Positions 1 to 64,000 of a stretch of 64,000 nucleotides of DNA are shown here, piece after piece; the first letter of the stretch is position 1, and each line of letters opens with the position of its first letter. Origin of the DNA: an uncultured delta proteobacterium (GTDB lineage: Bacteria; Desulfobacterota; Binatia; UBA9968); contig CAVYTU010000014.1 of assembly GCA_963771465.1 (NCBI GenBank), positions 384,001 through 448,000 of the forward strand. Reading direction: 5' to 3'. The translations under genes and the position numbers were made by a program. The notes under the pieces are model-generated. The model ran no database searches. It was not told the origin of the DNA and worked only from the letters and a program-made list of their open reading frames with translations.

Positions 1-783
1 GATCAACAGCGTCGGAATTTGAATTTGCTTGAGCCATGGCTTGCTGCTCGCTCTTGTCCAGTAGTCATCGGCATCTTTGAAACCGTGCATGGGCGCGGTG
101 TAGAGGTCGTCGAACTGCCGGAAGGTCGAGCAATCGCGCATCGCTGCAGGATCGATGTCGAGGCCATGCTGAGAAATTTTAGCCAGCATTTTCTCCCTCA
201 GCGAGCGGAGAAAGCGTCGGGTGTAGATCGCTCTGCAATGGCCGAAATCCAACACGCTCGCCGCGGCGGGCAAATCCACTGGCGCCGAAACTGCGACCGC
301 GCGGTAAATGACCGCGTCCGCGCCGCTGCCGGCCTCGCCGAGCCATTTCAAGAACATGTTGCCGCCGAGTGAGACAGCGACCACGCAGATATCGCTTTTA
401 GAAAACTCATTTTTCAGCCGGCGCAAAATCCAGTCGATCTCTGCTGAATCCCCGGAATGATAGGCCCGCGGCAGTCGATTCAATTCGCCGCCGCAACCGC
501 GAAAGTGCGGCACCACGCCGCGCCAGCCTAGCTGCTGCGCCATGGACATCAAGCTCAACGCGTAATGGCTGCGCGAGCAGCCTTCGAGGCCGTGAAACAC
601 AACGAGCAACTTGTTATCCGTGGCGGCCGCTTCCGTCCAATCCAGATCGATGAAATCGCCGTCCGGCGTCTCCCAGCGCGCGCGGCGGTAGTTCACCTGG
701 TAATTTCTCGCCAGCGAGCGCGCGTAGATGGTTTGCAAATGTCCCCCCGGCAACCACCAGGGCGGCGCATAAGTAGAATTCAC
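1..783 (-). CDS. YheT-family alpha/beta hydrolase (3' end runs off the window)
   Basis: Missed by the ORF track. Manual translation from GTG at 783 gives MNSTYAPPWWLPGGHLQTIYAR...WETPDGDFIDLDW...HGLEG...AVSLGGN (nucleophile elbow)...FDDLYTAPMHGFKDADDYW...IPTLLI. Confidence 0.88.
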   Translation of the reverse strand, partial: MNSTYAPPWWLPGGHLQTIYARSLARNYQVNYRRARWETPDGDFIDLDWTEAAATDNKLLVVFHGLEGCSRSHYALSLMSMAQQLGWRGVVPHFRGCGGELNRLPRAYHSGDSAEIDWILRRLKNEFSKSDICVVAVSLGGNMFLKWLGEAGSGADAVIYRAVAVSAPVDLPAAASVLDFGHCRAIYTRRFLRSLREKMLAKISQHGLDIDPAAMRDCSTFRQFDDLYTAPMHGFKDADDYWTRASSKPWLKQIQIPTLLI

Positions 784-830
784 TAACAAGCCGACCTTGT
801 GCTCACTGGTTTGGTTATTCATCCGAGCGA

Positions 831-863
831 TTGAACTTTTTGAACGAATTGAACGATTTGAAC
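831..863. repeat. 9-nt-period TTGAAC tandem array
   Basis: TTGAAC at 831, 840, 849 and 858, just past the putA stop. Confidence 0.85.
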
Positions 864-866
864 GGG

Positions 867-3797
867 CTACTTTTTTCCTCGCTCCGGCGGCGCAAAGCCG
901 TGGCGCAGCGTGTTTTCGGAAATTGTCCGCGGTTCGAGAAACTGCAAGAGATAATCCGGGCCACCGGCTTTTGAGCCGATGCCGGAGAGTTTCAGCCCGC
1001 CGAAAGGTTGGCGCTCGACGACGGCGCCGGTGATGCCACGGTTGATGTAAAGATTGCCGACTCGAAATTCCTGGCGCGCTTGTTCGATATGCGCCGGCGA
1101 CCGCGAGAAGATGCCGCCGGTCAACGCGAACTGAGAATCGTTGGCGATCTGCAAAGCCTGATCAAAATCTTTCGCCTTGAGCACCGACAGCACTGGACCA
1201 AAGATTTCTTCCTGGGCAATGCGGCAGCGCGAAGCAACATCGCAAAAAATCGCCGGCCCGACGAAAAAGCCTTCTTTAGGCGCGGTCATTTCAAGCACGC
1301 ACTTAGCTTCCTGCTTGCCGAGCTGAATATATTCGCCGATACGTTTCTGCGCCTCGGCATCAATCACCGGGCCGATTGCGTTGCGGGGATCTTCGGGTGG
1401 ACCGATCTTGAGACTGCTGACAGCGTCGACCAGCCGGCTGAGAAAACGATCATGGACGTCACTGAGTAGTATGACGCGCGAAGCCGCCGAGCATTTCTGC
1501 CCCTGATAGCCAAAGGCGGAATCGATAATATGCGCCACCGCTTCGTCCAGATCGGCGTCGTTGTCGACGATGACCGCGTTCTTGCCGCCCATCTCACAGA
1601 CCACGCGTTTGACATGCGCTTGTCCGGGACGATGCACGTACGCTTCGCGCAGAATTTCCAAACCCACTTCGCGCGAGCCGGTAAATGCAATGAGATGAAT
1701 CTTGGGCGAGCGCGCCAGATGGCCGCCGATTTCGCCGCCGCCTTGGAGCAACCGACACGCGTCGTCAGGCAAGCCCGCTTCATGGAGAATTTCGCGAAGC
1801 TGCACGCCCAGCAGCGGCGACTGCTCTGCCGGCTTCATCAACACGCAGTTGCCGGTAACCAATGCCGCTGCAGTCATGCCGGTAAGAATCGCCAGGGGAA
1901 AATTCCACGGCGCGATGACCGCGGCAACGCCGCGCGGCTGGTAAAAATAGGTATTGGTTTCGCTCGGCAGTTGTTGCGTCTCGCGCGGCTCGGCCAAGCG
2001 CAACATCTCGTGGCCATAGTAGTCGAGATAGTCGATCGCTTCGCAAACATCGGCGTCCGCCTCGCGCCAACCTTTGCCGACTTCGAAAACCTCTCTTGCG
2101 GCGAGATCCCAGCGCCGCTCGCGCATAATCTCGGCTGCTTGATAGAGAATCTGAGCGCGCTCTTGTGCCGGCGTGTCGCGCCATTCTGGAAAAAAGCGCG
2201 CCGCTTTATCGATCGCCTTTTCAGCGTCTTCGATGGTCACCGTTCGCACCCGGCCAATAACCTCATTGGGATCGGCGGGATTCACCGATTCGATCCACGA
2301 GCCGCTGCCAGGCTTGCGCGGTTTTCTGAATTCGCGACGAACTTCTGCAAGCGATTCAGCGAAGCGCACACGATTTTCCGCGCGCGAGAAATCGATCGGC
2401 GCTTGGTTACAAAATTCTCGCCGTGATTCGGCATGAGCGACAGGCTGCGTCGCTGCCTTTGCCAGCGCCGGCGCTTTGATCAAACTCTCAACGTCTTTCT
2501 TCTCCGCATAGGTCTGGCGCAAGAACGACGTGTTCGACGTGTTCTCCATCAAGCGGCGGATGAGATAGGAAATGCCCGGCAGCAACTCGCCCGCCGGCAG
2601 ATAGACGCGCACGCGCTGGCCGTTTTGAATAATCGCCTGGCGCACCGGCTCGGCCATGCCGTAGAGCATTTGCATCTCATAGCCGTTGATCGGCACGCCG
2701 ATTTCTTTGGCGGCGACGATGGCGTGGGCTAGGCTGCGCAGATTGTGACTGCCAAACGCGGAGTCGATCACGTCGTGGCTTTCGAGCAACATCCGGCTCA
2801 GCCGCTCATAGCTGGCATCGGTTTCGGCTTTGTCCAAGAAAACCGGGATCGGCCAATTCTTCTGCTTGGCCCAGGCAATTTCACTGTCCCAATACGCGCC
2901 CTTGACCAAGCGCACACCGACACGCCGGGTATGACGGCGCGCCCACCGTATCAATTCTTTCACGTCATTCTCGCTAGCGCGCAAATAGGCTTGCAGCGCG
3001 ATCGCCGCATAAGGCTGCTCGCGAAACTCGTCTTCTGACAACACGGCGCGAAAAATCGCCAGCGTCAATTCGCGAAACGCGTACTGCTCCATGTCGACGG
3101 TGACCGCGGCTTGCAATCGAGCCGCTTCGCGAAACAGCTCGCGCAAGCGCTCGCGCACGATGATTTCCGTACTCGGATCGAGCGCATCGAAACGAGCGCA
3201 CAGCGACGATAACTTTACCGAAAGATTGACCCGGGGAATTTTGCCGTGGGATGAAACGTCGATCTGGGCGCAATCCGGCCATTTCGCACTGGCAGCTGCC
3301 AGGCGGCGCAGCAGATCGAGATAACGGCGCTGCATCGCCGCCGCTTCCGCATCGCTCACCGTCGCTTCGCCGACCACGTCGAGCGTAAATCCGGCCGGCT
3401 CTTTTCTGAGACTGGACAGAACCGCGGTCAAATGCTCGCCGCTTTCCTCGGCGATAAAACGGCGCGCCAGTTTAATCACGTTGCGCCGCACCACCGGCGC
3501 TACCAGCGTCCCCGCGTGCAGCGCTTGCGCCAGGATCGCCAACCCGCTCAGCGCATGATCGACGCGCGAGAAGTATTCTTCCAAATGGCGGCCGATCTCC
3601 GCCGATGACTCCAGGCTCGGCAACACGTCGACGAAACGGAACAGCGCGACGCGCAGCGACTCATCGTCCAACGACCAGTCGATCATCCGGCCGAGCAAGT
3701 CTTGGGCGTCAAATAGCGCCGGCTTTTGCCGCGCCGCCTTGTGATACAAAGCCCGCGCCAACCGTTGGACTTCTTGCTCGGAGGTTACATTCGCCAT
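867..3797 (-). CDS. putA: Bifunctional proline dehydrogenase / P5C dehydrogenase
   Basis: LFRFVDVLP, VRLVKGAYWD and YLIRRLMENTSN (PRODH); EMGGKN, GQKCSA and EEIFGP (ALDH). Confidence 0.96.
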   Translation of the reverse strand: MANVTSEQEVQRLARALYHKAARQKPALFDAQDLLGRMIDWSLDDESLRVALFRFVDVLPSLESSAEIGRHLEEYFSRVDHALSGLAILAQALHAGTLVAPVVRRNVIKLARRFIAEESGEHLTAVLSSLRKEPAGFTLDVVGEATVSDAEAAAMQRRYLDLLRRLAAASAKWPDCAQIDVSSHGKIPRVNLSVKLSSLCARFDALDPSTEIIVRERLRELFREAARLQAAVTVDMEQYAFRELTLAIFRAVLSEDEFREQPYAAIALQAYLRASENDVKELIRWARRHTRRVGVRLVKGAYWDSEIAWAKQKNWPIPVFLDKAETDASYERLSRMLLESHDVIDSAFGSHNLRSLAHAIVAAKEIGVPINGYEMQMLYGMAEPVRQAIIQNGQRVRVYLPAGELLPGISYLIRRLMENTSNTSFLRQTYAEKKDVESLIKAPALAKAATQPVAHAESRREFCNQAPIDFSRAENRVRFAESLAEVRREFRKPRKPGSGSWIESVNPADPNEVIGRVRTVTIEDAEKAIDKAARFFPEWRDTPAQERAQILYQAAEIMRERRWDLAAREVFEVGKGWREADADVCEAIDYLDYYGHEMLRLAEPRETQQLPSETNTYFYQPRGVAAVIAPWNFPLAILTGMTAAALVTGNCVLMKPAEQSPLLGVQLREILHEAGLPDDACRLLQGGGEIGGHLARSPKIHLIAFTGSREVGLEILREAYVHRPGQAHVKRVVCEMGGKNAVIVDNDADLDEAVAHIIDSAFGYQGQKCSAASRVILLSDVHDRFLSRLVDAVSSLKIGPPEDPRNAIGPVIDAEAQKRIGEYIQLGKQEAKCVLEMTAPKEGFFVGPAIFCDVASRCRIAQEEIFGPVLSVLKAKDFDQALQIANDSQFALTGGIFSRSPAHIEQARQEFRVGNLYINRGITGAVVERQPFGGLKLSGIGSKAGGPDYLLQFLEPRTISENTLRHGFAPPERGKK

Positions 3798-3894
3798 CTA
3801 CTTCCCGTCCGGAACTTTAGCATAACGCCGCCGCACCGCGGCGGAAAAACCATTGTGAGCCGCGCGCGACCCTGGTACCTTCAACACTAGCTAG

Positions 3895-4136
3895 ACCGGA
3901 TTATTCACACTACGAGGGAAACTCACAACACTGTGTCGATCGAGGTGCAACCCTGGAGGAGCGAAGGCAGCAGCGCAAATGTTTCATCGTATTCTCGGCG
4001 CTCGGCACGATGCTTGAACTTCTCGCAGGTAATCTCAGAGATAACTTGCTCCGCTTGCGTCTTCAAGGCAAAGACGCTTTGCCTTCGCTCCGGAAGGGTT
4101 GCGCCTCGATCGCAGTTGAACCGCGAATAATCCGGG
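3895..4136. mobile_element. 242-bp MITE-like element with terminal inverted repeats, flanked by CTAG
   Basis: ACCGGATTATTC (3895-3906) and GAATAATCCGGG (4125-4136), flanked by CTAG at 3891-94 and 4137-40. Internal ~40-bp inverted repeat (3937-3975 / 4075-4112). No transposase. Confidence 0.7.
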
Positions 4137-4148
4137 CTAGGAAATTGC

Positions 4149-5840
4149 ATGAATCAAACCACCGATAAAATTACCGGCGCAGAAGCCGCAGTGGAAATGC
4201 TCAGGCTGCACGGCGTCGAAATTATTTTCGGCCTGTGCGGCGACACCAGTCTGCCGTTTTACGATGCGCTGGCGCGCTTGCCCCATGGCATGCGCCACAT
4301 ACTTGCGCGTGACGAACGCTCCGCGGCGTACATGGCGGACGGTTACGCGCGCGCGTCGGGCAAGGTCGGCGTCTGCGAAGGTCCGAGTGGCGGCGGCGTC
4401 ACCTACATCATTCCAGGCGTTGCCGAAGCCAACGAATCGTCGGTGCCGCTTCTCTGCATCAATTCCGATATCTCCGTCGCCGCGCGCGGGCGCTATACTT
4501 TGACTGAATTGAATGTCGGCGCGCTCATGAGCCCGCTGACGAAATGGCATAGCGTGCTCGATCGCAGCGAAGAGCTGCCGAATGCATTTCGCGCGGCATT
4601 CAGGCAAATCACCACCGGCCGTCCCGGCGCGGCCCATATTAGCTTGCCATTCGATGTGCAGAACGGCTCGGTTGCTCGATCGGATGTTTGGGGCGATCTG
4701 CAATACGCGCACTACCCAGCCGAACGAGCGTCGCCCGCCGCCGCTATCGTTGAGGGCGCCGCCCGTTTGCTACGGGAAGCGGCCAATCCGGTTTTCATCT
4801 GCGGCGGCGGCGTAGTGATTTCCGCGGCGCAGAAAGAATTGCTCGATATCGCCGAGCGGCTCTCGGCGCCGGTGGCGACGACCATCAGCGGCAAAGGGTC
4901 CATTGACGAACAACATCCCCTAGCCGTCGGCGTAGTCGGATCGAATGGCGGTACACTTGAAACACGCGCCATCGTCGACGAGGCCGACCTGATCGTTTTC
5001 GTCGGCTGCCGCGCCGGCTCGGTGACCACCGAACGTTGGCGCCATCCGCTAGCGGGTAAGTGCAAAATCATTCACATCGATGTCGACCCGAAAGTTCCCG
5101 GCACCAATTATCCGGCCGACGTGGCGCTGGTCGGCGACGCCAAGATCACCTTAAGCATGCTCAACGCAGCGCTTGCCGATGTGAAACGCTGCGTCAACGC
5201 GGCGCGAATTGAAACGGCGAAGGAACAGAAATTCGCAAAGTTCCAAGCGCTCGCCGAGTCCAACGAAACACCGATCAAACCCGAACGGGTCGTATCCGAA
5301 CTAAGCCGAGGGCTCGACGCCGACGCCATCGTGGTCGCGGACGCCGGCACCCCATGTCCGTATTTCTCCGCCTACTATCCGATACGCGGCAACGGCAGAA
5401 AATTTATTTCCAACCGCGCCCACGGCGCGCTTGGCTACTCAATGGCCGCCGCCATGGGCGCGCACTTCGCGCAACCGAATGTGAAATGCGTTGGGGTGAT
5501 GGGCGACGGCAGCTTCGGTTTTACCTGTGGCGAGCTCGAGACCGCGGCTCGTTACCGATTGCCGATCACTTTCCTAGTGATATCGAACGCGAGTTACGGT
5601 TGGATCAAAGCCGGCCAGCGCTCCGGCTACGGCCAGCGATACTTCGCGGTAGACTTCGCCGTCACCGACCACGCCGCCGTGGCCGCAGCATTCGGCGTCA
5701 AAAGCTGGCGCGTAACCGAACCGAATGAATTGGCTAAAGCACTGCAAGCAGCGCTTGGACACGGCGGACCGAGCCTCGTGGATATCGTCTGCCAGCCGCT
5801 GGAACAAGCCCAAGCGCCGGTTTCGGAATGGATCGCGTGA
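4149..5840 (+). CDS. ThDP-dependent enzyme, acetolactate-synthase-like superfamily (substrate unknown)
   Basis: RDERSA catalytic Glu, GDGS...N ThDP-binding motif, 563 aa. Confidence 0.88.
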   Translation: MNQTTDKITGAEAAVEMLRLHGVEIIFGLCGDTSLPFYDALARLPHGMRHILARDERSAAYMADGYARASGKVGVCEGPSGGGVTYIIPGVAEANESSVPLLCINSDISVAARGRYTLTELNVGALMSPLTKWHSVLDRSEELPNAFRAAFRQITTGRPGAAHISLPFDVQNGSVARSDVWGDLQYAHYPAERASPAAAIVEGAARLLREAANPVFICGGGVVISAAQKELLDIAERLSAPVATTISGKGSIDEQHPLAVGVVGSNGGTLETRAIVDEADLIVFVGCRAGSVTTERWRHPLAGKCKIIHIDVDPKVPGTNYPADVALVGDAKITLSMLNAALADVKRCVNAARIETAKEQKFAKFQALAESNETPIKPERVVSELSRGLDADAIVVADAGTPCPYFSAYYPIRGNGRKFISNRAHGALGYSMAAAMGAHFAQPNVKCVGVMGDGSFGFTCGELETAARYRLPITFLVISNASYGWIKAGQRSGYGQRYFAVDFAVTDHAAVAAAFGVKSWRVTEPNELAKALQAALGHGGPSLVDIVCQPLEQAQAPVSEWIA

Positions 5841-5926
5841 AAGCAGGCAATAGGCATTAGGCAACTGGCAATAGTTGATAATTTCTTTCTGACTATTGCC
5901 TAATGCCTGTTGCCTATTGCCTGCTT
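5841..5926. repeat. Inverted array of 7-nt GGCAATA-type units between convergent genes (possible bidirectional terminator)
   Basis: AAGCAGGCAATAGGCATTAGGCAACTGGCAATAG ... CTATTGCCTAATGCCTGTTGCCTATTGCCTGCTT. Confidence 0.8.
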
Positions 5927-6393
5927 CAGTTTTTCAACCGCACTTTCGTGCCAAGATTCGCGCAGTCCTCGTCCGTCATCAGTCCAGCGGCGCGGATGCC
6001 GTGGGCGGCAAGTTCCTCATCGCGTTCCTGGGTGTCGCCGGTGACGCCAACGGCGCCGATCACATCGCCGTTATTATTGCGGATCAGCATGCCGCCGCCT
6101 TCGGGAAATATCTGATCGTCCGAGGCGCGGATTAAATACTGCATGAACAGCGGCCGCTCTTCGGTGCGCATGCGCACCAGCGATGAGGAACGGCCGAGAG
6201 CGAGCGCCGCATACGCTTTGCCGTAGGCCATCTCAAAGCGCATCATCGCCGAATCGTCTTCTTTCTGAAAAGCTTTCACCTTGGCGCCGGGCTCGACGAC
6301 GATGACGCTCATTGGCCGACAGGCTAGCTCACGGCCGCGGGTGAAAACCGCCGTTATGATGCAATTGGCTTGCTCCAGAGTGATCATGCTCAT
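5926..6393 (-). CDS. GlcG/HbpS-family heme-binding protein
   Basis: ITLEQA...AYGKAYAA...GGMLI...IGAVGVTGD...DEELA pattern. Confidence 0.85.
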   Translation of the reverse strand: MSMITLEQANCIITAVFTRGRELACRPMSVIVVEPGAKVKAFQKEDDSAMMRFEMAYGKAYAALALGRSSSLVRMRTEERPLFMQYLIRASDDQIFPEGGGMLIRNNNGDVIGAVGVTGDTQERDEELAAHGIRAAGLMTDEDCANLGTKVRLKN

Positions 6394-6492
6394 GATGCCT
6401 TCTCAGGCGCCAAGATTGTTGGCTCTCCGAGTCTATGGTGAAAGCTATTCTCCGTTCATCCTTCGAGAGCCCTGACAAAGAGTTGCGGTGAT

Positions 6493-7446
6493 CTACTTTT
6501 TCTCAGAAAAGTAAAAGACCTCCAGCAGTCGTTGGCGCATCGCCAACTCCCCTCCCGGTAGGGTCTCGAATTTTGTCGTTTCACCGGTTCTTTGCAATAT
6601 CGACCGGCCCTCGGCGTCCTGATGCATTGACAGCAGGATCTTTTCAAGGCGGGTAACCAACGTCGGCGCCAAATCCCTTCGGACGGAGACAACATGGCGT
6701 GGCAGGCTGTCCGTCTCCGCCAAGATGGTTAAGTCCGACTTTTTTCTCTCGTCAAGCGTGGCATGGTCGTCGTTACTAAAGGCTCCGGCGGCCACCTGTT
6801 TTGTTAACACCCAGTCGACCAGCTTGTCCTGTGAATAGGCAAAAATGTAACCGATTTCCCCCGCGGCAACGTTAGCTCCGACTTGGCTCTTTTGTGAAAG
6901 CTTGAATCCCCGCCTCGAAAGGAAGAACTTCGGGAGAAAATAGCCTGAAGTCGATCCGGGATCTTCAAAGGCGATGAGCTTTCCCCGCAGGTCTTCCAGG
7001 CGCTTTGTTTCGCCGTTTCTTGTCGTGAAAATCAGGGCGTGGTAGTCGGCCATGCCTCCCTTCCAACGTCTGAGGAGCAGTTTTCCGGCTCCATATACGC
7101 TGTTGATCAAATAGGTCGGATAGGGACTCTCCATGTAAAAGTCGGCCTTCCTCTCGGTAAGAAGGCGGGCGAGCCGAGCATCGGTCGGAGCCATCGCGAT
7201 CTTTCCCTCGATCGCCGACATAGAGGATAGCTTTGTTGCCACGTAGCGGACAAATTCGCGAAAATGTTCCTCGATCTCTTTCTGATTTTTTGCCGCGACG
7301 ATTCCTAAAGTGATCGTCTTTATTTCCACTCCGCCGCGCGTCTGTCCCATCGCTTGGGATCCCAGAAGGATGTCAAAAAGGAGAATCGCAATCGTAGAAA
7401 CGAAGGCGAGCCTGCGCGTCTGTTTAGTCACAAACATTAGCGTCAC
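6493..7446 (-). CDS. PhnD-type (phosphate/phosphite/phosphonate) solute-binding protein, orphan
   Basis: Signal-like N-terminus; LEDLRGKLIAFEDPGSTSGYFLP. Confidence 0.82.
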   Translation of the reverse strand: MTLMFVTKQTRRLAFVSTIAILLFDILLGSQAMGQTRGGVEIKTITLGIVAAKNQKEIEEHFREFVRYVATKLSSMSAIEGKIAMAPTDARLARLLTERKADFYMESPYPTYLINSVYGAGKLLLRRWKGGMADYHALIFTTRNGETKRLEDLRGKLIAFEDPGSTSGYFLPKFFLSRRGFKLSQKSQVGANVAAGEIGYIFAYSQDKLVDWVLTKQVAAGAFSNDDHATLDERKKSDLTILAETDSLPRHVVSVRRDLAPTLVTRLEKILLSMHQDAEGRSILQRTGETTKFETLPGGELAMRQRLLEVFYFSEKK

Positions 7447-7592
7447 AGCGAACCGCTCGTATGGCGAAGGTATTATATGAACGACGCGATCTTGGCAAGA
7501 AAAAACAGGGCAAGCGAGTTCGGAGATTTTTTAACAAACACTGATGACTCCGCGCCCTCGGCGCCTCTGCGGCGTAGGTTGTGACGATCGCC

Positions 7593-8447
7593 CTAGCGGA
7601 ACAGCACCACTGCCAACTCTGAGCGATACTTGTCGGTGAGCGGATGCTCTGAGCCGAGCACTTCGAAGATTTGCACCATCGCTTTGCGCGCGCCGTCGTC
7701 TTTGAACGTGCGGTCGGCTTTGACGATGGCGAGAAACTCGATTAGCGCCGCTTCGTAGTTTTCCACGGCGGCGAGCGACTGCGCCAAGTCAAAACGCGCT
7801 TCCAGATCAGACGGATTGGCGGCGATCTTTTCCCGCAGCGCCGCCTCGTTCTGCGCACCGCTAGACTGGAGATCAAGGCGCGCCAGCAAGCGGTCCGCTT
7901 CCTTACGTTCATCAGCGACGATTGAGATCTGATCGAGATAGTTCCGCGCCGCGTCGTTGTCACCCGCGCTCATCGCCAACCGGCTCAAACCGAGGAGCGC
8001 TTGGGCGTGATCCGGATCGCCCGCCAAGATCGCTTGATAAGCCGCCTTGGCGTCGTCGGCTTTTCCTTCCGCTTCAAGCTCGGCGGCCGCTTGAGCTGCC
8101 TTATCGGCCGCGCTTGGCAGGAACTTAGCGAGAAACTCGCGCAGCATCGGTTCCGGCAAGGCGCCGGTAAACTCCGACGCCAGGTCGCCGTCGCGAAACA
8201 GCTTTACCGCGGGAATACCCTGAATGCCAAAAGCCCCGGCGAGCTGCTGATTTTCATCGACGTTGACCTTGGCGAGAATAAATTGACCGCCGTACTCATC
8301 GGCCAATTTTTCCAGCACCGGCCCGAGCACTTTACACGGGCCGCACCACTCCGCCCAAAAATCCACCAGCACCGGCACTTCCATCGAACGCGCCAGCACC
8401 GCCGATTCAAAATTTTCCTCGTTAACGTCGATCATCCACTGATTCAT
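7593..8447 (-). CDS. cnoX: Thioredoxin-TPR chaperedoxin (CnoX/YbbN)
   Basis: [11 protein letters not shown] region, C-terminal [16 protein letters not shown]...[10 protein letters not shown]. Confidence 0.9.
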
Positions 8448-8472
8448 ATGTCCGCCACCTGTCCGATATCGT

Positions 8473-8506
8473 TTGAACTATTTGAACGGCTGGAACGTTT
8501 GGGAGC
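8473..8506. repeat. 9-nt-period TTGAAC array
   Basis: TTGAAC at 8473 and 8482, TGGAAC at 8491, degenerate unit at 8500. Confidence 0.75.
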
Positions 8507-8509
8507 CGA

Positions 8510-8776
8510 TTATTTGGCGATAATCGTCTTGGCGAGATTACGCACTTTCGCCGCCGCCGGCCGCATCGCGTATACCGTCGCTTCGGTGATCTCGTCCTCC
8601 GACGCGCCGCATTCACGGGCTTTTTTCAAATGCAGCATGGCGCCTTCTTCGTGGCCGATCGAGATACAGACCGCAAAGAAAATGAGCTGCGCCGTCTTCG
8701 GATCGAGCGAACCTTCTTTATACTTCACATTGAAAAATTCTTTATCGGTCGTCATCGATACATCCCTCGGTTTCAT
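8510..8776 (-). CDS. Carboxymuconolactone decarboxylase/AhpD-like protein
   Basis: GSLDPKTAQLIFFAV...HLKKARECGASEDEITEA matches the CMD fold; no CxxC. Confidence 0.8.
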   Translation of the reverse strand: MKPRDVSMTTDKEFFNVKYKEGSLDPKTAQLIFFAVCISIGHEEGAMLHLKKARECGASEDEITEATVYAMRPAAAKVRNLAKTIIAK

Positions 8777-8782
8777 AGTCGA

Positions 8783-9274
8783 CTATTGGTTGAACGAGCC
8801 GGGATCGAAGGCGGCGCCGTTGAGTGTGTATTCGCTCTTAACTTCGGTCGGCCGGCGGATGGTTTGGATCACGTAGCAGCCTGCTTCGGCGTTGCGCACG
8901 ACCTTGGCAATTTTTTCCGGCGCTTCCTTCGAAGTGATCTCGCAGCGCGTCTCGACGCCTAAGCCCTCCGCTTGCACCGTTTCGCGCAGCACCGAGCCTT
9001 CGTTCTTGAAACGCGCCGCAACGTAAACCTTGGCGTGGTCGATATGAGTTTTGAGCATTTCGCCGTACCGGGAAATCTGCGTCAGCAGTCAAAACCCCAC
9101 AGACAAGCCGAAATAAGCCAACGGCGGCGGTGCGGTATTATCGCCGCCGATTCGTTCGCCTTCATCGCAATAGACGGTGAAACCGCGCGCATGCCCTTCC
9201 TTGCGCATGCGTTCCAAGGTCTCGGCATCGGCCTCGAGAACGATCTCGCGTTTCACTTGCATGTCATCGGCCAT
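8783..9274 (-). CDS. OsmC-like (seleno)protein, 163 aa, Sec at residue 62 (UGA 9091-9089)
   Basis: ORFs 9089-9274 and 8783-9058 are in frame across one TGA: DEGERIGGDNTAPPPLAYFGLSVGF-U-LLTQISRYGEMLK...AEAGCYV. The UGA occupies the first catalytic Cys position of OsmC/Ohr proteins. Confidence 0.85.
9052..9084 (-). promoter_or_regulatory. Candidate bacterial SECIS hairpin
   Basis: TGA-C-GCA-GA-TTTC-CCG [GTA] CGG-C-GAAA-TGC-TCA; the G-initiated apical loop starts 21 nt after the UGA. Confidence 0.65.
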
Positions 9275-9341
9275 AGAGTGTCCTCCCGAGTAAAACTCTT
9301 AGTTTTCATAGCCGAGCCGGCGCCGATTGGCAATGCAGCGG

Positions 9342-10402
9342 TTATTCTTTCCGACTCAAGCGATATTCTTCGTCGTAGAGATCGATCAGCGCGGCAAGTA
9401 AAGCGAACCAAACGGGACCCAAGATCAATCCGAGCGCGCCGAACACCGCCAAGCCGCCGAGGATGCCGAACAGCAGAAAAATCGTCAGCATTTGCATTCT
9501 TGAACCGATAAAGATTGGCTTCAGAACGTTATCGATCGTCACCACCACACCCAAGCACCAGGCGAGCAAGATAATGCCCCTGACGTTGTTGCCTTGCAAG
9601 AACAGCTAGAGGCAGGCTGGAACGGTCACGAGCGTGGTTCTGCCCAGGGGGATCAGCGCGGCGAACGCCGTCACCACGCCCCAGAGCGCCGAGTAAGGCA
9701 CCCCGGTCAACCAAAAAGCCAATCCCGCGAGAAGTCCCAGGACCCTAGCCACCAGCAAGCAGCGATGCACGACCGCGGTCACGGCATTGACGATATTTTG
9801 AAATAACCCTTCTTGATGTTCACGTTCCATCGGCAAGAGCCGGCGCAGCCGGGCGGTGAATTCAGCGCCATCGCGAAAAACAACGTGACCAATACGATGA
9901 CGAAGTTAACGGTGAAGAGGAGAACGTTTTGCGCCAAGCCTTTCACTTGCGCCACGAGAACAGATGACGAAGCTTGCGCCGCTTGCACGATTAACTCTTT
10001 CCAATTGATTTGAAATCCACCGACCGGAACGACACCATATCCCACCAGCCGATAACCTGGCTCACCCACGGCGTGGCCAGCCACTGCGCCAAACCTTCAC
10101 CGCTCACAAGCGCGCGCACCGACTGCACCGATTCTACCGCTTCATCAGCCAAAACCGCGCCAGCTCGACGCCGGGGACCACGACTAACAGCTCGATCAAG
10201 GCAATGACGATAAAAGCGCCGCCAGCGTCGCGCGCCCGCGTAGGAGCTTGGTCAGCCAGGTATAGAGTGGATAGACGAGGATCGCCAAAATCACCGCCCA
10301 CGTGATCACGGGTAAAAACGGGCTCAGAATCAGAAACGCGCCGTAAAGAATCAGCAGAAAGAGCGCAAAGAAGAAAGCTGGCACGAGCCAGGTTTGGTTC
10401 AC
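9342..10402 (-). pseudogene. AI-2E (PerM) family transporter, fragmented
   Basis: Consecutive hydrophobic fragments in different frames: ILSPFLPVITWAVILAILVYPLY; ALWGVVTAFAALIP; IDNVLKPIFIG...GILGGLAVFGALGLILGP. Confidence 0.85.
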
Positions 10403-10552
10403 CGTCGAACCTCCTTGTCAATTTTTCCACCTCTACGCACAAGGTTTCAGTGCGGCAAGTGCGCCGCCGATTGAGCGATTGCCGACTGCCGACTCGCCAT
10501 AGTATAGATGCGATGAATCTTGCGAGTGAACTGACCCAGCAAGGAATCAGCC

Positions 10553-10867
10553 GTGACGCCTAGGCGAAGTCTCAGGACAATCCTGTTTGTTACTGGAGCC
10601 GGATTGGTTCTTGCCGGCGCGGCATGGAGTGCCGAAAGCGGCATCAGCAAAACTCCAGACGCGACTGGCAAGTTTTGCCACCTCAAGTTCCCGGCGATCC
10701 GCGAGGACACGCTCTACAGCGATCGGCCCATGCTCAAAGACGCCGGCAGCGGCGATATCGTCGACATCTACGCGCCCTGCGATTACGATCCCTTGGGCAA
10801 AGACGAAGTCGCGCGCCAACAAGCGCATCGCCGCCATCTGCGCGATCACCATCTGTACAGCGACTGA
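10553..10867 (+). CDS. Small secreted hypothetical protein (two Cys, His-rich C-terminus)
   Basis: AAGGA upstream, signal peptide ending AWSA, FCHLKFPAIRE...DIYAPCDYDPLG. Confidence 0.7.
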   Translation: MTPRRSLRTILFVTGAGLVLAGAAWSAESGISKTPDATGKFCHLKFPAIREDTLYSDRPMLKDAGSGDIVDIYAPCDYDPLGKDEVARQQAHRRHLRDHHLYSD

Positions 10868-11263
10868 GTGAGCGCGAGAGTCGTCGGTTCTGATTAGCAA
10901 AAATCTAAAATCTCCAAGCGCTGTGATGCCCGGCAAAAACCTCATCGTCGGACGATCCCGACAAATGTGCTGGTGCGAGCGGACGGGTCATCAGATGATA
11001 GTAACGAGTTGGAGAGCTAAAAACGCCCACTCATTCCTCAGCCCTTTATGAGGGGGATAGTAGGAAACATCTTTCTGAGATATGTACACGCAGAAGCTAT
11101 CACAACGAGCCTTCAGGAACGGCCGTTTATTTGTCGGTCATGAGATGGATGCGAAAGCCTTGCAGGGTCGGACACAAAAGTCGGCAACGAGGTTTGTTTA
11201 GAAAGTACCGCTCCCGTATGTTTTCTAGTTCCGGTTTCGCCGGTGGCGCGCCCAGTCGAAGCA

Positions 11264-11287
11264 CCACTTAAAGCATGCGGGAATGAC
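11264..11287. repeat. GTCATTCC(C)G...GGGAAT-type REP-like element (related copy at 53569-53592)
   Basis: Minus strand GTCATTCCCGCATGCTTTAAGTGG; the second copy reads GTCATTCCGTGAAAAGGGAATCCA. Confidence 0.5.
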
Positions 11288-11314
11288 GGACTTAACGCGG
11301 CGAGTAAACGAAAC

Positions 11315-14257
11315 ATGAACCTTCGTGACATGCCTTTGATTCGCTATTTCGGCGGCGGGCGCGCGCGCGGCCGGTTGATGCGCGAGTACTTTTTGATCTC
11401 GGTGCTGCTCGTCGGCGGTGGCCTGATCGCCAGCGGCGCCATCGAAATCTACTACAGCTTCCAGGAGAGCCAGGAGCACTTGGCCGACGTGCAGCGCGAA
11501 GTCGCCACCGGCGCGGCGATTAAAATCGAGCGGTTTGTGCATGAGATCCACAACACGCTCAAAGGCGCGACGCGCAGCCGCGAGATCGCACCGAAAGGAT
11601 TGACCGACGAGTTCCGTTTTGAACTGGAAAAGCTCTTATTAATCGCGCCGGCGATTACCGAGGCCGTGGCGCTCGACCGCGACGGCGCCATCCAGGTCCA
11701 GGCCTCGCGTCTGCGTACCGTGCTGCCCGACGCGAAAAAAGAAGCTGCCAGCGCCGGCGCTTTTCAAACCGCCAAGGGCGGTAAATCTTTTTTCGGCCAA
11801 GCCTATTTCGTGCGCGGCTCGGAACCTTACATGACGGTCGCCGTGCCGATTGAACGCTTCGCCGGCGACGTGATCGGCGTGCTCCAGGCCGAGGTCAATC
11901 TCAAGTACATCGGCGACGTGGTCAATAATCTAACCATCGGCAAAGCCGGCTATGCCTACGTCATCAGCAAGAGCGGCGAGCTCATCGCTCATCCGGACAT
12001 CAGTCTGGTGTTGCAGCGAAAAAACGTCTTGCAGCTGGAATCGACTCAAGTGGCCTTCGGCACAACCGGCACGACACAACAACAGCAACGGGCCCTGGTC
12101 ACACCGAATATTCAGGGCAAAAAGGTTTTGAGCGCGTCGGCGATCATTCCCGGCTTCGATTGGGCGATCATCATCGAGCGGCCGGTGGAGGAAGCCTACG
12201 AGCCGGTTTATGCCTCGATCGTGCGCACGGCGACACTACTCCTGCTGGGTCTCGGCTTGGCGTTGATCGCGAGCTTGTTCTTGGCGCGCCGCGTCATCCG
12301 TCCCGTGGGTATCTTGCGCCAAGGCGTCGAGCGCATCGGCGCCGGCGAACTGAGTCATCGCCTGGAGCTCAAGACCGGCGACGAGATCGAAGTACTGGCC
12401 GATGAGTTTAATAAAATGACCGCGCAGCTCGAAGAGTCCTATTCGAACCTGGAGCAAAAAGTCGAAGACCGCACCCAAGAATTGACGGAATCTCTCGCCC
12501 AGCAGACGGCCACCAGCGAGGTGTTGCGCGTGATCAGCAGCTCGCCGACCGACGTTCAACCCGTCTTCGATACGATCCTAACCGATGCTTTGCGGATCTG
12601 TGAATCCCACTACGGAGCGATCTTCCGCTTCGACGGCGCAGTCTTTCATCTTGCCGCAACCGCAAACGTTACGCCGGAACTACTGGCGCATTTGACCAGC
12701 AGTCCGATCAAACCCGGACGACAGAGCGCCTTGCGGCGCGTCGGCTTGGAACACCAGCCGGTGCACATCGCTGACGTGCTCGCCGATCCCGAGTGCGAGC
12801 TTCCCGAAGCCTACCGCAAGGAAGGCCTGCGCAGCGTCTTAGCGGTGCCGTTGCTCCGGGAGAATACGCTCATCGGCGCAATAACCATTCACCGTCGCGA
12901 CGTCAGGCCTTTCAGCGAAAAGCAGATCGCCCTACTAAAAACCTTCGCCGACCAGGCGGTGATTGCGATCGAAAACGTGCGCTTGTTCCAAGAACTTGAA
13001 TCCAGAAATCGCGAAATCACCGAAGCGCTGGAGCAACAAACCGCAACCAGCCAAGTATTAGGTGTCATCAGCAGCTCACCGAGGGATTTGAAACCGGTTT
13101 TCGAATCTATTCTCGCCAACGCAGCGCGGCTCGGCAGCTCCGACTACGGGGTCATTTTTAGATTTGACGGCGCGCTATTTAGTCTGGCAGCGGCCCACAA
13201 TCCTTCGCCGCAGCTCATGACATTGGCAGATCGAACCTTTCCGCCGCAACGAACCACGGCAATCGGCCGCGTCGGTTTGGAGCGGAAGGTCATCCATATT
13301 CCCGATGTGAGTGTCGATCCGGAATGGCAACCCCCGGAAGAGTACCGCGCGGAGGGAATAAAAACCGTTCTCGCCGTCCCCATGCTTAAGGAAAACACTT
13401 TGGTCGGCGTCATCGCGGTCTACCGTCGCGAAGTCCGGGCATTCACCGAGAGCCAAATCGCCCTGCTGCGGACCTTCGCCGACCAGGCGGTCATCGCCAT
13501 CGAGAACGTCCGCTTGTTCCGCGAGTTGGAAGAAAAAAATCTCCAGTTGGAAATGGCGAGCAAGCACAAGTCGCAGTTCCTCGCCAACGTCAGCCACGAG
13601 CTGCGTACGCCGTTAAATTCTATCATCGGCTTTACTCGGATCGTGCTGCGCCGCAGTGAAGGCAAGCTCGAAACCTTGCAGAAAGAAAACCTGCAAAAAG
13701 TTTTGATCAGCTCCGAGCATCTGCTGGCCTTGATCAACGAGCTGCTCGATCTCGCCAAGATCGAGTCCGGCCGCATGGAAGCATACGTCGAAACGTTCAA
13801 GCTCGACGACATTCTCCGCGTCGCCACCACCACGGTGGAACCGCTTTTGAAAACTGGCCGGGTAACACTGCTGACTGAAATCGCGCCGGATATTCCGCCG
13901 CTCAAAACCGATCGCGACAAGTTGAAACAGTCGGTGCTCAATCTGCTCAGTAACGCGGCGAAGTTTACCGAGCGAGGTGAGATCAAAGTCGCCGCCTGGC
14001 GTGACGACGGGCTGTTGAAGCTCACGGTTTCCGATACCGGCATCGGCATGAAGCAAGAAGCCTTGCAATACATCTTCGACGAGTTCCGCCAAGCCGACAT
14101 GTCGAGCACGCGCAAATACGGCGGCACCGGCTTGGGACTGGCCATCGTGAAAAAATTTATCAATCTAATGGGCGGCGACATCGTCGTCGAAAGCCAAGTC
14201 GGCCAAGGCTCCAAGTTCACCATCACTCTGCCGATGGAGCTGAGACCGGGAGCGTAA
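11315..14257 (+). CDS. Sensor histidine kinase: TM-dCache-TM-HAMP-GAF-GAF-HisKA-HATPase
   Basis: YAYVISKSGELIAHPD (Cache), GDEIEVLADEFNKM (HAMP), two FADQAVIAIENVRLF GAF ends, SHELRTPL, GGTGLGL. Start taken at ATG 11315 because the upstream part overlaps a REP-like repeat. Confidence 0.93.
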   Translation: MNLRDMPLIRYFGGGRARGRLMREYFLISVLLVGGGLIASGAIEIYYSFQESQEHLADVQREVATGAAIKIERFVHEIHNTLKGATRSREIAPKGLTDEFRFELEKLLLIAPAITEAVALDRDGAIQVQASRLRTVLPDAKKEAASAGAFQTAKGGKSFFGQAYFVRGSEPYMTVAVPIERFAGDVIGVLQAEVNLKYIGDVVNNLTIGKAGYAYVISKSGELIAHPDISLVLQRKNVLQLESTQVAFGTTGTTQQQQRALVTPNIQGKKVLSASAIIPGFDWAIIIERPVEEAYEPVYASIVRTATLLLLGLGLALIASLFLARRVIRPVGILRQGVERIGAGELSHRLELKTGDEIEVLADEFNKMTAQLEESYSNLEQKVEDRTQELTESLAQQTATSEVLRVISSSPTDVQPVFDTILTDALRICESHYGAIFRFDGAVFHLAATANVTPELLAHLTSSPIKPGRQSALRRVGLEHQPVHIADVLADPECELPEAYRKEGLRSVLAVPLLRENTLIGAITIHRRDVRPFSEKQIALLKTFADQAVIAIENVRLFQELESRNREITEALEQQTATSQVLGVISSSPRDLKPVFESILANAARLGSSDYGVIFRFDGALFSLAAAHNPSPQLMTLADRTFPPQRTTAIGRVGLERKVIHIPDVSVDPEWQPPEEYRAEGIKTVLAVPMLKENTLVGVIAVYRREVRAFTESQIALLRTFADQAVIAIENVRLFRELEEKNLQLEMASKHKSQFLANVSHELRTPLNSIIGFTRIVLRRSEGKLETLQKENLQKVLISSEHLLALINELLDLAKIESGRMEAYVETFKLDDILRVATTTVEPLLKTGRVTLLTEIAPDIPPLKTDRDKLKQSVLNLLSNAAKFTERGEIKVAAWRDDGLLKLTVSDTGIGMKQEALQYIFDEFRQADMSSTRKYGGTGLGLAIVKKFINLMGGDIVVESQVGQGSKFTITLPMELRPGA

Positions 14258-14322
14258 TCCGCAAAAGGTGAACGGCAAGGGGTTGGCGGTTATCCTTAAC
14301 CCCGCCGCTGAAAGGAAAAACT

Positions 14323-14688
14323 ATGGCGAAAAAAACCATACTCGTCGTCGACGACACCGACTGGAATCGCGACTTGCTGGTGCAGCTCTTGGAGGAAGAC
14401 TACACGATCTTGCAAGCGGTCGACGGTGCTGACGGCGTGCGCATGGCCGAAGAGCACAAACCCGACCTGATCCTCATGGACTTGGGCATGCCGATCATGG
14501 ACGGCTGGGAAGCGACGCGCACGATCAAGGCGAACGACGCGCTTAAAAATATCCCGATCATCGCCGTCACCTCCCACGCCATGGTCGGTGACGAGATAGA
14601 TGCGCGCAAAGCCGGCTGCGACGATTACCTATCCAAGCCCATCGACGACGAAGCGCTGATACAAAAAATCAAGCGCTTCATCGGTTAA
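14323..14688 (+). CDS. Single-domain response regulator (DivK-like)
   Basis: ILVVDD, PDLILMDLGMPIMDG, IIAVT, SKP. Confidence 0.93.
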   Translation: MAKKTILVVDDTDWNRDLLVQLLEEDYTILQAVDGADGVRMAEEHKPDLILMDLGMPIMDGWEATRTIKANDALKNIPIIAVTSHAMVGDEIDARKAGCDDYLSKPIDDEALIQKIKRFIG

Positions 14689-14806
14689 ACTGGGATTTTC
14701 GATGCCCGATTTTTGCAACGAAATGAAAATCATTTTTCGGGCTCAATTTTCCAGTTCCTGTTTCGACAACCCAGAATCGAATATTCTCAATGATCCTAGG
14801 TGACCT

Positions 14807-15889
<1,083 letters not shown>

Positions 15890-16068
15890 TCACCGAAGCG
15901 ATAAGTTTCTTCACAGCGGGCACAAAGGTCGCGGAGATATTTCAAATTTTCTTTCTTGCGTTCTCAGCGCCTCAACGGTGAGTTTTCTTGGTCGTCGATA
16001 GCGCTTGAAAGCCCGCTGGAAAGTCTGCCCAAGATGAAAAGTTTGCGCTATAGTAGCCCTACCGAACC

Positions 16069-16995
16069 ATGAAGCAGCGCGAAGCCACACCGGTCGATAA
16101 GTCCATCCGCGTGCGTTTTTGGGGCGTGCGCGGCAGTTATCCGACCACTGACCGGAGCAGCCGCGCCTTTGGCGGCAACACGTCTTGTGTGGAGGTTACG
16201 GCTGGCGGCCAACGTCTCATCTTCGACGCCGGCACCGGGATCATTGCGCTGGGCAAGGAGATCTGTAATGGCGCAAGCGCGCGTCCGGCCGCCTACGTGT
16301 TCTTGAGCCACACCCATATCGACCATGTGATGGGACTATGTTTTTTTGAACCGTTGCTCACGTCTGACGCCCGTTCATTCATCTACGGTCCGGGCAACTC
16401 CCATCGGGCGCTAAGCCGAAGCTTGCAACAGTTGACGCACAGCGACCTGTTCCCGGTATCCTTCGATGAGCTTAAAGGGAAAAAGGAAGTCCACTCGCTG
16501 ATCGGCGGTGAATCGATTCGTTTTCGTGGGCCCGGCAAACGACCCTTCGTCGAAAAGCATTCCACGCCGGCGCAACCTGGCGCCAGTGAGCTCACGGTCG
16601 TCGCCCATAAGAGCCCCGCCCACCCGCGCTTCGGCGTGATGCTTTACCGGGTCAACTATCATGGCAAGAGCGTGGTCTACGCCACCGACATCGAAGAGCA
16701 GGAAGGCGGCTATCCCGACGTGATTGAATTCGCCCGCGGTGCCGACCTGCTGATTCACGACGCGCAGTATCTGCAAGACGAGTACGTTTCGACTTCGAAA
16801 CCAAAAAAAGGTTGGGGCCACAGCACCATCGAAATGGCCACCGCCGTGGCCCAAAAAGCCGACGTCAAGCGGCTCGTGTTATTTCACCATGAGCCGCTTC
16901 ACGACGACCGCGCCATGGGCAAAATCGAGCAGCGTGCCAAGAGCCTCTTCCCATCAACAATCACCGCGCGCGAGCAGCGCGAGCTAAAATTGTAG
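16069..16995 (+). CDS. MBL-fold metallohydrolase (candidate cyclic-nucleotide phosphodiesterase)
   Basis: FWGVRGS, GGNTSC, SHTHIDH (HxHxDH), HDAQY, GHST, FHHEP. Confidence 0.85.
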   Translation: MKQREATPVDKSIRVRFWGVRGSYPTTDRSSRAFGGNTSCVEVTAGGQRLIFDAGTGIIALGKEICNGASARPAAYVFLSHTHIDHVMGLCFFEPLLTSDARSFIYGPGNSHRALSRSLQQLTHSDLFPVSFDELKGKKEVHSLIGGESIRFRGPGKRPFVEKHSTPAQPGASELTVVAHKSPAHPRFGVMLYRVNYHGKSVVYATDIEEQEGGYPDVIEFARGADLLIHDAQYLQDEYVSTSKPKKGWGHSTIEMATAVAQKADVKRLVLFHHEPLHDDRAMGKIEQRAKSLFPSTITAREQRELKL

Positions 16996-17025
16996 CAACC
17001 GCATGGGCAGAGCTTTGAGTCTATC

Positions 17026-17988
17026 GTGAAATTTTTTCTGGCAACTTTTCTCTTCCTCATCGCCGCGACGGCGCGAGCCCAGACGCCGATTCTCCGCGTG
17101 GCCATCTTGGTGCAGGAGATGGGCCGGGCGCAGTCCCAGGCTTTCAAAGGCGTGAGCGCTGAGCTTTCCCGACTCGGCTACCGCGAGCGCAATAACATCA
17201 AGTTTGAAATCCACGATGCCAGGGGCGACCGTAGCGCCCTGCAAGGGGCGGCCAAGGAACTGGCGGTAAAAAAAGTCGCGGTGATTTTCACCGCCGGCAC
17301 GCGGGCAACTTTAGCCGCCACCGCGGCGACCCGCGATATACCTGTGGTGTTTGTGCATCCCGGCGATCCCCAGACCGCACGCCTGATGGTTGGCTCGGGC
17401 ACCGCGGCGGAAAATCTCACCGGCGTGGCCGCCTACGCGGCGGAGACCACTGAGAAGCGGCTGGCGTTATTCAAACAAATTTTGCCCGCGCTGACGAAAA
17501 TTTATGTGTTCTATGACGCCAACAACAATTTCTCCCGAAAAAACGTTGCTCTGGTCATAGCGGCGGCGAAAAAGTTGGACCTGGCGCTTGACGCCCAGGC
17601 GATAAAGTCGACCGATGAGTTGAAGACGACTTTGGGCAATTTGCGCGCTGAACCTCGGGCGGCGATTTTTCAGATCACCGACGATCTAATCGAGAACGAA
17701 GCGGAGTTTGTTTTTGCCACGGCGCGGCAGAAGAAGATTCCGACGATGTTTAACGAAGAGTCGTGGGCGATCGGCGGCGCGACCGCGGCTTATGGCCCGA
17801 GTTATTTCGAAATGGGCCGCTTGGCCGGCCAGAGCATCGATCAGATCATCAAAGGCAAAGCGCCATCGACGCTGCCGATCCTGCGCGCGACCCAATTCGA
17901 TCTGACGTTGAACTACCGGGCCGCCACCTACATTGGTTTGCAACTGCCCAAAGATCTGCTGAAGCAAGCGAACAAGATCATTCGTTAG
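17026..17988 (+). CDS. ABC_sub_bind-type solute-binding protein, orphan
   Basis: Signal peptide; ATRDIPVVF, NLTGV, GATAAYGPSYFEMGRLA, IIKGKAPSTLPI. Confidence 0.85.
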   Translation: MKFFLATFLFLIAATARAQTPILRVAILVQEMGRAQSQAFKGVSAELSRLGYRERNNIKFEIHDARGDRSALQGAAKELAVKKVAVIFTAGTRATLAATAATRDIPVVFVHPGDPQTARLMVGSGTAAENLTGVAAYAAETTEKRLALFKQILPALTKIYVFYDANNNFSRKNVALVIAAAKKLDLALDAQAIKSTDELKTTLGNLRAEPRAAIFQITDDLIENEAEFVFATARQKKIPTMFNEESWAIGGATAAYGPSYFEMGRLAGQSIDQIIKGKAPSTLPILRATQFDLTLNYRAATYIGLQLPKDLLKQANKIIR

Positions 17989-18122
17989 CTGGTATAATGT
18001 CGGACGCTAACCCACACATGACGCAATAGACGCGCAATCGATCTTGGTCTTTGATCGTGGTCGCAGTACAGCGACGTCGCATGCGGAAATTACAGACTCC
18101 TAACTGAAGCGAAATTTTACCC

Positions 18123-20786
18123 ATGGAACCCCAAGCCGACCTCATCCGCAGCATTCCGATCTTCTCCGCACTGTCGCGCGAGGATGTCGCCAAGGTGCTG
18201 GGTAAGATGGAAGAGATTACTTTTAGCACCGGCGCGACGATTTTTAGTCAGGGCGATCACGGCGACGCCTTTTACTTGATTCAATCCGGCGCGGTGCAAG
18301 TGGTCGTCGAAAGCGGCGCGGGCAACGCCGAGGTCGTCGCCATTCTCGGCGCCAAGGATTGGTTTGGCGAGATGGCACTGCTTTCCGGCGAGCCCCGTTC
18401 GGCGACCATTAACACGGTGAAAGAAACCACACTGTGGCGGCTCAGCCGCGAAGCTTGGGATGAACTGATCGATAAACATCCCACTTGGCTGCTCCAGTTC
18501 TGCGCGACCCTTAGCAAACGGCTCTCCTACGTCGACCGGCAATATTCAACCGGACGGGAAGCTTTTAATTCTCTCGCCGAGGAGTTTTACGGCTCGCGCA
18601 CGCCCGGCGAACGGCAATTTTTCCGCCACGCCTCACTGCTCGGCGCCATCGATGCGCAGAATTTCGATCGACTCTTTCGCACCGACGGGCTGACTCAATT
18701 GATTACCGATCTTGGCAATAGTCAGTTTCCGCTGATTCGCCATCTCGGTGACGGCAAGTACGAGCTGCATAGCTTCTTTAAGGATTTCTTGCGCGAAAAA
18801 CTAAATTCCATCGACGGCGCCGAAGCGATGCAGCGGCTCCATGCCGATTTTGCCGAGCGCTACGAAGCTCTCGGCGATTGGCCGCAAGCGTTGCATCACG
18901 CCGTGCACGGCCAAGATTGGTCGACCGTGACCCGTCAATTGACCGCGCAAGGTGAGCACCTGCTTGCCGACGCGCCGCTGTTGGTAAAGAACACGCTGGA
19001 GAGCGTTCCCCAAGAGCAACTCTTGAGCAGCCCCCGCTTGGTCAACTTGAAAAGCAACGTCTTGATCCAGCTCGGCGATATCGCCGGCGCCTATCGAACC
19101 TATCATCAGTTGTTGACGCAAAAGACCGCGGGAGCAATGGGCATGGATACCATTGTCGGCTATCGGCGCATGGCGGAAACTTTGGCGCAGCGAAAAGAAT
19201 ACGCCCAAGCCATCCATCAATTACGCGCCGCACTCAACGTGTTGGACCAAGATAACGCCATGACAGGAGATTTCTCTGAAGTTCCAACGGATATACCGCG
19301 GCTGCAGCCGACGGATGCGACGGCGCATGAGCAGCAGCGCGCCGACCGATCGGCCAACCGTTTGCGAACAACCATCGCTGCGCTGCGCTCGTCGGCGCTG
19401 TCAAAATGGTTCGGCGCGCTGGCCGGACTCGCGGCAGGCAGTTATCTCTGGTTCGGACAGCCCGACATCGGCCTCGATACGGCGGCGACGAAATTGCTCG
19501 GATTGATTACGGCAACCTTAACTTTTTGGGTCTTTCGTTCGCTGCCGGATTACGGCGTCGCGTTGATGTTCGCGATGATCATTGTCCTTACCAATTTGGA
19601 ATCGGCGCAAACGGTCATGGGCGGGTTCGCCAGCACGACATGGTTTATGACGCTTGGTGTCTTGGGCCTCGGTGCGGCAATCACCGGCTCGGGTTTATTT
19701 TACCGGTTGTCACTCCACTTGGTGCGCCTGTTTCCGCTGAGCTTTTACTGGCAGATCATCGCCACGGGTATCATGGGTGTCGTCGTCATGGCACTGATTC
19801 CGCAGCAGACCGCCCGCACGGTCATCACCAGCCAGATGCTGATTAATCTTTCCGAGAGCTTGGGTTACAAGACGCCGTCAAAGGCGTCCACCGGGCTATT
19901 CACGGCGAGTTTTCTCGGCTTGGGGCAGCTCGGTTTTTTGTTTCTGACCGGCTCGACGACGAGCTTGATCGCTTGGGGTCTGCTGCCGACAGATGTGCGG
20001 GAGCAGTTTACCTGGGGCTATTGGTTTCTCGCCGCGCTGCCGCCGACGCTGGTGGTCATCGTTATCATCCTAGGGAGCTCGATCATTCTCTTTCGGCCCG
20101 AATCGCAACCGAAGATTTCCTACACCATGGTGCAGACGCAATTAGAAATTTTGGGGCCGCTCTCGTCTAAAGAATGGATTAGCCTCGCGGTCCTTTGTTT
20201 CACGGTGGGTGGCTGGCTCACGACAGCGCATCACGGCATCGACAGCGCCTGGATCGCCATCATCGCGTTTTCGGTTTTGGTCAACACCGGCATTCTTGAC
20301 TGGAGTATGATGCGCAAGGGCATCGACTGGGAATTACTAATTCACATGGGCGTGACTCTAAGCATCCCGACGCTGTTGAAAGCGGCAAAGATCGATCAGT
20401 GGCTGGTCGACGTGATTTCACCGTTGATTCTGCCGTTCATGGACACCCCGGCATGGTTTTTCATCATCATCGCGCTGTTGACCTATGCGCTGAAATTAGT
20501 TTTCACCAGCTTCCTGGCCGTGGTCACGCTCTGCGTCGCGTTGCTGCCGTTGTCGATCGACGTTGGTATGAATCCATGGATTATCGCCATGATCATTCTC
20601 ATCGCCTCGGAAGTTTGGTTTTTTCCCTACCAGGTCGACTGGCACATGCTCGCCTACTCCACCACCGACGGCAAAGGATTTTTTTACCCGCTCATGTGCC
20701 GGGTAAATCCCATTTATGCCGTAGCCTACATCGCCGCGCTCGTTGCCGCGATTCCATACTGGCGTTATCTCGGTTTGATGAATTGA
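18123..20786 (+). CDS. cNMP-binding domain + MalT-like winged-helix/arm/TPR region + SLC13/DASS anion permease
   Basis: FGEMALLSGEPRSAT phosphate-binding cassette; KYELHSFFKDFLREKL...LHADFAERYEALGDWPQALHHA; C-terminal multi-TM region with GSGLFYRLSL, LIPQQTART, FLTGS, TWGYWFLAALPP, LGPLSSKEW. Confidence 0.85.
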   Translation: MEPQADLIRSIPIFSALSREDVAKVLGKMEEITFSTGATIFSQGDHGDAFYLIQSGAVQVVVESGAGNAEVVAILGAKDWFGEMALLSGEPRSATINTVKETTLWRLSREAWDELIDKHPTWLLQFCATLSKRLSYVDRQYSTGREAFNSLAEEFYGSRTPGERQFFRHASLLGAIDAQNFDRLFRTDGLTQLITDLGNSQFPLIRHLGDGKYELHSFFKDFLREKLNSIDGAEAMQRLHADFAERYEALGDWPQALHHAVHGQDWSTVTRQLTAQGEHLLADAPLLVKNTLESVPQEQLLSSPRLVNLKSNVLIQLGDIAGAYRTYHQLLTQKTAGAMGMDTIVGYRRMAETLAQRKEYAQAIHQLRAALNVLDQDNAMTGDFSEVPTDIPRLQPTDATAHEQQRADRSANRLRTTIAALRSSALSKWFGALAGLAAGSYLWFGQPDIGLDTAATKLLGLITATLTFWVFRSLPDYGVALMFAMIIVLTNLESAQTVMGGFASTTWFMTLGVLGLGAAITGSGLFYRLSLHLVRLFPLSFYWQIIATGIMGVVVMALIPQQTARTVITSQMLINLSESLGYKTPSKASTGLFTASFLGLGQLGFLFLTGSTTSLIAWGLLPTDVREQFTWGYWFLAALPPTLVVIVIILGSSIILFRPESQPKISYTMVQTQLEILGPLSSKEWISLAVLCFTVGGWLTTAHHGIDSAWIAIIAFSVLVNTGILDWSMMRKGIDWELLIHMGVTLSIPTLLKAAKIDQWLVDVISPLILPFMDTPAWFFIIIALLTYALKLVFTSFLAVVTLCVALLPLSIDVGMNPWIIAMIILIASEVWFFPYQVDWHMLAYSTTDGKGFFYPLMCRVNPIYAVAYIAALVAAIPYWRYLGLMN

Positions 20787-21109
20787 CAACCGTTCGCTGC
20801 GTTCTCGGCGATCTCGTCCGAATCTCGTTATCAACCCTTGTCATAATCGTGACGACAGTTGCAGACCGCAGCAATCCCGTCGTCCGTGCGATTTTCAGTG
20901 GGAAAATTCACTGGGCACGGAGAAATTCAAGCGCATCCAGATCATCAACACCACCTCGTCGTCAATTTTAGAGAACTGAGCAGTAATAAAACGTCCTGAT
21001 AAATGGTCTTTGCGTTTGTTATCCCTACAACTCTTTGCTTGAGCTTCGATTCAACCTATTGAGTTTTACTTAGCGTGAGTAAAATAATTTCTAAAATGAT
21101 ATTTTTTTC

Positions 21110-21139
21110 TTGACATACCATTTGTTGTGCCTTAATAAT
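21110..21139 (+). promoter_or_regulatory. sigma70-type promoter with AT-rich UP region
   Basis: TTGACA at 21110-15, TAATAAT at 21133-39, A/T tracts at 21081-21109. Confidence 0.65.
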
Positions 21140-21254
21140 CGATCCAGCTACAAAATATGGGAGGGTTCCAGAAGTAAATCGTCTCCGCCTGAGTCATACT
21201 TTACTGCCTGTCAAGTAAAAGCCCGCCCGTGGAATTTTAAAAGGAGGTGCTCTT

Positions 21255-21302
21255 ATGGCTGCTAAGAAAAAAGCCAAGAAGAAAGCCAAAAAGAAAAAGT
21301 AA
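21255..21302 (+). CDS. 15-aa lysine-rich peptide MAAKKKAKKKAKKKK
   Basis: AAGGAGGT at 21241-48, ATG at 21255, TAA at 21300-02; has its own promoter and terminator. Confidence 0.75.
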   Translation: MAAKKKAKKKAKKKK

Positions 21303-21385
21303 CTATCTACTAGATGTGGGGTTGTGGTGGTGTTTTAAACCCTCCTTACTCTCAGGCGACAAGGTAACTGTTCTGGTTGCCTAAT

Positions 21386-21429
21386 ACACAGAGCCCTTCA
21401 AGCGTCAGCTTGAAGGGCTCTGTGTTTCT
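21386..21429 (+). terminator. Intrinsic terminator, perfect 18-bp stem
   Basis: ACACAGAGCCCTTCAAGC-GTCA-GCTTGAAGGGCTCTGTGT followed by TTCT. Confidence 0.85.
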
Positions 21430-21581
21430 GCCGCGTCCGCTTCACTTTTGAGTCATTGACTTCGCTGCACTTTCGCTCCTGACGCAACATCCGTTCAGTG
21501 TCCAGCTGTGGGTGAGCGCTCGGGTCGGCTCGGGAAGACTTAGTATTGCGTCGCTCCAATCAAATGGTTAGAGTTATTGCC

Positions 21582-22145
21582 GTGAATGTATTGTTTCACC
21601 GTCACTCGCTGGCGTTGATTCTGGTGACCTTGAGCGTGGTATCGCTGAAGCCGGCGCCGGCGTTGACGCAGTCGAAGGTTGATTACAAAGCCGTACCGAT
21701 TCTTCAGGCGATGAAAGAAGTCGCTCCGACACCGGAGATCAATCTCGCCACGCCGGACGGTAAAAAACTTTCGCTCAAGGATTTCCGCGGTAAGATCGTC
21801 CTGCTCAACTTCTGGGCGAGCTGGTGCGTGCCCTGTCGCGAAGAAATGCCGGCGATGGAAAAACTCTATCAGGAATTTAAAGACAAAAACTTCGTTATCC
21901 TCGCGGTGGCCGTCAAAGACCGCAAACAAGATGCCGTCGACTTCGCTAAAGAGCTCAAGATCACCTACCCGATCGCTCTCGATCCTGACGCAAAAGTCGG
22001 TCAGGAGTACGGTGCCTGGGGACTGCCCGCTACCTACATCATCGGTCCCAAGGGCGAAGGCCTTGCTCGCGGTTGGGGGCCGGCCGAATGGTACGGCAAC
22101 GGTGCGAGAAAATTGATCAGAGATCTGGTCGACGGTAAACGATGA
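21582..22145 (+). CDS. TlpA/ResA-like thiol-disulfide oxidoreductase
   Basis: LNFWASWCVPCREEMP, WGLPATY. The GTG start lies 7 nt after a TTGCGT-17-TAGAGT promoter. Confidence 0.9.
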   Translation: MNVLFHRHSLALILVTLSVVSLKPAPALTQSKVDYKAVPILQAMKEVAPTPEINLATPDGKKLSLKDFRGKIVLLNFWASWCVPCREEMPAMEKLYQEFKDKNFVILAVAVKDRKQDAVDFAKELKITYPIALDPDAKVGQEYGAWGLPATYIIGPKGEGLARGWGPAEWYGNGARKLIRDLVDGKR

Positions 22146-22879
22146 CCGATGTAAACGTATTCGTTGCCTTTGCCGCCGGTATTTTTTCCTTTCTTTCTCC
22201 CTGCGTCTTGCCGCTGATTCCCTCCTATCTATCATTCGTTTCGGGGGTTTCCCTCGAAGAGATGCGTAGCGATCAGGCGCGAACGCAAGTGCGTGGCCGC
22301 GTCGTGCTAAATTCGCTGGCATTTATCTTGGGATTTTCCCTTGTCTTCGTTTCCCTCGGTGCCTCGGCGAGCTTTCTCGGCAGCCTCTTTTTAAGTTATC
22401 GAAATATCATTCGCATCGGCGGCGGCATTTTCATACTCCTTGTCGGCCTTTACCTCGTGGGCGCCTTTAAGATCGCCGCGCTCGATCAGTATCTCCAGTT
22501 CAATCTCAAGGATAAGCCCGCCGGCTATCTCGGCTCCGTCTTAGTCGGCATCACGTTCGCTGTCGCGTGGACTCCCTGCGTTGGACCGATCCTCGGCGCG
22601 ACTTTAGCGCTGGCCAGCACCGCTGGCGAAGTCGGCCGCGGCACGTTTTTGCTCATGAGCTATGCCGCGGGCCTCGCTCTGCCGTTTTTCTTGAGCGCGC
22701 TGGCGATTAATTCGTTTGTGCAATTCTCGCAAAGCCTACGCGGTTATATTCAAGCCATTCACGTCATCGGCGGTGCGCTCCTGATCATCGTCGGCGTCTT
22801 ACTGATTACCGACTACATGACCTTCCTGAATATCTACGTGCTGCGCTTCACGCCCAATTGGTTGCTGCAGAAGCTTTAA
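22142..22879 (+). CDS. ccdA: Cytochrome c biogenesis protein CcdA
   Basis: SFLSPCVLPLIP and WTPCVGPILG motifs. Confidence 0.93.
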   Translation: MTDVNVFVAFAAGIFSFLSPCVLPLIPSYLSFVSGVSLEEMRSDQARTQVRGRVVLNSLAFILGFSLVFVSLGASASFLGSLFLSYRNIIRIGGGIFILLVGLYLVGAFKIAALDQYLQFNLKDKPAGYLGSVLVGITFAVAWTPCVGPILGATLALASTAGEVGRGTFLLMSYAAGLALPFFLSALAINSFVQFSQSLRGYIQAIHVIGGALLIIVGVLLITDYMTFLNIYVLRFTPNWLLQKL

Positions 22880-22975
22880 CCGACCTGGTTTGACCGTCCT
22901 GTGGCTAAATGTTAGTTTTCTAAAACTTTGTTGCCGTCGCGCGAGCTGCGTTGTTGGCCGATTGATGGAGCATTG

Positions 22976-23524
22976 ATGGAAGAACAGATCCGGCAAATAC
23001 TGAAGGCTATCGGTGAAGATCCCGAACGCGAGGGACTGCTAAAAACTCCTTCTCGAGTCGCTCAATCCCTGACCTTTTTAACCCGCGGCTACGATATGGA
23101 CCCGGCGAAAGTCATCAACGATGCGCTGTTTACTGAAGACTACGAAGAAATGATCGTCCAGAGAGACATCGATTTTTATTCGCTTTGCGAACACCATCTG
23201 CTGCCTTTTTTCGGCAAGGCCCATGTCGCTTATATTCCGCATCACAAGATTGTCGGCATCTCAAAACTCGCCCGCCTCGTCGACGTCTTCGCGCGCCGCC
23301 TGCAAGTGCAGGAGCGCATGACCAATCAGATCGCGACCACGATCATGGAAAAACTTGACGCCCTTGGCGTCGCCGTGGTCTTGGAAGCCGAGCATCTATG
23401 CATGCGCATGCGCGGCGTCGAAAAACAAAATTCGTATGTCATCACCAGCAGTTTGCTCGGCGCATTTCGCACTCGCACCGAGACTCGAAATGAATTCATG
23501 AACTTGATCCGGCGCAAAGACTGA
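22976..23524 (+). CDS. folE: GTP cyclohydrolase I
   Basis: [34 protein letters not shown]. Confidence 0.96.
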
Positions 23525-23544
23525 CCAGGCAGAGCAAGATAACC

Positions 23545-25020
23545 ATGAATGCCAGCTTTCGTGACACCAACGTCGAGCGCATCAAGAGCGACCTGCTGGT
23601 GCTCCCCGTGCGGGAAAAGAAAATGGATGATCCGGCGCTGCGAGCTTTGGACCGCCGACTCAAAGGCCATCTGCGCGGACGCATCGAGCAAAGTAAGTTC
23701 ACCGGCGCCGAAGGCGCAACGCTGCTGATGGCCACGCTGGGAATGCTCCCCGCGGCACAAATTTTATTGATCGGCGTTGGCGCCGCGGACATGACCTGCG
23801 ATATCTGGCGCAAAACTGGCGCGCGGGCGCGCAAGGAAGCCGCCGCGATCGGCGCCGGCGAGATCGCAATCTTGTTCGCGCCGGACAACGATCCTGACAA
23901 CGCCGCGGGCGCGCTGGTCGAAGGCGCACTGCTGGCAAGCTATCAATTCAACAAATACCGCTCGACCTCACGAGCGCCGGCGGAACTGAAAACACTTACC
24001 TTATTTCGCACCGGTCTCAAGAAAACCGCGGCGATGCAAAAATCGGTCGATACCGCGCGAGCGATCATGCCAGCCATCTTTCTCGCCCGCGATCTGGTCA
24101 ACGAGTCGCCTTCCGTCGCCACCGCGCGCTTTCTCGGCGCCCAAGCGAAAGCTCATTGCCGCGGCCGCGGCCTTACGGTGGAAGTGTGGAATAAGAGAAA
24201 AATCGAGGCGATGAAGCTCGCTGGGTTGTTGGCGGTGAACCGCGGCAGCTTGGAAGAACCGCGCTTTATTAGAATTCATTACCAGCCGGCGCGCAAAGCG
24301 AGAAAGAAAGTCGCGCTCATCGGTAAGGGCATCACCTTCGACTCCGGCGGCTTGTCGCTCAAGCCCGCCAAATCGATGGAAACCATGAAGCTCGACATGG
24401 CCGGCGGCGCCGCCGTGATCGCCACCATGAGTTGTCTGCCCAAGCTCGCCCTCGACATCGAGGTCACCGGCTACGTACCGACAACGGATAATCTACCCGG
24501 ACACAACGCGCAAAAGCCGGGCGACGTGATTCGCTATCGCAACGGCAAAACCATTGAAGTGCTGAATACCGACGCTGAAGGCCGTTTGATCCTGGCTGAC
24601 GCGCTGGCGTTAGCCGCCGAGCAGAAACCAGACTATATGGTCAATCTGGCGACCTTGACGGGCGCTTGCATGACCGCGCTGGGCACCCAGGTCGGGGGAA
24701 TTTTCAGTAACAACCAGCCGCTCGCCGACAACCTCATGCGGAGCGGCCAGGAAGCCGGCGAGAAACTCTGGCAGCTGCCGTTGGTCAAGGAATACAAGGA
24801 GCTGATCAAGAGCAGTGTCGCCGATATGAAAAATATCGGCGGCGCTCATGGCGGCGCGATCACCGCGGCGTTGATCCTGCAAGAGTTCGTCGGCGATATT
24901 GCTTGGGCGCATTTGGACATCGCCGGTCCGGCCTTCGCTGAAAGCGACACCGCACTTTGTCCTAAAGGCGGCACCGGTTTCGGCGTCCGCACGCTTAGTA
25001 AATTTCTAACCGCATTGTGA
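23545..25020 (+). CDS. pepA: Leucyl aminopeptidase (M17)
   Basis: GKGITFDSGG, MKLDMAG, NTDAEGRL, WAHLDIAG. Confidence 0.95.
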   Translation: MNASFRDTNVERIKSDLLVLPVREKKMDDPALRALDRRLKGHLRGRIEQSKFTGAEGATLLMATLGMLPAAQILLIGVGAADMTCDIWRKTGARARKEAAAIGAGEIAILFAPDNDPDNAAGALVEGALLASYQFNKYRSTSRAPAELKTLTLFRTGLKKTAAMQKSVDTARAIMPAIFLARDLVNESPSVATARFLGAQAKAHCRGRGLTVEVWNKRKIEAMKLAGLLAVNRGSLEEPRFIRIHYQPARKARKKVALIGKGITFDSGGLSLKPAKSMETMKLDMAGGAAVIATMSCLPKLALDIEVTGYVPTTDNLPGHNAQKPGDVIRYRNGKTIEVLNTDAEGRLILADALALAAEQKPDYMVNLATLTGACMTALGTQVGGIFSNNQPLADNLMRSGQEAGEKLWQLPLVKEYKELIKSSVADMKNIGGAHGGAITAALILQEFVGDIAWAHLDIAGPAFAESDTALCPKGGTGFGVRTLSKFLTAL

Positions 25021-25029
25021 GGAGACAAA

Positions 25030-25356
25030 ATGGCCAAGATAACCGAAGTGGGCGATAATAATTTCGAAGCCGAAGTGATCAATTCGGCGGTTCCGGTGCT
25101 AGTGGACTTCTGGGCGCCTTGGTGCGGCCCGTGTAAAGCGATCGCGCCGATCGTCGAAGAGATCGCCGGCGAGTACGATGGCAAATTGAAAGTCACCAAA
25201 CTCAATGTCGATGACCATCCGGCCACGGCATCGCGCTATGGCATCCGTGGCATTCCGAATCTGATCATCCTCAAAGGCGGCGCCGTCAAAGAGCAAATCG
25301 TCGGCGCCGTGCCGAAAGCAAAGTTGGTCGCCGCCATCAACAAAGCCCTGCAGTAA
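25030..25356 (+). CDS. trxA: Thioredoxin
   Basis: WCGPC, 108 aa. Confidence 0.96.
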   Translation: MAKITEVGDNNFEAEVINSAVPVLVDFWAPWCGPCKAIAPIVEEIAGEYDGKLKVTKLNVDDHPATASRYGIRGIPNLIILKGGAVKEQIVGAVPKAKLVAAINKALQ

Positions 25357-25371
25357 ACCATCTGGAGAAAC

Positions 25372-25409
25372 TGGAGTAATGGGTTTCAGAGTCGCACCCC
25401 ATTACTCCA
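25372..25409. terminator. Hairpin between convergent trxA and rodA
   Basis: TGGAGTAATGGG / CCCATTACTCCA 12-bp stem flanked by degenerate units of the same motif. Confidence 0.65.
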
Positions 25410-25430
25410 ACATTCCATCACTGCGTCCCG

Positions 25431-26534
25431 TCAAAAAATATACCGGCGCATACTGACATTCATCATGACGCCGACCGCGAACATCATCGAAGCCAGCGCC
25501 GAGCCGCCATAGCTCACCATCGGCAGCGGCACCCCGACCACCGGCATAACACCGGACACCATGGCGACGTTGATCACCACATGCCAGAAAATAATCGCAA
25601 TCATGCCGAACACCAACAGCGCGCCAAAGCGATCCTTAGCCCGTTGCACCAAGCGGATACAGTAAGCGATCAAGACAAAGTAGAGCAGCAGTAAAACGGC
25701 GCAGCCGACCAATCCCCACTCTTCGGAAAACACCGCGAAGATAAAATCGGTATGCTGCTCCGGCAGAAAATTGAGCCGATTCTGCGTCCCGTGCATGAAC
25801 CCTTTGCCAAAAATCTTGCCCGACCCGATGGCGATCTGCGATTGAATGACATGATAGCCGGCGCCGAGCGGGTCGCGATCGGGATCGAGAAAGGTCAGAA
25901 TGCGGTTGCGCTGATAGTTTTTGAGGAACTGCCAAGCGATCGGCAGAAATGCCAGCCCCGCGGCGACTAGGTAAGCAAACGAACGCAGCCGCAATCCACC
26001 CATCAAGACCATGCTGATGAAAACCACGCCGAGAATAATTGCCGTGCCGAGATCGGGCTGGATCAGCGTCAGAAGCACCAACGGTAGGACCAACGCGAAG
26101 GGCACCCACAGGTCGCGCAGGTAGTAACCTCTGGGCGGCTCGTCGGTTTGAAAATATTTCGCCATCAGCAGCACGATGGCAAGTTTGGCCGGCTCAGACG
26201 GTTGCAGGCGAAAGAAACCGAGATTAATCCAACGCTGCGAGCCGCCGCCGGAATGGCCGATAATGATGACAAGAATCAACAAGATCAGCATGGCGCCATA
26301 AAACGGATAAGCTAGTCTATCGATATAGTGATAGTCGAAACTCATGGCGCCCAACATGGCGATCAATCCAAGTCCCAGCCAAGTCGCCTGGCGCATCGGT
26401 AGCGCGCCGGCGTGACCTTCGGCCATGTCATAGTTGGCGCTGTAAATCGTTACGATGCCGATGGCGACGATCACCAGCGGCAGCAAGAGTAGGGTCCAAT
26501 CGAGATGAGAAATCAGACGCCGGTCAATCTGCAC
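25431..26534 (-). CDS. rodA: Rod shape-determining protein RodA
   Basis: QRWI, QPSEPAK, QPDLGT, LPEQHTDFIF, SYGGS. Confidence 0.96.
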   Translation of the reverse strand: MQIDRRLISHLDWTLLLLPLVIVAIGIVTIYSANYDMAEGHAGALPMRQATWLGLGLIAMLGAMSFDYHYIDRLAYPFYGAMLILLILVIIIGHSGGGSQRWINLGFFRLQPSEPAKLAIVLLMAKYFQTDEPPRGYYLRDLWVPFALVLPLVLLTLIQPDLGTAIILGVVFISMVLMGGLRLRSFAYLVAAGLAFLPIAWQFLKNYQRNRILTFLDPDRDPLGAGYHVIQSQIAIGSGKIFGKGFMHGTQNRLNFLPEQHTDFIFAVFSEEWGLVGCAVLLLLYFVLIAYCIRLVQRAKDRFGALLVFGMIAIIFWHVVINVAMVSGVMPVVGVPLPMVSYGGSALASMMFAVGVMMNVSMRRYIF

Positions 26535-28398
26535 GAGTTTCTCCGTCTAGGCGGACTTGCTGCTTTTCAGTTTTTTGCTTCGCCTGCTCGACGAACTTTT
26601 CAAAGACCTTCTTAGCCATCGGCGCCGCGGCATCGCCGCCATGACCGCCATGTTCGACGAGCACGGCGATGGCAACTTGGGGATTTTGCACCGGCGCATA
26701 GGCGACGAACCAGGCATGATCGCGGCTGAAATAAGCCAGCTGTTCGCTTTTCACGTACGCGCCCTTCATCTCGACCACCTGCGCCGTGCCGGTTTTGCCG
26801 GCGATGTCGACGATCGGAGAGCGCGCCATACCGCCGGTGCCGCCTTTGACCACGTCGGCGAGCGCGCTGCGCACCCGGGTTAACGTGTCTGGCTTGATTT
26901 CGATGGTGCGGATCAGCTCCGGCCCATACTCGCGCACCGAAGTGCCGTCCACCGATTCGACTTTGCTGACGATGCGAGGACGAAAAAGTTTGCCGCCGTT
27001 AGCCACGGTCGCCATCATGTTCGCCATCTGCAATGGCGTCACCGTGACGTAGCCTTGGCCGATGGCCACGGAAACCGTTTCGCCTGGGTACCAGGGTTGG
27101 CGAAATCTTTTCATTTTCCACGCCGTGTCGGGAATCGTGCCGCCCCGTTCATCATCGAGAGCGATGCCGGATTTTTCGCCCAGACCGAAGGCGCGCGACC
27201 ACTTGGCGATGCGGTCGACACCGAGCTTCGGACCGAGTTGATAGAAATAGGTATCGCAGGAAATGACGATCGCATGGTGCAGATTGACCGAGCCATGGCC
27301 GCCTAGTTTCCAGTCGCGGAAGTTCCGATTGCCGAAGGAAAAAAAACCGGGATCGGAAATATGCGCGTCGGGATTGATCACACCTTCTTCGAGGCCGGCG
27401 ATGGCCATGACTATTTTGAATGTCGATCCCGGCGGAAACTGTCCCTGGGTGGCGCGATTGTTGAGCGGCCTGAGCTTATCGGTGGCCAGCGCATTCCACT
27501 CGCCGCCCTTAATACCGCGGGCGAAAACATTGGGATCGAAGGCCGGCGTGCTGGCGAGGGCGAGAATCGCGCCGCTATGAATATCGATGGCGACGATGGT
27601 GCCTTCCTTACCCTTGAGAGCCTCGTAGGCGGTCTGTTGTAGTTGCCGATCAAGAGTTAGATGAACGGTATAACCTGGCACGTCGCTGACTTCGTGCAGC
27701 ACGCGCACGCGCCGTCCGAGCGCGTCGACTTCGACTTGCTGGCCACCACTTTGGCCGCGTAGCACATATTCCCATTTTCGCTCCAGTCCGTATTGGCCGA
27801 TTTCATCGCCGATGGCGTAACCCTCTTCTTTGAATGTTTTGAGCTGCTTTTGATTGATCTCGCCGAGATAGCCGAGCACATGGGCCGCCGCTTGGCCGTC
27901 GACGTAGTTACGCCGCGGCCGCGCTCGTAATGTGATGCCGGGTAAATCGAGCTGATGAGTTTCCACCGCGACGATGGTCGACCACTCGACATCGCGGCCC
28001 AGAGTAATCTCATCGAACGCCGCCCGGCTTTTGTTGTCCTCATAGGTTTTTAAGAGTTCGCTTTCATCCCACTTGAGATAGCGCGCCAAGGAGCTGAGGG
28101 TCTTTTCTGGCGCGGTGCTATCTTCCGGCACGAAGAATAAATCGAAAGACGGCCGGCTATCGACCAATAACTCGCCGTGGCGGTCGAGCACCATGCCACG
28201 CGTCCCCGGCACGCGTTTGAGGCGGACACGGTTATTTTCCGACAGAAAGGTATAACGCTCGCCGTGAATTACTTGGAGAAAAATCATTCGCAGCGAAAGG
28301 CTGAGAAAGGCAAATATCAGAATCGCGAATAGCCACACCGAACGCCGGCGAAGTTCCGGTGCGCCGTCCTGTTTATTGATTTCACCAAGCGTAGCCAT
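26524..28398 (-). CDS. mrdA: Penicillin-binding protein 2
   Basis: PPGSTFK, SCD, KTGTAQ; start set at MATLGE. Confidence 0.95.
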   Translation of the reverse strand: MATLGEINKQDGAPELRRRSVWLFAILIFAFLSLSLRMIFLQVIHGERYTFLSENNRVRLKRVPGTRGMVLDRHGELLVDSRPSFDLFFVPEDSTAPEKTLSSLARYLKWDESELLKTYEDNKSRAAFDEITLGRDVEWSTIVAVETHQLDLPGITLRARPRRNYVDGQAAAHVLGYLGEINQKQLKTFKEEGYAIGDEIGQYGLERKWEYVLRGQSGGQQVEVDALGRRVRVLHEVSDVPGYTVHLTLDRQLQQTAYEALKGKEGTIVAIDIHSGAILALASTPAFDPNVFARGIKGGEWNALATDKLRPLNNRATQGQFPPGSTFKIVMAIAGLEEGVINPDAHISDPGFFSFGNRNFRDWKLGGHGSVNLHHAIVISCDTYFYQLGPKLGVDRIAKWSRAFGLGEKSGIALDDERGGTIPDTAWKMKRFRQPWYPGETVSVAIGQGYVTVTPLQMANMMATVANGGKLFRPRIVSKVESVDGTSVREYGPELIRTIEIKPDTLTRVRSALADVVKGGTGGMARSPIVDIAGKTGTAQVVEMKGAYVKSEQLAYFSRDHAWFVAYAPVQNPQVAIAVLVEHGGHGGDAAAPMAKKVFEKFVEQAKQKTEKQQVRLDGETRAD

Positions 28399-28403
28399 CG
28401 GGT

Positions 28404-28910
28404 TTATTGCGCCGCCGGCTGAAGTTTTTCCAGAGAACTTTCCGCGCGCCGCAACACGCCAAACATGAACGGCGCAAGTACAGCGGCGATGAGCGCCTCC
28501 GTGACGATATACTGGGCCGCGCCTTTCCAAAAGCCTTCAGTGCTCAAAAACAAAAGCCAAACCAAAACTAAGCCTAGGCCTTTGACCAGCGCGGCCAACA
28601 AAACGATGATCGAACTGACGATCGGATGATGCAGCCAGATCGAACGCGAGCCGAGATAAGCGGCGATAAAGACTAGCGACATGGCGAAAGCGTTAATGCC
28701 GAGGAGCCGGCTTGAAATAATATCAACCGAATAGCCTAAGAGAAAGGAGCCCACAGCAGCGCCGACGGTGGGATGATGCAGCCCCCAGTAGACGCAGAGA
28801 ATCAAAATGAGATCCGGCACGATCGGCCCGATCGGCAAGAGACGTTGCACGGTGGTCTGCAAGATAACCAAGAAAATACCGATGGTAAAAAACATCAAGG
28901 AAAGTTTCAT
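28404..28910 (-). CDS. mreD: Rod shape-determining protein MreD
   Basis: Hydrophobic with VPDLILIL; lies between mreC and mrdA. Confidence 0.9.
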   Translation of the reverse strand: MKLSLMFFTIGIFLVILQTTVQRLLPIGPIVPDLILILCVYWGLHHPTVGAAVGSFLLGYSVDIISSRLLGINAFAMSLVFIAAYLGSRSIWLHHPIVSSIIVLLAALVKGLGLVLVWLLFLSTEGFWKGAAQYIVTEALIAAVLAPFMFGVLRRAESSLEKLQPAAQ

Positions 28911-28935
28911 CGCCGGGTCTTGTCCAACCAGAGGG

Positions 28936-29775
28936 TTAATTCTTCGCTGGGCCGCTGTCGGCGCCGATGGCAACGACTAAGACTTCTTCGACGCGCGACG
29001 GTTGCACGGCCGGCAAGACCTCGACGAACTGAAACAGGCCGAGATTCTGCTTGTTCACATGAGTCACCGTCCCGACCATAAGGCCTTTGGGGAAGACGCC
29101 GTCTAAGCCAGAGGTGATCAGCCGGTCGCCGACTTGAATGTCTTCGCTCCGTTTCATGTACTTCAAGACCAAGCCGTTCTCGAGCGACCCCGATACAATG
29201 CCGCGGCTGCGGGTGCGTTGAATCACCACATCGATGCCGCTGTTGGCATCGGTGAGGAGAATCACTTTCGCGCTACGCGTGCTGGTGGAAACGACTTTGC
29301 CGACGACACCTAATGGCGTCACCACCGCCATGTCTTTGTGCACGCCGTCGGCGCTTCCCTTATCGAGCACGCAGCCTTGAAACCAACTGCTGGCGCTGTC
29401 GGCGATGATCGATGCGGTGAGCGCTTTCGCCGGCAGCTGCGTGCGAAAGTCCAACAACTCCTGCAGTTTGCGATGGGTCGCTTGGGCCTCCAAAAATTTT
29501 TGCCGCTCGACCTCGAGGGATTGAATGCGTTTGCGCAGCCGCTCGTTTTCCGATTTAAAGCCCGACATGGTCAGATAATTCTCTTGAATACCGATCAGCC
29601 AACCGGAAGTCGATTGCGCGGCGATCTGCAGCGGCCGCATGAGCCACATCAACACCACGCCCACCGGTTCGTTGGTTAATTGACCGCGCGCCGAGACGGT
29701 AAGAATGTAAAGAGACAATAAAACGCAGAAACAAGCGCTAACGGGAATCTGATTCTTGCGCAGAAAAGCGAGCAT
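28936..29775 (-). CDS. mreC: Rod shape-determining protein MreC
   Basis: ENERLR coiled coil, LDKGSADGV, TSGLDGVFPKGL. Confidence 0.94.
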   Translation of the reverse strand: MLAFLRKNQIPVSACFCVLLSLYILTVSARGQLTNEPVGVVLMWLMRPLQIAAQSTSGWLIGIQENYLTMSGFKSENERLRKRIQSLEVERQKFLEAQATHRKLQELLDFRTQLPAKALTASIIADSASSWFQGCVLDKGSADGVHKDMAVVTPLGVVGKVVSTSTRSAKVILLTDANSGIDVVIQRTRSRGIVSGSLENGLVLKYMKRSEDIQVGDRLITSGLDGVFPKGLMVGTVTHVNKQNLGLFQFVEVLPAVQPSRVEEVLVVAIGADSGPAKN

Positions 29776-29822
29776 GGCCGGCTAGTTCGCCTCGGACAGT
29801 CGGGAGGTGTGAGCCCTTGAGC

Positions 29823-30962
<1,140 letters not shown>

Positions 30963-31055
30963 TTAGCGGATCCGCGAACGGTTGCATTGATGAGGCCCAT
31001 TTTCTATCATGGGTGGACTTCCCTTACCTCATTTGATCGAAAGGTTCCTTGCTCC

Positions 31056-32966
31056 ATGCTCGATTTTTTACGTAAGCGCAAAAGAAATTGGATCATCGTT
31101 TTTTTTCTTGGCCTGATTATCGTAGTTTTCGCCTTGTTTTACGGTGGCAGTAACAAAATCGGCGACAAGTCATCATTGGAAGTAGCAGAGGTCAATGGCG
31201 AAATCATCAGCCAGCGTGAATTCACCCTGAACTATCAACGCGCCGTGGAGCGCTATCGGCAGATGCTTAAGGGTCAGCTTACCGAAGACATGATCAAGGG
31301 GCTTAACATCAAAGGCAACTTGATCGAAGAACTGATTCAGAAGAAGCTGATCCTACAGGAAGCACGAAACCTAGGATTAACCGCTAGTGACGACGATGTC
31401 GTCAATCATCTGGCGAAAGCGCCGGAGTTTCAAATCGCCGGTCGGTTTAACAAAGAGCAATACCTGCAAATTCTCAAAGCCAACCGATTGTTCCCGGCGC
31501 AGTTCGAAGAAGAACAACGCGAGCAATTGACGCTTAATCGTCTCTCTAGCGTCATCGTCGATTCGGTGCAAGTGAGCGACACCGAAGTACGGGAGCGTTA
31601 CCGTCTCGAACAGGGAAAAATCAATCTTCAGTTTATCAAGCTGGCGCTCGGCGATTTTATTGCCGAGGTCAAACTCAACGAAGAAGACGTCAAGAAATTC
31701 TATGAGCGGAACAAGGAGTCGCTCAAAGAACCGCTTAAACTGCAAGTCGAATATCTATCCTATCCCTTCGACAAGTACGCAACCGCGGCTCAGGTTTCCG
31801 ACAAAGAAGTAGAAGATTATTATCAAGCCAATCAAAATGACAAATTTCGTAAGCCCAAAGAGATCAAAGTCCGTTACATTTCCCTACGCGTGAAAGCGGA
31901 AGCGGACGAGAAACAAAAGCAGGCGGTGCGCGAGCGCGCCGGCGCCCTGGTCAAAGAAGCGCGCGGCGGCAAAGATTTCGCGCAGCTCGCCAAGCGGGAA
32001 TCCGACGATCCCAGCGCCGCCAAAGGCGGCGATCTGGGTTGGATGACGCAGGGGCAACTCCCGCCGCAGCTGGCGCCGATCTTCCAACTTGAGAAAGGTC
32101 AGGTCAGTGAAGTAATTGAAACGCCGATGGGCTATCAGATCGTCAAGATCGAAGATACCAAAGCGGAGAAAGCTCCGTCGTTGAAAGAAGCGACGGCTGA
32201 CATTACCAAGACACTTAAAACCGAAAAAGCCAAACGTGAAGCCGGTAAGATCGCCGAGCGCGACCGTGAAAAAGCGCTATCGGGAACAGACTTCGCCAAG
32301 CTTGCCCAGGAAAGCGGCGCAAGTATTAACGTAACCCCATGGTTCGCCAATGGTGAGGCCATTCCAGAGGTCGGCGCCAATCAAGAGTTTTACAAAAGCG
32401 CTTTTAGCTTGGGCGCTAAAGATGTCAGTTCGATTATCACCGGCTCTGCCAGCTATTATCTTTTACGCGTCAAAGAGCGTAAGGAGCCCAATGTTCCACC
32501 GCTCGAAAACGTCAGAGGTCAAATCGAAAAGGGTCTCAAAGAGTCCAAAGCCTACGAATTGGCGCTACAAAAGGGCAACAGCTTGATCGAGCAGCTCAAG
32601 AAGGAAAAGGACATCGGTAAGCTCGCCGGCGCCAACAACGTGAAATTGGAAGAGACCGGGTGGTTTCAGCGCAACGCACCGGAGTTGCCGAAAATCGGCG
32701 AACTTCCCGACCTGAGAACCGGCGGGTTGCCGCTCTCTGCGCAGAAGCCGTTGGCCGATAAACTCTATACGCAAAAAGACGCAGCCTACGTGCTTGCGTT
32801 CAAGGACAGTCAACCCGCCGACATGGAAGCATTCGAACGGGAGAAGGACAATCTCAAAAAACAAACGCTGGCGGAAAATCGCCAGCGCGCGCTAGTTAAG
32901 TTTTTGGAGAGCCTCAAAGCCAAAGCCAACATCAAAGTCAATAACGCCTTTCTCGAGGCGATCTGA
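31056..32966 (+). CDS. ppiD: PpiD/SurA-N parvulin-type periplasmic chaperone
   Basis: N-terminal TM, VAEVNGEII, FAQLAKRESDDPSAAKGGDLGW. Confidence 0.85.
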   Translation: MLDFLRKRKRNWIIVFFLGLIIVVFALFYGGSNKIGDKSSLEVAEVNGEIISQREFTLNYQRAVERYRQMLKGQLTEDMIKGLNIKGNLIEELIQKKLILQEARNLGLTASDDDVVNHLAKAPEFQIAGRFNKEQYLQILKANRLFPAQFEEEQREQLTLNRLSSVIVDSVQVSDTEVRERYRLEQGKINLQFIKLALGDFIAEVKLNEEDVKKFYERNKESLKEPLKLQVEYLSYPFDKYATAAQVSDKEVEDYYQANQNDKFRKPKEIKVRYISLRVKAEADEKQKQAVRERAGALVKEARGGKDFAQLAKRESDDPSAAKGGDLGWMTQGQLPPQLAPIFQLEKGQVSEVIETPMGYQIVKIEDTKAEKAPSLKEATADITKTLKTEKAKREAGKIAERDREKALSGTDFAKLAQESGASINVTPWFANGEAIPEVGANQEFYKSAFSLGAKDVSSIITGSASYYLLRVKERKEPNVPPLENVRGQIEKGLKESKAYELALQKGNSLIEQLKKEKDIGKLAGANNVKLEETGWFQRNAPELPKIGELPDLRTGGLPLSAQKPLADKLYTQKDAAYVLAFKDSQPADMEAFEREKDNLKKQTLAENRQRALVKFLESLKAKANIKVNNAFLEAI

Positions 32967-32988
32967 TGTTTCGGCGCAGGACGCTCGC

Positions 32989-33615
32989 GTGCAGATTGTC
33001 TTAGTGCGCCACGGCGCCACCGACTGGAACTTGGAGCACCGCTGCCAAGGCTCGTCGGATCGCGATCTGAGCGCCGTCGGCGTGCGCCAAGCTGAAGATC
33101 TCGCCGTGCACTTGCGCGGCGAGAACATCGGCGCGATCTATGCCAGCGACTTGAAGCGCGCCCGGCGCACCGCGGAAGCGATCGGCCAGGCGCATCATCT
33201 GCCGGTGATTATCGAAGAGCGCATTCGCGAGCTCGATCACGGCAAGCTCGAAGGACTTACTTTTAGCGAGATCAAAGCGAACTTCGGCGAATTTTTAACG
33301 CGTTGGCGTACCGAGCCGGCGGAACTGCAGGTCCCAGGCGGCGAAAGATTGATCGATGTCGCCGAGCGCGCCTGGATCGGTTTGAATGACATCGTCACGC
33401 GCCACGGTTCAAGCGAGAATATCGTCGTGGTCAGTCATAACTTTCCCATCGTCGGTGTCGTCTGCAAGATTACCGGCACTCACCTAAACGACTATCGCAA
33501 GTTTCACCTCGACCCGTGCGGCGTTAGCCGGCTACACTGTAACGGCGACGGCCGATGGCAAGTCACGCACGTCAATAGCAGGGAATATCCCGCACGCTCA
33601 GACTCTCTGGCGTAG
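32989..33615 (+). CDS. Histidine phosphatase (CobC/PspA-like)
   Basis: LVRHGATDWN, SDLKRA, VVSH. Confidence 0.9.
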   Translation: MQIVLVRHGATDWNLEHRCQGSSDRDLSAVGVRQAEDLAVHLRGENIGAIYASDLKRARRTAEAIGQAHHLPVIIEERIRELDHGKLEGLTFSEIKANFGEFLTRWRTEPAELQVPGGERLIDVAERAWIGLNDIVTRHGSSENIVVVSHNFPIVGVVCKITGTHLNDYRKFHLDPCGVSRLHCNGDGRWQVTHVNSREYPARSDSLA

Positions 33616-33640
33616 TCGTTACGCCGTGGAACCCTTATCA

Positions 33641-33710
33641 TCCGGATTCCGCAGTTGAAATAATGGCGTGCGCCTCGCTCGCTGTTTAAATTGCAACCAC
33701 GGAATCCGGG
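33641..33710. mobile_element. 70-bp mini-MITE with ATCA direct repeats
   Basis: TCCGGATTCCGCAGTTGAAAT ... ATTGCAACCACGGAATCCGGG (17/21 inverted match), flanked by ATCA at 33637-40 and 33711-14. Confidence 0.65.
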
Positions 33711-33720
33711 ATCACCGGCA

Positions 33721-35265
33721 CTAGGCCGAATCTTTCTTGGCGATCCAACCGATGGAAAAGAAGAGTAGCGCGAGCAGCAAGTAGGCGGCAAAAAACTCCG
33801 GCGCGGCCATGAGGCCGAATCGGCTGGTAATCCCGCTCGCGGTGAGATCATAGGCGTGAATGATGCCGAGTGCGGACAGTACCGCGGCCGCAAGCGACCA
33901 CGCGCCGGCGGTGGCGAATTTTCTCTCGATCAACGCCACGCCGATGGCGGCAAGAATCATCGAGGTAAAAATAAATCCGCGCTCGAGGGAGATCATGCCA
34001 TGAATCGCGACACTTTCGTGACTAAACTTGCCCAATCCGACTGCGAACAAAGATTTGTCCGCCGCCCGCAGACCGGTCTCGATCATCATCAAGCCCCAGC
34101 CTGCCAGCGCTGGAACGATGCCCAGCGCCACCGCCGGCGCATGCTCTTTCGGTGTTTCCTGAAACGACTGAGCGACGATGATGATGCCGATGTAAAGGAG
34201 AATACCGATGCCGGCCTCGAGCGGGATTAGCCCGAGCACAGCCTGAATCGTACCGGTGAGGCAGAGAAAACTGATAAACACGCCGTTGAGCGCGGAATAG
34301 CCCGAGCGCGCGCCGAGCCGTTTCCAACCGGGATGACCGATATAGATGGTCGTCGGAAACACACTGCCGAAAAGCGCCGCGACGACGGAACCGATACCGT
34401 TGGCCATGAGCGAGGGAAAAGTCTTGAAGCGATCGCCCGCCGCCTCGGCGCTCTCGATATTCTGCAGCGAACCGACAACGTTGAATATCCCCATGGGGAA
34501 AATCACCGAGAAATAATTCAAGAACGCCGGATGGGTGAGCGCTTCCCAGAGTGAATCGCCGGTGAACGCCGGCAGCGACAACGACCAATGGACCGACAGC
34601 GCCTTGCCGTCCATCGTGCCCAGTGTCCAACCCAAGATCGTGCCGACCGCGATGGCGACCATGCCGCCGGGCAGACCGAGCGGCAATTTCTGATGGGAAA
34701 AGTAAGCGACGAAAATCAGCGCCATCGGCACCAGCGCAACCAACGGCTGAGCGAAAATCTTGAAAGTAAAATCCATGGCGATGAAAGTAATCGCGATGCC
34801 GGATAGCGCCGACAAGAGCGCCGCTCGCGGCGTGACTCGGCGCACCGCCTCGGCGACAAACGCGCCGAAGATTTCGATCACACCGTTGAGAAAGCAGGCG
34901 ACCAGGCCAACCTTCCACGCCCACACCGGATCTTTGGTTTCCTGCACGATCGGCAGCATGATGAAAAAAACAAATGCAAAAAGGCTCACGGTATTGATGC
35001 CATAAGGCAACGCCGTGACATCATCCCGTCCAGTCTCGCGCGCCAGGCGGCGGGCCTGCCAAGCGTAAAAGAAGTTACCGACGAGAATCGAGATCGCTGC
35101 GCCGGGAAGAATCTTGCCGAAGATGTAACTATCGGGCAGTTGAATCAGCTCGCGGCACAAACCGACGATCAAAATCAATTGAATGAGATTGTCGATCATC
35201 AGGCCGAAAAAACCGTCGAGATCTTTACGAACAAACCAAGGTGGATTTACCGCTGTTTGCGCCAT
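33721..35265 (-). CDS. NCS2/AzgA-like permease
   Basis: DLDGFFGL, TALPYGINT, ESAEAAGD, PTTIYIGHPGWK; many TM segments. Confidence 0.85.
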   Translation of the reverse strand: MAQTAVNPPWFVRKDLDGFFGLMIDNLIQLILIVGLCRELIQLPDSYIFGKILPGAAISILVGNFFYAWQARRLARETGRDDVTALPYGINTVSLFAFVFFIMLPIVQETKDPVWAWKVGLVACFLNGVIEIFGAFVAEAVRRVTPRAALLSALSGIAITFIAMDFTFKIFAQPLVALVPMALIFVAYFSHQKLPLGLPGGMVAIAVGTILGWTLGTMDGKALSVHWSLSLPAFTGDSLWEALTHPAFLNYFSVIFPMGIFNVVGSLQNIESAEAAGDRFKTFPSLMANGIGSVVAALFGSVFPTTIYIGHPGWKRLGARSGYSALNGVFISFLCLTGTIQAVLGLIPLEAGIGILLYIGIIIVAQSFQETPKEHAPAVALGIVPALAGWGLMMIETGLRAADKSLFAVGLGKFSHESVAIHGMISLERGFIFTSMILAAIGVALIERKFATAGAWSLAAAVLSALGIIHAYDLTASGITSRFGLMAAPEFFAAYLLLALLFFSIGWIAKKDSA

Positions 35266-35383
35266 GAATGATTCCCGCTGTGAATTTCCGCCGACTGTAG
35301 CTGTCGATGCTTTGTGGTGTCAAACCCGCAGTAGGTCCAATCAACTTGAAACCCCCTATAAGGGACGATAAAAGTGTAAACCA

Positions 35384-36067
35384 ATGTCGACTCTGTTGTT
35401 CAAAGATCTAGGCACGCTCGAATTCCCCGCCGCGCTCTGCTTGCAAGAGCGGCTTGTCGAGCTCAAGCACCGGGAGGCTTCAAGCGACATTCTGCTCTTC
35501 CTCGAGCATCCCCATGTCTACACGCTCGGGCGTGGTGGCAACGAACTTAATGTCCGATGCGCGCAAGACGTGCCGGTTTATCGCACCAGTCGTGGTGGCG
35601 ATGTCACTTACCATGGACCCGGACAGTTAGTGGTTTATCCGATCATCGATCTGCGCTCGAAGCTGCGCAAAGACGTGCACCGCTACGTGAGAAATTTGGA
35701 ACAGAGCGCGATTGACACATTGGCGGATTTTGGCGTCGCCACGACGCGCCGCCCGCCGCACACGGGGATTTGGATCGAAGCTAGAAAGATCACCGCTATC
35801 GGCGTCGCCGTGCGCCGCGCCATCACCTACCATGGCCTGGCGCTTAACGTGAACACCGACCTTGGCTACTTCGAGCGTATCGTGCCCTGCGGCCTTATCT
35901 GGGCTGATGTGACTTCGATGCAAAAGGAACTCGGTAGCGAGCAGAACTTAGGCGCTGTTCGAGAGCGGTTCCTCCATCACTTCGCCGAGATCTTCGGTTA
36001 TCACGATATCATCGAGGACACCGCGCAGCCCGGCGATTTGAACGGTTTGAACGATTTGAACACGTGA
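35384..36067 (+). CDS. lipB: Octanoyltransferase
   Basis: EHPHVYTLGR, RGGDVTYHGPGQ, HGLALNV, IVPCG. Confidence 0.95.
   Translation: MSTLLFKDLGTLEFPAALCLQERLVELKHREASSDILLFLEHPHVYTLGRGGNELNVRCAQDVPVYRTSRGGDVTYHGPGQLVVYPIIDLRSKLRKDVHRYVRNLEQSAIDTLADFGVATTRRPPHTGIWIEARKITAIGVAVRRAITYHGLALNVNTDLGYFERIVPCGLIWADVTSMQKELGSEQNLGAVRERFLHHFAEIFGYHDIIEDTAQPGDLNGLNDLNT
36035..36061 (+). repeat. 9-nt TTGAAC array translated as the LipB C-terminal DLNGLNDLN
   Basis: TTGAAC at 36038, 36047 and 36056. Confidence 0.8.
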
Positions 36068-36921
36068 ATCTTATGGGCCGAAGACATCCCGACTGGATCA
36101 AAGTCAAAGCGCCGGGTAATCCCAACTACCTGCGGCTCAAACGCTTGATGCGCGAGAAAAATCTTCACACGGTCTGCGAGGAAGCGCGCTGTCCGAATAT
36201 CGGCGAGTGCTGGGGCAATAAGACCGCGACGTTTTTGATCCTCGGCGACACCTGCACGCGCGGTTGCCGTTTTTGCGCCATAGATAAAGGCAAACCGCTG
36301 GCGCTCGATCCCGAAGAACCGCGCAACGTGGCGCTGACCGTCAAAGAACTTGGTCTCGATCATATTGTCGTCACGTCGGTCAATCGCGACGATCTTGCCG
36401 ACGGCGGCGCCGATCATTTCGCCAGGACGGTTTTTTGGATTAAGAATCTAAATCCGGGAATACGAGTGGAATTGTTGATTCCCGACTTCGAAGGCAACCT
36501 GGCTGCGTTGCAAACCGTCGTCGATTCAGGAATAGAAATTCTTAACCACAATATTGAGACCGTGCCGCGCCTCTACGGCAAAGTCCGGCCAGGCCACACC
36601 TACGAATGTTCGGTGAATATCCTGAGCACCGCAAAAAAGCTGCAACCGGAGATGTTAACCAAAACCGGGATGATGCTCGGCGTCGGCGAGACCAAAGACG
36701 AAGTGATGACAACGCTACGCGATTTACGGGCCAACGACGTCGACATTGTCACTCTCGGACAATATCTCCAGCCGTCGGCGAAACTTTTGCCGGTCGATCG
36801 TTACGTGACGCCGGAAGAATTTGTCGAATTCAAGAACCAAGCCGACAAGCTGGGTTTTCGCCACGTCGAGTCCGGCCCGTTGGTGCGCAGCTCCTATCAC
36901 GCCTGGAGCCATGTCAATTGA
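36064..36921 (+). CDS. lipA: Lipoyl synthase
   Basis: CEEARCPNIGEC, CTRGCRFC, RSSYHA. Confidence 0.97.
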   Translation: MNLMGRRHPDWIKVKAPGNPNYLRLKRLMREKNLHTVCEEARCPNIGECWGNKTATFLILGDTCTRGCRFCAIDKGKPLALDPEEPRNVALTVKELGLDHIVVTSVNRDDLADGGADHFARTVFWIKNLNPGIRVELLIPDFEGNLAALQTVVDSGIEILNHNIETVPRLYGKVRPGHTYECSVNILSTAKKLQPEMLTKTGMMLGVGETKDEVMTTLRDLRANDVDIVTLGQYLQPSAKLLPVDRYVTPEEFVEFKNQADKLGFRHVESGPLVRSSYHAWSHVN

Positions 36922-36969
36922 AGCTCTTCCAAATTTACCGAATCGTGTGACCATTTAAGGAGGTTTGCT

Positions 36970-37335
36970 ATGAAAGTACTGCGCATGCGCTCATGGAATG
37001 TTCATGCCGACAAACTGGATGAGATGGCCAGCTTTTACCAAACCGCGTTAGGCGCGGAAGTGAAAGCACAACAAACCATTGCCGGAGTTAAAGTCGTCCG
37101 ATTGCAGGCCGGCGAGACCGGAGTCGGTCTGTTCGACGCTGCCGAGAAGCGCGCGCCCGGCGTGCCGCATCACACCTTCGATATCGAAGGACCGAATGAT
37201 CCTCAGGAACTGATCAAAGAGCTCGAAAGCAAGGCGATCAAAACCGATGGCATGCGCGTGCATGGCCAAGGACCGGGTTATTCGGTTTACATCATCGATC
37301 CGAGCGGCAATCGCATCGAACTGTCCAAAGATTAA
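36970..37335 (+). CDS. VOC/glyoxalase family protein
   Basis: FYQTALG, HHTF, YIIDPSGNRIEL. Confidence 0.85.
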   Translation: MKVLRMRSWNVHADKLDEMASFYQTALGAEVKAQQTIAGVKVVRLQAGETGVGLFDAAEKRAPGVPHHTFDIEGPNDPQELIKELESKAIKTDGMRVHGQGPGYSVYIIDPSGNRIELSKD

Positions 37336-37342
37336 TGGGCGG

Positions 37343-38683
37343 TTAACTCTTCGCCATTCTTGCCGACAACCAACGCGCGGTGCGTAACAGCCGCGCGTCA
37401 CCGCCGCGCGGACCGACGAGCTGCACCCCGATGGGCAAGCCGCTCGTGCTTTGCAGCAGTGGTAACGTGATGCAGGGCATGCCGCAAAGCGTCCATAAGG
37501 TGCAAAACGACGGATCGCCGGTCGATGTAAGCCCCTTGGGCGCGGCGCTCGGCGCGGCGGGTGTGAGAATCGCGTCGTAGCGCTGTTCGAAAAGTTCAAT
37601 GAAGCTTTCGTGTATTGGGACAATTTGCTTGAGCGCATGCTGGTAACCAAAGGCGGTCACGGCGCGGCCGATGTCGATTTGTTTGCGCAGCTGTTCGGAC
37701 AGGCGCGCGCAGTCGCTGTTCCATTCGCGCGCTAGATTGAACGCCATTTCCGCGCTCATGATCGTCTGATGCCACTGCCACGCGTTAGACGCCGACGGGA
37801 AAAGTTCGACTTCTTCGACCTGAACACCGAGCTGTTCGACGATCTCGGCGAAACCTTCTTGGGTGTCATCGTCGGCCAGCTGCCACATCGGTGTCTTGAT
37901 GAAGGCGAACATCGGCGCCAACGGCGGCTCGTCCCCGGCAACCGCAGTAAATGGAATCCGCGCGCGCGGCCGGGTGTCGGGATCGTTCTCATCGTAGGCA
38001 ACCAACTGCTCGGCAAGTAGTGCAATATCGTCGATGCTGCGCGCGAACAGTCCGACATGATCGAGAGTGCGCGAAAGCGGTGAAACGCGATGGCGCGAAA
38101 TCAGTCCGTGGGTTGGCTTGAAGCCGATGACACCACAGTATGCCGCGGGACGAATCGTCGATCCGTTGGTCTGGCTGCCGAGTGCGAGCGGCGCCATGTT
38201 CGCCCCGATCGCCGCCGCCGAGCCGCTCGACGAGCCGCCCGGTGTGTGCTCGGGGTTATGCGGATTGCGCGTTTTTCCCGGCGAAAAATAGGCGAACTCC
38301 GTGGTAACCGTCTTGCCCATGATCACTGCGCCGGCGGCGCGTAACAATGAAATCGCCGTTGCGTCACGCGACGGCGTGCGCCCGGCGTAAATCACCGAAC
38401 CGTTTTCCGTCGGCATGTCGGCGGTGTCGAAAATATCTTTGATCGCGATGGGAACACCGTGCAGCGGTCCGATGGGTTTGCCCTCGAGGCGAAGTTGGTC
38501 CAGAGCGCGTGCTTGCTTGAGCGCGTAATCGGGATCGAGAAACGCCCAAGCCTGCACCTGGGCATCGACTTCTCGAATTCGCTCCAGGTAAGCTTCGACT
38601 AGCTGCTCGGAAGTAATGATCCCGTCGCCAATCAATCGCGCTGCTTCTGATGCTGAAAGCAAATGAAGGTCGGTCAAGTCCAT
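37343..38683 (-). CDS. Amidase-signature family amidase
   Basis: HGVPIAIKD, GGSSSGSAA, GSQTNGSTIRPAAYCG. Confidence 0.92.
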   Translation of the reverse strand: MDLTDLHLLSASEAARLIGDGIITSEQLVEAYLERIREVDAQVQAWAFLDPDYALKQARALDQLRLEGKPIGPLHGVPIAIKDIFDTADMPTENGSVIYAGRTPSRDATAISLLRAAGAVIMGKTVTTEFAYFSPGKTRNPHNPEHTPGGSSSGSAAAIGANMAPLALGSQTNGSTIRPAAYCGVIGFKPTHGLISRHRVSPLSRTLDHVGLFARSIDDIALLAEQLVAYDENDPDTRPRARIPFTAVAGDEPPLAPMFAFIKTPMWQLADDDTQEGFAEIVEQLGVQVEEVELFPSASNAWQWHQTIMSAEMAFNLAREWNSDCARLSEQLRKQIDIGRAVTAFGYQHALKQIVPIHESFIELFEQRYDAILTPAAPSAAPKGLTSTGDPSFCTLWTLCGMPCITLPLLQSTSGLPIGVQLVGPRGGDARLLRTARWLSARMAKS

Positions 38684-38713
38684 TGCGTCCGCTTCACGGT
38701 TGGGAGACGTCGA

Positions 38714-38755
38714 TCAAACGTTTTGAGCTGCTTGAACGTCTTCAACAGTTTGAAC
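38714..38755. repeat. 9-nt-period TTGAAC array (five degenerate units)
   Basis: Units at 38714, 38723, 38732, 38741 and 38750. Confidence 0.75.
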
Positions 38756-38759
38756 CTCG

Positions 38760-40844
38760 TCAATTCCCATAAAGAAACTCCGGCAGCCACAATGTCATGC
38801 CCGGCCAGATGTACATGAACACGAGGCAGATGCAGACAATAATCATGTAAGGCATCATACCGGCGAAAATTTGGTTGAGCGTGACATGCTTCGGGGCCAC
38901 GCCTTTTAGATAGAACGCCGACATCGCCACCGGCGGCGACAAGAAAGCCGCCTGGAGATTGACCGCTACCATCGTGCCGAACAGAATCGGGTCGACGTTG
39001 AAGTGGCCGAGCAACGGAACAAATATCGGGCAAAAAATAACGATGATCTCCGTCCACTCCAGGGGCCAACCGAGCAGAAAAATGATCACCTGGGAAACAA
39101 AAAGGAAGCCCAGGGGCGATAGATTCATGCCGAGCACCCAGCGCTCGATCAAACCCTGGCCGCCGTGCAAAGCGAAGACGCCGGAAAACAGCGCCGAGCC
39201 GATGAACAACCAACACACCATCGCCGTCGTCTTGGCGGTAAGAAAAGTCGCTTCCTGAAGATTGCGCCGGAGCTCGGGTGATTTCGGCAGCGCGATGATT
39301 AGCGGAATCCCCGTGCCGACAAACGTCGCGCCCAAGGATCCTGAAACGATCAACGTGGCGATATCGCCGCGCTGCAAGCCGAGCCCCACGCCGATGATCG
39401 CGCCGAGAAGACTCCACCAACCACAACTGCGCGGAAACTTCACCATGACCGCGAGGTAGAGCGCGCCTAATGCGCCAATTGCTGCAGACTCGGTCGCCGT
39501 GCAGATGCCCAAGAGAATCACCACCAGCACGACGATGGTCAACACTCCCAGCGGCACCACCGCGATCGCCAGTTCCTTGAGAATTTGAAACTGTTCTCCG
39601 TCCATGCGCCGGTAGTAATAAGCCAGTAGGAGCGTCGAAAGCGCGACGAATGCCCAAAACCAAGTATAAAATTGCGCCGGTACTTTGCTGCCCGTCGCCG
39701 CGGCCGGCTCCGCGAGGGAACTCATTTCTTGGGGCGGCGCATCAACTGGACGCGCCGGTTCGCTTGACTCGATCGTGGTCTCCGCCGAACCGAGTTCTTG
39801 TGGTCTCGCTTCAGAACTCCCCAACTCTTGCGGCTTTTCGTCCGCGCCGCCAAGCTGCTGCGCTTTGTCAGGTTGTGGTGGCGCAGCCGCCGGCGGTGGT
39901 AACACCGACGGAGGCGTTGAGACAATCGCGCTGGCCGCCGCCGGCGCATTGTGAATGACCACATACCACCAAGTGCCAGCGTAGGTTCCGATGGTGAGCG
40001 CCAACGGCACCATCAGAACAAGAAAATTGGTGACGAAAAATCCGTACCTGACGGGGTTACCATCGGGCTGAGTCGCGCCGCGCAGTTTCCCTGGTTGGAA
40101 AAGCAGCGAGATAATGCCACCAAACACGCGCTTTGACGGGCCTCGTTGGAGACGCTGCAACCAGTCCGGAACCGCAACCCGGTACTGATCCGGCGGCAGT
40201 TTTGGCGCTATCTTCGGATTGATTATTGCCCAGCCTAGAATATAGACGAGATAGAGAAACGTCAGGAAAAAACCGGGGATCATCGCAGCGGCGTAGAGCT
40301 TTACAATCGATTGTCCCGCGACCGCGGCGTAGACGATCAGCATGACCGACGGCGGAATGAGAATGCCGAGGGTGCCGCCCGCAGTGATCGCGCCGGCGGC
40401 GAGCCGGACGTCATAGCCGGCGTTGAGCATCGGCCGCATGGCGATGACACCCATTAGGACAACCACCGCGCCAACAATGCCGGAGGCGATGCCCCAAAAC
40501 GCGCAAACGAGCAGCGTCGTAACGGCGAGCGACGCCGGCACGCGGCGAAACGCCAGCTGCACGCTATGAAACATGCGGTCGACCAGGGCCGCCCGTTCCA
40601 TGATGTACCCCATGAAGACAAACAACGGGACGGAGAGCAGCGTGTCGTTAACCATGACACCGTAGGTACGCTGCACCATCAGATCGAAAATCCTATTCTC
40701 CCACCAGTGATGCGCCGGATCCAAGAAAGCGATGTAACCGAAAATCATGCCGAGACCCATGAGCGTAAACGCAGTGGGAAAACCCATCATGATCGCAGCC
40801 ACGATGAGCCCGAGCATCGTCAAGCCGAGCACCGGATCGCTCAT
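38760..40844 (-). CDS. dctM: TRAP transporter large permease with internal insertion
   Basis: PLFVFMG, GGTLGILIPPS, ATESAAIG, FLSPP. Confidence 0.9.
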   Translation of the reverse strand: MSDPVLGLTMLGLIVAAIMMGFPTAFTLMGLGMIFGYIAFLDPAHHWWENRIFDLMVQRTYGVMVNDTLLSVPLFVFMGYIMERAALVDRMFHSVQLAFRRVPASLAVTTLLVCAFWGIASGIVGAVVVLMGVIAMRPMLNAGYDVRLAAGAITAGGTLGILIPPSVMLIVYAAVAGQSIVKLYAAAMIPGFFLTFLYLVYILGWAIINPKIAPKLPPDQYRVAVPDWLQRLQRGPSKRVFGGIISLLFQPGKLRGATQPDGNPVRYGFFVTNFLVLMVPLALTIGTYAGTWWYVVIHNAPAAASAIVSTPPSVLPPPAAAPPQPDKAQQLGGADEKPQELGSSEARPQELGSAETTIESSEPARPVDAPPQEMSSLAEPAAATGSKVPAQFYTWFWAFVALSTLLLAYYYRRMDGEQFQILKELAIAVVPLGVLTIVVLVVILLGICTATESAAIGALGALYLAVMVKFPRSCGWWSLLGAIIGVGLGLQRGDIATLIVSGSLGATFVGTGIPLIIALPKSPELRRNLQEATFLTAKTTAMVCWLFIGSALFSGVFALHGGQGLIERWVLGMNLSPLGFLFVSQVIIFLLGWPLEWTEIIVIFCPIFVPLLGHFNVDPILFGTMVAVNLQAAFLSPPVAMSAFYLKGVAPKHVTLNQIFAGMMPYMIIVCICLVFMYIWPGMTLWLPEFLYGN

Positions 40845-41521
40845 GGCTTTTTCTCTTCCTCTTCCATGTCCCTGGAGCTGCGATGACGCGCCGCGTCGTC
40901 AATGGCATGAGCCGATTTCATGGTTGCCAAGCGCGATTCCTCGTCGATGAATTCGCTATGCGAGAGTTGGCTCTCGATTACGTCGATCTCTTCCACGTCG
41001 TCCAAACGCGCCGGCCAAGCGCCGGTGCGAATGCAAAGGATACAGCGGATGATTTCACCGAGGCCCTGAAGCATGACCAACGTGCCCGCGATCGGAATGA
41101 CTGTTTTGAAGTAGTAGATGGGCGGACCCTCGGCCGTGACATTGGAGTGTTCCGCGATGCGCCAGGAGTCGGCGGCGTAACCGTAGCCCGCGTAAATAAG
41201 CCCGAGGATACCCGGCATGAAAAACAGAAAATACAACGCGAGATCGAGCGACGCCTGAATGCGCGGTTTGAGGTAGATGTAAACGAAGTCAGCGCGTACG
41301 TGGCCGGCGAGCGCCAAGGTGTAAGCGCCACACATCATGAACAGCGTGCCGTAGAGCATATTGTTCAGATCGAAGATCCACGCCGTCGGCGCATTCAAGA
41401 TGTAGCGCTTGAACACCTCGACCGACACTACCAGCGTCAACCCCAGGATCAGCCAGGCGAAGGCTTTGCCGGTCCAGTAACTGATCCGGTCAATGATGCG
41501 GAGCAGCGGTTGAGCGTCCAT
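40841..41521 (-). CDS. dctQ: TRAP transporter small permease
   Basis: EVFKRY, GHVRADF, four TM segments. Confidence 0.9.
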   Translation of the reverse strand: MDAQPLLRIIDRISYWTGKAFAWLILGLTLVVSVEVFKRYILNAPTAWIFDLNNMLYGTLFMMCGAYTLALAGHVRADFVYIYLKPRIQASLDLALYFLFFMPGILGLIYAGYGYAADSWRIAEHSNVTAEGPPIYYFKTVIPIAGTLVMLQGLGEIIRCILCIRTGAWPARLDDVEEIDVIESQLSHSEFIDEESRLATMKSAHAIDDAARHRSSRDMEEEEKKP

Positions 41522-41531
41522 GATTTTCTCG

Positions 41532-41570
41532 AAAAAAAGCCAGTCATCCGGTCACAGCCGAATGACTGGC
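41532..41570 (-). terminator. Intra-operon terminator/stabiliser after dctP
   Basis: GCCAGTCATTCGG...CCGGATGACTGGC followed by T7. Confidence 0.8.
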
Positions 41571-41595
41571 GTGTTGCACCAATCGGTTCAGGGAT

Positions 41596-42762
41596 TTAGC
41601 CCTTCTTAACCGCTGGTTTAGCGGCAGGCTTGGCAAAATAGTGGTTGTAGGCCATACGGCGGGGAGTGTTGGTGTCGAGGTCCCACTTTACCGTCCGGGC
41701 GGCAAAGGCGCGCTGGGATTCGGCGACTTCTTTGAACGTGGGATTCTCGGCCGATTTCTTCGCCTCCACCTGGTCGAAGATTTCGAGTTGCTTCTGCAGA
41801 ATGGATTCCGGCGTGCGGTAAAATCTGACCTTCTCTTTGGTCTGCAGCTCAATATAGTCTTTCGAGTAGCGGTCCACCGCCTTCCAAGACATATCGGCCG
41901 ACGCGGCGTCCGCGGCGTACGCGATGATCGCCTTCATCTTGTCCGGCAGCGCTTCGAATTTTGTCTTGTTGAACAGAACCTCGAACGTCTCCGCATTCTG
42001 ATGATAACTCTGCAGCATGCAAACCTTCGAGACATCCTGAAAACCTAGGGCGCGGTCGGAGGACGCGTTATTGAACTCCGCTCCCTCGATCAGACCACGG
42101 TCCAACGCCGGCACGATCTCGGCGCCGGGCAGCGCGTTCACCGATGCGCCCATGCCCTGGAACAAGTCGATGGAGATGCCTACCGTGCGAAACTTCATAC
42201 CTTTGAAATCATCCGGCTTGGTGATCGGCTTCTTGTACCAGCCGAGCGGTTGGGTCGGCATCGGACCATAGGGAAAAGAAACCACATTAGCGCCGAGCGC
42301 GCCGTAGATCTTACTGAGCAGTTCCTTGCCGCCGCCGTACTTGTGCCAGGCGAGGACCATGTTTGCGTCCATGCCGTACGCGGGACTCGAACCCCAGAGC
42401 GCGAGAGCTGTCTGTTTGCCGTAGTGGTAGCTGAGAACGCCGTGGCCGCCGTCGAGGGTGCCCTTCGACACGGCGTCGAGCAGTTGAAACGCCGGCACCA
42501 CCGCGCCCGCGGGCAGAACTTCGATCTTGAGATCGCCGCCGGTCATGTCGACGACCTTCTTGGCGAAGTCGAGCGCAAACTCGTGGAATATATCCTTGGA
42601 CGGCCAAGTGCTCTGCCAGCGCATCGAAGTCACACCCTGCGACTTCACGATGTTGGGAAAACCGAGCACAGCCGCCCCTCCCGCGGCCATCGCGGCTTTC
42701 AAAATATTTCGCCGTGAAACCTTCTTCGTTTCTGACACAACAACGTTTGCTTCTTCAGACAT
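41596..42762 (-). CDS. dctP: TRAP solute-binding protein (TakP/SmoM-like), Tat signal
   Basis: SRRNILK Tat motif, WQSTW, LPAGAVVP, GMKFR, AEFN. Confidence 0.9.
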   Translation of the reverse strand: MSEEANVVVSETKKVSRRNILKAAMAAGGAAVLGFPNIVKSQGVTSMRWQSTWPSKDIFHEFALDFAKKVVDMTGGDLKIEVLPAGAVVPAFQLLDAVSKGTLDGGHGVLSYHYGKQTALALWGSSPAYGMDANMVLAWHKYGGGKELLSKIYGALGANVVSFPYGPMPTQPLGWYKKPITKPDDFKGMKFRTVGISIDLFQGMGASVNALPGAEIVPALDRGLIEGAEFNNASSDRALGFQDVSKVCMLQSYHQNAETFEVLFNKTKFEALPDKMKAIIAYAADAASADMSWKAVDRYSKDYIELQTKEKVRFYRTPESILQKQLEIFDQVEAKKSAENPTFKEVAESQRAFAARTVKWDLDTNTPRRMAYNHYFAKPAAKPAVKKG

Positions 42763-42792
42763 TGCCAGCCTCCTGATATTAATCCCAAAGTT

Positions 42793-42813
42793 GTAACTGT
42801 ATATTACAGTTAC
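42793..42813. promoter_or_regulatory. 21-bp palindromic operator candidate in the dctP/glcD divergent region
   Basis: GTAACTGTA-TAT-TACAGTTAC; glcD promoter TTGACA-18-TACGCT at 42845-74. Confidence 0.65.
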
Positions 42814-42916
42814 CTTAATGCCGTCAATCTCACGAAGGCCCGGGTTGACACTCTATTTCACTCTCGACTACGCTTGGCAAGCGAGATAGCCTCGTCCCTC
42901 TGACAGTGATCACAGG

Positions 42917-44353
42917 ATGAATAAACTAGAATCGATTGCCGCGTTGCGCGCCATCGTCGGCGAACATTACGTCCTCGTCGAGAAGGAAGATGTAATCGTC
43001 TACGAGCAGGACGGTTCGATCTTCCAAGTCATGCCGGAAGTCGTCGTCGTGCCGGCGAATGTCGACGAAGTGGCGGCCGTGATCAAGGCGGCGAAACAGG
43101 CCAATGTGCCGATCGTGCCGCGTGGCTCGGGCACCGGACTGGCCGGCGGCGCCGTGCCCGCCGAGGGTGGCATCATAATTTCGTTGGCGCGGCTGAACCA
43201 TATATTGAGAATCGATTTAGAAAATCGTATCGCCATCGTCGAACCCGGTGTGATCAATATCGATATCACCAAAGCCGTTAGCCGACACGAATTTTTCTAC
43301 GCACCCGATCCAAGCAGCCAAGCCGCTTGTTCCATCGGCGGCAACGTCGCGAATAATTCCGGCGGGCCGCACACGCTTGCCTACGGTGTCACCACCAATC
43401 ATGTCCTCGGTGTCGAAGTCGTACTGGATAACGGTGCAATCGTCTGGCTCGGCGGAGAAGTCCCCGACACGCCGGGCTACGATCTCTGCGGTGTTTTTGT
43501 CGGCTCCGAGGGGACGCTTGGCATCGTCACGAAGATCGCCGTCAAGCTGATGCAAACCCGCGAATCGGTGCGAACCCTGCTGGCGATTTTTGACGACATG
43601 GATTTGGCAACCAAGACCGTCGTCGACATCACCAGCGCTGGGATTATTCCCGCCGCCTTGGAAATGATGGATCACACGACGATTGAAGCCATCGAGCGCG
43701 GCGCGCCGGTGGGATTTCCGCGCGACGCTGCGGCGGTGCTGATCGTCGAGGTCGAAGGTTTGAGCGAACATACCGAAAAATCGATACACCTCGCCGGTGC
43801 CGTCTGTCAGCAAAACGGTGCCCGCGAAGTGCGCCGCGCCAAAGACGAGGCCGAACGCCAGCTCTTATGGAAAGGCCGCAAAGGCGCCTTCGGCGCCATG
43901 GGCGCGCTGGCGCCGAACTATTACGTCCAAGACGGCGTCGTGCCGCGCAGCCAATTGCCGGAGATGATGCGCCGCGTCGCGGCAATCAGTAAGCAGTTTG
44001 ATTTGCCCATCGCCAATGTCTTTCACGCCGGCGACGGTAATTTGCATCCGAATATTCTCTTCGACATGCGCAACCCCGGCGAGCTCGACCGCGTCGTCGC
44101 AGCCGGCGAGGCGACCTTGCGCGCCTGCATCGAGCTCGGCGGCAGCATCACCGGCGAGCACGGCGTCGGTTTAGAGAAGAAGGCTTATATCGGTCTCTTA
44201 TTCAGTGAAACCGACCTCGAAGCGATGACGCGCGTGCGCAAAGCCTTCGACCCCGACAACCGTTTCAACCCGGCTAAGTTATTTCCGACGCCGGTGAGTT
44301 GCGGCGAAGTCCGATTGCAGCCGGCGAAGATTGCGGCGGGGATGTGGATTTGA
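42917..44353 (+). CDS. glcD: Glycolate oxidase FAD subunit
   Basis: PRGSGTGLAGG, PDPSS, GSEGTLG, HAGDGNLHP, GEHGVG. Confidence 0.9.
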   Translation: MNKLESIAALRAIVGEHYVLVEKEDVIVYEQDGSIFQVMPEVVVVPANVDEVAAVIKAAKQANVPIVPRGSGTGLAGGAVPAEGGIIISLARLNHILRIDLENRIAIVEPGVINIDITKAVSRHEFFYAPDPSSQAACSIGGNVANNSGGPHTLAYGVTTNHVLGVEVVLDNGAIVWLGGEVPDTPGYDLCGVFVGSEGTLGIVTKIAVKLMQTRESVRTLLAIFDDMDLATKTVVDITSAGIIPAALEMMDHTTIEAIERGAPVGFPRDAAAVLIVEVEGLSEHTEKSIHLAGAVCQQNGAREVRRAKDEAERQLLWKGRKGAFGAMGALAPNYYVQDGVVPRSQLPEMMRRVAAISKQFDLPIANVFHAGDGNLHPNILFDMRNPGELDRVVAAGEATLRACIELGGSITGEHGVGLEKKAYIGLLFSETDLEAMTRVRKAFDPDNRFNPAKLFPTPVSCGEVRLQPAKIAAGMWI

Positions 44354-44426
44354 AATTCCTGAATCGAGTTTCGTTTTTCAGGTCGCGAGTTGAATCCTTG
44401 AATAGCTAGACTACAGAAGGGCGCCA

Positions 44427-45737
44427 TTGGAACACACCCATCCGGACAGAGACAGTGGCCCCCAAGCAAAGATCGCCACTCTCGATCTCGCCGAACTCTA
44501 TCAATGCGTTCATTGCGGCTTGTGCTTGAATCAATGTCCGACTTATCGCGCCACCGGCCTCGAACCGGAATCGCCGCGCGGCAGAATCCATCTGGTCAAA
44601 GCCGCCGCCGATGGACGCATCGAGCTCAGCGACCGATTCAAGGAACATATTTATCTCTGTCTGCTCTGCCGCGCCTGCGAGAGCGCGTGCCCGTCCGGCG
44701 TGCAATACGGCCGTATCGCTGAAACCGCGCGCGAACACATCGGGCCCCCGGGATCGGCCACCTCCCGGAGAATATTGAACTTCGTTTTCACCCAAATGTT
44801 GCCCCATGCGAGCCGCCTAAAGTTGGCGTTTACGCTCTTCCGTTTGTACCAACGCACCGGCCTGCAACGAATCCTGCGCCCCTTGCTGCCGCAAAAAATG
44901 CGCGACATGGACGCCATGCTGCCGGCGATCCCGAAAAAATTTTTCCGGCCCGAAGCGAATGCTTTGCCAGCCATCGGCCCGCGCCGCGCGCGCGTCGCCA
45001 TGCTTAATGGCTGCGTCATGCCCTTGCTGTTCGGCGACGTCAATGCCGCCACCGTCCGCGTGCTCCGGCGCAACGGTTGCGAAGTCGTCTTCCCGGAGCA
45101 ACAAACCTGCTGCGGCGCGTTGAACATTCACAACGGCGAAAACATCGCGGCGAAAAAAATGGCGCGCCAAAACATCGACGCATTTCTTGCAGCTGGAATT
45201 GACGCGATTGTCGTCAACGCCGCCGGTTGCGGCGCGGCGATGAAGGAATACGATTACCTGCTGCGCGACGATGCCGAGTACGCCGAAAAGGCCAAACGTT
45301 TCAGCGCAACGGTCAAAGACGCCGGCGAATTTCTCGCCGGACTCGGCCTCGTCGGCCCAATGGCGCCGATGAATCTGACCGTCACCTATCAAGATCCTTG
45401 TCATCTCGCGCACGGACAGAAAATTCGCAGCCAGCCGCGCCATCTCTTGCAAGCGATCCCCGGACTGAAATTGATCGAGATGGAAGGCGCAGACCGCTGC
45501 TGCGGCAGCGCGGGAATTTATAATATGACCCACGCCTCCATGTCACAGCATCTGCTCAAGGAGAAAATGCAGTCTGTTGGCGCGACAACTGCTGAGGCCA
45601 TGGTCGCGCCCAATCCCGGCTGCATGTTGCAACTTGCCTACGGCGCAAAATGCTACGGCCCGAATCTACCGGTCTATCATTTGATGGACCTGCTCGATCG
45701 CGCGTACAGCCAAGCTGAAGCCGTGGCCGCGAAATGA
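44427..45737 (+). CDS. glcF: Glycolate oxidase Fe-S subunit
   Basis: CVHCGLCLNQCP, CLLCRACESACP, two CCG domains. Confidence 0.9.
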   Translation: MEHTHPDRDSGPQAKIATLDLAELYQCVHCGLCLNQCPTYRATGLEPESPRGRIHLVKAAADGRIELSDRFKEHIYLCLLCRACESACPSGVQYGRIAETAREHIGPPGSATSRRILNFVFTQMLPHASRLKLAFTLFRLYQRTGLQRILRPLLPQKMRDMDAMLPAIPKKFFRPEANALPAIGPRRARVAMLNGCVMPLLFGDVNAATVRVLRRNGCEVVFPEQQTCCGALNIHNGENIAAKKMARQNIDAFLAAGIDAIVVNAAGCGAAMKEYDYLLRDDAEYAEKAKRFSATVKDAGEFLAGLGLVGPMAPMNLTVTYQDPCHLAHGQKIRSQPRHLLQAIPGLKLIEMEGADRCCGSAGIYNMTHASMSQHLLKEKMQSVGATTAEAMVAPNPGCMLQLAYGAKCYGPNLPVYHLMDLLDRAYSQAEAVAAK

Positions 45738-47020
45738 AAATCACCCACGAGCAACTAGCGCGAAAACTGCAAGCCGCGCTGGGCACAGACGCAGTTAACG
45801 CTGAAGCGAATTGCCGCGCTAGTCACGTCGTCGATGGCGTCATGCCAGCGCTGGTTTGTGCGCCGCAAAGCGCCGAGCAGATTGCCTCGATATTGAGAAT
45901 CTGTGCCGAAGCACAAGCGAGTGTCATCCCCTGGGGCGGCGGCATGGCGATGGCACTCGGCAATCCGCCGCGAGTTGCCAATGTCGTCGTCAAAACCGCC
46001 GCGCTCAACCGAGTGATCGAGCACGATCACGCCAATCTCACGGCGACCGCGCAATGCGGCATCAACCTGAACGCGCTGCAAAATGCGCTCGCGCCGCAAA
46101 ACCAGTTCGCGCCGTTGGATCCGCCGTTCGCCGAGCGCTCGACCATCGGCGGTGTCGTCGCGGCAAACCTGAATGGACCGCGGCGAGCTTCCTATGGCAG
46201 CGTGCGCGACCTGATTATCGGCATGAGAGTCGCGCTGGCGTCAGGCGAACAGATCAAGGCTGGCGGCAAAGTCGTCAAAAATGTCGCCGGCTACGATATG
46301 TGTAAACTATTCACCGGCTCGCTCGGCACCTTGGGAATCATCACGGAAGTGACCTTGAGAGTCGCGCCGATTGCGGAAAGCAGCGCGACCGTCGTGGTTA
46401 CCGGATCGCTCGCCCACGCGACGCAATTGGCCAATCAACTTGCCGCATCGAAGTTATTGCCGACCGCTGTCTTTCTCTCAAACGATTCCACCGAGCAAAC
46501 TTGGCAATTGACGGTCGGCTTCGAAGGTTTCACAGCAACCGTAGCGCGTCAGTTGCAGGACTTGGTATCGATGGCGCAACCGATGGGCATGAACACCACC
46601 ACGCTTGGAATCGAGAAAAATAAACGGGTTTGGCAAGGGATACGCGATTTTCCGCTGAAACCGAATCAGATTATATACCGAGTGACCGTGCCACGGGCAT
46701 CGGTTATGGAAATCGTAAACGTCGTTAACAGTTGGCACAACGACGCGCTGAATCCTGTACTCATCGTCGACTTAGCAATAGGAACGGTGTGGTTTGCTTT
46801 GCACCCAAGCATCGAATCGGCGGCCGATTTTCCCAAGCTCATCGCCCTAGCTCAAAAGCAGCACGGCCACGCAGTCATGTTCGTCGCACCGAGCGAGCAT
46901 AAATCAGCTAGCGACGTATGGGGACCGGCGCCGCCATCGCTGGCGCTGATGCGCGAAATCAAGCAGCAGTTCGATCCCAAGGGAATTCTCAATCCCGGCA
47001 GATTTATTGGCGGTCTGTAA
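45734..47020 (+). CDS. glcE: Glycolate oxidase FAD subunit
   Basis: GGKVVKNVAGYD, GSLGTLG, FDPKGILNPGR. Confidence 0.88.
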   Translation: MKITHEQLARKLQAALGTDAVNAEANCRASHVVDGVMPALVCAPQSAEQIASILRICAEAQASVIPWGGGMAMALGNPPRVANVVVKTAALNRVIEHDHANLTATAQCGINLNALQNALAPQNQFAPLDPPFAERSTIGGVVAANLNGPRRASYGSVRDLIIGMRVALASGEQIKAGGKVVKNVAGYDMCKLFTGSLGTLGIITEVTLRVAPIAESSATVVVTGSLAHATQLANQLAASKLLPTAVFLSNDSTEQTWQLTVGFEGFTATVARQLQDLVSMAQPMGMNTTTLGIEKNKRVWQGIRDFPLKPNQIIYRVTVPRASVMEIVNVVNSWHNDALNPVLIVDLAIGTVWFALHPSIESAADFPKLIALAQKQHGHAVMFVAPSEHKSASDVWGPAPPSLALMREIKQQFDPKGILNPGRFIGGL

Positions 47021-47063
47021 TGCTCCGCTCCGACTCTCAGCACTCACGACTTATTCTCGACAA

Positions 47064-47567
47064 TTAAAACCAGCGAATCACCCAAGCGCTCAGCCAATTG
47101 TCGACGCCCCAACCGCCGCTGCCGCGCACCGCGAAGTAAGCCGCCGCGGCAACGAACACTAGGTTGTCGCGCAGCCCAACTTCGTGAGCGTGATAGGATT
47201 GGCGATCGAAGGAACGAAAATAGTTTTGCGCTTTCTCGTCCTTGAGCGCGGCCGTGACTACCGGCACCATCGTCGGCAGGACTTTTAGCCAGTGAGAGTG
47301 GAGCGCAAAGGTGGGAATGAGAAACACGATGATCATCACGGCGCATAGCGGTGTCTGGAATCCAACCGCCAGGCCGAATCCGCCGACAACCATCAAGAAC
47401 GTCGCCACGAAGCCAAAAAAAGTCGCGCCCTTGGGAAACAGAATGCTCGCGGTGTTTACCGGATTGGGCCAGCGCCGCACGTTACTCAGCCCGCTAATCA
47501 ACATACGCCAGCCGAGAATCGCTCGCAGCACCGCTTCGGCTAGAATAACCAAGCTCGAATTCTCCAC
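47064..47567 (-). CDS. DoxX-like membrane protein
   Basis: GGAGG before GTG 47567; TM helices, GFQT, PTFALH; promoter TTGACG-17-TATAGT at 47636-47608. Confidence 0.7.
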   Translation of the reverse strand: MENSSLVILAEAVLRAILGWRMLISGLSNVRRWPNPVNTASILFPKGATFFGFVATFLMVVGGFGLAVGFQTPLCAVMIIVFLIPTFALHSHWLKVLPTMVPVVTAALKDEKAQNYFRSFDRQSYHAHEVGLRDNLVFVAAAAYFAVRGSGGWGVDNWLSAWVIRWF

Positions 47568-47794
47568 GCCGCCTCCCAACGAATAGCTAACAATAGAAAT
47601 CCGCCGCACTATAATCAGCGCCAACATAGCCGTCAAACCGCTGAAACAAGCGGCACAATATCGAACCTCTGTATCGTCTACTGGCCGCACAGAGCGTGAC
47701 TCGTTCTCGTCAGCGATCGTCAAATAGTCCGCCAAACTGCTTGGTTTAGATTGTTTCTGCCAAAAAATTTCTCTACAATGCGCCGGTGCCGTGT

Positions 47795-47810
47795 TGGCAC
47801 TTTAGTTGCT
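47795..47810 (+). promoter_or_regulatory. sigma54 (-24/-12) promoter
   Basis: TGGCAC-TTTAG-TTGCT matches the consensus exactly. Confidence 0.75.
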
Positions 47811-47833
47811 GTTCCAAGGTTGTCTAAAACGAG

Positions 47834-49063
47834 GTGGCAATGAAACAGGCAAGACTATGGCTGCTCTCACTTTTGTTGAGTGTGGTGTCGCTCGCCGGTG
47901 ACGCAACGGCTCAAAGCAATCAGCCAAACCAAAGTCCCTTCCCGGTGCCCGCTGGGCTCGAATCTTCGATTGAATTCTGGAAAAAAGTTTTTAGCGAGTA
48001 CGGCCTCGCCCAACTGATCTATTTCGACCCCCTCGACCCGAGCAGGATTTACGAAGTGGTCGACGTCGGTGAAGACAGCCGAACCAATGAATATATCAAC
48101 GGCGAGCGATCCCGCATCGCCGCCGCCAATGAGGTCGATATCGAGCGTGTCAAAGCGCAGCGCGGCGTGAAAGAACGGACCGCCGCGGGTATCAAACGTT
48201 CGGGTCGCTATATCGCGCAGATCCAACAGATTTTTCGCGACCGCCAGTTGCCGGTGGAGCTGAGTTTCCTGCCGATCGTCGAATCGTCGTATGACATCTA
48301 TGCCCGGTCGTCGGTCGGCGCGTTAGGCGTTTGGCAATTCATGCCCGCTACGGGGCGCGAGTATATGCGCGTCACCCGCGATATCGATGAACGGCGTGAT
48401 CCATTGGAGTCATCCCGCGCCGCGGCGGCATATCTGAAGCAAGCCTACGAGTATCTCGGCAGTTGGCCTTTGGCGATTACGTCATATAACTATGGTCAGG
48501 CCGGCATGGCTCGTGCGGTTGCGGAGGTCGGATCGAGCAATCTGGTCGACCTGATTCAACGCTACAATCATCAGAACTGGGGTTTTCCACCGAAGCATTT
48601 TTACGCCGAGTTTCTCGCTGCTGTGGAGATCGGCACGAATCTCGAGCGCTATTTCCCCGGATTGGAACTTGATCGAGCAGCGCCGATGAGAGAACAGGAA
48701 CTCACGACCAACATGTCGATCGCGTCTCTGCTCAATTCCACCGGTTTGAGCCGGGATGAACTGTTTGGCTGGAATCCGGCTATTACTCCTACCACGCGTA
48801 TCGTTCCAGCCGGCTATCGGGTCAAACTACCGAGCGATCGCACCATGGAACCGCTGGTTACGGTGGTTCAAGTGCAGCAGGTCACGCGCCAGCCGCAGCC
48901 GAAAGCGCAGGCGCAAGTAGTGCATCATCAAGTGAAACGCGGCGAGACGCTATTCTTGATCGCGCAGCGCTATGGCGCTTCGGTGAATCGAATATTGCAG
49001 GCTAACGGTCTGCGCCACGCCCGTCTGGTCAGAGTCGGAACCACCCTGCGCATTCCGACCTAA
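47834..49063 (+). CDS. MltD-like lytic transglycosylase with LysM
   Basis: LPIVES, GVWQFMPATG, SYNYG, HQVKRGETLFLIAQRYG. Confidence 0.9.
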   Translation: MAMKQARLWLLSLLLSVVSLAGDATAQSNQPNQSPFPVPAGLESSIEFWKKVFSEYGLAQLIYFDPLDPSRIYEVVDVGEDSRTNEYINGERSRIAAANEVDIERVKAQRGVKERTAAGIKRSGRYIAQIQQIFRDRQLPVELSFLPIVESSYDIYARSSVGALGVWQFMPATGREYMRVTRDIDERRDPLESSRAAAAYLKQAYEYLGSWPLAITSYNYGQAGMARAVAEVGSSNLVDLIQRYNHQNWGFPPKHFYAEFLAAVEIGTNLERYFPGLELDRAAPMREQELTTNMSIASLLNSTGLSRDELFGWNPAITPTTRIVPAGYRVKLPSDRTMEPLVTVVQVQQVTRQPQPKAQAQVVHHQVKRGETLFLIAQRYGASVNRILQANGLRHARLVRVGTTLRIPT

Positions 49064-49095
49064 ATACTGCCCCTGAGATATAATTGCTGACCACG

Positions 49096-49128
49096 AGGCC
49101 GAGCTGATAAATTCGGCTCGGCCTTTGT
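49096..49128 (+). terminator. Intrinsic terminator
   Basis: AGGCCGAGCTGA-TAAAT-TCGGCTCGGCCT-TTGT. Confidence 0.7.
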
Positions 49129-49220
49129 GCAACTCAATGTGACATTGCTTTAGAATCAAATTTTTTACGCGCGCGCCGCGTCATTGACAAACTTTCCGGC
49201 GGCTAGCTATAGTCACGCGC

Positions 49221-50215
49221 GTGAAGTTATTCGTCATTCGACACGCTGCTTTCGCTGCAACTACTCGATCACAGCGAATTCTAGCCGGCGTTTTACTCAC
49301 GTTACTACTAACCGTTGCAGCTCAAGCCCAAGAGTCGAGAAAAGTTCGCCTCGCGTATTCAGCCTTTAGCGTTTCATTTTTGAATCTGTTCGTCGCCCCC
49401 GATGCCGGACTTTTTAATAAGCACGGCCTCGAGCCGGAGCTGATTCAGATGGCTGGCCCGCTGCCGGTGGCCGCATTGGCCTCAGGCGACATCGATTACC
49501 TCACCGGTTACACCACGGGCATCATCGCCACCGGACAAGGCGCGCCGCTCAAAGGCATCATGATCGCTCTGCGTAAGCCGCCCTTTTTCGTCGTCGCCGA
49601 ACCGGGCGTTCAACGGCTCAACGATCTCACTGGCAAACGCATCGGCGTCGATCGCATCGGCAGTTTGCAGCATTTGGTCGTGCGTTTGTTATTGCGCAGC
49701 AAAGGCGTCGATCCGGAGAAAGTGATTTTTACCCAGACCGGCTCGGTATCAAACACCGTGACCAGCCTCGCCAAGGCGCGGTGTCGGCGGCCGTACTGTC
49801 CGGGCCACACAACGTGATCATGGCGCAAAAAGGTTTTCGCCAGCTCGGCGCTGCCGATGATTTGCCGATGCAACTTCCCACCAGCGGCCTGGTCGTGAAC
49901 GAGAGCAAACTAAAGAGCGACGCCAATCGCATCAAGAACGTGATTCGCGTCATGCTCGACGCCTCGGCGTTCTGCCGCAAAGAGAAAGTCTGGGTGGTGA
50001 ACTACGTCCGCGACAAGTGGAAGATCGAGCAAAAAACCGCCGAGGCCGTCTACGCTCAGGGGCTGGCAATCCTCACGCCGGACGGCAAGATCGCCATCAA
50101 GGACATGCAAGAATACTTCGACTTGGCGTATAATCAGAAGTAAATCCCCGCGCCCATCAACGTCGCGGCGGTGACCGACTACACCTTGATCGATCAAATA
50201 TTAGCGGGGAAATAG
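49221..50215 (+). pseudogene. SsuA/NMT1-type solute-binding protein with a frameshift and a premature stop
   Basis: Frame change near 49770 (SLA / QGAVSAAVLSGP); TAA at 50141 followed in frame by IPAPINVAAVTDYTLIDQILAGK*. Confidence 0.8.
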
Positions 50216-50294
50216 TTTTCACTAGTCAGTTCGCAATGGCATTTTAATCCCTGAACTCAAGACGCCAAGCATAGAACAAGGAGTTTTAATTTAT

Positions 50295-50966
50295 ATGATA
50301 GACGGCAAGGCACTCGTTGAGGCAGTCAAGAAGGAAGTCATCGAACCCGGCATTGAAAGTTTGATGAACACGCAGTATTTCACCGAACTGCGCCAGGGGA
50401 AGTTATCGATCAAAAGAATGCAAGGTTGGGCGATCCAACACTATTTGCACAACAAGGCGATTCTAAAATCCTTCGCCTTGGGCATGGTCAAAAACGCTCA
50501 CGAGCCTACGATGTTCGACTACTTCACCGAGCAGTTCACCGAAGAACAGACGCATCCCGATCTGGCAAAGCGGTTTGGCCTCGCGCTCGGCCTCAAGGAA
50601 GAAGACTTCACCGAGGCGACGCAAATTTTTGAATGTCAGATTCATTCCGCGCGCACCGTCTACAACACGCTGATGGGCTACCCGCCGCAAAACCGCGCCT
50701 CCGCGCTGACCAGCGAAAGCATGGTCTGCCGTTACTCGGAGGAATTCTTGAATGCGGGACACAAACACTACGGCCTCGACGATCGCGACCTGACATTTTT
50801 CTCCGTCCACATGGTCGCCGATCAGGAGCATACCGCGCGCTCGGCGGAATTGATCGCCCGCATGGTCAAAACTCCGCGCGAGGAGCGGCTGGTGCGCGAA
50901 AGCGCGCGATATATGGTCCGCATCAAGCTCGGCAAGTTTGACGGACTCTATCGCGAGTACGCATGA
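50295..50966 (+). CDS. Heme-oxygenase-like di-iron protein (TenA/PqqC/CADD superfamily)
   Basis: EEQTH, SESM and FSVHMVADQEH metal-ligand pattern. Confidence 0.8.
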   Translation: MIDGKALVEAVKKEVIEPGIESLMNTQYFTELRQGKLSIKRMQGWAIQHYLHNKAILKSFALGMVKNAHEPTMFDYFTEQFTEEQTHPDLAKRFGLALGLKEEDFTEATQIFECQIHSARTVYNTLMGYPPQNRASALTSESMVCRYSEEFLNAGHKHYGLDDRDLTFFSVHMVADQEHTARSAELIARMVKTPREERLVRESARYMVRIKLGKFDGLYREYA

Positions 50967-51042
50967 GAGAACCTCTTGATGCCTGCCGCACTTCTTGGCA
51001 AGAGATTGAGCGAGTGAATCGTTTACTGGGCTTTGTTAACGC

Positions 51043-51306
51043 ATGGACATCTTCATCCGCGCGCCTTGGCTGGCATTTGCGGTTGGCGCACTTTTCTTCA
51101 CGCTCAGCTGGTCGACCCGGTCAAAACTACTGATCACGAGCTCGACTGCCTGGATTCTCTACGGCATATACGAATATTTGATGCGCTTTCGCGTGCTGTG
51201 CTCGGGCGAGTGTAACATTCGAGTCGACCTCTTACTGATCTATCCGATCTTGCTGATCCTATCGATCATCGCCGTCGTAACGCTGGTGAAACAGCCTCGC
51301 CCATAA
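51043..51306 (+). CDS. Small membrane protein
   Basis: Three hydrophobic segments and a CSGECNIRVDLLLIYP motif. Confidence 0.65.
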   Translation: MDIFIRAPWLAFAVGALFFTLSWSTRSKLLITSSTAWILYGIYEYLMRFRVLCSGECNIRVDLLLIYPILLILSIIAVVTLVKQPRP

Positions 51307-51314
51307 ACGGCATT

Positions 51315-51995
51315 TCAAACCGTTGCCGTCGCTTCAATCTCCAGCAAATATTTCTCGCCGGCGAAACCATCGACGAAAGTAAACTCGATCTCCGGCACGG
51401 TCAGGCGGTTCGCCTGGGCGAGAACTTGTTTCACCGAATCGATGTTGGAACCGCGCTGTAATAGCAACGTCAGTTTCACGACCTTACTCCAGTCGGTTTT
51501 TGCCTTGGCGAAAGCGCCGTCCAGCGTAATCAGAACGTCGCAAAGCTGTTGATCGAGGCTCACCGCTTCGGAAGTGAAGCCGGAAAAGAACAATACGGAG
51601 TCGTATTCAAGGTAGCAGAGATAATTGCGCGGCGGCTCGAAATCGACGGGATGTCGCTGCGCGCTGGAACTCAACGGCCGCATGGCGAGCAGTTCCAAAC
51701 CGCCGGCGCCGGCAGAATCGAACCATGCTTGCGAGATGAAACTAGAACTCGCTGCTCTCCGGCTGCCGCTGAGAATTTTTGAGCGCGAGAGAGTGGCGTC
51801 AGTCCGTCCCTGCCTGTCCCGACCAAAGACGCGAATCCGGACCGTATTGTCGAGCGACAGACCAAGCGGCGTGAGCCCATCGGCGAACTTTTGAAACAAC
51901 TCAGCCATCGCGGTTTCCACCGACGCGCCGGCTTGCGACTCGCCACAAATCTCGACAAACTCTCTACCTAGCCAGGAAAAAATCTTTGCTTCCAT
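51315..51995 (-). CDS. Tandem RidA/YjgF-like protein
   Basis: LSLDNTVRIRVF and TDWSKVVKLT...LLEIEATA half-repeats; promoter TTGTCT-17-TATGTT supports the ATG at 51995. Confidence 0.7.
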   Translation of the reverse strand: MEAKIFSWLGREFVEICGESQAGASVETAMAELFQKFADGLTPLGLSLDNTVRIRVFGRDRQGRTDATLSRSKILSGSRRAASSSFISQAWFDSAGAGGLELLAMRPLSSSAQRHPVDFEPPRNYLCYLEYDSVLFFSGFTSEAVSLDQQLCDVLITLDGAFAKAKTDWSKVVKLTLLLQRGSNIDSVKQVLAQANRLTVPEIEFTFVDGFAGEKYLLEIEATATV

Positions 51996-52213
51996 AATAG
52001 CGGTAACATATTGCAACATCGCTCATGAGACAAAGCCAATTTATTATTCCGGCAAAGCCGTAGGACGGGCTAGCGATCGCGAAACCAATCAACCGAACTG
52101 CCTTGCGTTTGCCCGCCTGTTTGTCATATCTGGCGTAATCGATTTGAATAGAAGAATCGATGTCCGCAATAAGATTCACTGCCGTGAGTCGAGCGGTTAG
52201 TTTGTGACGGAGA

Positions 52214-52648
52214 GTGGATATGGCTCCTACCGATGTGATGTTTCGACGCCTATGGAGCGCCGATGGCCAGAGCCGTTCGGCCAAGACGGTTGAGGTATTC
52301 GGCTGGCTGATCTTGATCGAGGGCAGCGCCGCGCTCTTCTTTCCCCATGCTTCAGCTGCGCTATTGCAGTTACCGCCGCTGGTCGAGCAAGCGAGCAATT
52401 ACGTTCGCCTCGTTGGGCTATTAGTGAGCGGGTTGGGAATGCTCTATGTTGTCAGCGGCCGTGTGAATGCTGAGGGATTCGTCTTCGCATCGCTGCTCGA
52501 CCGCCCGCTGGTTCCCTTCGCCATGGCCGTACTCTGGTATTTAAGCATCATTCCTGCGCCGCTCGCGCTGCTTTTCTCGATACAAGATTTCGGCAGCTTT
52601 CTCTGGACACTCTTTACTTGGCGGTCGGAACGTCAAAGACGCAACTAG
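52214..52648 (+). CDS. Hypothetical membrane protein
   Basis: About four TM segments, directly upstream of garR. Confidence 0.65.
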   Translation: MDMAPTDVMFRRLWSADGQSRSAKTVEVFGWLILIEGSAALFFPHASAALLQLPPLVEQASNYVRLVGLLVSGLGMLYVVSGRVNAEGFVFASLLDRPLVPFAMAVLWYLSIIPAPLALLFSIQDFGSFLWTLFTWRSERQRRN

Positions 52649-52660
52649 CGAGGTGAAATC

Positions 52661-53560
52661 ATGAGCAACGCAACCGTCGGTTTCATCGGTCTCGGCATCA
52701 TGGGCAAACCCATGGCGCGCCATCTTCTCAAGGCTGGTTACTCACTGGTGATTCACAACCGTAGTCGAACGGCCGTGGATGAATTGAGTAAAGAAGGCGC
52801 TCAGTCGGCGGCGAATTCGCAAGAAGTCGCCCAGCGCAGTGAGGTGACCATCACCATGCTACCCGACTCGCCGGATGTAGAATTAGTATACGCCGGCGAG
52901 CGTGGCATCTTCGCCGGCGTGAAATCCGGATCGCTGTTGATCGACATGTCGAGCATCTCCCCAGTCGTCGCCCGCAAACTTGCAACCGAAGCGGAAAAGC
53001 GTGGCTGCGACATGCTCGATGCGCCCGTGAGCGGCGGCGAAGCCGGCGCCATCGCCGCTTCTCTTTCGATCATGATCGGCGGCAAGGTTTCAGCCGTCGA
53101 ACGGGCAATGCCAATTTTAGAGAAGCTGGGCAAAAACATCGTCCATGTCGGCGAAGCCGGTGCGGGACAAGTGACCAAAGCGGCGAATCAGATGGTCGTC
53201 GGTACGACCATCGCAATCGTCAGCGAAGCGCTCGTGCTCGCTGCGAAAGCCGGCGTCGATCCAGCGAAAGTGCGCCAAGCAATGCTCGGCGGCTTCGCCC
53301 AATCGAAAATCCTCGAAGCCCACGGCCAGAAAATGTTGGATCGCAACTTCAAACCCGGCTTCCGCATCCGCCTGCATGAAAAAGACATGAAGATCGCGCT
53401 CGCGACCGGCAGCGAATACGGCGTGCCGTTAATGGTCACCGGTGTCGTCGGTCAGATGATGACCGCCATGAAAGGCATGGGCAACGGCGAGTTGGATCAT
53501 TCGGGACTGGTGAAGTTCGTCGAGGAGTTAGCAAGGATCGAGCTTGCTCAGAGACCGTGA
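52661..53560 (+). CDS. garR: 2-hydroxy-3-oxopropionate (tartronate semialdehyde) reductase
   Basis: GFIGLGIMGKPMA, DAPVSGGE, KAANQ, FKPGFRI. Confidence 0.85.
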   Translation: MSNATVGFIGLGIMGKPMARHLLKAGYSLVIHNRSRTAVDELSKEGAQSAANSQEVAQRSEVTITMLPDSPDVELVYAGERGIFAGVKSGSLLIDMSSISPVVARKLATEAEKRGCDMLDAPVSGGEAGAIAASLSIMIGGKVSAVERAMPILEKLGKNIVHVGEAGAGQVTKAANQMVVGTTIAIVSEALVLAAKAGVDPAKVRQAMLGGFAQSKILEAHGQKMLDRNFKPGFRIRLHEKDMKIALATGSEYGVPLMVTGVVGQMMTAMKGMGNGELDHSGLVKFVEELARIELAQRP

Positions 53561-53637
53561 CTCGCTACGTCATTCCGTGAAAAGGGAATCCAAATTATGC
53601 AAGTTTAAGCGGAACTTCGATTTCTGCACCGACTGGC

Positions 53638-54678
53638 TTAGGGTTTCCACCCCGCTTTGTTCAGTTGCTGATCCGCGTCCACCGCGAAGCTGAAGTCATA
53701 ACCTTTGGCATTGGGTATAGTTTCGTTGGTATTGACCACCTGACGAATGATGCTGAGATCGTTTCTCTGGGTTTCGTCGTCAACGGCGCCATTGCGGGTA
53801 AAGGTGCCGATGATGTCGTCGTAGACACGGGTCGCCTGCGGGCGCGACACGTTGGAGAATTTCAGCATTGCCGAGATCGTGCCTTCCTTGTCCTGGCGAA
53901 TGTAGCGCAGCGCCTTGAGCGTCGCGCGCACGAAGCCGGCGACCATTTTGGGATTTTCTTTGATGAGCTTATCCGTGGTGGCGAGCGTTCCCCAAGAGTT
54001 TTTCACTTCATTGCCCATGAAGAACATCTCGCGCATGCCTTTGTCGAGCGCGACGTAGCGCTGCTCGACGCTGAGGATCGCCGCGTCGAAACCGCCGCCG
54101 ACCAGCGCCGCAAGCTGATTGCCCTGGCCGACATCGAGATAACTTACATCCTTGTTGCCATCGAGCCCATGCTTGGTCAGAACCTGTTTCGCCATAAACG
54201 TTGCGATGGCGGCGACTCCGGTGGTCGCGATGCGTTTGCCTTTGAGGTCTTTCGGACTAGTGATTTCCGGTTTGGTCACAAACCATTGCAATACGCGATC
54301 GTTGGTCGCCGCCACAACTTTCAGCGGGGTATTGCCGCGCGCGATGCTTACCAGCGCACTCGACCCCGCGCCGGTGAAGTGAACGTCGCCGCCGAGCATC
54401 GCTTGGATACTCGTCGTCGGCGCGACGAAAATCACCCGTTGATCGATGCCTTCTTCTTTCATGTAGCCTTTTTGCTGGGCGATCGGGTAGATCACCATTT
54501 GAAAACTGCGCGCGGGGATCGCCATGTTGACGGTTTGCAGCGACTGCGCTCCGGCAAGCTCGAAAGCGAGAAACTGAATGCAGCCGAGCAGTGCGACGGC
54601 GAATCGCAAACCTCCCCTGATGTGCGAGACTTTCTTCGATTTGATTTTCATCGGCGTCTCTCTAACTCTGAATGCCAC
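53638..54678 (-). CDS. SsuA/NMT1-type solute-binding protein
   Basis: Signal peptide, GYMKEEGID, KDLKGKRIA; the start may be 54651. Confidence 0.85.
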   Translation of the reverse strand: MAFRVRETPMKIKSKKVSHIRGGLRFAVALLGCIQFLAFELAGAQSLQTVNMAIPARSFQMVIYPIAQQKGYMKEEGIDQRVIFVAPTTSIQAMLGGDVHFTGAGSSALVSIARGNTPLKVVAATNDRVLQWFVTKPEITSPKDLKGKRIATTGVAAIATFMAKQVLTKHGLDGNKDVSYLDVGQGNQLAALVGGGFDAAILSVEQRYVALDKGMREMFFMGNEVKNSWGTLATTDKLIKENPKMVAGFVRATLKALRYIRQDKEGTISAMLKFSNVSRPQATRVYDDIIGTFTRNGAVDDETQRNDLSIIRQVVNTNETIPNAKGYDFSFAVDADQQLNKAGWKP

Positions 54679-54704
54679 ATACAGAACGAGGTCTAACGTA
54701 ATAA

Positions 54705-55799
54705 TTAGTTCAGCGGATAGAGCAACTTGGGATTGTCAAAGAAAATCTTGTCCGTCAATGCGCGAGGAATGTCTTCGCGCGCACGCATGGCGGCGACCAG
54801 TTGTCTTTCTTCCGACGGATCTTGATGGCCATAGTCCGAGCCGATGATCAAGTGATCTTCACCGGTGTAGCGGGCGATGTAATCGACATCTTCATCCGCT
54901 TCGCAGGCAACGAAAATACGATATTCGCGGAACATGTCCTGATCCGAAGCGAATTTCCACTTTTCTTTGAACAATCTCTTGACGATGTGCAGCATGAACG
55001 GCACCCAGCCGGCCGACGCTTCGATAAAGCCGAATCTGAGTTTGGGAAACTGTTCGGGAATCTTATTGGCGATCAAATCGCGGAACGCAAACAGCGGCTG
55101 CACTCGGCTGTGGCCGAACGTGTGATTGCGCTCGACATCGAACAGATTTAAGAACAGTGGGCAACCCGCGCCGGTGTGGATCAGAACCGGCTGATCGGTG
55201 TCGCTCGCCGCCTGGTAGATCGGGTTGAAATAGGGATTGTCCAGCGTGCGTTGTCCCTCGATGCCGCGAAAGAACACCCCCACCGCGCCGTTGTCCTTGC
55301 CCCATCTGATTTCCTTCACCGACTCTTCCACAGAGTGCAACGGCGGCACGACGACCCAGTGCATGCGACCGCCGGATTTCGCGCACGCTTGTGCGATGAA
55401 ACGGTTATAGGCGCGCGCCATGGCGACGTCGAGGGCGGCATCGTCGGTGATGTAAATAAGAAACAGCGTCGGGAACACGACCTGCGTATCGACACCGAGC
55501 TTGTCCATGTCACGCAGCCGTCCGGCGATGTCGGTCATTTCGCGGTAGGGCAAATGAATGTCGCCGCGGGATAATTCTAATTTCGACGCCGACGGCGTAA
55601 TCAAGCGGAAGCTGCCTTTGCCGTTCGGTTTGGGAAAAATATTGCCGTCGATCAGCCAAAACGCATTGCGCGGTCCGTAGAGCGTATCTTCAGGACTCTT
55701 GAGCAGCACGGGACGACGCGCGTACATTTCTTGGTCCATCATCGCCCACATCGCCTCACCTTCCGATATATGCGTATCCGCATCGATTATGCCTGCCAT
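54705..55799 (-). CDS. Amidohydrolase_2 family metal-dependent hydrolase/decarboxylase
   Basis: IIDADTH, QVVFPT, IHTG, EASAGW, GSDYGH; AAGGAGG upstream. Confidence 0.9.
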   Translation of the reverse strand: MAGIIDADTHISEGEAMWAMMDQEMYARRPVLLKSPEDTLYGPRNAFWLIDGNIFPKPNGKGSFRLITPSASKLELSRGDIHLPYREMTDIAGRLRDMDKLGVDTQVVFPTLFLIYITDDAALDVAMARAYNRFIAQACAKSGGRMHWVVVPPLHSVEESVKEIRWGKDNGAVGVFFRGIEGQRTLDNPYFNPIYQAASDTDQPVLIHTGAGCPLFLNLFDVERNHTFGHSRVQPLFAFRDLIANKIPEQFPKLRFGFIEASAGWVPFMLHIVKRLFKEKWKFASDQDMFREYRIFVACEADEDVDYIARYTGEDHLIIGSDYGHQDPSEERQLVAAMRAREDIPRALTDKIFFDNPKLLYPLN

Positions 55800-55953
55800 A
55801 AAAATCCTCCTTCTCAACAAAATTCTTCTCGCTGGTAAATTAGCTCGAACACGGGCGATGCCAACCCAGCGGATATATAGCAAGAAATGCGGCGGTATCG
55901 CCAGGCCTCGAAGGTCGTAGAAAAACTCGAGTGGATTAACCTTTTGTCACACC

Positions 55954-56853
55954 CTACGGCCGCAACGCACCGGAGATTAGCCACTCCGCTGCTACCTGGC
56001 GAGCATTGGCGGTGGAGTCGAGCGCCACTTGCGCCAGCAGTTTGGTCAGCTGATTTACGTCGACGGTCAGAGTCTCATCCATGTAGCCGAGATAATCGTC
56101 AAACGTCCTCTCGGCGAGCGAGCGATAGTGGGCGAATTTGTCGATGAGTAATTGCACAACTTTTTCCCGGTTGGCCTTGGCGTAGAGAATTCCTTCGCGG
56201 TGCGCCGCTAGGAAGGCGGTAAAATCTTTTTCCCGCTCGCTAAAGAGGTTCTGGGTCGTCTCGATCGTGATTGGCAGCGGATCGTCAACCATGTCGTTCC
56301 AATCGCCCATGCGATGAAAACCCTTGTCTTCAGCAACGAAGCCATAGGGCCGCGGCACAATCGCCGCCGCCACTTTCTTGTCGAGCAGCGTATGAAACGC
56401 CTCCTGATCGCTGGCGACGAGCTTGAGCTGAAAATCGTCGTCCAGGGTGATGCCGCCCAGTTGCTGAAACACCGAGCGAAACGGCACGCCGCGCGCCGGC
56501 CCTTCGCGGCAGACGACGATCTGGTTTTTGAGATCTTTGATTTCTTTGATCGCCGGATCGGCGATCAATAGATACGGGCAGCTATTCATCGCGCAGCCGA
56601 GCACCCGCGTCGACTTGGTGTCGAGAAAATGTTGCAGCGACGCACGTCCGACGACGAAGGAAATCTGCGCTTCGCCGCTTTCCAATCTCCGGTAGCGCTC
56701 CTCGGTGCCTTGCACGTGATTCCAGGAAACCTCCAGGCCATGTTTTGCGTAGATGCCGGCGTCGATCGAAAGATAGCCGGTGATGTCGCGGGCGAATTTC
56801 CCATCGATCGCTTCGAGATGTCCGTACATGCAGGTAAGCTTAGTCAAAGTCAT
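55954..56853 (-). CDS. NMT1/THI5-like type-2 binding-fold protein lacking a signal peptide
   Basis: GIYAKHGLEV, IKEIKDLK, FLAAHREGI; AAGGAG SD and an in-frame stop upstream. Confidence 0.8.
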   Translation of the reverse strand: MTLTKLTCMYGHLEAIDGKFARDITGYLSIDAGIYAKHGLEVSWNHVQGTEERYRRLESGEAQISFVVGRASLQHFLDTKSTRVLGCAMNSCPYLLIADPAIKEIKDLKNQIVVCREGPARGVPFRSVFQQLGGITLDDDFQLKLVASDQEAFHTLLDKKVAAAIVPRPYGFVAEDKGFHRMGDWNDMVDDPLPITIETTQNLFSEREKDFTAFLAAHREGILYAKANREKVVQLLIDKFAHYRSLAERTFDDYLGYMDETLTVDVNQLTKLLAQVALDSTANARQVAAEWLISGALRP

Positions 56854-56986
56854 CGGTGTTTCTCCTTCGAGTCATCTCTATATTACGGTTAGCGCCGGCA
56901 AACAAACCTCGCCTTGACAGTGTTATAATAACGGGGCTAGATTCTCGCAGTCGTTAACGCTTACACCAACCTAAAAGGAGGTTCCT

Positions 56987-57418
56987 ATGAAAGTCTTAGA
57001 TGTTCTGGAAATGTCGAAGGGCCGCAAGAAGGGCCAGCGCCGCATCGATCTTTTCCGCCGCGAGAATTTGGAAACCTGGATTCTTTGCTTCCCGCCGGGC
57101 GATGTGCAGGTCATGCACAACCATCCCTCCGACCGGACCTACTACGTGCTGACCGGTAAAGGCATCATCAAGGGACGTAATGAAACCCACGAAGTCACCC
57201 AGGGGCAGATCATCAGCATCCCGGCCCATGAATTTTACGAAGGGTCGAACCCCAATGACGAGCCGATGATTCTGCTCGGCAACAGCCACAAAGCGACGGC
57301 GGATGACGTCGCCAAAGCGGGTGGCCAACGCAACGAGATCGATAAAGAAACCGGCAAGCGTGTTATTTTCCAACACGGGGGCGGCCAAGACATGGGCGTG
57401 CTGGCGGATTGGAATTAG
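56987..57418 (+). CDS. Cupin domain protein
   Basis: MHNHPSDRTYYVLTGKG, IPAHEF; AGGAGG SD. Confidence 0.85.
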   Translation: MKVLDVLEMSKGRKKGQRRIDLFRRENLETWILCFPPGDVQVMHNHPSDRTYYVLTGKGIIKGRNETHEVTQGQIISIPAHEFYEGSNPNDEPMILLGNSHKATADDVAKAGGQRNEIDKETGKRVIFQHGGGQDMGVLADWN

Positions 57419-57444
57419 CCGGCTGTAGAATAGGATGCTTCGCT

Positions 57445-57470
57445 CCATTCGTCCTGAGCCCGTCGAAGGA
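57445..57470. repeat. TTCGTCCTGAGC..GTCGAAGG REP-like unit (degenerate relative at 6452-6476)
   Basis: CCATTCGTCCTGAGCCCGTCGAAGGA. Confidence 0.5.
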
Positions 57471-57595
57471 CTCCGAAAGAGCATTTCATCAATCGACTAG
57501 TCTCGTCGATAAGCAATGGCAAAGCCCGGTCGAGTTTCAACTCGCCGGGCTTTGTCTTGTTTGCGACAGGAATGAATACCGTGTAAATCCGCTGA

Positions 57596-59307
57596 GTGAT
57601 GTTGTCGTTCATGCCGCGTTTCCGTTTGAGTTCACAATCGATCGTCATCGCCTTAGCCGCCGGGCTGTTGGCCTATCTGACATTTTTTCCGCTCGTTACC
57701 TTGATCTACGGCAGCTTGAAAAGCGGCCCGCCCGGCGTCGCCGGCAGCATAACGCTGAGAAACTATCTCGTGCTGCTGGAAAATTGGCGTTTACCGGCCG
57801 CGCTGTGGAATTCGCTGATCTTCAGCTTCGGTTCGAGCTCCCTCGCCTTCGCTTTCGCGCTTTACTTCGCCTGGATCACGGAGCGCACCAACGTGCGCTG
57901 GCGCGGCCTGATTTACAGCTTGATCTTGGTGCCGATGATCGTGCCCGGGATACTCACCACGGTCGGCTGGATCGTGCTCTTCGGCCGGCGCTCGGGGCTG
58001 ATCAATTTGATCGCCATGCCGTTGTTCGGCCTCGAAGAGCCGATTCAGATCAACAACATGCTCGGCATGATCTGGGTGCAAGGCACGGATCAGATTTCGT
58101 TCGCATTCTTGCTGCTCGCCGCCGCGCTGCGCTCCATGGACCCGTCGTTGGAAGAAGCGGCGCTGGTTGCCGGATCGGGGATGCTGCGCACGGCGCTGCG
58201 CATCACTCTGCGCGTACTCTTGCCGGCGATCATGGCGGTGTGGATGATTACCTTTGTCCGCGCCATTGAGAATTTCGAAGTGCCAGCGTTGATCGGCATG
58301 CCGGCGGGGATTTTGGTTTTCGCCACCGAGGTTTACTTGGCGACCAAAAGCGTGCCGACTGATTTCGGTTTGGCTAGCACCTTCGCGGTGGTTTATTTAC
58401 TCATCACCACGGTCGGAGTTTTGCTTTATTTAAAATGGACCGCGGCCTCCGAGCAGTTCGCTACCATCACGGGCAAAGGATTTCGGCCCACAGCTTACGA
58501 TCTCGGCCGCTGGCGCGCGCCGCTCGCGTTTTTAAATCTGCTGCTCTGCTTCGTGGTGTTCATCTCTACCGATCGTGGTTGTGATCTGGTCGTCGTTTCT
58601 GCCCTTCTACATGGCGCCATCTGAAGAAGCATTGGCCAGCCTCACGCTCGACAATTACAAAAATCTTTGGAACCTGCCGCTGGTGAAACGCGCCATGTGG
58701 AATAGTTTCGTGCTCGGCATCTCGAGTTCGACGCTCACCATGGTGCTTACTGCCGTCATCGCCTGGATCATCGTGCGCACGAAATGGCGCGGCAAAGGCG
58801 CGTTGGATTTCTTGGCGTTCAGCCCCATCGCCATGCCGGGCTTGGTGCTCGGCATTGCCATACTTTGGCTTTATTTGATCGTGCCGGTGCCGGTGTACGG
58901 AACCCTATGGATACTCTTGATCGCCTACGTCACCAAGTACTTGCCCTTCGGCATGCGCGCCTGTTCGTCGTCCATGTTGCAGATCAAAAAGGAACTCGAG
59001 GAAGCCTCGGAAACGCAGCGGCGCGAGCTGGGGACATACTTTCCGCAAAGTGATCCTGCCGCTGTTGGCGCCCGGTTTCGTCGCCGGCTGGATCTATGTG
59101 ATCACCCATTCCTTCCGTGAGCTGTCGACTTCGATCATGCTCTATCGCAGCGGCACGGAGGTGATCGCCATCGTGCTCTTCGAGTTATGGGACGGCGGTC
59201 AATATCCTCAGCTGGCGGCGCTCGGCATGGTGATGATCGTTATCTTGATCGCCATCAGCCTAATCGCCCGCGCCGTCGGCGCGCGCTACGCGATCCAGCA
59301 GATGTAG
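57596..59307 (+). pseudogene. FbpB-like ABC permease (two TM domains) with two single-base frameshifts
   Basis: SMDPSLEEAA and ELEEAS loops; one extra base near 58565 (FI/LPIVVV) and near 59016 (ET/SGASWGHTFRKV). Confidence 0.8.
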
Positions 59308-59320
59308 GCGAAGAGACGTC

Positions 59321-59387
59321 GAGGATGGAGGATCGAGGATTGAGAATGGCGTCATTCGATTCTCTATCATTGCTCCTCGATCCTCCA
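59321..59387. repeat. 7-nt GAGGATN array with inverted partner between convergent genes
   Basis: TGGAGGATCGAGGA (59326-39) / TCCTCGATCCTCCA (59374-87). Confidence 0.75.
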
Positions 59388-59453
59388 CCGGTCCGATTGG
59401 CATCTCCAGTTTGGAATCGGGAATGTGAGATCCGAAATTTGTAATCTATAGTC

Positions 59454-60557
59454 CTATTTAAGCTGCTTGCGCACAATAATATCCTCCATCAGCTTATTCC
59501 CCTTATCCTTTAACTCCTCCATCTTTTCGTGGCCGATGACCGCTTTGCGAATCCTCTTGTCCTCAAGCGCGTCGATGATTTCCTGCCAGCCGGCTTTGGC
59601 GCCGGTGCGCGTCGGGATCGTGCCGCCGCCTTTGACCAGCGCGACAACGCCTTCCTCACTGAGCATGAAATCCATGTAGAGCGCTGCGGCGTGGAGGTTT
59701 TTGGCGCTGCGGGTGATTCCCGTGTGGCTGCCGAGCGACCCAGGCGTGGGGTTGGGCCAGACCATGGCGATGGGACATTTTTTTTCGTACTTCATCTGCA
59801 TCACCCGCGGCGGATAGACTTCCACGGCGATCTTGAAGTCGCCGCTGCAGAGCATCTGGACTTGCAGCGAATGGCCGCGCCGCGGCACCGTGCCGTTGCG
59901 CATGAGCCCCTTCATATACTCGGCGGTTTTCTCTTCGCCCCAGTCCATCATCCAAGCGAAGACCGCCTGCTCCGGTTCGGTGTCGATAGAGATATCGTTT
60001 TTCCACTTGGGATTGAGCAGGTCTTGATAGCCCTTCGGCACCTCATTGGGTTTCACCAGCTTGGTATTATAAGCGATCACCGCCAGCGTGTAGTCGGCGA
60101 CATACCAGCGACCGTCCTTGTCCCAATATTGCTTGGCGTAGTTTTTCTTTTCCGGCGACTCGTAACGGCCATGCACACCGGCTTTCATTAGCTCGCCGAT
60201 ATTATCGAAGTCGACGCCAACGACATCAGCCGTTAGCTTGCCAACGCGATGCTCGAGGAGAATGCGGTCGAGCCCCTTGGACCCTTGAAGGCGAGACGGC
60301 TCGACTTTGATGAAAGGATATTTCTTGCCGAAAGCATCGGCATATTCCTGTGTCGTCTCGATGCCGTGGTTTGAGTAAATGACGAGATTGCCCTCTTTCT
60401 TCGCCCCATCTTCCAGCCGGCGCTGCCGCTCCTTGGCTGGCAACTTGTTAATTGCCGAGAGGGTTTCTTCGACCGTCGCGCCGCTGGCTGCGCTCGACAG
60501 CCAAGTCACGAGGCACATTGCGGCAATGATCGCTCTGCCGATTCTCCGGGTTGTCAT
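59454..60557 (-). CDS. Extracellular solute-binding protein (Fe3+/AfuA-like family)
   Basis: Signal peptide, GAKKEGNLVIYS, IAYNTKLV, DLLNPKWK, AAALYMDFMLSEEG. Confidence 0.88.
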   Translation of the reverse strand: MTTRRIGRAIIAAMCLVTWLSSAASGATVEETLSAINKLPAKERQRRLEDGAKKEGNLVIYSNHGIETTQEYADAFGKKYPFIKVEPSRLQGSKGLDRILLEHRVGKLTADVVGVDFDNIGELMKAGVHGRYESPEKKNYAKQYWDKDGRWYVADYTLAVIAYNTKLVKPNEVPKGYQDLLNPKWKNDISIDTEPEQAVFAWMMDWGEEKTAEYMKGLMRNGTVPRRGHSLQVQMLCSGDFKIAVEVYPPRVMQMKYEKKCPIAMVWPNPTPGSLGSHTGITRSAKNLHAAALYMDFMLSEEGVVALVKGGGTIPTRTGAKAGWQEIIDALEDKRIRKAVIGHEKMEELKDKGNKLMEDIIVRKQLK

Positions 60558-60592
60558 AAATCCTCCTTAAATTGCGTCGAAATTCGAAAGTC

Positions 60593-60644
60593 AAATATTG
60601 ATTTGGGGATACCTTGCGTGCTTGCCCGGGTCAAATCAATATTT
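60593..60644. promoter_or_regulatory. 13-bp inverted operator pair flanking the minus-strand promoter of the binding-protein gene
   Basis: AAATATTGATTTG / CAAATCAATATTT around TTGACC-17-TATCCC. Confidence 0.55.
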
Positions 60645-61168
60645 TTGAATTTTTTTATTTTGCGCTCCTTACGGTTAAATCTTCTTATCCCTTCCGCCTC
60701 ACCTCTTCTACCATAAGCCCCTTGTGTGTCCGCGTCCTAACGAACTCGCTCATTGCCACCCGGCGGCGCCCACCGGGTGCAGTTAAGAATCATTCAAATG
60801 AGCCGAATGGTCATTGGACCAAAGTCCAATAGATAGACTTGCGGAGTTCTTGATAGAAGTTCAATCATTGTTCAACGAACTTTAATTCCATGTCGTTTCC
60901 GTCGATCACGTCGCGTTGCTCATCGTAGCCGCGCATACTGCGCGGCTGCTCGACCCATATCTGCAGCTCGGCGATAGTCATCGCCGTCCCGACTTTGGGA
61001 TTGGTAAAGATTTGCCAACTCTTGCCGACAAATGATCTCAATGCAAACCGTCCGGCGAAAGTTTCGGAGGATCGCTTACCGGCGGCTCGACATAGGCTCG
61101 CAGGCCTTGCCGCTGGGAAAACTTGTTAGGTTTTTTTCGCCGCTGTGTTATTATTACTTCACACTTCA

Positions 61169-64000
61169 ATGAGCGTAAAATCCATTCCATCCGAGTTACC
61201 GCGGACACCGTCACTCGTTTCTCGGCTGTTGTTCGTCTTCAACTTTAAGCGGCTCAAAGTTTGGCTCTGGTGGCTGGCTCTCTTTGCGATCATCGCCGCC
61301 TGCGTCTTTATTGAAATCCAGACCTCGCTTTTGCAGTCTTGGTTTTTCACCAGCACCAACGAGCGGATCTTCTATACGCTGCAAGACGGCCGCAGCAGCG
61401 AGATTCTTTTTCCGCGCTCGGCGCCATTCGACGATCGGCGCGGTTACTCGAAGCTGCCAGCGTTTCAGTCCAAGCTGGAAGCCCAAGGCTATAAAGTCCG
61501 TCAACAGACACGGCAGTCGGAAACCATGTTGACGTTCCTGGAGCGCGGCGTGTCGCCGCCGTATATGGAACGGCCCGACACCGGCCTTGAGATCACGGGC
61601 GCCGACGGCGCGCCCCTGTTTCGCTACGCTCAGGCGGACTTTCTCTTCGAAAAATTAAGCGGCATCCCGCCATTGTTGGTAAAAACGTTGCTGTTTCTCG
61701 AAAACCGCGACCTCGACCGTCCAGCCACCTCGTGGCAAAACCCGGTGATCGAATGGGATCGCACTTTCAAAGCGTCGCTCTTCTACATCGGCTCCAAGCT
61801 GCAACTGCCCGTTGCCGCGCAGGGCGGTAGCACGCTTGCCGTTCAGTTGGAAAAGTTTCGCCACTCGCCCAACGGCCGCACCGACAGCCCGGCGGAAAAA
61901 TTGCGCCAAATCGTCGGCGCCAGCCTCAAAGCCTACCGCGAAGGTCCCAACACGCGCGCCTGGCGCGAGCGCATTATTGTCGATTATTTGAACACCGTCC
62001 CGCTAGCGGCGGCGCCGAGCTACGGCGAGATCCATGGCTTGGGCGAAGGTCTCCACGCCTGGTTTGGTATGCAGTTGCGCGACGTCGTTGCCGCGCTCCA
62101 TATGCCGGGCAACAGTCCGGCAAAACTGCGCGCCTTCAAGCACGTGTTAACCCTGCTCATTTCGGTGCGCGCGCCGACGGTTTTCCTAGTCGATGAGCGC
62201 GTCTCGCTGGAAGACAAAGTCGGCCAATTTACCCGGCTCATGGCCCGCGCCGGCATCATCGACTGGGAATTCGCGGCTGAATTGCAACAAATGCCGATCA
62301 AATTCTTGCCCACCGCGCCGCTGCCGCCGCAGCCGTCATCGGTGAAAAACAAAGCCGCCAATGCGATTCGCAACACCATGATGGATTCACTCGGCGTGAC
62401 CAATCTCTACGATCTTAACCGCCTGCATCTGCGGGTCGACAGCAGCATCGACGTACCCTTGCAAAAACGTGTCACGGAATTCTTTGGCCGCTTGGCCGAC
62501 AAACAAGTGGTCGACTCGCTGGGTTTGAACGGCGAGCACATGCTCGAAAACGACGATCCCAGCAAGCTGATCTACTCGTTTCTGTTAGTCGAGGCGACGC
62601 CGGCCGCCAATCTGGTGCGTGTACAGGCGGATAATTTCGCCGCGCCCTTCGATTTTAACAAGAGCGTCAAGCTGGAGCTCGGCAGCACCGCTAAGTTGCG
62701 CACCTTGACTCATTACCTAGAGCTCATTGCCGAGTTGCACAAAGCGTTGTCCGGTCTAGACAACGGCGCCTTGAAGCAGCGGGCAGCGTCCGCGCGCGAT
62801 CCAATGACCAAATGGGCGGCGGAAACCTTGCTCGAAGAGAAGTCGATAGCGTTACAGCCATTCCTCGACAAGGCGATGGCGCGCCGCTACGCGGCCAGTC
62901 CTCATGAAACGTTTTTCACCGGCGGCGGCGTGCATCATTTCGAGAATTTCGACGACAAGGACGATAATCAAATTTTCGAACTGCGCGACGCCTTCCGCAA
63001 CTCGACCAATCTGGTCTTCATCCGCCTGATGCGCGAGCTCGCCCAGTACCATCGCGCCCGTCTGGCCTATAACGCCGATGATGTTCTGAGCAATCCGGCC
63101 AATGCCGACCGGCAGAAAATGCTCCAGGAAATTGCCGAGGAAGAATCCCGCGCCGCGCTACGCCGCGCCTATCAGAACTTCGCCAAGCAGCCGCCTGAAG
63201 AAATCGTCAAACGGCTGCTCGGCGCCAAGGGCCACTTGGAGCGTCGCTTGGCGATCTTGTTTTTCGCTTGGCGTATCGGCAGCGACGAGGAAGCGCTGCG
63301 AGCCTGGCTAACCAAACATCGAGTGAACACCGCGGAGATTGACATGGCGAGACTCTTTCGCGCCTTTCACAATCCGCGCTTGACGCTCATCGATTATGCC
63401 TATTTGCTCGGCCTCCATCCGCTCGATCTTTGGTGCGCCAGCGCTTATCGCAACGATGCCAATCTAACCTGGGAAAAACTTTGGACCGACAGCAGCGAAG
63501 CACGCCGCGTCGGCTCTTCGTGGCTGCTCAGTAATCGCGCCCACCGGGCGCAGGATTTGCGCCTGCGTATTCGCATGGAGAAAGACGCTTTCAACCGCAT
63601 GGCGCCCTACTGGCAAGGGCTCGGCTTTCCGTTCAAAACGTTGGTGCCAACCTACGCTACCGCGATCGGCAGTTCATCGGATCGTCCCGTGGCGCTGGCG
63701 GAATTGGTCGGCATCTTGGTCAACGACGGGGTGCGCCGCCCGGCTTCAAGCCTGACCAAAGTCCATTTCGCCGGCAACACCCCTTACGAAACCGTGCTCG
63801 AACCAAGCCAGCCCAAAGGCGAGCGGGTGCTAGCCGTCGAAGTCGCCCGCACCGTGCGCCGAGCCATGGCGACCGTCGTCGAGCAAGGCACCGCACGCCG
63901 CCTGAACGGCGCCTTTAAATTATCCTCTGGCGAAGTCGTCACAGCCGGCGGCAAGACCGGTTCCGGCGACAACCGCTTCGAAACATTCAATCGTGCCGGC
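61169..64000 (+). CDS. Large GT51 transglycosylase / transpeptidase (class A PBP-like), 3'-truncated
   Basis: Missed by the ORF track (no stop). N-terminal TM, LLFLENRDL, QGGSTLAVQLEK, GSTAK (SxxK), STN (SxN), GGKTGSG. Confidence 0.85.
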   Translation, partial: MSVKSIPSELPRTPSLVSRLLFVFNFKRLKVWLWWLALFAIIAACVFIEIQTSLLQSWFFTSTNERIFYTLQDGRSSEILFPRSAPFDDRRGYSKLPAFQSKLEAQGYKVRQQTRQSETMLTFLERGVSPPYMERPDTGLEITGADGAPLFRYAQADFLFEKLSGIPPLLVKTLLFLENRDLDRPATSWQNPVIEWDRTFKASLFYIGSKLQLPVAAQGGSTLAVQLEKFRHSPNGRTDSPAEKLRQIVGASLKAYREGPNTRAWRERIIVDYLNTVPLAAAPSYGEIHGLGEGLHAWFGMQLRDVVAALHMPGNSPAKLRAFKHVLTLLISVRAPTVFLVDERVSLEDKVGQFTRLMARAGIIDWEFAAELQQMPIKFLPTAPLPPQPSSVKNKAANAIRNTMMDSLGVTNLYDLNRLHLRVDSSIDVPLQKRVTEFFGRLADKQVVDSLGLNGEHMLENDDPSKLIYSFLLVEATPAANLVRVQADNFAAPFDFNKSVKLELGSTAKLRTLTHYLELIAELHKALSGLDNGALKQRAASARDPMTKWAAETLLEEKSIALQPFLDKAMARRYAASPHETFFTGGGVHHFENFDDKDDNQIFELRDAFRNSTNLVFIRLMRELAQYHRARLAYNADDVLSNPANADRQKMLQEIAEEESRAALRRAYQNFAKQPPEEIVKRLLGAKGHLERRLAILFFAWRIGSDEEALRAWLTKHRVNTAEIDMARLFRAFHNPRLTLIDYAYLLGLHPLDLWCASAYRNDANLTWEKLWTDSSEARRVGSSWLLSNRAHRAQDLRLRIRMEKDAFNRMAPYWQGLGFPFKTLVPTYATAIGSSSDRPVALAELVGILVNDGVRRPASSLTKVHFAGNTPYETVLEPSQPKGERVLAVEVARTVRRAMATVVEQGTARRLNGAFKLSSGEVVTAGGKTGSGDNRFETFNRAG

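Follow-up and report, generated by a model that had tools for sequence, protein, structure and literature searches.

Six open reading frames, all on the + strand, lie between positions 11315 and 20786 of the window (the whole 64-kb stretch of DNA analysed). A preliminary description had reported six co-directional genes there, together with their domain types, and both were borne out by the ORF positions and by Pfam and NCBIfam searches. In gene order, the intergenic gaps are 65, 118, 179, 30, and 134 nt, and the features are the following:

11315..14257, + strand: sensor histidine kinase, two TM helices around a periplasmic dCache_1 domain, HAMP, two GAF, HisKA, and HATPase_c (Pfam, hydropathy)
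14323..14688, + strand: single-domain response-regulator receiver, 121 aa (Pfam Response_reg 2e-28)
14807..15889, + strand: receiver, coiled linker, and class III nucleotidyl cyclase, 360 aa (Pfam Response_reg 4e-30, Guanylate_cyc 7e-22)
16069..16995, + strand: MBL-fold (Lactamase_B_2) hydrolase, candidate cyclic-nucleotide phosphodiesterase of the RNase Z/YhfI branch (Pfam 2e-20)
17026..17988, + strand: periplasmic solute-binding protein (SBP), PF04392, with N-terminal signal-like segment MKFFLATFLFLIAATARA (Pfam ABC_sub_bind 3e-49)
17990..17998, + strand: TGGTATAAT, possible extended -10 element before the permease gene (weak)
18123..20786, + strand: permease gene, cNMP domain and DASS/SLC13 (Pfam cNMP_binding 6e-24, residues 33-119; Na_sulph_symp 4e-37, residues 428-885)
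18123..18542, + strand: permease residues 1-140, cytoplasmic cyclic-nucleotide-binding domain, cassette FGEMALLSGEPRSAT (Pfam)
18558..19397, + strand: permease residues 146-425, MalT-like winged helix ("arm") and TPR-like helical repeats, then a disordered stretch (382-423)
19404..20786, + strand: permease residues 428-887, DASS/SLC13-fold membrane transport domain (Pfam Na_sulph_symp, 128.7 bits)

The cluster was compared with 57 related loci whose permeases share 52-92% identity; because these come from related genomes, the counts given below are not independent events.

The preliminary description had also suggested internal promoters. Both motifs that it named exist, TATAGT at 16049 and TGGTATAAT at 17990, and sites of the latter type number 2 in the 64-kb window versus 0.38 expected. 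However, a consensus promoter scan of positions 10500-22000 found 6 promoter-like sites versus 5.2 ± 2.2 in shuffled sequences, which is no excess, and none in the gaps holding these two motifs. The TGGTATAAT site is not conserved either: TGNTATAAT was found between the SBP and permease genes in 0/57 related loci, while the pattern occurs elsewhere in 5 loci.

The cNMP-domain permease and its binding protein

The N terminus of the permease matched PKA, PKG, CRP, and SthK domains in the PDB (SthK, 2.5e-12), and by alignment the protein retains the canonical cNMP-binding cassette with its predicted ligand residues: among 34 aligned family members, down to 25% identity, the G-E was present in 34/34 and R-S-A-[TS] in 33/34. 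The membrane domain is closest by fold to AtDiT2.1 (9MCU, Foldseek TMt 0.84) and VcINDY (4F35, TMt 0.83), and by sequence to AtDiT1 (1.6e-16) and LaINDY (2.7e-11). The fold is common to all four carriers (TMt 0.81-0.84), whereas identity to the DASS dicarboxylate carriers is about 15-21%, TIGR00785 scored 134.6 versus a cut-off of 198.6, and a hairpin segment reads IPQQTART instead of the IPS(V/N)SAR of DiT1 and LaINDY.

Between the cNMP and membrane domains lies a winged-helix and TPR-like region of 280 residues, which the preliminary description had missed. Permease residues 150-313 align with MalT 254-418 (NCBIfam PRK04841, E 2e-11), TPR_2 matched the linker at 3.5e-5, and the secondary structure of the model agrees with this description.

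A canonical cNMP domain is also covalently joined to a membrane transport protein in SthK, a bacterial cyclic-nucleotide-gated K+ channel, and in channels of this type the messenger acts on transport directly, without transcription, as is proposed here for the permease. MloK1 is another such K+ channel. SthK and MloK1 are, however, tetrameric channels with a C-terminal domain, whereas the permease carries its domain N-terminally on an elevator-type DASS carrier, and the cluster adds the winged-helix/TPR region, an SBP partner, and a cyclase and candidate phosphodiesterase encoded alongside. The same idea is seen in cNMP fusions to MFS transporters, ATP:ADP antiporter-like proteins, and PCAT ABC exporters, although these do not use a DASS carrier and no SBP, linked cyclase or phosphodiesterase is described for them. 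MFS transporters fused to CNBD, PAS, and UspA domains are known, and, as far as an excerpt of the source goes, none of the UspA fusions has been characterised in transporter regulation (PMC10710835); an Arthrospira ATP:ADP antiporter-like protein carries a cNMP domain (PMC2853384, excerpt). Fusions of cNMP and DASS domains are common in sequence databases, where they are annotated automatically, and we found no characterised example in the literature.

The permease could also be mainly a signalling hub, a transceptor or scaffold in which the DASS domain senses substrate, the TPR part recruits partners, and the output is not transport. Its MalT-like winged-helix and TPR region resembles the partner- or inducer-binding region of STAND regulators, its N-terminal ~225 residues superpose on whole CRP-family proteins (Foldseek, TMt 0.5-0.6), and the permease gene is followed by one for a sigma-54 response regulator in L002, L009, L013, L015, L026, and L056. 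We nevertheless consider such a role very unlikely: no HTH_Crp domain was detected in the permease with Pfam or NCBIfam, the part of MalT that its winged helix matches is the "arm", which does not bind DNA, the cNMP and DASS domains persist in short-form relatives (about 640 aa) that have no winged-helix/TPR region, many membrane-domain residues are invariant across the family, and the SBP partner points to transport.

The SBP, whose nearest PDB entries are 3LKV, 3LFT, and 6HNI, is the most constant neighbour of the permease among the related loci. Of the 49 loci with enough upstream sequence, 42 have an orthologue (40-66% identity) no more than 500 nt ahead of the permease gene, the tightest linkage found, with a gap of 2-20 nt in most loci; an adjacent SBP was missing in 7/49. 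The adjacency holds in all loci lacking the kinase and in one clade in which the kinase/cyclase block has moved 7-9 kb downstream (L011, L013; probably L012, L015, and L026). Because of this constancy, the SBP is probably the partner of the permease, serving the transporter. The preliminary description had called it an orphan, which is fair in that a scan of the flanking ORFs (window 867-32966) turned up no gene for an ABC permease or ATPase, but the permease is its probable partner.

Complex prediction of the SBP with the membrane domain gave a weak score of 0.35 (runs 0.35, 0.39, and 0.00; best control 0.00; between-run contact agreement of at least 0%; partner pLDDT of at least 79), on a scale where 116 of 157 solved complexes reached the mark, as did 2 of 215 mismatched pairs, with only 18 of those complexes and both mismatches at 0.60 or under. 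It is from gene linkage and this prediction that we infer the dependence of the carrier on the SBP. One protein (P0175, a single sequence from one contig) contains cNMP, DASS, and C-terminal periplasmic binding domains together. PF04392 proteins are known to bind aromatic amino acids, and these do not number among the typical substrates of DASS carriers. As in the TRAP, TTT, and TAXI-GltS systems, a periplasmic binding protein is encoded beside a secondary carrier; unlike in those systems, it belongs to PF04392 and not to DctP, TAXI, or TctC, the cluster lacks a gene for a small subunit of the Q or TctB type, and a cNMP sensor sits on the cytoplasmic side of the carrier. The membrane parts of TRAP transporters share the DASS fold (PMC12344293, excerpt), so there is precedent for an SBP docking on it.

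In many loci, the kinase and receiver genes have 1-4 additional PF04392 paralogues (25-33% identity) at their flanks (e.g., L002, L004, L008, L022, L027, L046, and L047), and PF04392 SBPs may therefore act as sensors here. The SBP of the cluster could on this ground be thought to serve the kinase, binding a periplasmic ligand and signalling via the dCache domain in the manner of SBP-dependent sensor kinases, and standing next to the permease only incidentally. This is improbable, because the SBP gene stays directly upstream of the permease gene even where the kinase is lacking or has moved, and because the kinase-side proteins are distinct paralogues, none of which lies next to the kinase in the window itself.

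Kinase, receiver-cyclase, and MBL-fold hydrolase

The longest ORF of the kinase begins at GTG 11243; the alternative start at ATG 11315, also used in the preliminary description, gives 980 aa and was favoured because the orthologues have 978-983 aa. Its domains were found with E-values of 7e-25 (dCache_1), 5e-13 (HAMP), 2e-39 (GAF, two stretches), 1e-20 (HisKA), and 4e-29 (HATPase_c). The H-box reads SHELRTPLN, and the NKFDE motif was not found in the GAF domains. An orthologous kinase (≥45% identity in the catalytic part) is present in 15 loci, plus L008, and orthologues of the lone receiver (68-92% identity) adjoin the kinase or the receiver-cyclase in related loci. Both receivers of the cluster retain their catalytic residues; in that of the cyclase, D9, D10, and D53 (the acid pocket), T83, and K105 are invariant across 19 receiver-cyclase orthologues.

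The same 19 proteins have invariant metal-binding (D186, D230) and transition-state (N306, R310) residues in the cyclase part, features conserved with cyanobacterial CyaC, CyaB (3R5G), and 2W01, the guanylyl cyclase Cya2; 3R5G (4e-33) and 2W01 (2e-27) are the nearest solved structures. CyaC is also controlled by a receiver ahead of the class III catalytic domain, and was reportedly found by Kasahara and Ohmori in 1999 (cited in PMC1183210) to be activated by phosphotransfer; the cluster cyclase differs from CyaC-type relatives in its simple receiver-linker-cyclase architecture. Its specificity pair is Arg226/Gly299 (R226 in 18/19 orthologues), compared by alignment with Lys/Thr in CyaB and Glu/Gly in 2W01, and departs both from adenylyl cyclases, which have Lys/Asp-Thr, and from guanylyl cyclases, which have Glu. 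Most of the neighbouring CHASE2/HAMP cyclases in related loci are likewise non-canonical at this pair. Given the Arg/Gly pair, cAMP is put forward as the likeliest messenger and not as an established one.

In the MBL-fold protein, S80-H-T-H-I-D-H86, H185, D207, H251, and H273 are invariant across 22 orthologues, and this includes the motif [T/S]HxHxDH, which, in an excerpt of the source, marks the "atypical class-II PDEs" (PMC9293780). Foldseek with the structure model (pLDDT 78.5) gave YhfI as the top match (6KNS, E 9e-14, TMt 0.74); further matches included Apyc1 and yeast PDE1. According to excerpts of two sources, YhfI is a phosphodiesterase with a preference for cAMP/cGMP (PMC9117128), and the atypical class-II enzymes (Rv1339, YhfI, and CpdA of Corynebacterium) and Apyc1 hydrolyse cAMP/cGMP (PMC9293780, PMC9117128). 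The cluster protein shares the PF12706 MBL fold and the motif with these enzymes but is longer (308 aa versus about 244-273 aa), has extra loops at 22-37 and 150-175, and is 18-22% identical to them in Foldseek alignments.

Rather than a cNMP phosphodiesterase, the MBL protein might be a nuclease resembling RNase Z, or else an esterase for processing the transported substrate (e.g., a sulfate or phosphate ester), whether ahead of uptake or following it. RNase Z 1Y44 was fourth by fold (E 4e-13), nearly level with YhfI; PhnP-family proteins, PqqB, and an arylsulfatase matched as well. All NCBIfam matches were far under their cut-offs, the best being RNase Z models (89.7 bits versus 292.95), while the cNMP-phosphodiesterase model NF041851 scored 43.9 bits (cut-off 400). 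In the rearranged clade, the MBL gene stays by the SBP and permease genes and not by the cyclase, which would also fit a role in metabolising the transported substrate. Against this rather unlikely reading stand the top fold match to YhfI and the finding of no signal peptide or TM segment in the protein, which therefore would act in the cytoplasm, where the messenger is. It is also opposed by six loci with a PF02112-family gene instead: in L019, L023, L028, L029, and L034, a gene for a 256-266 aa protein (family matched to PF02112 in L029) lies directly upstream of the SBP gene, and in L054 the PF02112 class-II cAMP phosphodiesterase gene is found farther off, 2.9 kb upstream. Since none of the six has the MBL gene, the pattern suggests that one phosphodiesterase replaces another at these loci.

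Linkage across related loci and the proposed circuit

In 14 related loci the complete order cyclase-MBL-SBP-permease is found again, so the arrangement exceeds chance; by this comparison the cluster is conserved in uncultured soil bacteria, an outcome in favour of the preliminary description, which had named neighbourhood conservation as a check. The receiver-cyclase gene lies ≤4 kb upstream of the permease gene in 19/41 loci, in an association scattered over the permease tree, and any class III cyclase gene ≤4 kb from it in 20/33; among the 13 loci that lack one, the receiver-cyclase is 8.8 kb downstream in L011, and L012, L015, and L026 have the kinase block at the end of the fetched flank. 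The MBL gene of the window has a counterpart upstream of the permease in 23/47 loci, and an MBL or PF02112 class-II cAMP phosphodiesterase gene is adjacent in 28/47. Three cyclase architectures, REC, CHASE2 (two sizes, two orientations), and HAMP, occur beside orthologous permeases, and where the receiver-cyclase or MBL gene is absent, CHASE2/HAMP cyclases or a class-II cAMP phosphodiesterase gene are often found there. As judged from these loci, the circuit is modular, with the SBP and permease as its constant core and a feeding cyclase and putative phosphodiesterase that vary by lineage.

Could the cluster be an anti-phage system of the Pycsar kind, in which infection triggers cyclic nucleotide synthesis by a cyclase and cells are killed or arrested by a membrane effector with a cNMP domain? 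In PADLOC, at the level of domains, the cyclase matched PycC (60.5 bits) and the cNMP domain matched Pycsar effector models (52.4 bits), and the specificity pair is non-canonical, but the matches are confined to shared domains, the effector would be a full DASS carrier with an SBP and not a small TM or TIR protein, the cyclase is under predicted two-component control, and a candidate phosphodiesterase is encoded in cis. The flanks, moreover, show conserved housekeeping synteny in many MAGs (thioredoxin-TPR upstream; AhpC-DsbD-GTP cyclohydrolase I-M17 peptidase downstream). We regard a defence function as scarcely credible.

A weightier alternative, although still somewhat unlikely, is that the genes are neighbours and not one circuit: a kinase/receiver/receiver-cyclase signalling unit, supplying other receptors elsewhere in the genome too, would be separable from an MBL-SBP-permease uptake unit whose permease reads the cell-wide cNMP pool. 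The clade in which the kinase/cyclase block has moved and MBL-SBP-permease has not is in line with this, as are the 7 of 18 loci with full 10-kb flanks that have neither a cyclase gene nor a kinase block (L028, L032, L039, L042, L044, L048, and L051), the conservation of the cNMP cassette in cyclase-less loci as well (L042, L044), and the presence of further cNMP-domain proteins nearby in L027, L028, and L042. In contrast, the density of cyclase genes is 12 times higher within 4 kb of the permease (36 in 360 kb) than at 4-10 kb (3 in 378 kb), differing cyclase types swap at the same place, the moved block remains within 10 kb, and the only cyclase and the only cNMP domain of the 64-kb window both lie in the cluster.

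We therefore favour, with a probability of roughly 55%, the reading that solute uptake is controlled post-translationally by a second messenger through this gene cluster of Binatia type. The periplasm-facing dCache kinase would phosphorylate the lone receiver and the receiver domain of the class III cyclase, and the phosphorylated cyclase would make a 3',5'-cyclic mononucleotide. This messenger would bind the N-terminal cNMP domain of the DASS-fold secondary transporter and alter the activity of the membrane domain through the winged-helix/TPR linker, and the MBL enzyme of the RNase Z/YhfI ("atypical class II") branch would hydrolyse it, resetting the signal. The substrate, an anion that may be a di-carboxylate or an acidic amino acid, would be handed to the membrane domain by the dedicated PF04392 binding protein. 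What is observed comprises the domains, the folds, and the conservation of catalytic residues, ligand-binding residues, and gene linkage; from these we can only infer phosphotransfer, product, phosphodiesterase activity, transport direction and substrate, and the on/off sense of the messenger.

The complete sense-synthesise-degrade-respond circuit of the preliminary description is thus supported in silico in its logic, by gene linkage, retained residues, and the YhfI-like MBL fold; the identity of the messenger does not stand as firmly, and "self-contained" was too strong, since the 7 fully flanked loci lacking both a cyclase gene and a kinase block indicate that the permease can listen to cyclases encoded elsewhere. 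If the proposed reading is true, a cyclic-nucleotide signal would be made, destroyed, and read within one cluster, the reader being built into a transporter with its own binding protein.

Layout of the cluster and its flanks

The cluster consists of six plus-strand open reading frames (ORFs) between 11243/11315 and 20786, which an ORF scan with Pfam and NCBIfam places and annotates as the preliminary description had done. The features are as follows:

upstream flank (-): thioredoxin-TPR gene and small ORFs without family
11315-14257 (+): sensor histidine kinase
14323-14688 (+): lone receiver, 121 aa
14807-15889 (+): receiver-cyclase, 360 aa (receiver plus class III cyclase)
15482-15484 and 15701-15703 (+): codons of R226 and G299, the base-specifying pair of the receiver-cyclase
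16069-16995 (+): metallo-beta-lactamase-fold (MBL) hydrolase, 308 aa, Lactamase_B_2
17026-17988 (+): solute-binding protein (SBP), 320 aa, PF04392
18123-20786 (+): cNMP-domain DASS/SLC13 permease, 887 aa
downstream flank: AhpC/TSA, DsbD-like, GTP cyclohydrolase I and M17 peptidase genes

The ATG at 11315, also proposed earlier, is favoured as the kinase start because orthologous kinases are 978-983 aa long. The intergenic gaps measure, 5' to 3', 65, 118, 179, 30 and 134 nt, and none of them contains a terminator-like site on the plus strand. Both -10-like motifs from which internal promoters had been proposed are present where they had been placed, but the evidence that they act as promoters is weak. 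An Rfam scan of 10900-21600 gave nothing meaningful (one chance-level match). The genes on both flanks are housekeeping genes unrelated to the cluster, and the only cyclase domain and the only cNMP domain of the 64-kb window both lie within it.

For comparison we collected 57 related loci (L001, L002 and so on; Lxxx:a-b denotes coordinates inside a locus) by a profile search of genome contigs. Because the profile was a 10-sequence permease alignment and not a 21-sequence one reaching down to 24% identity, the loci are restricted to permeases of 52-92% identity, and distant members (27-35% identity; Methylomirabilota, Chitinophagales) fall outside the set. The source MAGs of the 57 loci bear the names Candidatus Binatia, 'delta proteobacterium' or Syntrophobacter(aceae), or belong to a few other phyla. 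Loci were mapped by tblastn and phmmer with the window proteins and domains, and 30 neighbour proteins were checked by Pfam.

Two features of the flanks recur in these loci. Between the thioredoxin-TPR and kinase genes, where the ORFs at 9779-10945 (-) and 8972-9511 (+) match no Pfam family, the ORF at 10134-10442 has a counterpart of 52-59% identity at the same relative place in L011 and L052. Between the permease and AhpC genes lies a strongly conserved intergenic unit without Rfam match (21081-21430, +), which comprises a near-consensus promoter (TTGACA-18-AATAAT, 21110-21139) followed by a Shine-Dalgarno sequence, a 15-codon ORF (21256-21303, peptide MAAKKKAKKKAKKKK) and a hairpin terminator (approximately 21391-21427). 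In 9 loci (L001, L002, L016, L017, L022, L033, L049, L053 and L056) the unit is conserved at 74-89% nucleotide identity over 290-455 nt and a near-identical peptide is encoded; L013 adds a stretch of 57 nt at its end.

The permease and its probable binding protein

The permease joins a cNMP-binding domain (residues 33-119) to a Na_sulph_symp/DASS domain (428-885). The former (PF00027, 84.4 bits against a threshold of 27.5) carries the cassette G-E...R-[ST]-A in the form FGEMALLSGEPRSAT, with G-E kept in 34/34 and R-S-A-[TS] in 33/34 aligned relatives down to 25% identity; it presumably resembles the cassettes of cAMP receptors. The membrane domain matches PF00939 (128.7 bits against 27), scores 134.6 with the stricter TIGR00785, under its cut-off of 198.6, and superposes on AtDiT2.1 (TMt 0.84) and VcINDY (0.83), while its sequence is closest to AtDiT1 and LaINDY. 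Three 'STT' triplets considered as DASS hairpin tips were dropped when the DiT1/LaINDY alignment put the first tip at IPQQTART, so the motifs give no substrate claim.

In the AlphaFold model (pLDDT 79, pTM 0.50) the chain runs from a beta-barrel through a long helix (121-158), a winged helix (161-215), helical repeats (217-382) and a disordered stretch (382-423) into the membrane domain. The first ~225 residues superpose on entire CRP proteins. By sequence, the winged helix matches the MalT 'arm' (permease 150-313 against MalT 254-418, NCBIfam), the CRP model spans only residues 20-141, and Pfam finds no HTH_Crp domain in the permease, which sets it apart from the CRP/FNR transcription factors. 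Because of the MalT match and the lack of HTH_Crp, we interpret the linker not as a DNA-binding domain but as a winged-helix/TPR coupler of STAND-like type.

The cNMP-DASS fusion is not unique to the window. A word-indexed search with the permease gave 120 clusters of 72-93% identity among the matches listed, named 'SLC13 family permease [Candidatus Binatia bacterium]' or 'anion transporter' at source, and an exhaustive search gave 614 representatives at E <= 1e-30. From the best 150 of these 614 we picked 60 proteins of 627-1380 aa that matched in one or two stretches, with fragments and giant multi-cNMP proteins set aside, and 58 of the 60 combine cNMP_binding with Na_sulph_symp. The family has a short form of ~640 aa, one from a Chitinophagales MAG, and a long form of ~880 aa. 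Among the Atlas clusters one has 144 members (Binatota) and another 228 (~802 aa, commonest phylum Methylomirabilota), and the JGI pipeline names some fusions 'di/tricarboxylate transporter/CRP-like cAMP-binding protein'.

Other domain combinations were met in these searches. The metagenomic protein P0175 (1005 aa) is a cNMP+DASS fusion with a C-terminal Peripla_BP_6 domain, and P0197 (1380 aa) is a CstA+cNMP+DASS fusion. A search with the SBP part of P0175 returned no second cNMP-DASS-SBP fusion and only two proteins of ~560 aa, which combine cNMP+Peripla_BP_6 but have no DASS part (P0292 and, from a Bacillota MAG, P0291). Further cNMP-domain proteins are encoded near the permease at L027:12880-15270 (+), a pyridine-nucleotide-disulfide oxidoreductase of 796 aa that carries 4Fe-4S motifs in addition to two cNMP domains, and at L028:17447-18004 (-) and L042:8941-9477 (-), both stand-alone cNMP proteins of 178-185 aa.

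The SBP has a signal-like N-terminus, belongs to the PF04392 'ABC_sub_bind' family (closest structures 3LKV, 3LFT and 6HNI) and scores 150.5 with the TrpX model, under its cut-off of 390. Of the 49 loci that hold the permease 5' end together with 1.1 kb or more of upstream sequence, 42 have a same-strand orthologue at most 500 nt upstream of the permease gene, and it keeps that place in the clade whose kinase block has moved; the remaining seven are L033, L042, L044, L046, L048, L051 and L054. This is the linkage of SBP and carrier genes typical of TRAP and TTT systems. The subunits differ from those systems: the SBP is a PF04392 protein and not DctP, TAXI or TctC, and the ORF scan found no additional small membrane protein gene in 16995-20786. 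Part of a 2025 paper (PMC12344293) describes the SBP-requiring TRAP carriers as having the DASS fold and proposes TAXI-GltS, largely from gene linkage and modelling, as a 'new class' of SBP-dependent carrier.

Complex prediction with SBP residues 20-320 and membrane domain residues 428-887 scored 0.35 (runs 0.35, 0.39 and 0.00; best control 0.00), with contact agreement of at least 0% and partner pLDDT of at least 79. In the benchmark, 116/157 solved complexes and 2/215 mismatches reached the mark, and at 0.60 or under only 18/157 solved complexes did so together with both mismatches. This is weak support, which we take as a hint and not as evidence that the two proteins bind. A search for longer SBP-containing proteins, itself weak evidence, gave no SBP-DASS or SBP-kinase fusion and one unrelated 980-aa protein.

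Sensor kinase, cyclases and MBL-fold protein

In the kinase, two hydrophobic segments bracket a periplasmic dCache_1 domain, and HAMP, two GAF, HisKA (1e-20) and HATPase_c (4e-29) domains come after them (Pfam/NCBIfam); in the 980-aa form the H-box SHELRTPLN is at residue 761. We considered that the messenger might feed back on the kinase through cNMP-binding GAF domains and dropped the idea because its GAF domains lack the NKFDE-type motif, the signature looked for in cNMP-binding GAF domains. The lone receiver (Response_reg, Pfam 2e-28) has an acid pocket, phospho-acceptor, Thr/Ser and Lys pattern that matches that of the receiver-cyclase by eye.

Two further kinds of gene occur in related loci. 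Orthologous kinase and receiver genes are flanked by between one and four additional PF04392 paralogues with 25-33% identity to the window SBP (L002:3-5220, L004:1-1796, L008:227-2312, L022:403-6950, L027:252-6768, L046:1314-8834 and L047:1703-5769), which may be periplasmic co-sensors or sensor partners of the dCache kinase; the window itself has no PF04392 paralogue beside the kinase. A sigma-54-dependent NtrC-type response regulator (REC, Sigma54_activat, HTH_8; 447 aa) lies directly 3' of the permease gene at L002:12669-14012 (+) and in the same position in L009, L013, L015, L026 and L056 (six loci with L002), and is absent from the window.

In the receiver-cyclase, the receiver residues D9, D10, D53, T83 and K105 and the catalytic residues D186 and D230 (metal) and N306 and R310 (transition state) are invariant in 19 orthologues (PF00211, 78.3 bits against 21.9). 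The protein is therefore likely, on these residues, to be a catalytically competent enzyme controlled by phosphorylation. Its catalytic domain is closest to P. aeruginosa CyaB (3R5G, 4e-33) and then to 2W01 (2e-27), which we take to be the guanylyl cyclase Cya2. At the first base-specifying position (R226, LERFMGDG) it has Arg where CyaB has Lys and 2W01 has Glu, and at the second (G299, MDYGTVG) it has Gly, as in 2W01, where CyaB has Thr. Arg226 is kept in 18/19 orthologues, and Gly299 is replaced by Ser in 3/19 and by Asp in 1/19, with L007 as a fourth Ser in a separate alignment. The Arg/Gly pair fits neither the adenylyl rule (Lys with Asp/Thr) nor the guanylyl rule (Glu with Cys/Ser/Gly), so the product cannot be read from it.

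We checked the same pair in the cyclases beside the permease in L005, L014, L018, L019, L022, L023, L025, L030, L033, L040, L041, L043 and L054. Among the CHASE2 proteins, those of L018 and L022 have Lys/Thr, the ~630-aa ones and the 917-aa one of L041 have Asp/Gly, and the ~750-aa ones have Asn/Gly (Asp/Gly in L043); the HAMP-cyclases have Glu/Thr. Judged from these residues, most class III cyclases beside the permease family have non-canonical pairs, Lys/Thr being confined to the two CHASE2 proteins, and the product of the non-canonical enzymes cannot be deduced from the usual residue rule. We regard cAMP as the most likely product.

Some permease-side CHASE2-cyclases are encoded with partners of their own (L030:12828-20790 (-), L041:5469-9243 (-) and L023:13326-19080 (+)): a DUF928/TPR protein and CHAT-domain proteins for those on the minus strand, and a 1143-aa FecR/TPR protein for the plus-strand one. 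This looks like a separate conserved sensory module.

The MBL protein could be a cyclic-nucleotide phosphodiesterase or a relative of RNase Z. Across 22 orthologues the motif S80-H-T-H-I-D-H86 (S80, H81, T82, H83, D85, H86) and H185, D207, H251 and H273 are invariant (PF12706, 73.7 bits against 27). This fits the published description of the "atypical class-II PDEs", which part of Thomson et al. (PMC9293780) defines by PF12706 and the motif [T/S]HxHxDH, exemplifies with Rv1339, YhfI and CpdA, and calls akin to RNase Z. In our alignment RNase Z carries this motif too, which therefore does not discriminate between the two. The MBL model (pLDDT 78.5, pTM 0.85) ranks B. subtilis YhfI first (6KNS, E 9e-14, TMt 0.74), an enzyme that strongly prefers cAMP/cGMP according to a portion of Hobbs et al. 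(PMC9117128), followed by RNase Z (1Y44, rank 4, E 4e-13) and BA1088 (1ZKP), with Apyc1 (rank 40) and yeast PDE1 (rank 47) lower down. All its NCBIfam scores are far under the cut-offs, both for RNase Z (TIGR02651, 89.7 against 292.95; NF000801, 89.4 against 252) and for the cNMP-phosphodiesterase model NF041851 (43.9 against 400).

The best argument that the protein acts as a phosphodiesterase is that a PF02112 gene can take the place of its own. The MBL gene is adjacent to the SBP-permease pair in 23/47 loci. L019, L023, L028, L029 and L034 lack it and have instead, directly upstream of the SBP gene on the opposite strand, a gene for a 256-266 aa protein, which in L029 matches Pfam PDEase_II (cAMP phosphodiesterase class II, PF02112; 58 bits) as well as Lactamase_B_2; L054 has a gene of this type 2.9 kb upstream. 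With both kinds counted, 28/47 loci have an adjacent MBL or class-II phosphodiesterase gene. That the MBL gene stays with the SBP-permease pair when the cyclase moves is compatible with either a local messenger sink or substrate metabolism.

At the divergent position directly upstream of the SBP gene, L030:7285-8850 (-) encodes a periplasmic-type 5'-nucleotidase (Metallophos and 5_nucleotid_C, 521 aa), and minus-strand ORFs of 505-570 aa, judged by position and size, occupy this place in seven further, distant loci (L025, L032, L035, L037, L040, L043 and L050). The arrangement may be no more than synteny or may point to nucleotide turnover.

Conservation of the neighbourhood and overall reading

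The preliminary description had proposed conservation of the gene neighbourhood as a check, and the order receiver-cyclase, MBL, SBP, permease was indeed seen again in 14 of the 57 loci (L002, L004, L005, L007, L008, L010, L018, L021, L022, L027, L038, L045, L047 and L056). In one clade the MBL-SBP-permease genes come directly after the thioredoxin-TPR gene; kinase, receiver, an SBP paralogue and the receiver-cyclase are found 4-9 kb downstream in L011 and L013, the kinase reaches the end of the fetched flank in L012, L015 and L026 (with the receiver in L012 and L015), and in L009, of the same clade, the contig stops 1.8 kb beyond the permease. More distant loci without receiver-cyclase have a CHASE2-cyclase (~630 aa on the minus strand or ~750 aa on the plus strand) or a HAMP-cyclase within ~1.4 kb of the permease gene (L014, L019, L023, L025, L030, L037, L040, L041, L043 and L050). 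Both kinds, the receiver-cyclase and the CHASE2 or HAMP type, are present in L005, L018, L022, L033 and L054.

A receiver-cyclase gene lies at most 4 kb upstream of the permease in 19/41 loci, and any cyclase gene within 4 kb of it in 20/33, counts that are not independent trials since the loci are related. Cyclase genes number 36 in 360 kb within 4 kb of the permease versus 3 in 378 kb at 4-10 kb. In the tabulated part of Galperin's census (PMC1183210) no genome exceeds 37 cyclase genes, which at typical genome sizes works out at well under one per 100 kb. Speaking against a closed circuit, 7 of the 18 loci with full 10-kb flanks (L028, L032, L039, L042, L044, L048 and L051) lack both a cyclase gene and the kinase block; in L042 and L044, the two aligned, the permease keeps its cNMP cassette. 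Related as the loci are, the same functional set has held together through one rearrangement and with cyclases of three architectures and phosphodiesterases of two families.

The domain content also recalls a Pycsar defence system, an explanation that we rejected: PADLOC matches are at domain level only, the effector is an 887-aa DASS carrier and not a small cNMP-TM or cNMP-TIR protein, and the gene neighbours are those of a housekeeping region.

At the conserved core stands a DASS carrier with a predicted cNMP sensor, probably served by the SBP. A sensory cyclase and a candidate MBL-fold phosphodiesterase usually, not constantly, stand beside it and are interchangeable among lineages; in the lineage of the window the cyclase is probably under a dCache two-component kinase. 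The complete sense-synthesise-degrade-respond circuit with transport as output, as proposed earlier, is the best available reading, although its cyclase and phosphodiesterase are not always at the carrier's side. That a sensory cyclase and an MBL-fold phosphodiesterase control the SBP-served carrier is, in our estimate, slightly better than an even bet (roughly 0.55). We consider it rather improbable that two further propositions hold jointly: that the PF04392 SBP and the cNMP-DASS permease form a novel type of binding-protein-dependent secondary transporter whose cNMP-sensor gate is coupled through the STAND-like winged-helix/TPR arm, and that the messenger produced by the Arg/Gly receiver-cyclase is not plain cAMP but cGMP or some other cNMP.

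What is known of cAMP/cGMP signalling in bacteria comes, to our knowledge, almost wholly from transcription factors, a few channels and enzymes. In our literature search, which covered sources other than subscription journals, no paper dealt with this cluster or with a DASS/SLC13 carrier that has a cNMP domain; that a messenger might directly control a secondary carrier of nutrients had been noticed as a domain fusion, and no test of it was found. Part of a 2023 review (PMC10710835) lists fusions of MFS transporters with CNBD, PAS and UspA domains and states that no UspA fusion has been characterised in transporter regulation. We rate the cluster as a variant of two known kinds, cNMP-regulated membrane transport and SBP-dependent secondary transport.

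With sensor, cyclase, candidate phosphodiesterase, receptor-carrier and binding protein encoded side by side, the cluster is a compact test case, for which natural variants with a swapped cyclase or phosphodiesterase are ready-made controls. The Arg/Gly cyclase may widen the rules for deducing a cyclase product from sequence, and if the SBP really serves the DASS carrier, the pair would add one more class beside TRAP, TTT and, since 2025, TAXI-GltS. The organisms that carry it are uncultured Binatia-like soil bacteria. Should the two further propositions hold jointly, nutrient uptake in these bacteria would be switched within seconds by a private kinase-cyclase-phosphodiesterase messenger loop.

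Follow-up and report, generated by a model that had tools for sequence, protein, structure and literature searches.

A conserved candidate gene for an oligolysine micro-protein with a structured mRNA in Binatia

Background

Lysine- and alanine-rich nucleoid proteins resembling histone H1 are known from bacteria, including chlamydial Hc1 and Hc2, AlgP-type proteins, and the lysine-rich tails carried on HU. Runs of codons for one amino acid are familiar from the leader peptides of attenuators (his, trp, thr and leu leaders), while long-distance 5'-3' pairing silences the mRNAs of type I toxins such as hok and aapA1 by masking the Shine-Dalgarno (SD) sequence. Small RNAs with dual function are also known, as are riboregulators whose anti-SD motifs act in trans on the SD regions of mRNAs. 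Among micro ribosomal proteins, bL37 of Mycobacterium smegmatis is reported as a 24-residue, lineage-specific protein made from an unannotated small ORF (PMC5876184).

Here we analyze a locus within a 64,000-nucleotide stretch of DNA, hereafter the window (contig CAVYTU010000014.1, positions 384,001 to 448,000, of assembly GCA_963771465.1, an uncultured delta proteobacterium from the Binatia lineage UBA9968), in which an original prediction had placed a stand-alone gene for a 15-residue lysine-rich peptide. Like bL37, the product would be tiny, encoded by a small ORF (sORF) that annotation misses, and restricted in lineage, with folded rRNA as a plausible partner in common; it differs in being shorter and almost pure lysine and alanine, so that no folded helix is expected. 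Unlike micro ribosomal proteins of the bL37/bS22 type, its gene is not kept lineage-wide (two families have it, a third does not), and bS21 is present irrespective of the sORF. With the H1-like nucleoid proteins it shares a low-complexity Lys/Ala polycation, but it lacks a globular domain and is shorter by a factor of 5-10.

The likeness to attenuator leader peptides lies in a very short ORF dominated by the codons of one amino acid, followed by a terminator and, in this order, by a conserved gene cluster; the differences are that we saw no antiterminator, that the neighbors are unrelated to lysine, and that the unit stands alone elsewhere. What it has in common with type I toxin mRNAs is a long-range 5'-3' helix around the SD and a tiny ORF, an element that could sequester the SD, and a stable 3' end. 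The peptide is polycationic, however, rather than a hydrophobic membrane toxin, a scan of the region detected promoter-like sites on the forward strand but none on the other, and no antisense partner was identified. Finally, the anti-SD small RNAs suhB/mmgR (RF00519) and the Betaproteobacteria toxic small RNA (RF02278) likewise present a single-stranded C/U-rich CCUCC before a terminator hairpin, but these families carry no ORF.

Results

The unit lies on the forward strand in an AT-rich island, where GC content is 0.36-0.44 across 20900-21400 as compared with 0.49-0.59 in adjoining DNA and 0.557 in the genome. An A/T-rich tract, TCTAAAATGATATTTTTTTC (21080-21109), sits directly 5' of the -35 and may function as an UP element; it leads into a sigma-70-type promoter (21110-21139) that matches the consensus at 11 of 12 positions, with TTGACA at 21110-21115, an 18-nt spacer, and AATAAT at 21134-21139. 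The string ATTTTTTTCTTGACATAC, comprising the tract end, the -35 and the next three bases, is invariant in 23/23 elements, and the shorter CTTGACATAC is invariant or nearly so in all 43 elements of our alignment, with a -10-like TAnAAT or TAnACT at a constant distance from it. Promoter-like sites as a class show no excess in the region (2, vs. a shuffle mean of 1.3). Transcription would start at about 21146, giving a leader of roughly 110 nt.

Downstream of this leader, the SD AAGGAGGT (AAGGAGGU; 21241-21248) is complementary over 8 nt to the 3' end of the 16S rRNA, which in this genome ends ...GGAUCACCUCCUUUCU. After a 6-nt spacer comes the sORF (21255-21302; ATG at 21255, TAA stop at 21300-21302), encoding the 15-residue peptide MAAKKKAKKKAKKKK, which consists of 10 K and 4 A among its 15 residues, has no hydrophobic stretch, and is written with AAA and AAG codons intermixed. 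Across the 6.9-Mb genome there are 7 ORFs of 8-60 aa with at least 45% Lys; the window ORF is the richest of these (67%) and one of only two with an SD-like site. The unit ends in a predicted intrinsic terminator (21386-21430) made up of a perfect 18-bp stem (21386-21403 with 21408-21425), the loop GUCA, and a U-rich tail. A consensus terminator scan of the region did not flag it because in the window the stem is followed by a weak T-run; relatives have a better one. A possible 5' mini-ORF at the conserved AUG of AUAUGGG was considered and rejected, as its length and stop codon vary among relatives. The AT-rich island described in the original prediction is thus borne out, and each part that it listed—promoter, ~110-nt leader, SD, ORF, structured 3' UTR and 18-bp terminator stem—is present in the sequence, as are the ten lysines among 15 residues and their mixed AAA/AAG codons.

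Next, we searched for the unit in related genomes. A 331-nt query matches 21/24 genomes of the genus (20/23 published) at 79-92% identity and all 5 genomes examined from a second family at 68-72% identity. A pattern consisting of the SD plus the ORF start occurs in 50 of the 123 genomes of the order (47/120 published), as one copy per genome in 49 and two in the other, whereas the same pattern read backwards, as a control, gives 0 matches. The genomes bearing the pattern span two of the order's three families, and the conserved unit measures ~290 nt; a unit with an SD and a Lys-rich ORF is beyond chance. In the third (sister) family it was found neither by pattern (0/28 genomes) nor at the syntenic site (0/5), so the product is dispensable, which counts against a core ribosomal role.

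For codon-level analysis we aligned 43 sequences, 23 of which were found by BLAST and were hence unselected for SD, AUG or stop; the other 20 had to carry the SD in order to fit the search pattern. The SD is invariant in the 23 BLAST-found elements, and all 43 sequences keep a perfect SD at optimal spacing, the AUG, and an in-frame stop directly 3' of the Lys tract. As the pattern fixed the MAAKKKA(K) start, only codons beyond that part inform the coding signature. Within the 15/16-aa class (27 sequences), 6 of the 8 third positions in codons 8-15 vary, as compared with 0 of the 16 first and second positions. Among the 374 codons outside the pattern in all 43 sequences, we counted AAG 171 times, AAA 147, GCN 44, AGR 6, ACN 4, CCT once and GTA once, so that every one of them encodes K, A, R, T, P or V, with no AAY, GAR or in-frame stop, and with all four third bases in use among the Ala codons. 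Peptide length ranges from 13 to 19 aa in the order with the reading frame always kept, and composition is K and A with T, P, V and R rare; across relatives of 13-30 aa more broadly, S, P, G and T insertions and length variation are tolerated while the polycationic character is kept. Third-position A/G variation by itself would also fit an RNA-level A-R-N repeat, but the missing AAY and the synonymous GCN codons argue, short of proof, for coding. As read from these codons, the signature shows selection on the peptide itself, and the check proposed with the original prediction came out positive: upstream of tlpA-ccdA, relatives keep the SD and a Lys-rich sORF that differs by synonymous changes.

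We then turned to public RNA libraries. Soil metatranscriptome contigs cover 21175-21363 with 0 differences (depth 94.9) and 21161-21393 with 2 differences; every contig from an RNA library stays inside the bounds of the predicted transcript, and the terminator is not crossed by any, although these contigs are assembled and unstranded, with no mapped ends and no DNA control, so DNA carry-over is possible. RNA contigs leave parts of the stretch uncovered, and depth in the flanks is low in X13 and X16; neither observation was counted as evidence for transcript ends. Together with the conserved sORF, the RNA-library contigs over the unit support the original prediction that a micro-protein gene too small for gene callers is real and expressed. 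Its further description as strongly expressed stands on weaker ground, drawing on promoter quality and on one unstranded RNA contig of depth 95 with no DNA control.

The predicted transcript is also highly structured. The RNA at 21140-21430 folds at -100 kcal/mol (z = -5.07), with 0 of 200 shuffles as stable, and covariation of the whole structure exceeds that of 500/500 shuffles and of all slid controls. In the RNAalifold consensus, CGCCUGAG in the leader (21186-21193) and CUCAGGCG in the 3' UTR (21351-21358) form a long-range helix that closes the domain containing the SD and ORF. This helix is 100% paired in the 43 sequences, its outermost pair being C-G in 38, U-A in 3 (compensatory) and U-G in 2, and it is also kept in the deeper 29-30-aa variants L075 and L107. 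Further 3', a hairpin of AGGUAACU and GGUUGCCU with the loop GUUCU (21362-21382, helix 3) is 96.2% paired and shows two-sided changes in 5 of its 8 pairs, in up to 20/43 sequences at one pair; in the terminator (helices 4 and 5), both sides change in 9/13 pairs. Local pairing of GGGAGGG with the pyrimidine run 5' of CGCCUGAG into a hairpin was rejected on inspection, being weak and inconsistent across sequences.

Inside the long-range helix, the C-rich leader segment GCCCGCCCG (21221-21229) is a potential partner of the G/U-rich tract GUGGGGUUGUGGUGGUGUUUU (21316-21336) past the stop codon, whose composition is conserved in the alignments while its sequence varies. Duplexes between the two are predicted in 43/43 sequences at -10.2 to -20.3 kcal/mol (mean -14.3), with a varying register and no shuffle control; on this modeling, the two segments probably pair. 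Directly downstream, the element AACCCUCCUUA (21338-21348) resembles the 16S 3' end, and its invariant CCCUCCUU is able to pair with either the SD or the invariant GGGAGGGUU (21159-21167), which follows CUACAAAAUAU in the 5' tail (21148-21167) and is complementary to the 3' AACCCUCCU. Across the 43 sequences, 96.0% of cells are pairable with the SD (duplex -11.5 kcal/mol) and 95.9% with the 5' tail (-15.7 kcal/mol). The GGGAGGGUU/AACCCUCCU pairing shows no covariation because both of its sides are nearly invariant; all three G- or C-rich segments of the proposed switch are invariant, so that neither pairing is backed by covariation and the two are indistinguishable. The GGGAGGGUU pairing would be a pseudoknot that, with a short connecting loop of ~4-5 nt, may be sterically strained. 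The long-range 5'-3' architecture and the anti-SD-like element, like the look-alike micro-ORFs in many lineages, were absent from the first reading of this DNA.

Such look-alikes, each a short poly-Lys ORF preceded by a strong SD, carry many other phylum labels among the matches listed. For instance, an independent family in Terriglobia, with at least 14 loci, exhibits like coding behavior, including AGG/CGG at the last codon, while the sequence downstream of its units is unconserved. At E ≤ 10, none of four natural variants (21-29 aa) matched any Pfam or NCBIfam family, and these four relatives are absent from a collection of 15 billion proteins; a literature search, whose coverage left out most subscription journals, returned nothing on such peptides or peptide strings. 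Among 150 of 152 flanking ORF fragments scanned in other phyla, the neighbors are diverse (PlsY, OsmC, MerR, FolD, PurA, LemA, MutS, RmuC and others), with no ribosomal operon beside a unit. The 5'-3' duplex energy in other phyla, measured against 20 mononucleotide shuffles, has a median z of 0.2, with 2/68 listed loci below -2; this test is insensitive and carries little information, since even established units of the Binatia type gave weak scores (-0.85 to -3.19).

One alternative puts the RNA before the peptide. An exposed CCCUCCUUA could act in trans on the SDs of other mRNAs, the unit then being a dual-function or mainly RNA-level regulator with the micro-ORF as a second product or as a device for folding or stability, a reading that we consider unlikely but the most serious of the alternatives. 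It accommodates UTRs that are conserved equally with the ORF, with GGGAGGGUU, CGCCUGAG, CCCUCCUU, CUCAGGCG and the loop GUUCU invariant or nearly so, as well as a stable 3' hairpin and terminator of the sort typical for small RNAs. A precedent exists in an attenuator RNA that is reported to be functional together with its 14-aa leader peptide (10.1101/606483). Two Terriglobia units, L060 and L103, have 3' UTRs that weakly resemble RF00519 at 30.2 and 23.2 bits, the former being the best Rfam match among relatives and both below the gathering score of 41. Only these two score, however, and the window element has no match to RF00519 or RF02278 at E ≤ 10: in Rfam (release 15), positions 20000-22500 of the window gave three chance-level eukaryotic matches only at that threshold, with no family reaching E = 0.1 on the element. 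Nor is the downstream anti-SD-like motif general outside Binatia. Among the matches listed, CCTCC lies downstream in 19/23 public loci of the Binatia type but in 9/67 others, vs. 6/67 for an opposite-strand control motif. In addition, Hfq (PF17209) was not found in this 99.4%-complete genome while control genomes were detected, and the coding signature described above shows selection on the peptide.

A second alternative concerns the genes downstream, where ccdA follows on the same strand in 26/27 loci (the 27th having too little downstream sequence) and tlpA in 22/27, in two families, with an unconserved upstream neighbor. On this basis the unit could be a cis-acting leader or attenuator of the alpha/beta-hydrolase, tlpA and ccdA cluster, in which the ten Lys codons, recalling leader peptides with amino-acid runs, would sense lysyl-tRNA or translation capacity and so set read-through of the terminator. 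Polycysteine sORFs of mycobacteria, reported to act as Cys-responsive attenuators, offer a precedent (10.1101/834739). We nonetheless judge this very improbable. Inspection of the sequence and folds revealed neither an antiterminator alternative nor a segment complementary to the terminator 5' arm, covariation in the terminator stem is that of a fixed hairpin, and no RNA contig bridges the terminator. The downstream genes (alpha/beta hydrolase, TlpA-like thioredoxin and CcdA) have no link to lysine, and the one directly downstream differs between loci: it is tlpA in the window's genus, while a hydrolase-sized ORF takes this place in 15/18 loci listed, the alpha/beta-hydrolase fold being confirmed in 3/3 scanned. 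Moreover, the 29-30-aa relatives and the units of other phyla stand away from ccdA (of 5 genomes queried for this gene, 4 gave no match and one has it at a different location), and the unconserved sequence downstream of the Terriglobia units likewise speaks against a cis role.

The Hfq distal face binds an A-R-N repeat, which (AAR)n matches. The least probable reading of all, by a narrow step, is a non-coding structured RNA whose A-rich tract is a platform that binds proteins, RNA chaperones such as ribosomal protein S1 being examples, and whose ORF look is a by-product of (A-A-R)n beside an SD-like purine run: an Hfq-type repeat, third-position-only variation and a strongly conserved fold would all suit it, but an Hfq platform is rejected because no Hfq was found in the genome, an A-R-N repeat would permit the AAY seen in 0/374 codons, the GCN codons interrupt the repeat yet stay Ala with all four third bases, and SD, AUG and in-frame stop are kept in 43/43 sequences including the 23 not selected for them.

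Discussion

The explanation that we favor, with moderate confidence, is a gene for a translated polycationic micro-protein whose mRNA gates itself. The unit would be an independent, monocistronic micro-gene in which a strong sigma-70-type promoter drives an RNA of ~285 nt ending at the intrinsic terminator. Its leader and 3' UTR would pair at long distance, CGCCUGAG with CUCAGGCG and probably also the C-rich with the G/U-rich segment, and as a consequence the SD, the AUG and the unstructured A-rich ORF would be presented as one large loop. Ribosomes translating this loop in vivo would produce a Lys/Ala peptide of 13-19 residues, which in the window has 15 residues and probably 14 after Met removal. 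In the 3' UTR, CCCUCCUU could cover the SD or, alternatively, be held by the 5' GGGAGGGUU; having two alternative partners, it suggests that translation of the peptide is probably gated by a conformational switch of the RNA, which may respond to the peptide product itself or to cation status.

We infer that the peptide is an intrinsically disordered polycation, most likely binding polyanions, be it rRNA or the ribosome, or nucleoid DNA, in the manner of a free tail of the histone-H1 or protamine type or of a micro ribosomal protein. The suggestion made with the original prediction, that it binds nucleoid, ribosome or polyphosphate as an H1 tail or protamine would, remains an inference of this kind. 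Its one indirect support is that the MAAKKKAK start also heads longer proteins, 5 of the 25 that we scanned being 2 SWIB, 2 HU and 1 SmpB; this start heads long K/A-rich proteins in other lineages as well. A peptide that stays polycationic while its length varies and insertions are tolerated would also suit polyanion binding. Two more specific roles were rejected on comparing five genomes, of which 3 carry the sORF and 2 lack it: replacement of polyamines, as genes with a spermidine-synthase domain are present in 5/5 with no differential, and substitution for a lost small ribosomal protein bS21, as bS21 is present in 5/5.

If the peptide is made, it would be among the shortest conserved bacterial gene products and an extreme case of a nearly pure polycation of ribosomal origin. 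Standard methods miss such a unit, including gene callers and family libraries and probably tryptic proteomics too. From its strong promoter, its elaborately folded mRNA and its deep conservation, the product would appear to be an abundant and regulated part of the cell in a soil lineage that is poorly known, and the Binatia mRNA offers a compact example for translation gating, with a mimic of the 16S 3' end placed between two competing SD-like partners.

More tentatively, and with some doubt on our part, the units described here could belong to a class of oligolysine peptides, ribosomally synthesized and 11-40 residues long, that is widespread yet unannotated in bacteria and possibly in DPANN archaea. 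Such peptides would act as protamine- or polyamine-like polycations on the ribosome, the nucleoid or another polyanion. Each would be expressed by a strong promoter of its own through a structured mRNA peculiar to its lineage, and in Binatia the anti-SD/anti-anti-SD switch could feed back on polycation or ribosome status. Look-alikes under many phylum labels, with the reduced-genome Patescibacteria included, would make this a general blind spot.

Anatomy of the micro-gene

The promoter-to-terminator anatomy laid out in the original prediction is present in the sequence, with slight corrections to its coordinates. On the plus strand, an A/T-rich tract (~21080-21109) lies directly upstream of the -35 element TTGACA (21110-21115), which is followed by an 18-nt spacer and AATAAT (21134-21139), making a promoter that matches 11 of 12 consensus positions; transcription would begin near 21146, giving a leader of ~110 nt. 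The Shine-Dalgarno sequence (SD) AAGGAGGT (21241-21248) stands 6 nt ahead of the ATG (21255) of a 15-codon short open reading frame (sORF) encoding MAAKKKAKKKAKKKK and ending in TAA (21300-21302), and since the genome's own 16S rRNA terminates in ...GGAUCACCUCCUUUCU, this SD is its perfect 8-nt complement. The 3' UTR comprises a G/U-rich tract (21316-21336), the anti-SD-like element AACCCTCCTTA (21338-21348), CTCAGGCG (21351-21358), a hairpin (21362-21382) and a terminator stem (21386-21403 with 21408-21425) with a U-rich tail. The perfect 18 bp claimed for this stem appear in the predicted RNA fold (z = -5.07; 0 of 200 shuffles equally stable), and a consensus terminator scan of the region did not flag it because its T-run is weak in the window; in the alignment, the T-run is better in relatives. 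The unit also sits in an AT-rich island, as had been noted (GC 0.36-0.44 vs. 0.49-0.59 in adjoining sequence and 0.557 for the genome). Immediately 5' of the A/T-rich tract is a 7-bp inverted repeat (TTTTACT…AGTAAAA, 21065-21085), common only to the window and its closest relative (locus L003), which may function as an operator or else as the upstream gene's terminator.

ORFs of 8-60 aa with at least 45% Lys number 7 in the whole 6.9-Mb genome; the sORF in the window is the richest in Lys, and is one of 2 with an SD-like site. Its occurrence in this genome is not due to chance.

Conservation across the order

With a 331-nt promoter-to-terminator query, 21 of the genus's 24 genomes each gave a single strong match (79-92% identity; 20 of 23 without the unpublished genome G005), the three matchless genomes being 60, 88 and 91% complete. 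It also matched all 5 genomes of a second family (68-72% identity), and none of 11 genomes of a third, sister family. The pattern AAGGAGGT-N4-6-ATGGCNGCNAARAARAARGC is present in 50 of the order's 123 genomes (47 of 120 without the unpublished G005, G079 and G093) and in 19 of its 27 genera, as a single copy except for two in genome G003, while the same pattern read backwards had no match across these genomes. In the third family, a looser pattern was found in 0 of 28 genomes, and the syntenic site upstream of ccdA held a Lys-rich sORF in 0 of 5 genomes inspected. Of 401 genomes drawn from the phylum, 3 matched, the window's genome and another of its family among them, and public contigs with the same element are titled as 'Candidatus Binatia bacterium' or 'delta proteobacterium' MAGs. 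The two G003 copies (C25:188520-188551 and C26:28028-28059) lie on separate contigs, one near a contig end, and may represent either a genuine duplication or an artefact of assembly. Two loci with the Binatia-type element, L028 and L046, carry the depositor labels Chloroflexota and Syntrophobacter sp., which may owe more to binning or naming than to where the element really occurs.

Coding signature and candidate function

We aligned 43 elements, leaving out unpublished genomes (23 found by whole-element BLAST and 20 by the pattern, which fixes the first 7 codons only). The encoded peptides (13-19 aa) consist of K and A apart from occasional T, P or V, and R is confined to the last residue. 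In codons 8-15, outside the pattern, third positions vary at 6 of 8 sites and first and second positions at 0 of 16 (27 sequences of the 15/16-aa class). Counted over the full set of 43, the codons outside the pattern total 374: AAG (171), AAA (147), GCN (44), AGR (6), ACN (4), CCT (1) and GTA (1), with no AAY, GAR or in-frame stop among them. The share of AAA among the sORF's Lys codons is close to the genome's (46% vs. 54%), and for Ala GCC is preferred and GCG avoided. Judged by these codon patterns, selection acts on the ORF as a coding sequence.

We favor, with reasonable confidence, the reading that the product is a translated and regulated polycationic micro-protein that would bind cellular polyanions. 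Among 25 scanned longer proteins sharing the same start are 2 SWIB, 2 HU and 1 SmpB proteins, a finding consistent with a nucleic-acid-binding tail. No difference in bS21 (5/5) or spermidine-synthase domains (5/5) was seen between genomes that have the sORF and those that lack it, and the 21-29-aa variants matched no Pfam or NCBIfam model. H1-like Lys/Ala-rich nucleoid proteins are among the nearest precedents, as are type I toxin mRNAs with their SD-masking long-distance interactions. Micro ribosomal proteins such as bL37 (24 residues), discovered from small ORFs (PMC5876184), amino-acid-run leader peptides (10.1101/834739) and leader peptide-sRNA pairs (10.1101/606483) also belong to this group. 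The element fits none of these comparators as a family, and a literature search covering few subscription journals returned nothing on such peptides.

mRNA structure and RNA-library coverage

Folding and alignment point to a conserved structure in the element's mRNA. A long-range helix between CGCCUGAG (21186-21193) and CUCAGGCG (21351-21358) pairs in 43 of 43 sequences, with C-G (38), U-A (3) or U-G (2) as its outermost pair, and changes on both sides occur in 5 of 8 pairs of the 3' hairpin and 9 of 13 of the terminator. Covariation over the whole structure exceeded 500 of 500 shuffles and every slid control, figures that are inflated by relatedness. In all 43 sequences, the post-stop G/U-rich tract is also able to pair with a C-rich stretch of the leader (-10.2 to -20.3 kcal/mol, with varying registers and no shuffle control), and this tract (21316-21336), conserved by composition, possibly serves that pairing. 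Leader-3' UTR pairing would therefore hold the SD, AUG and A-rich ORF in a large closed loop.

The invariant CCCUCCUU is pairable with the SD (96.0% of cells, -11.5 kcal/mol) and also with the invariant 5' segment GGGAGGGUU (95.9% of cells, -15.7 kcal/mol), the latter making a pseudoknot if combined with the long-range helix. With all three segments invariant, neither pairing shows covariation; enforced SD masking costs only 3.5 kcal/mol over the minimum-energy fold. An RNA switch operating through these alternative pairings is plausible, and a dual-function anti-SD riboregulator is an unlikely but real contender to the micro-protein reading. No Hfq gene was found in the window's genome. Another invariant 5' segment, CUACAAAAUAU (21148-21158), has no evident pairing partner in the alignments or folds.

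All or part of the stretch is contained in 20 public runs from 16 studies, 6 of them metatranscriptomes, and 4 RNA runs were compared with the window as contigs. The contigs of three such runs each lie inside the predicted transcript, with none extending across the terminator: in X17, a 209-nt contig (depth 94.9) spans 21175-21363 with 0 differences, in X18 a 233-nt contig spans 21161-21393 with 2 differences, and in X13 a contig spans 21217-21397. The predicted transcript is thus partly borne out, by RNA-library contigs over the unit that carry neither strand nor true ends and may include DNA carry-over.

Genomic neighborhood

Genes for a TlpA-like thioredoxin and CcdA follow the sORF on the same strand. 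The original prediction called for a search of relatives, and this recovered the conserved SD and Lys-rich sORF with synonymous changes, upstream of ccdA at 26 of 27 flanked loci (at the one exception the downstream sequence is too short) and of tlpA at 22. This shared gene order keeps alive the reading of the element as a leader (attenuator) of the downstream cluster, but no antiterminator is seen in the sequence or folds, the downstream genes are unconnected with lysine and no linkage to ccdA is seen in relatives elsewhere, leaving this reading improbable. Least probable of all is that the element, with its coding signature, is a non-coding RNA.

At 15 of 18 loci listed (L164, L166-L170, L173, L174, L176-L178, L020, L022-L024), a conserved ORF of 269-294 aa, present in most genera directly 3' of the micro-gene, intervenes before tlpA or ccdA. 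It begins …PPEKPKFKSP.ILVHGLW…, and the 3 copies scanned all belong to the alpha/beta hydrolases (Abhydrolase_6), with secondary matches to S33 aminopeptidase-type models; the window's genus lacks a hydrolase between sORF and tlpA. The upstream neighbor differs among loci (symporter, regulator or ExbB-like gene), and in the window (18123-20786, plus strand) it encodes an 887-aa protein in which a cyclic-nucleotide-binding domain is fused to a transporter of the Na/sulfate-symporter type.

Similar units beyond the order

The looser pattern GGAGG-N4-9-ATGGCNGCNAARAARAARGCNAAR matched at least 119 loci in public sequence, for which we estimate a chance expectation well below 1. Among the matches listed, 92 of 120 ORFs are complete and at most 40 aa, 91 of these 92 having at least 50% K+R beyond the 8 pattern-fixed residues; 27 belong to the Binatia type and the remaining 65 to other lineages, labeled by depositors as Terriglobia/Acidobacteriota, Verrucomicrobiota, Planctomycetota, Patescibacteria, Omnitrophota, Gamma- and Alphaproteobacteria, Polyangiaceae, Brevinema and DPANN-type archaea. 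Common ancestry or repeated origin could each account for these at least 65 ORFs, whose sequence is too simple to separate the two. Neighbors of the non-Binatia units are diverse, and the anti-SD-like 3' motif is not general outside Binatia: among the matches listed, it occurs at 9 of 67 loci and a control motif at 6. Two loci with 29-30-aa variants, L075 and L107, keep the CGCCUGAG/CUCAGGCG helix, and one of them is titled Candidatus Binatus sp.

A second conserved family, encoding the 11-aa peptide MAAKKKAKKK followed by R or K, occupies at least 14 loci in MAGs labeled Terriglobia or Acidobacteriota (L037, L038, L039, L062, L068, L072, L079-L081, L092, L112, L113, L125 and L135; sORF at ~401-446 of each). 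It has its own near-invariant promoter CACTTTCCTCTTGACAAGATAAT, leader hairpin, SD (GGAGGAG) and terminator, varies synonymously (AGG/CGG in the final codon being one instance), and adjoins an RmuC-family gene in 5 loci. At two Terriglobia poly-Lys loci (L060:464-537, plus strand, and L103:318-383, minus strand), the 3' UTR resembles suhB/mmgR (RF00519), an sRNA family with an anti-SD motif, at 30.2 and 23.2 bits, short of the gathering score of 41; the likeness consists of a UUUCCUCC motif and then a terminator.

Four further loci (L034, L036, L055 and L078), from MAGs labeled Planctomycetota, Phycisphaerae, Myxococcota or 'bacterium', hold ORFs of 68-81 aa starting MAAKKKAK. Their proteins, which had no match in a Pfam scan, join a Lys-rich head to a common core (…LVVGSKVK…GDL.EA…) that may be an undescribed small nucleic-acid-binding domain.
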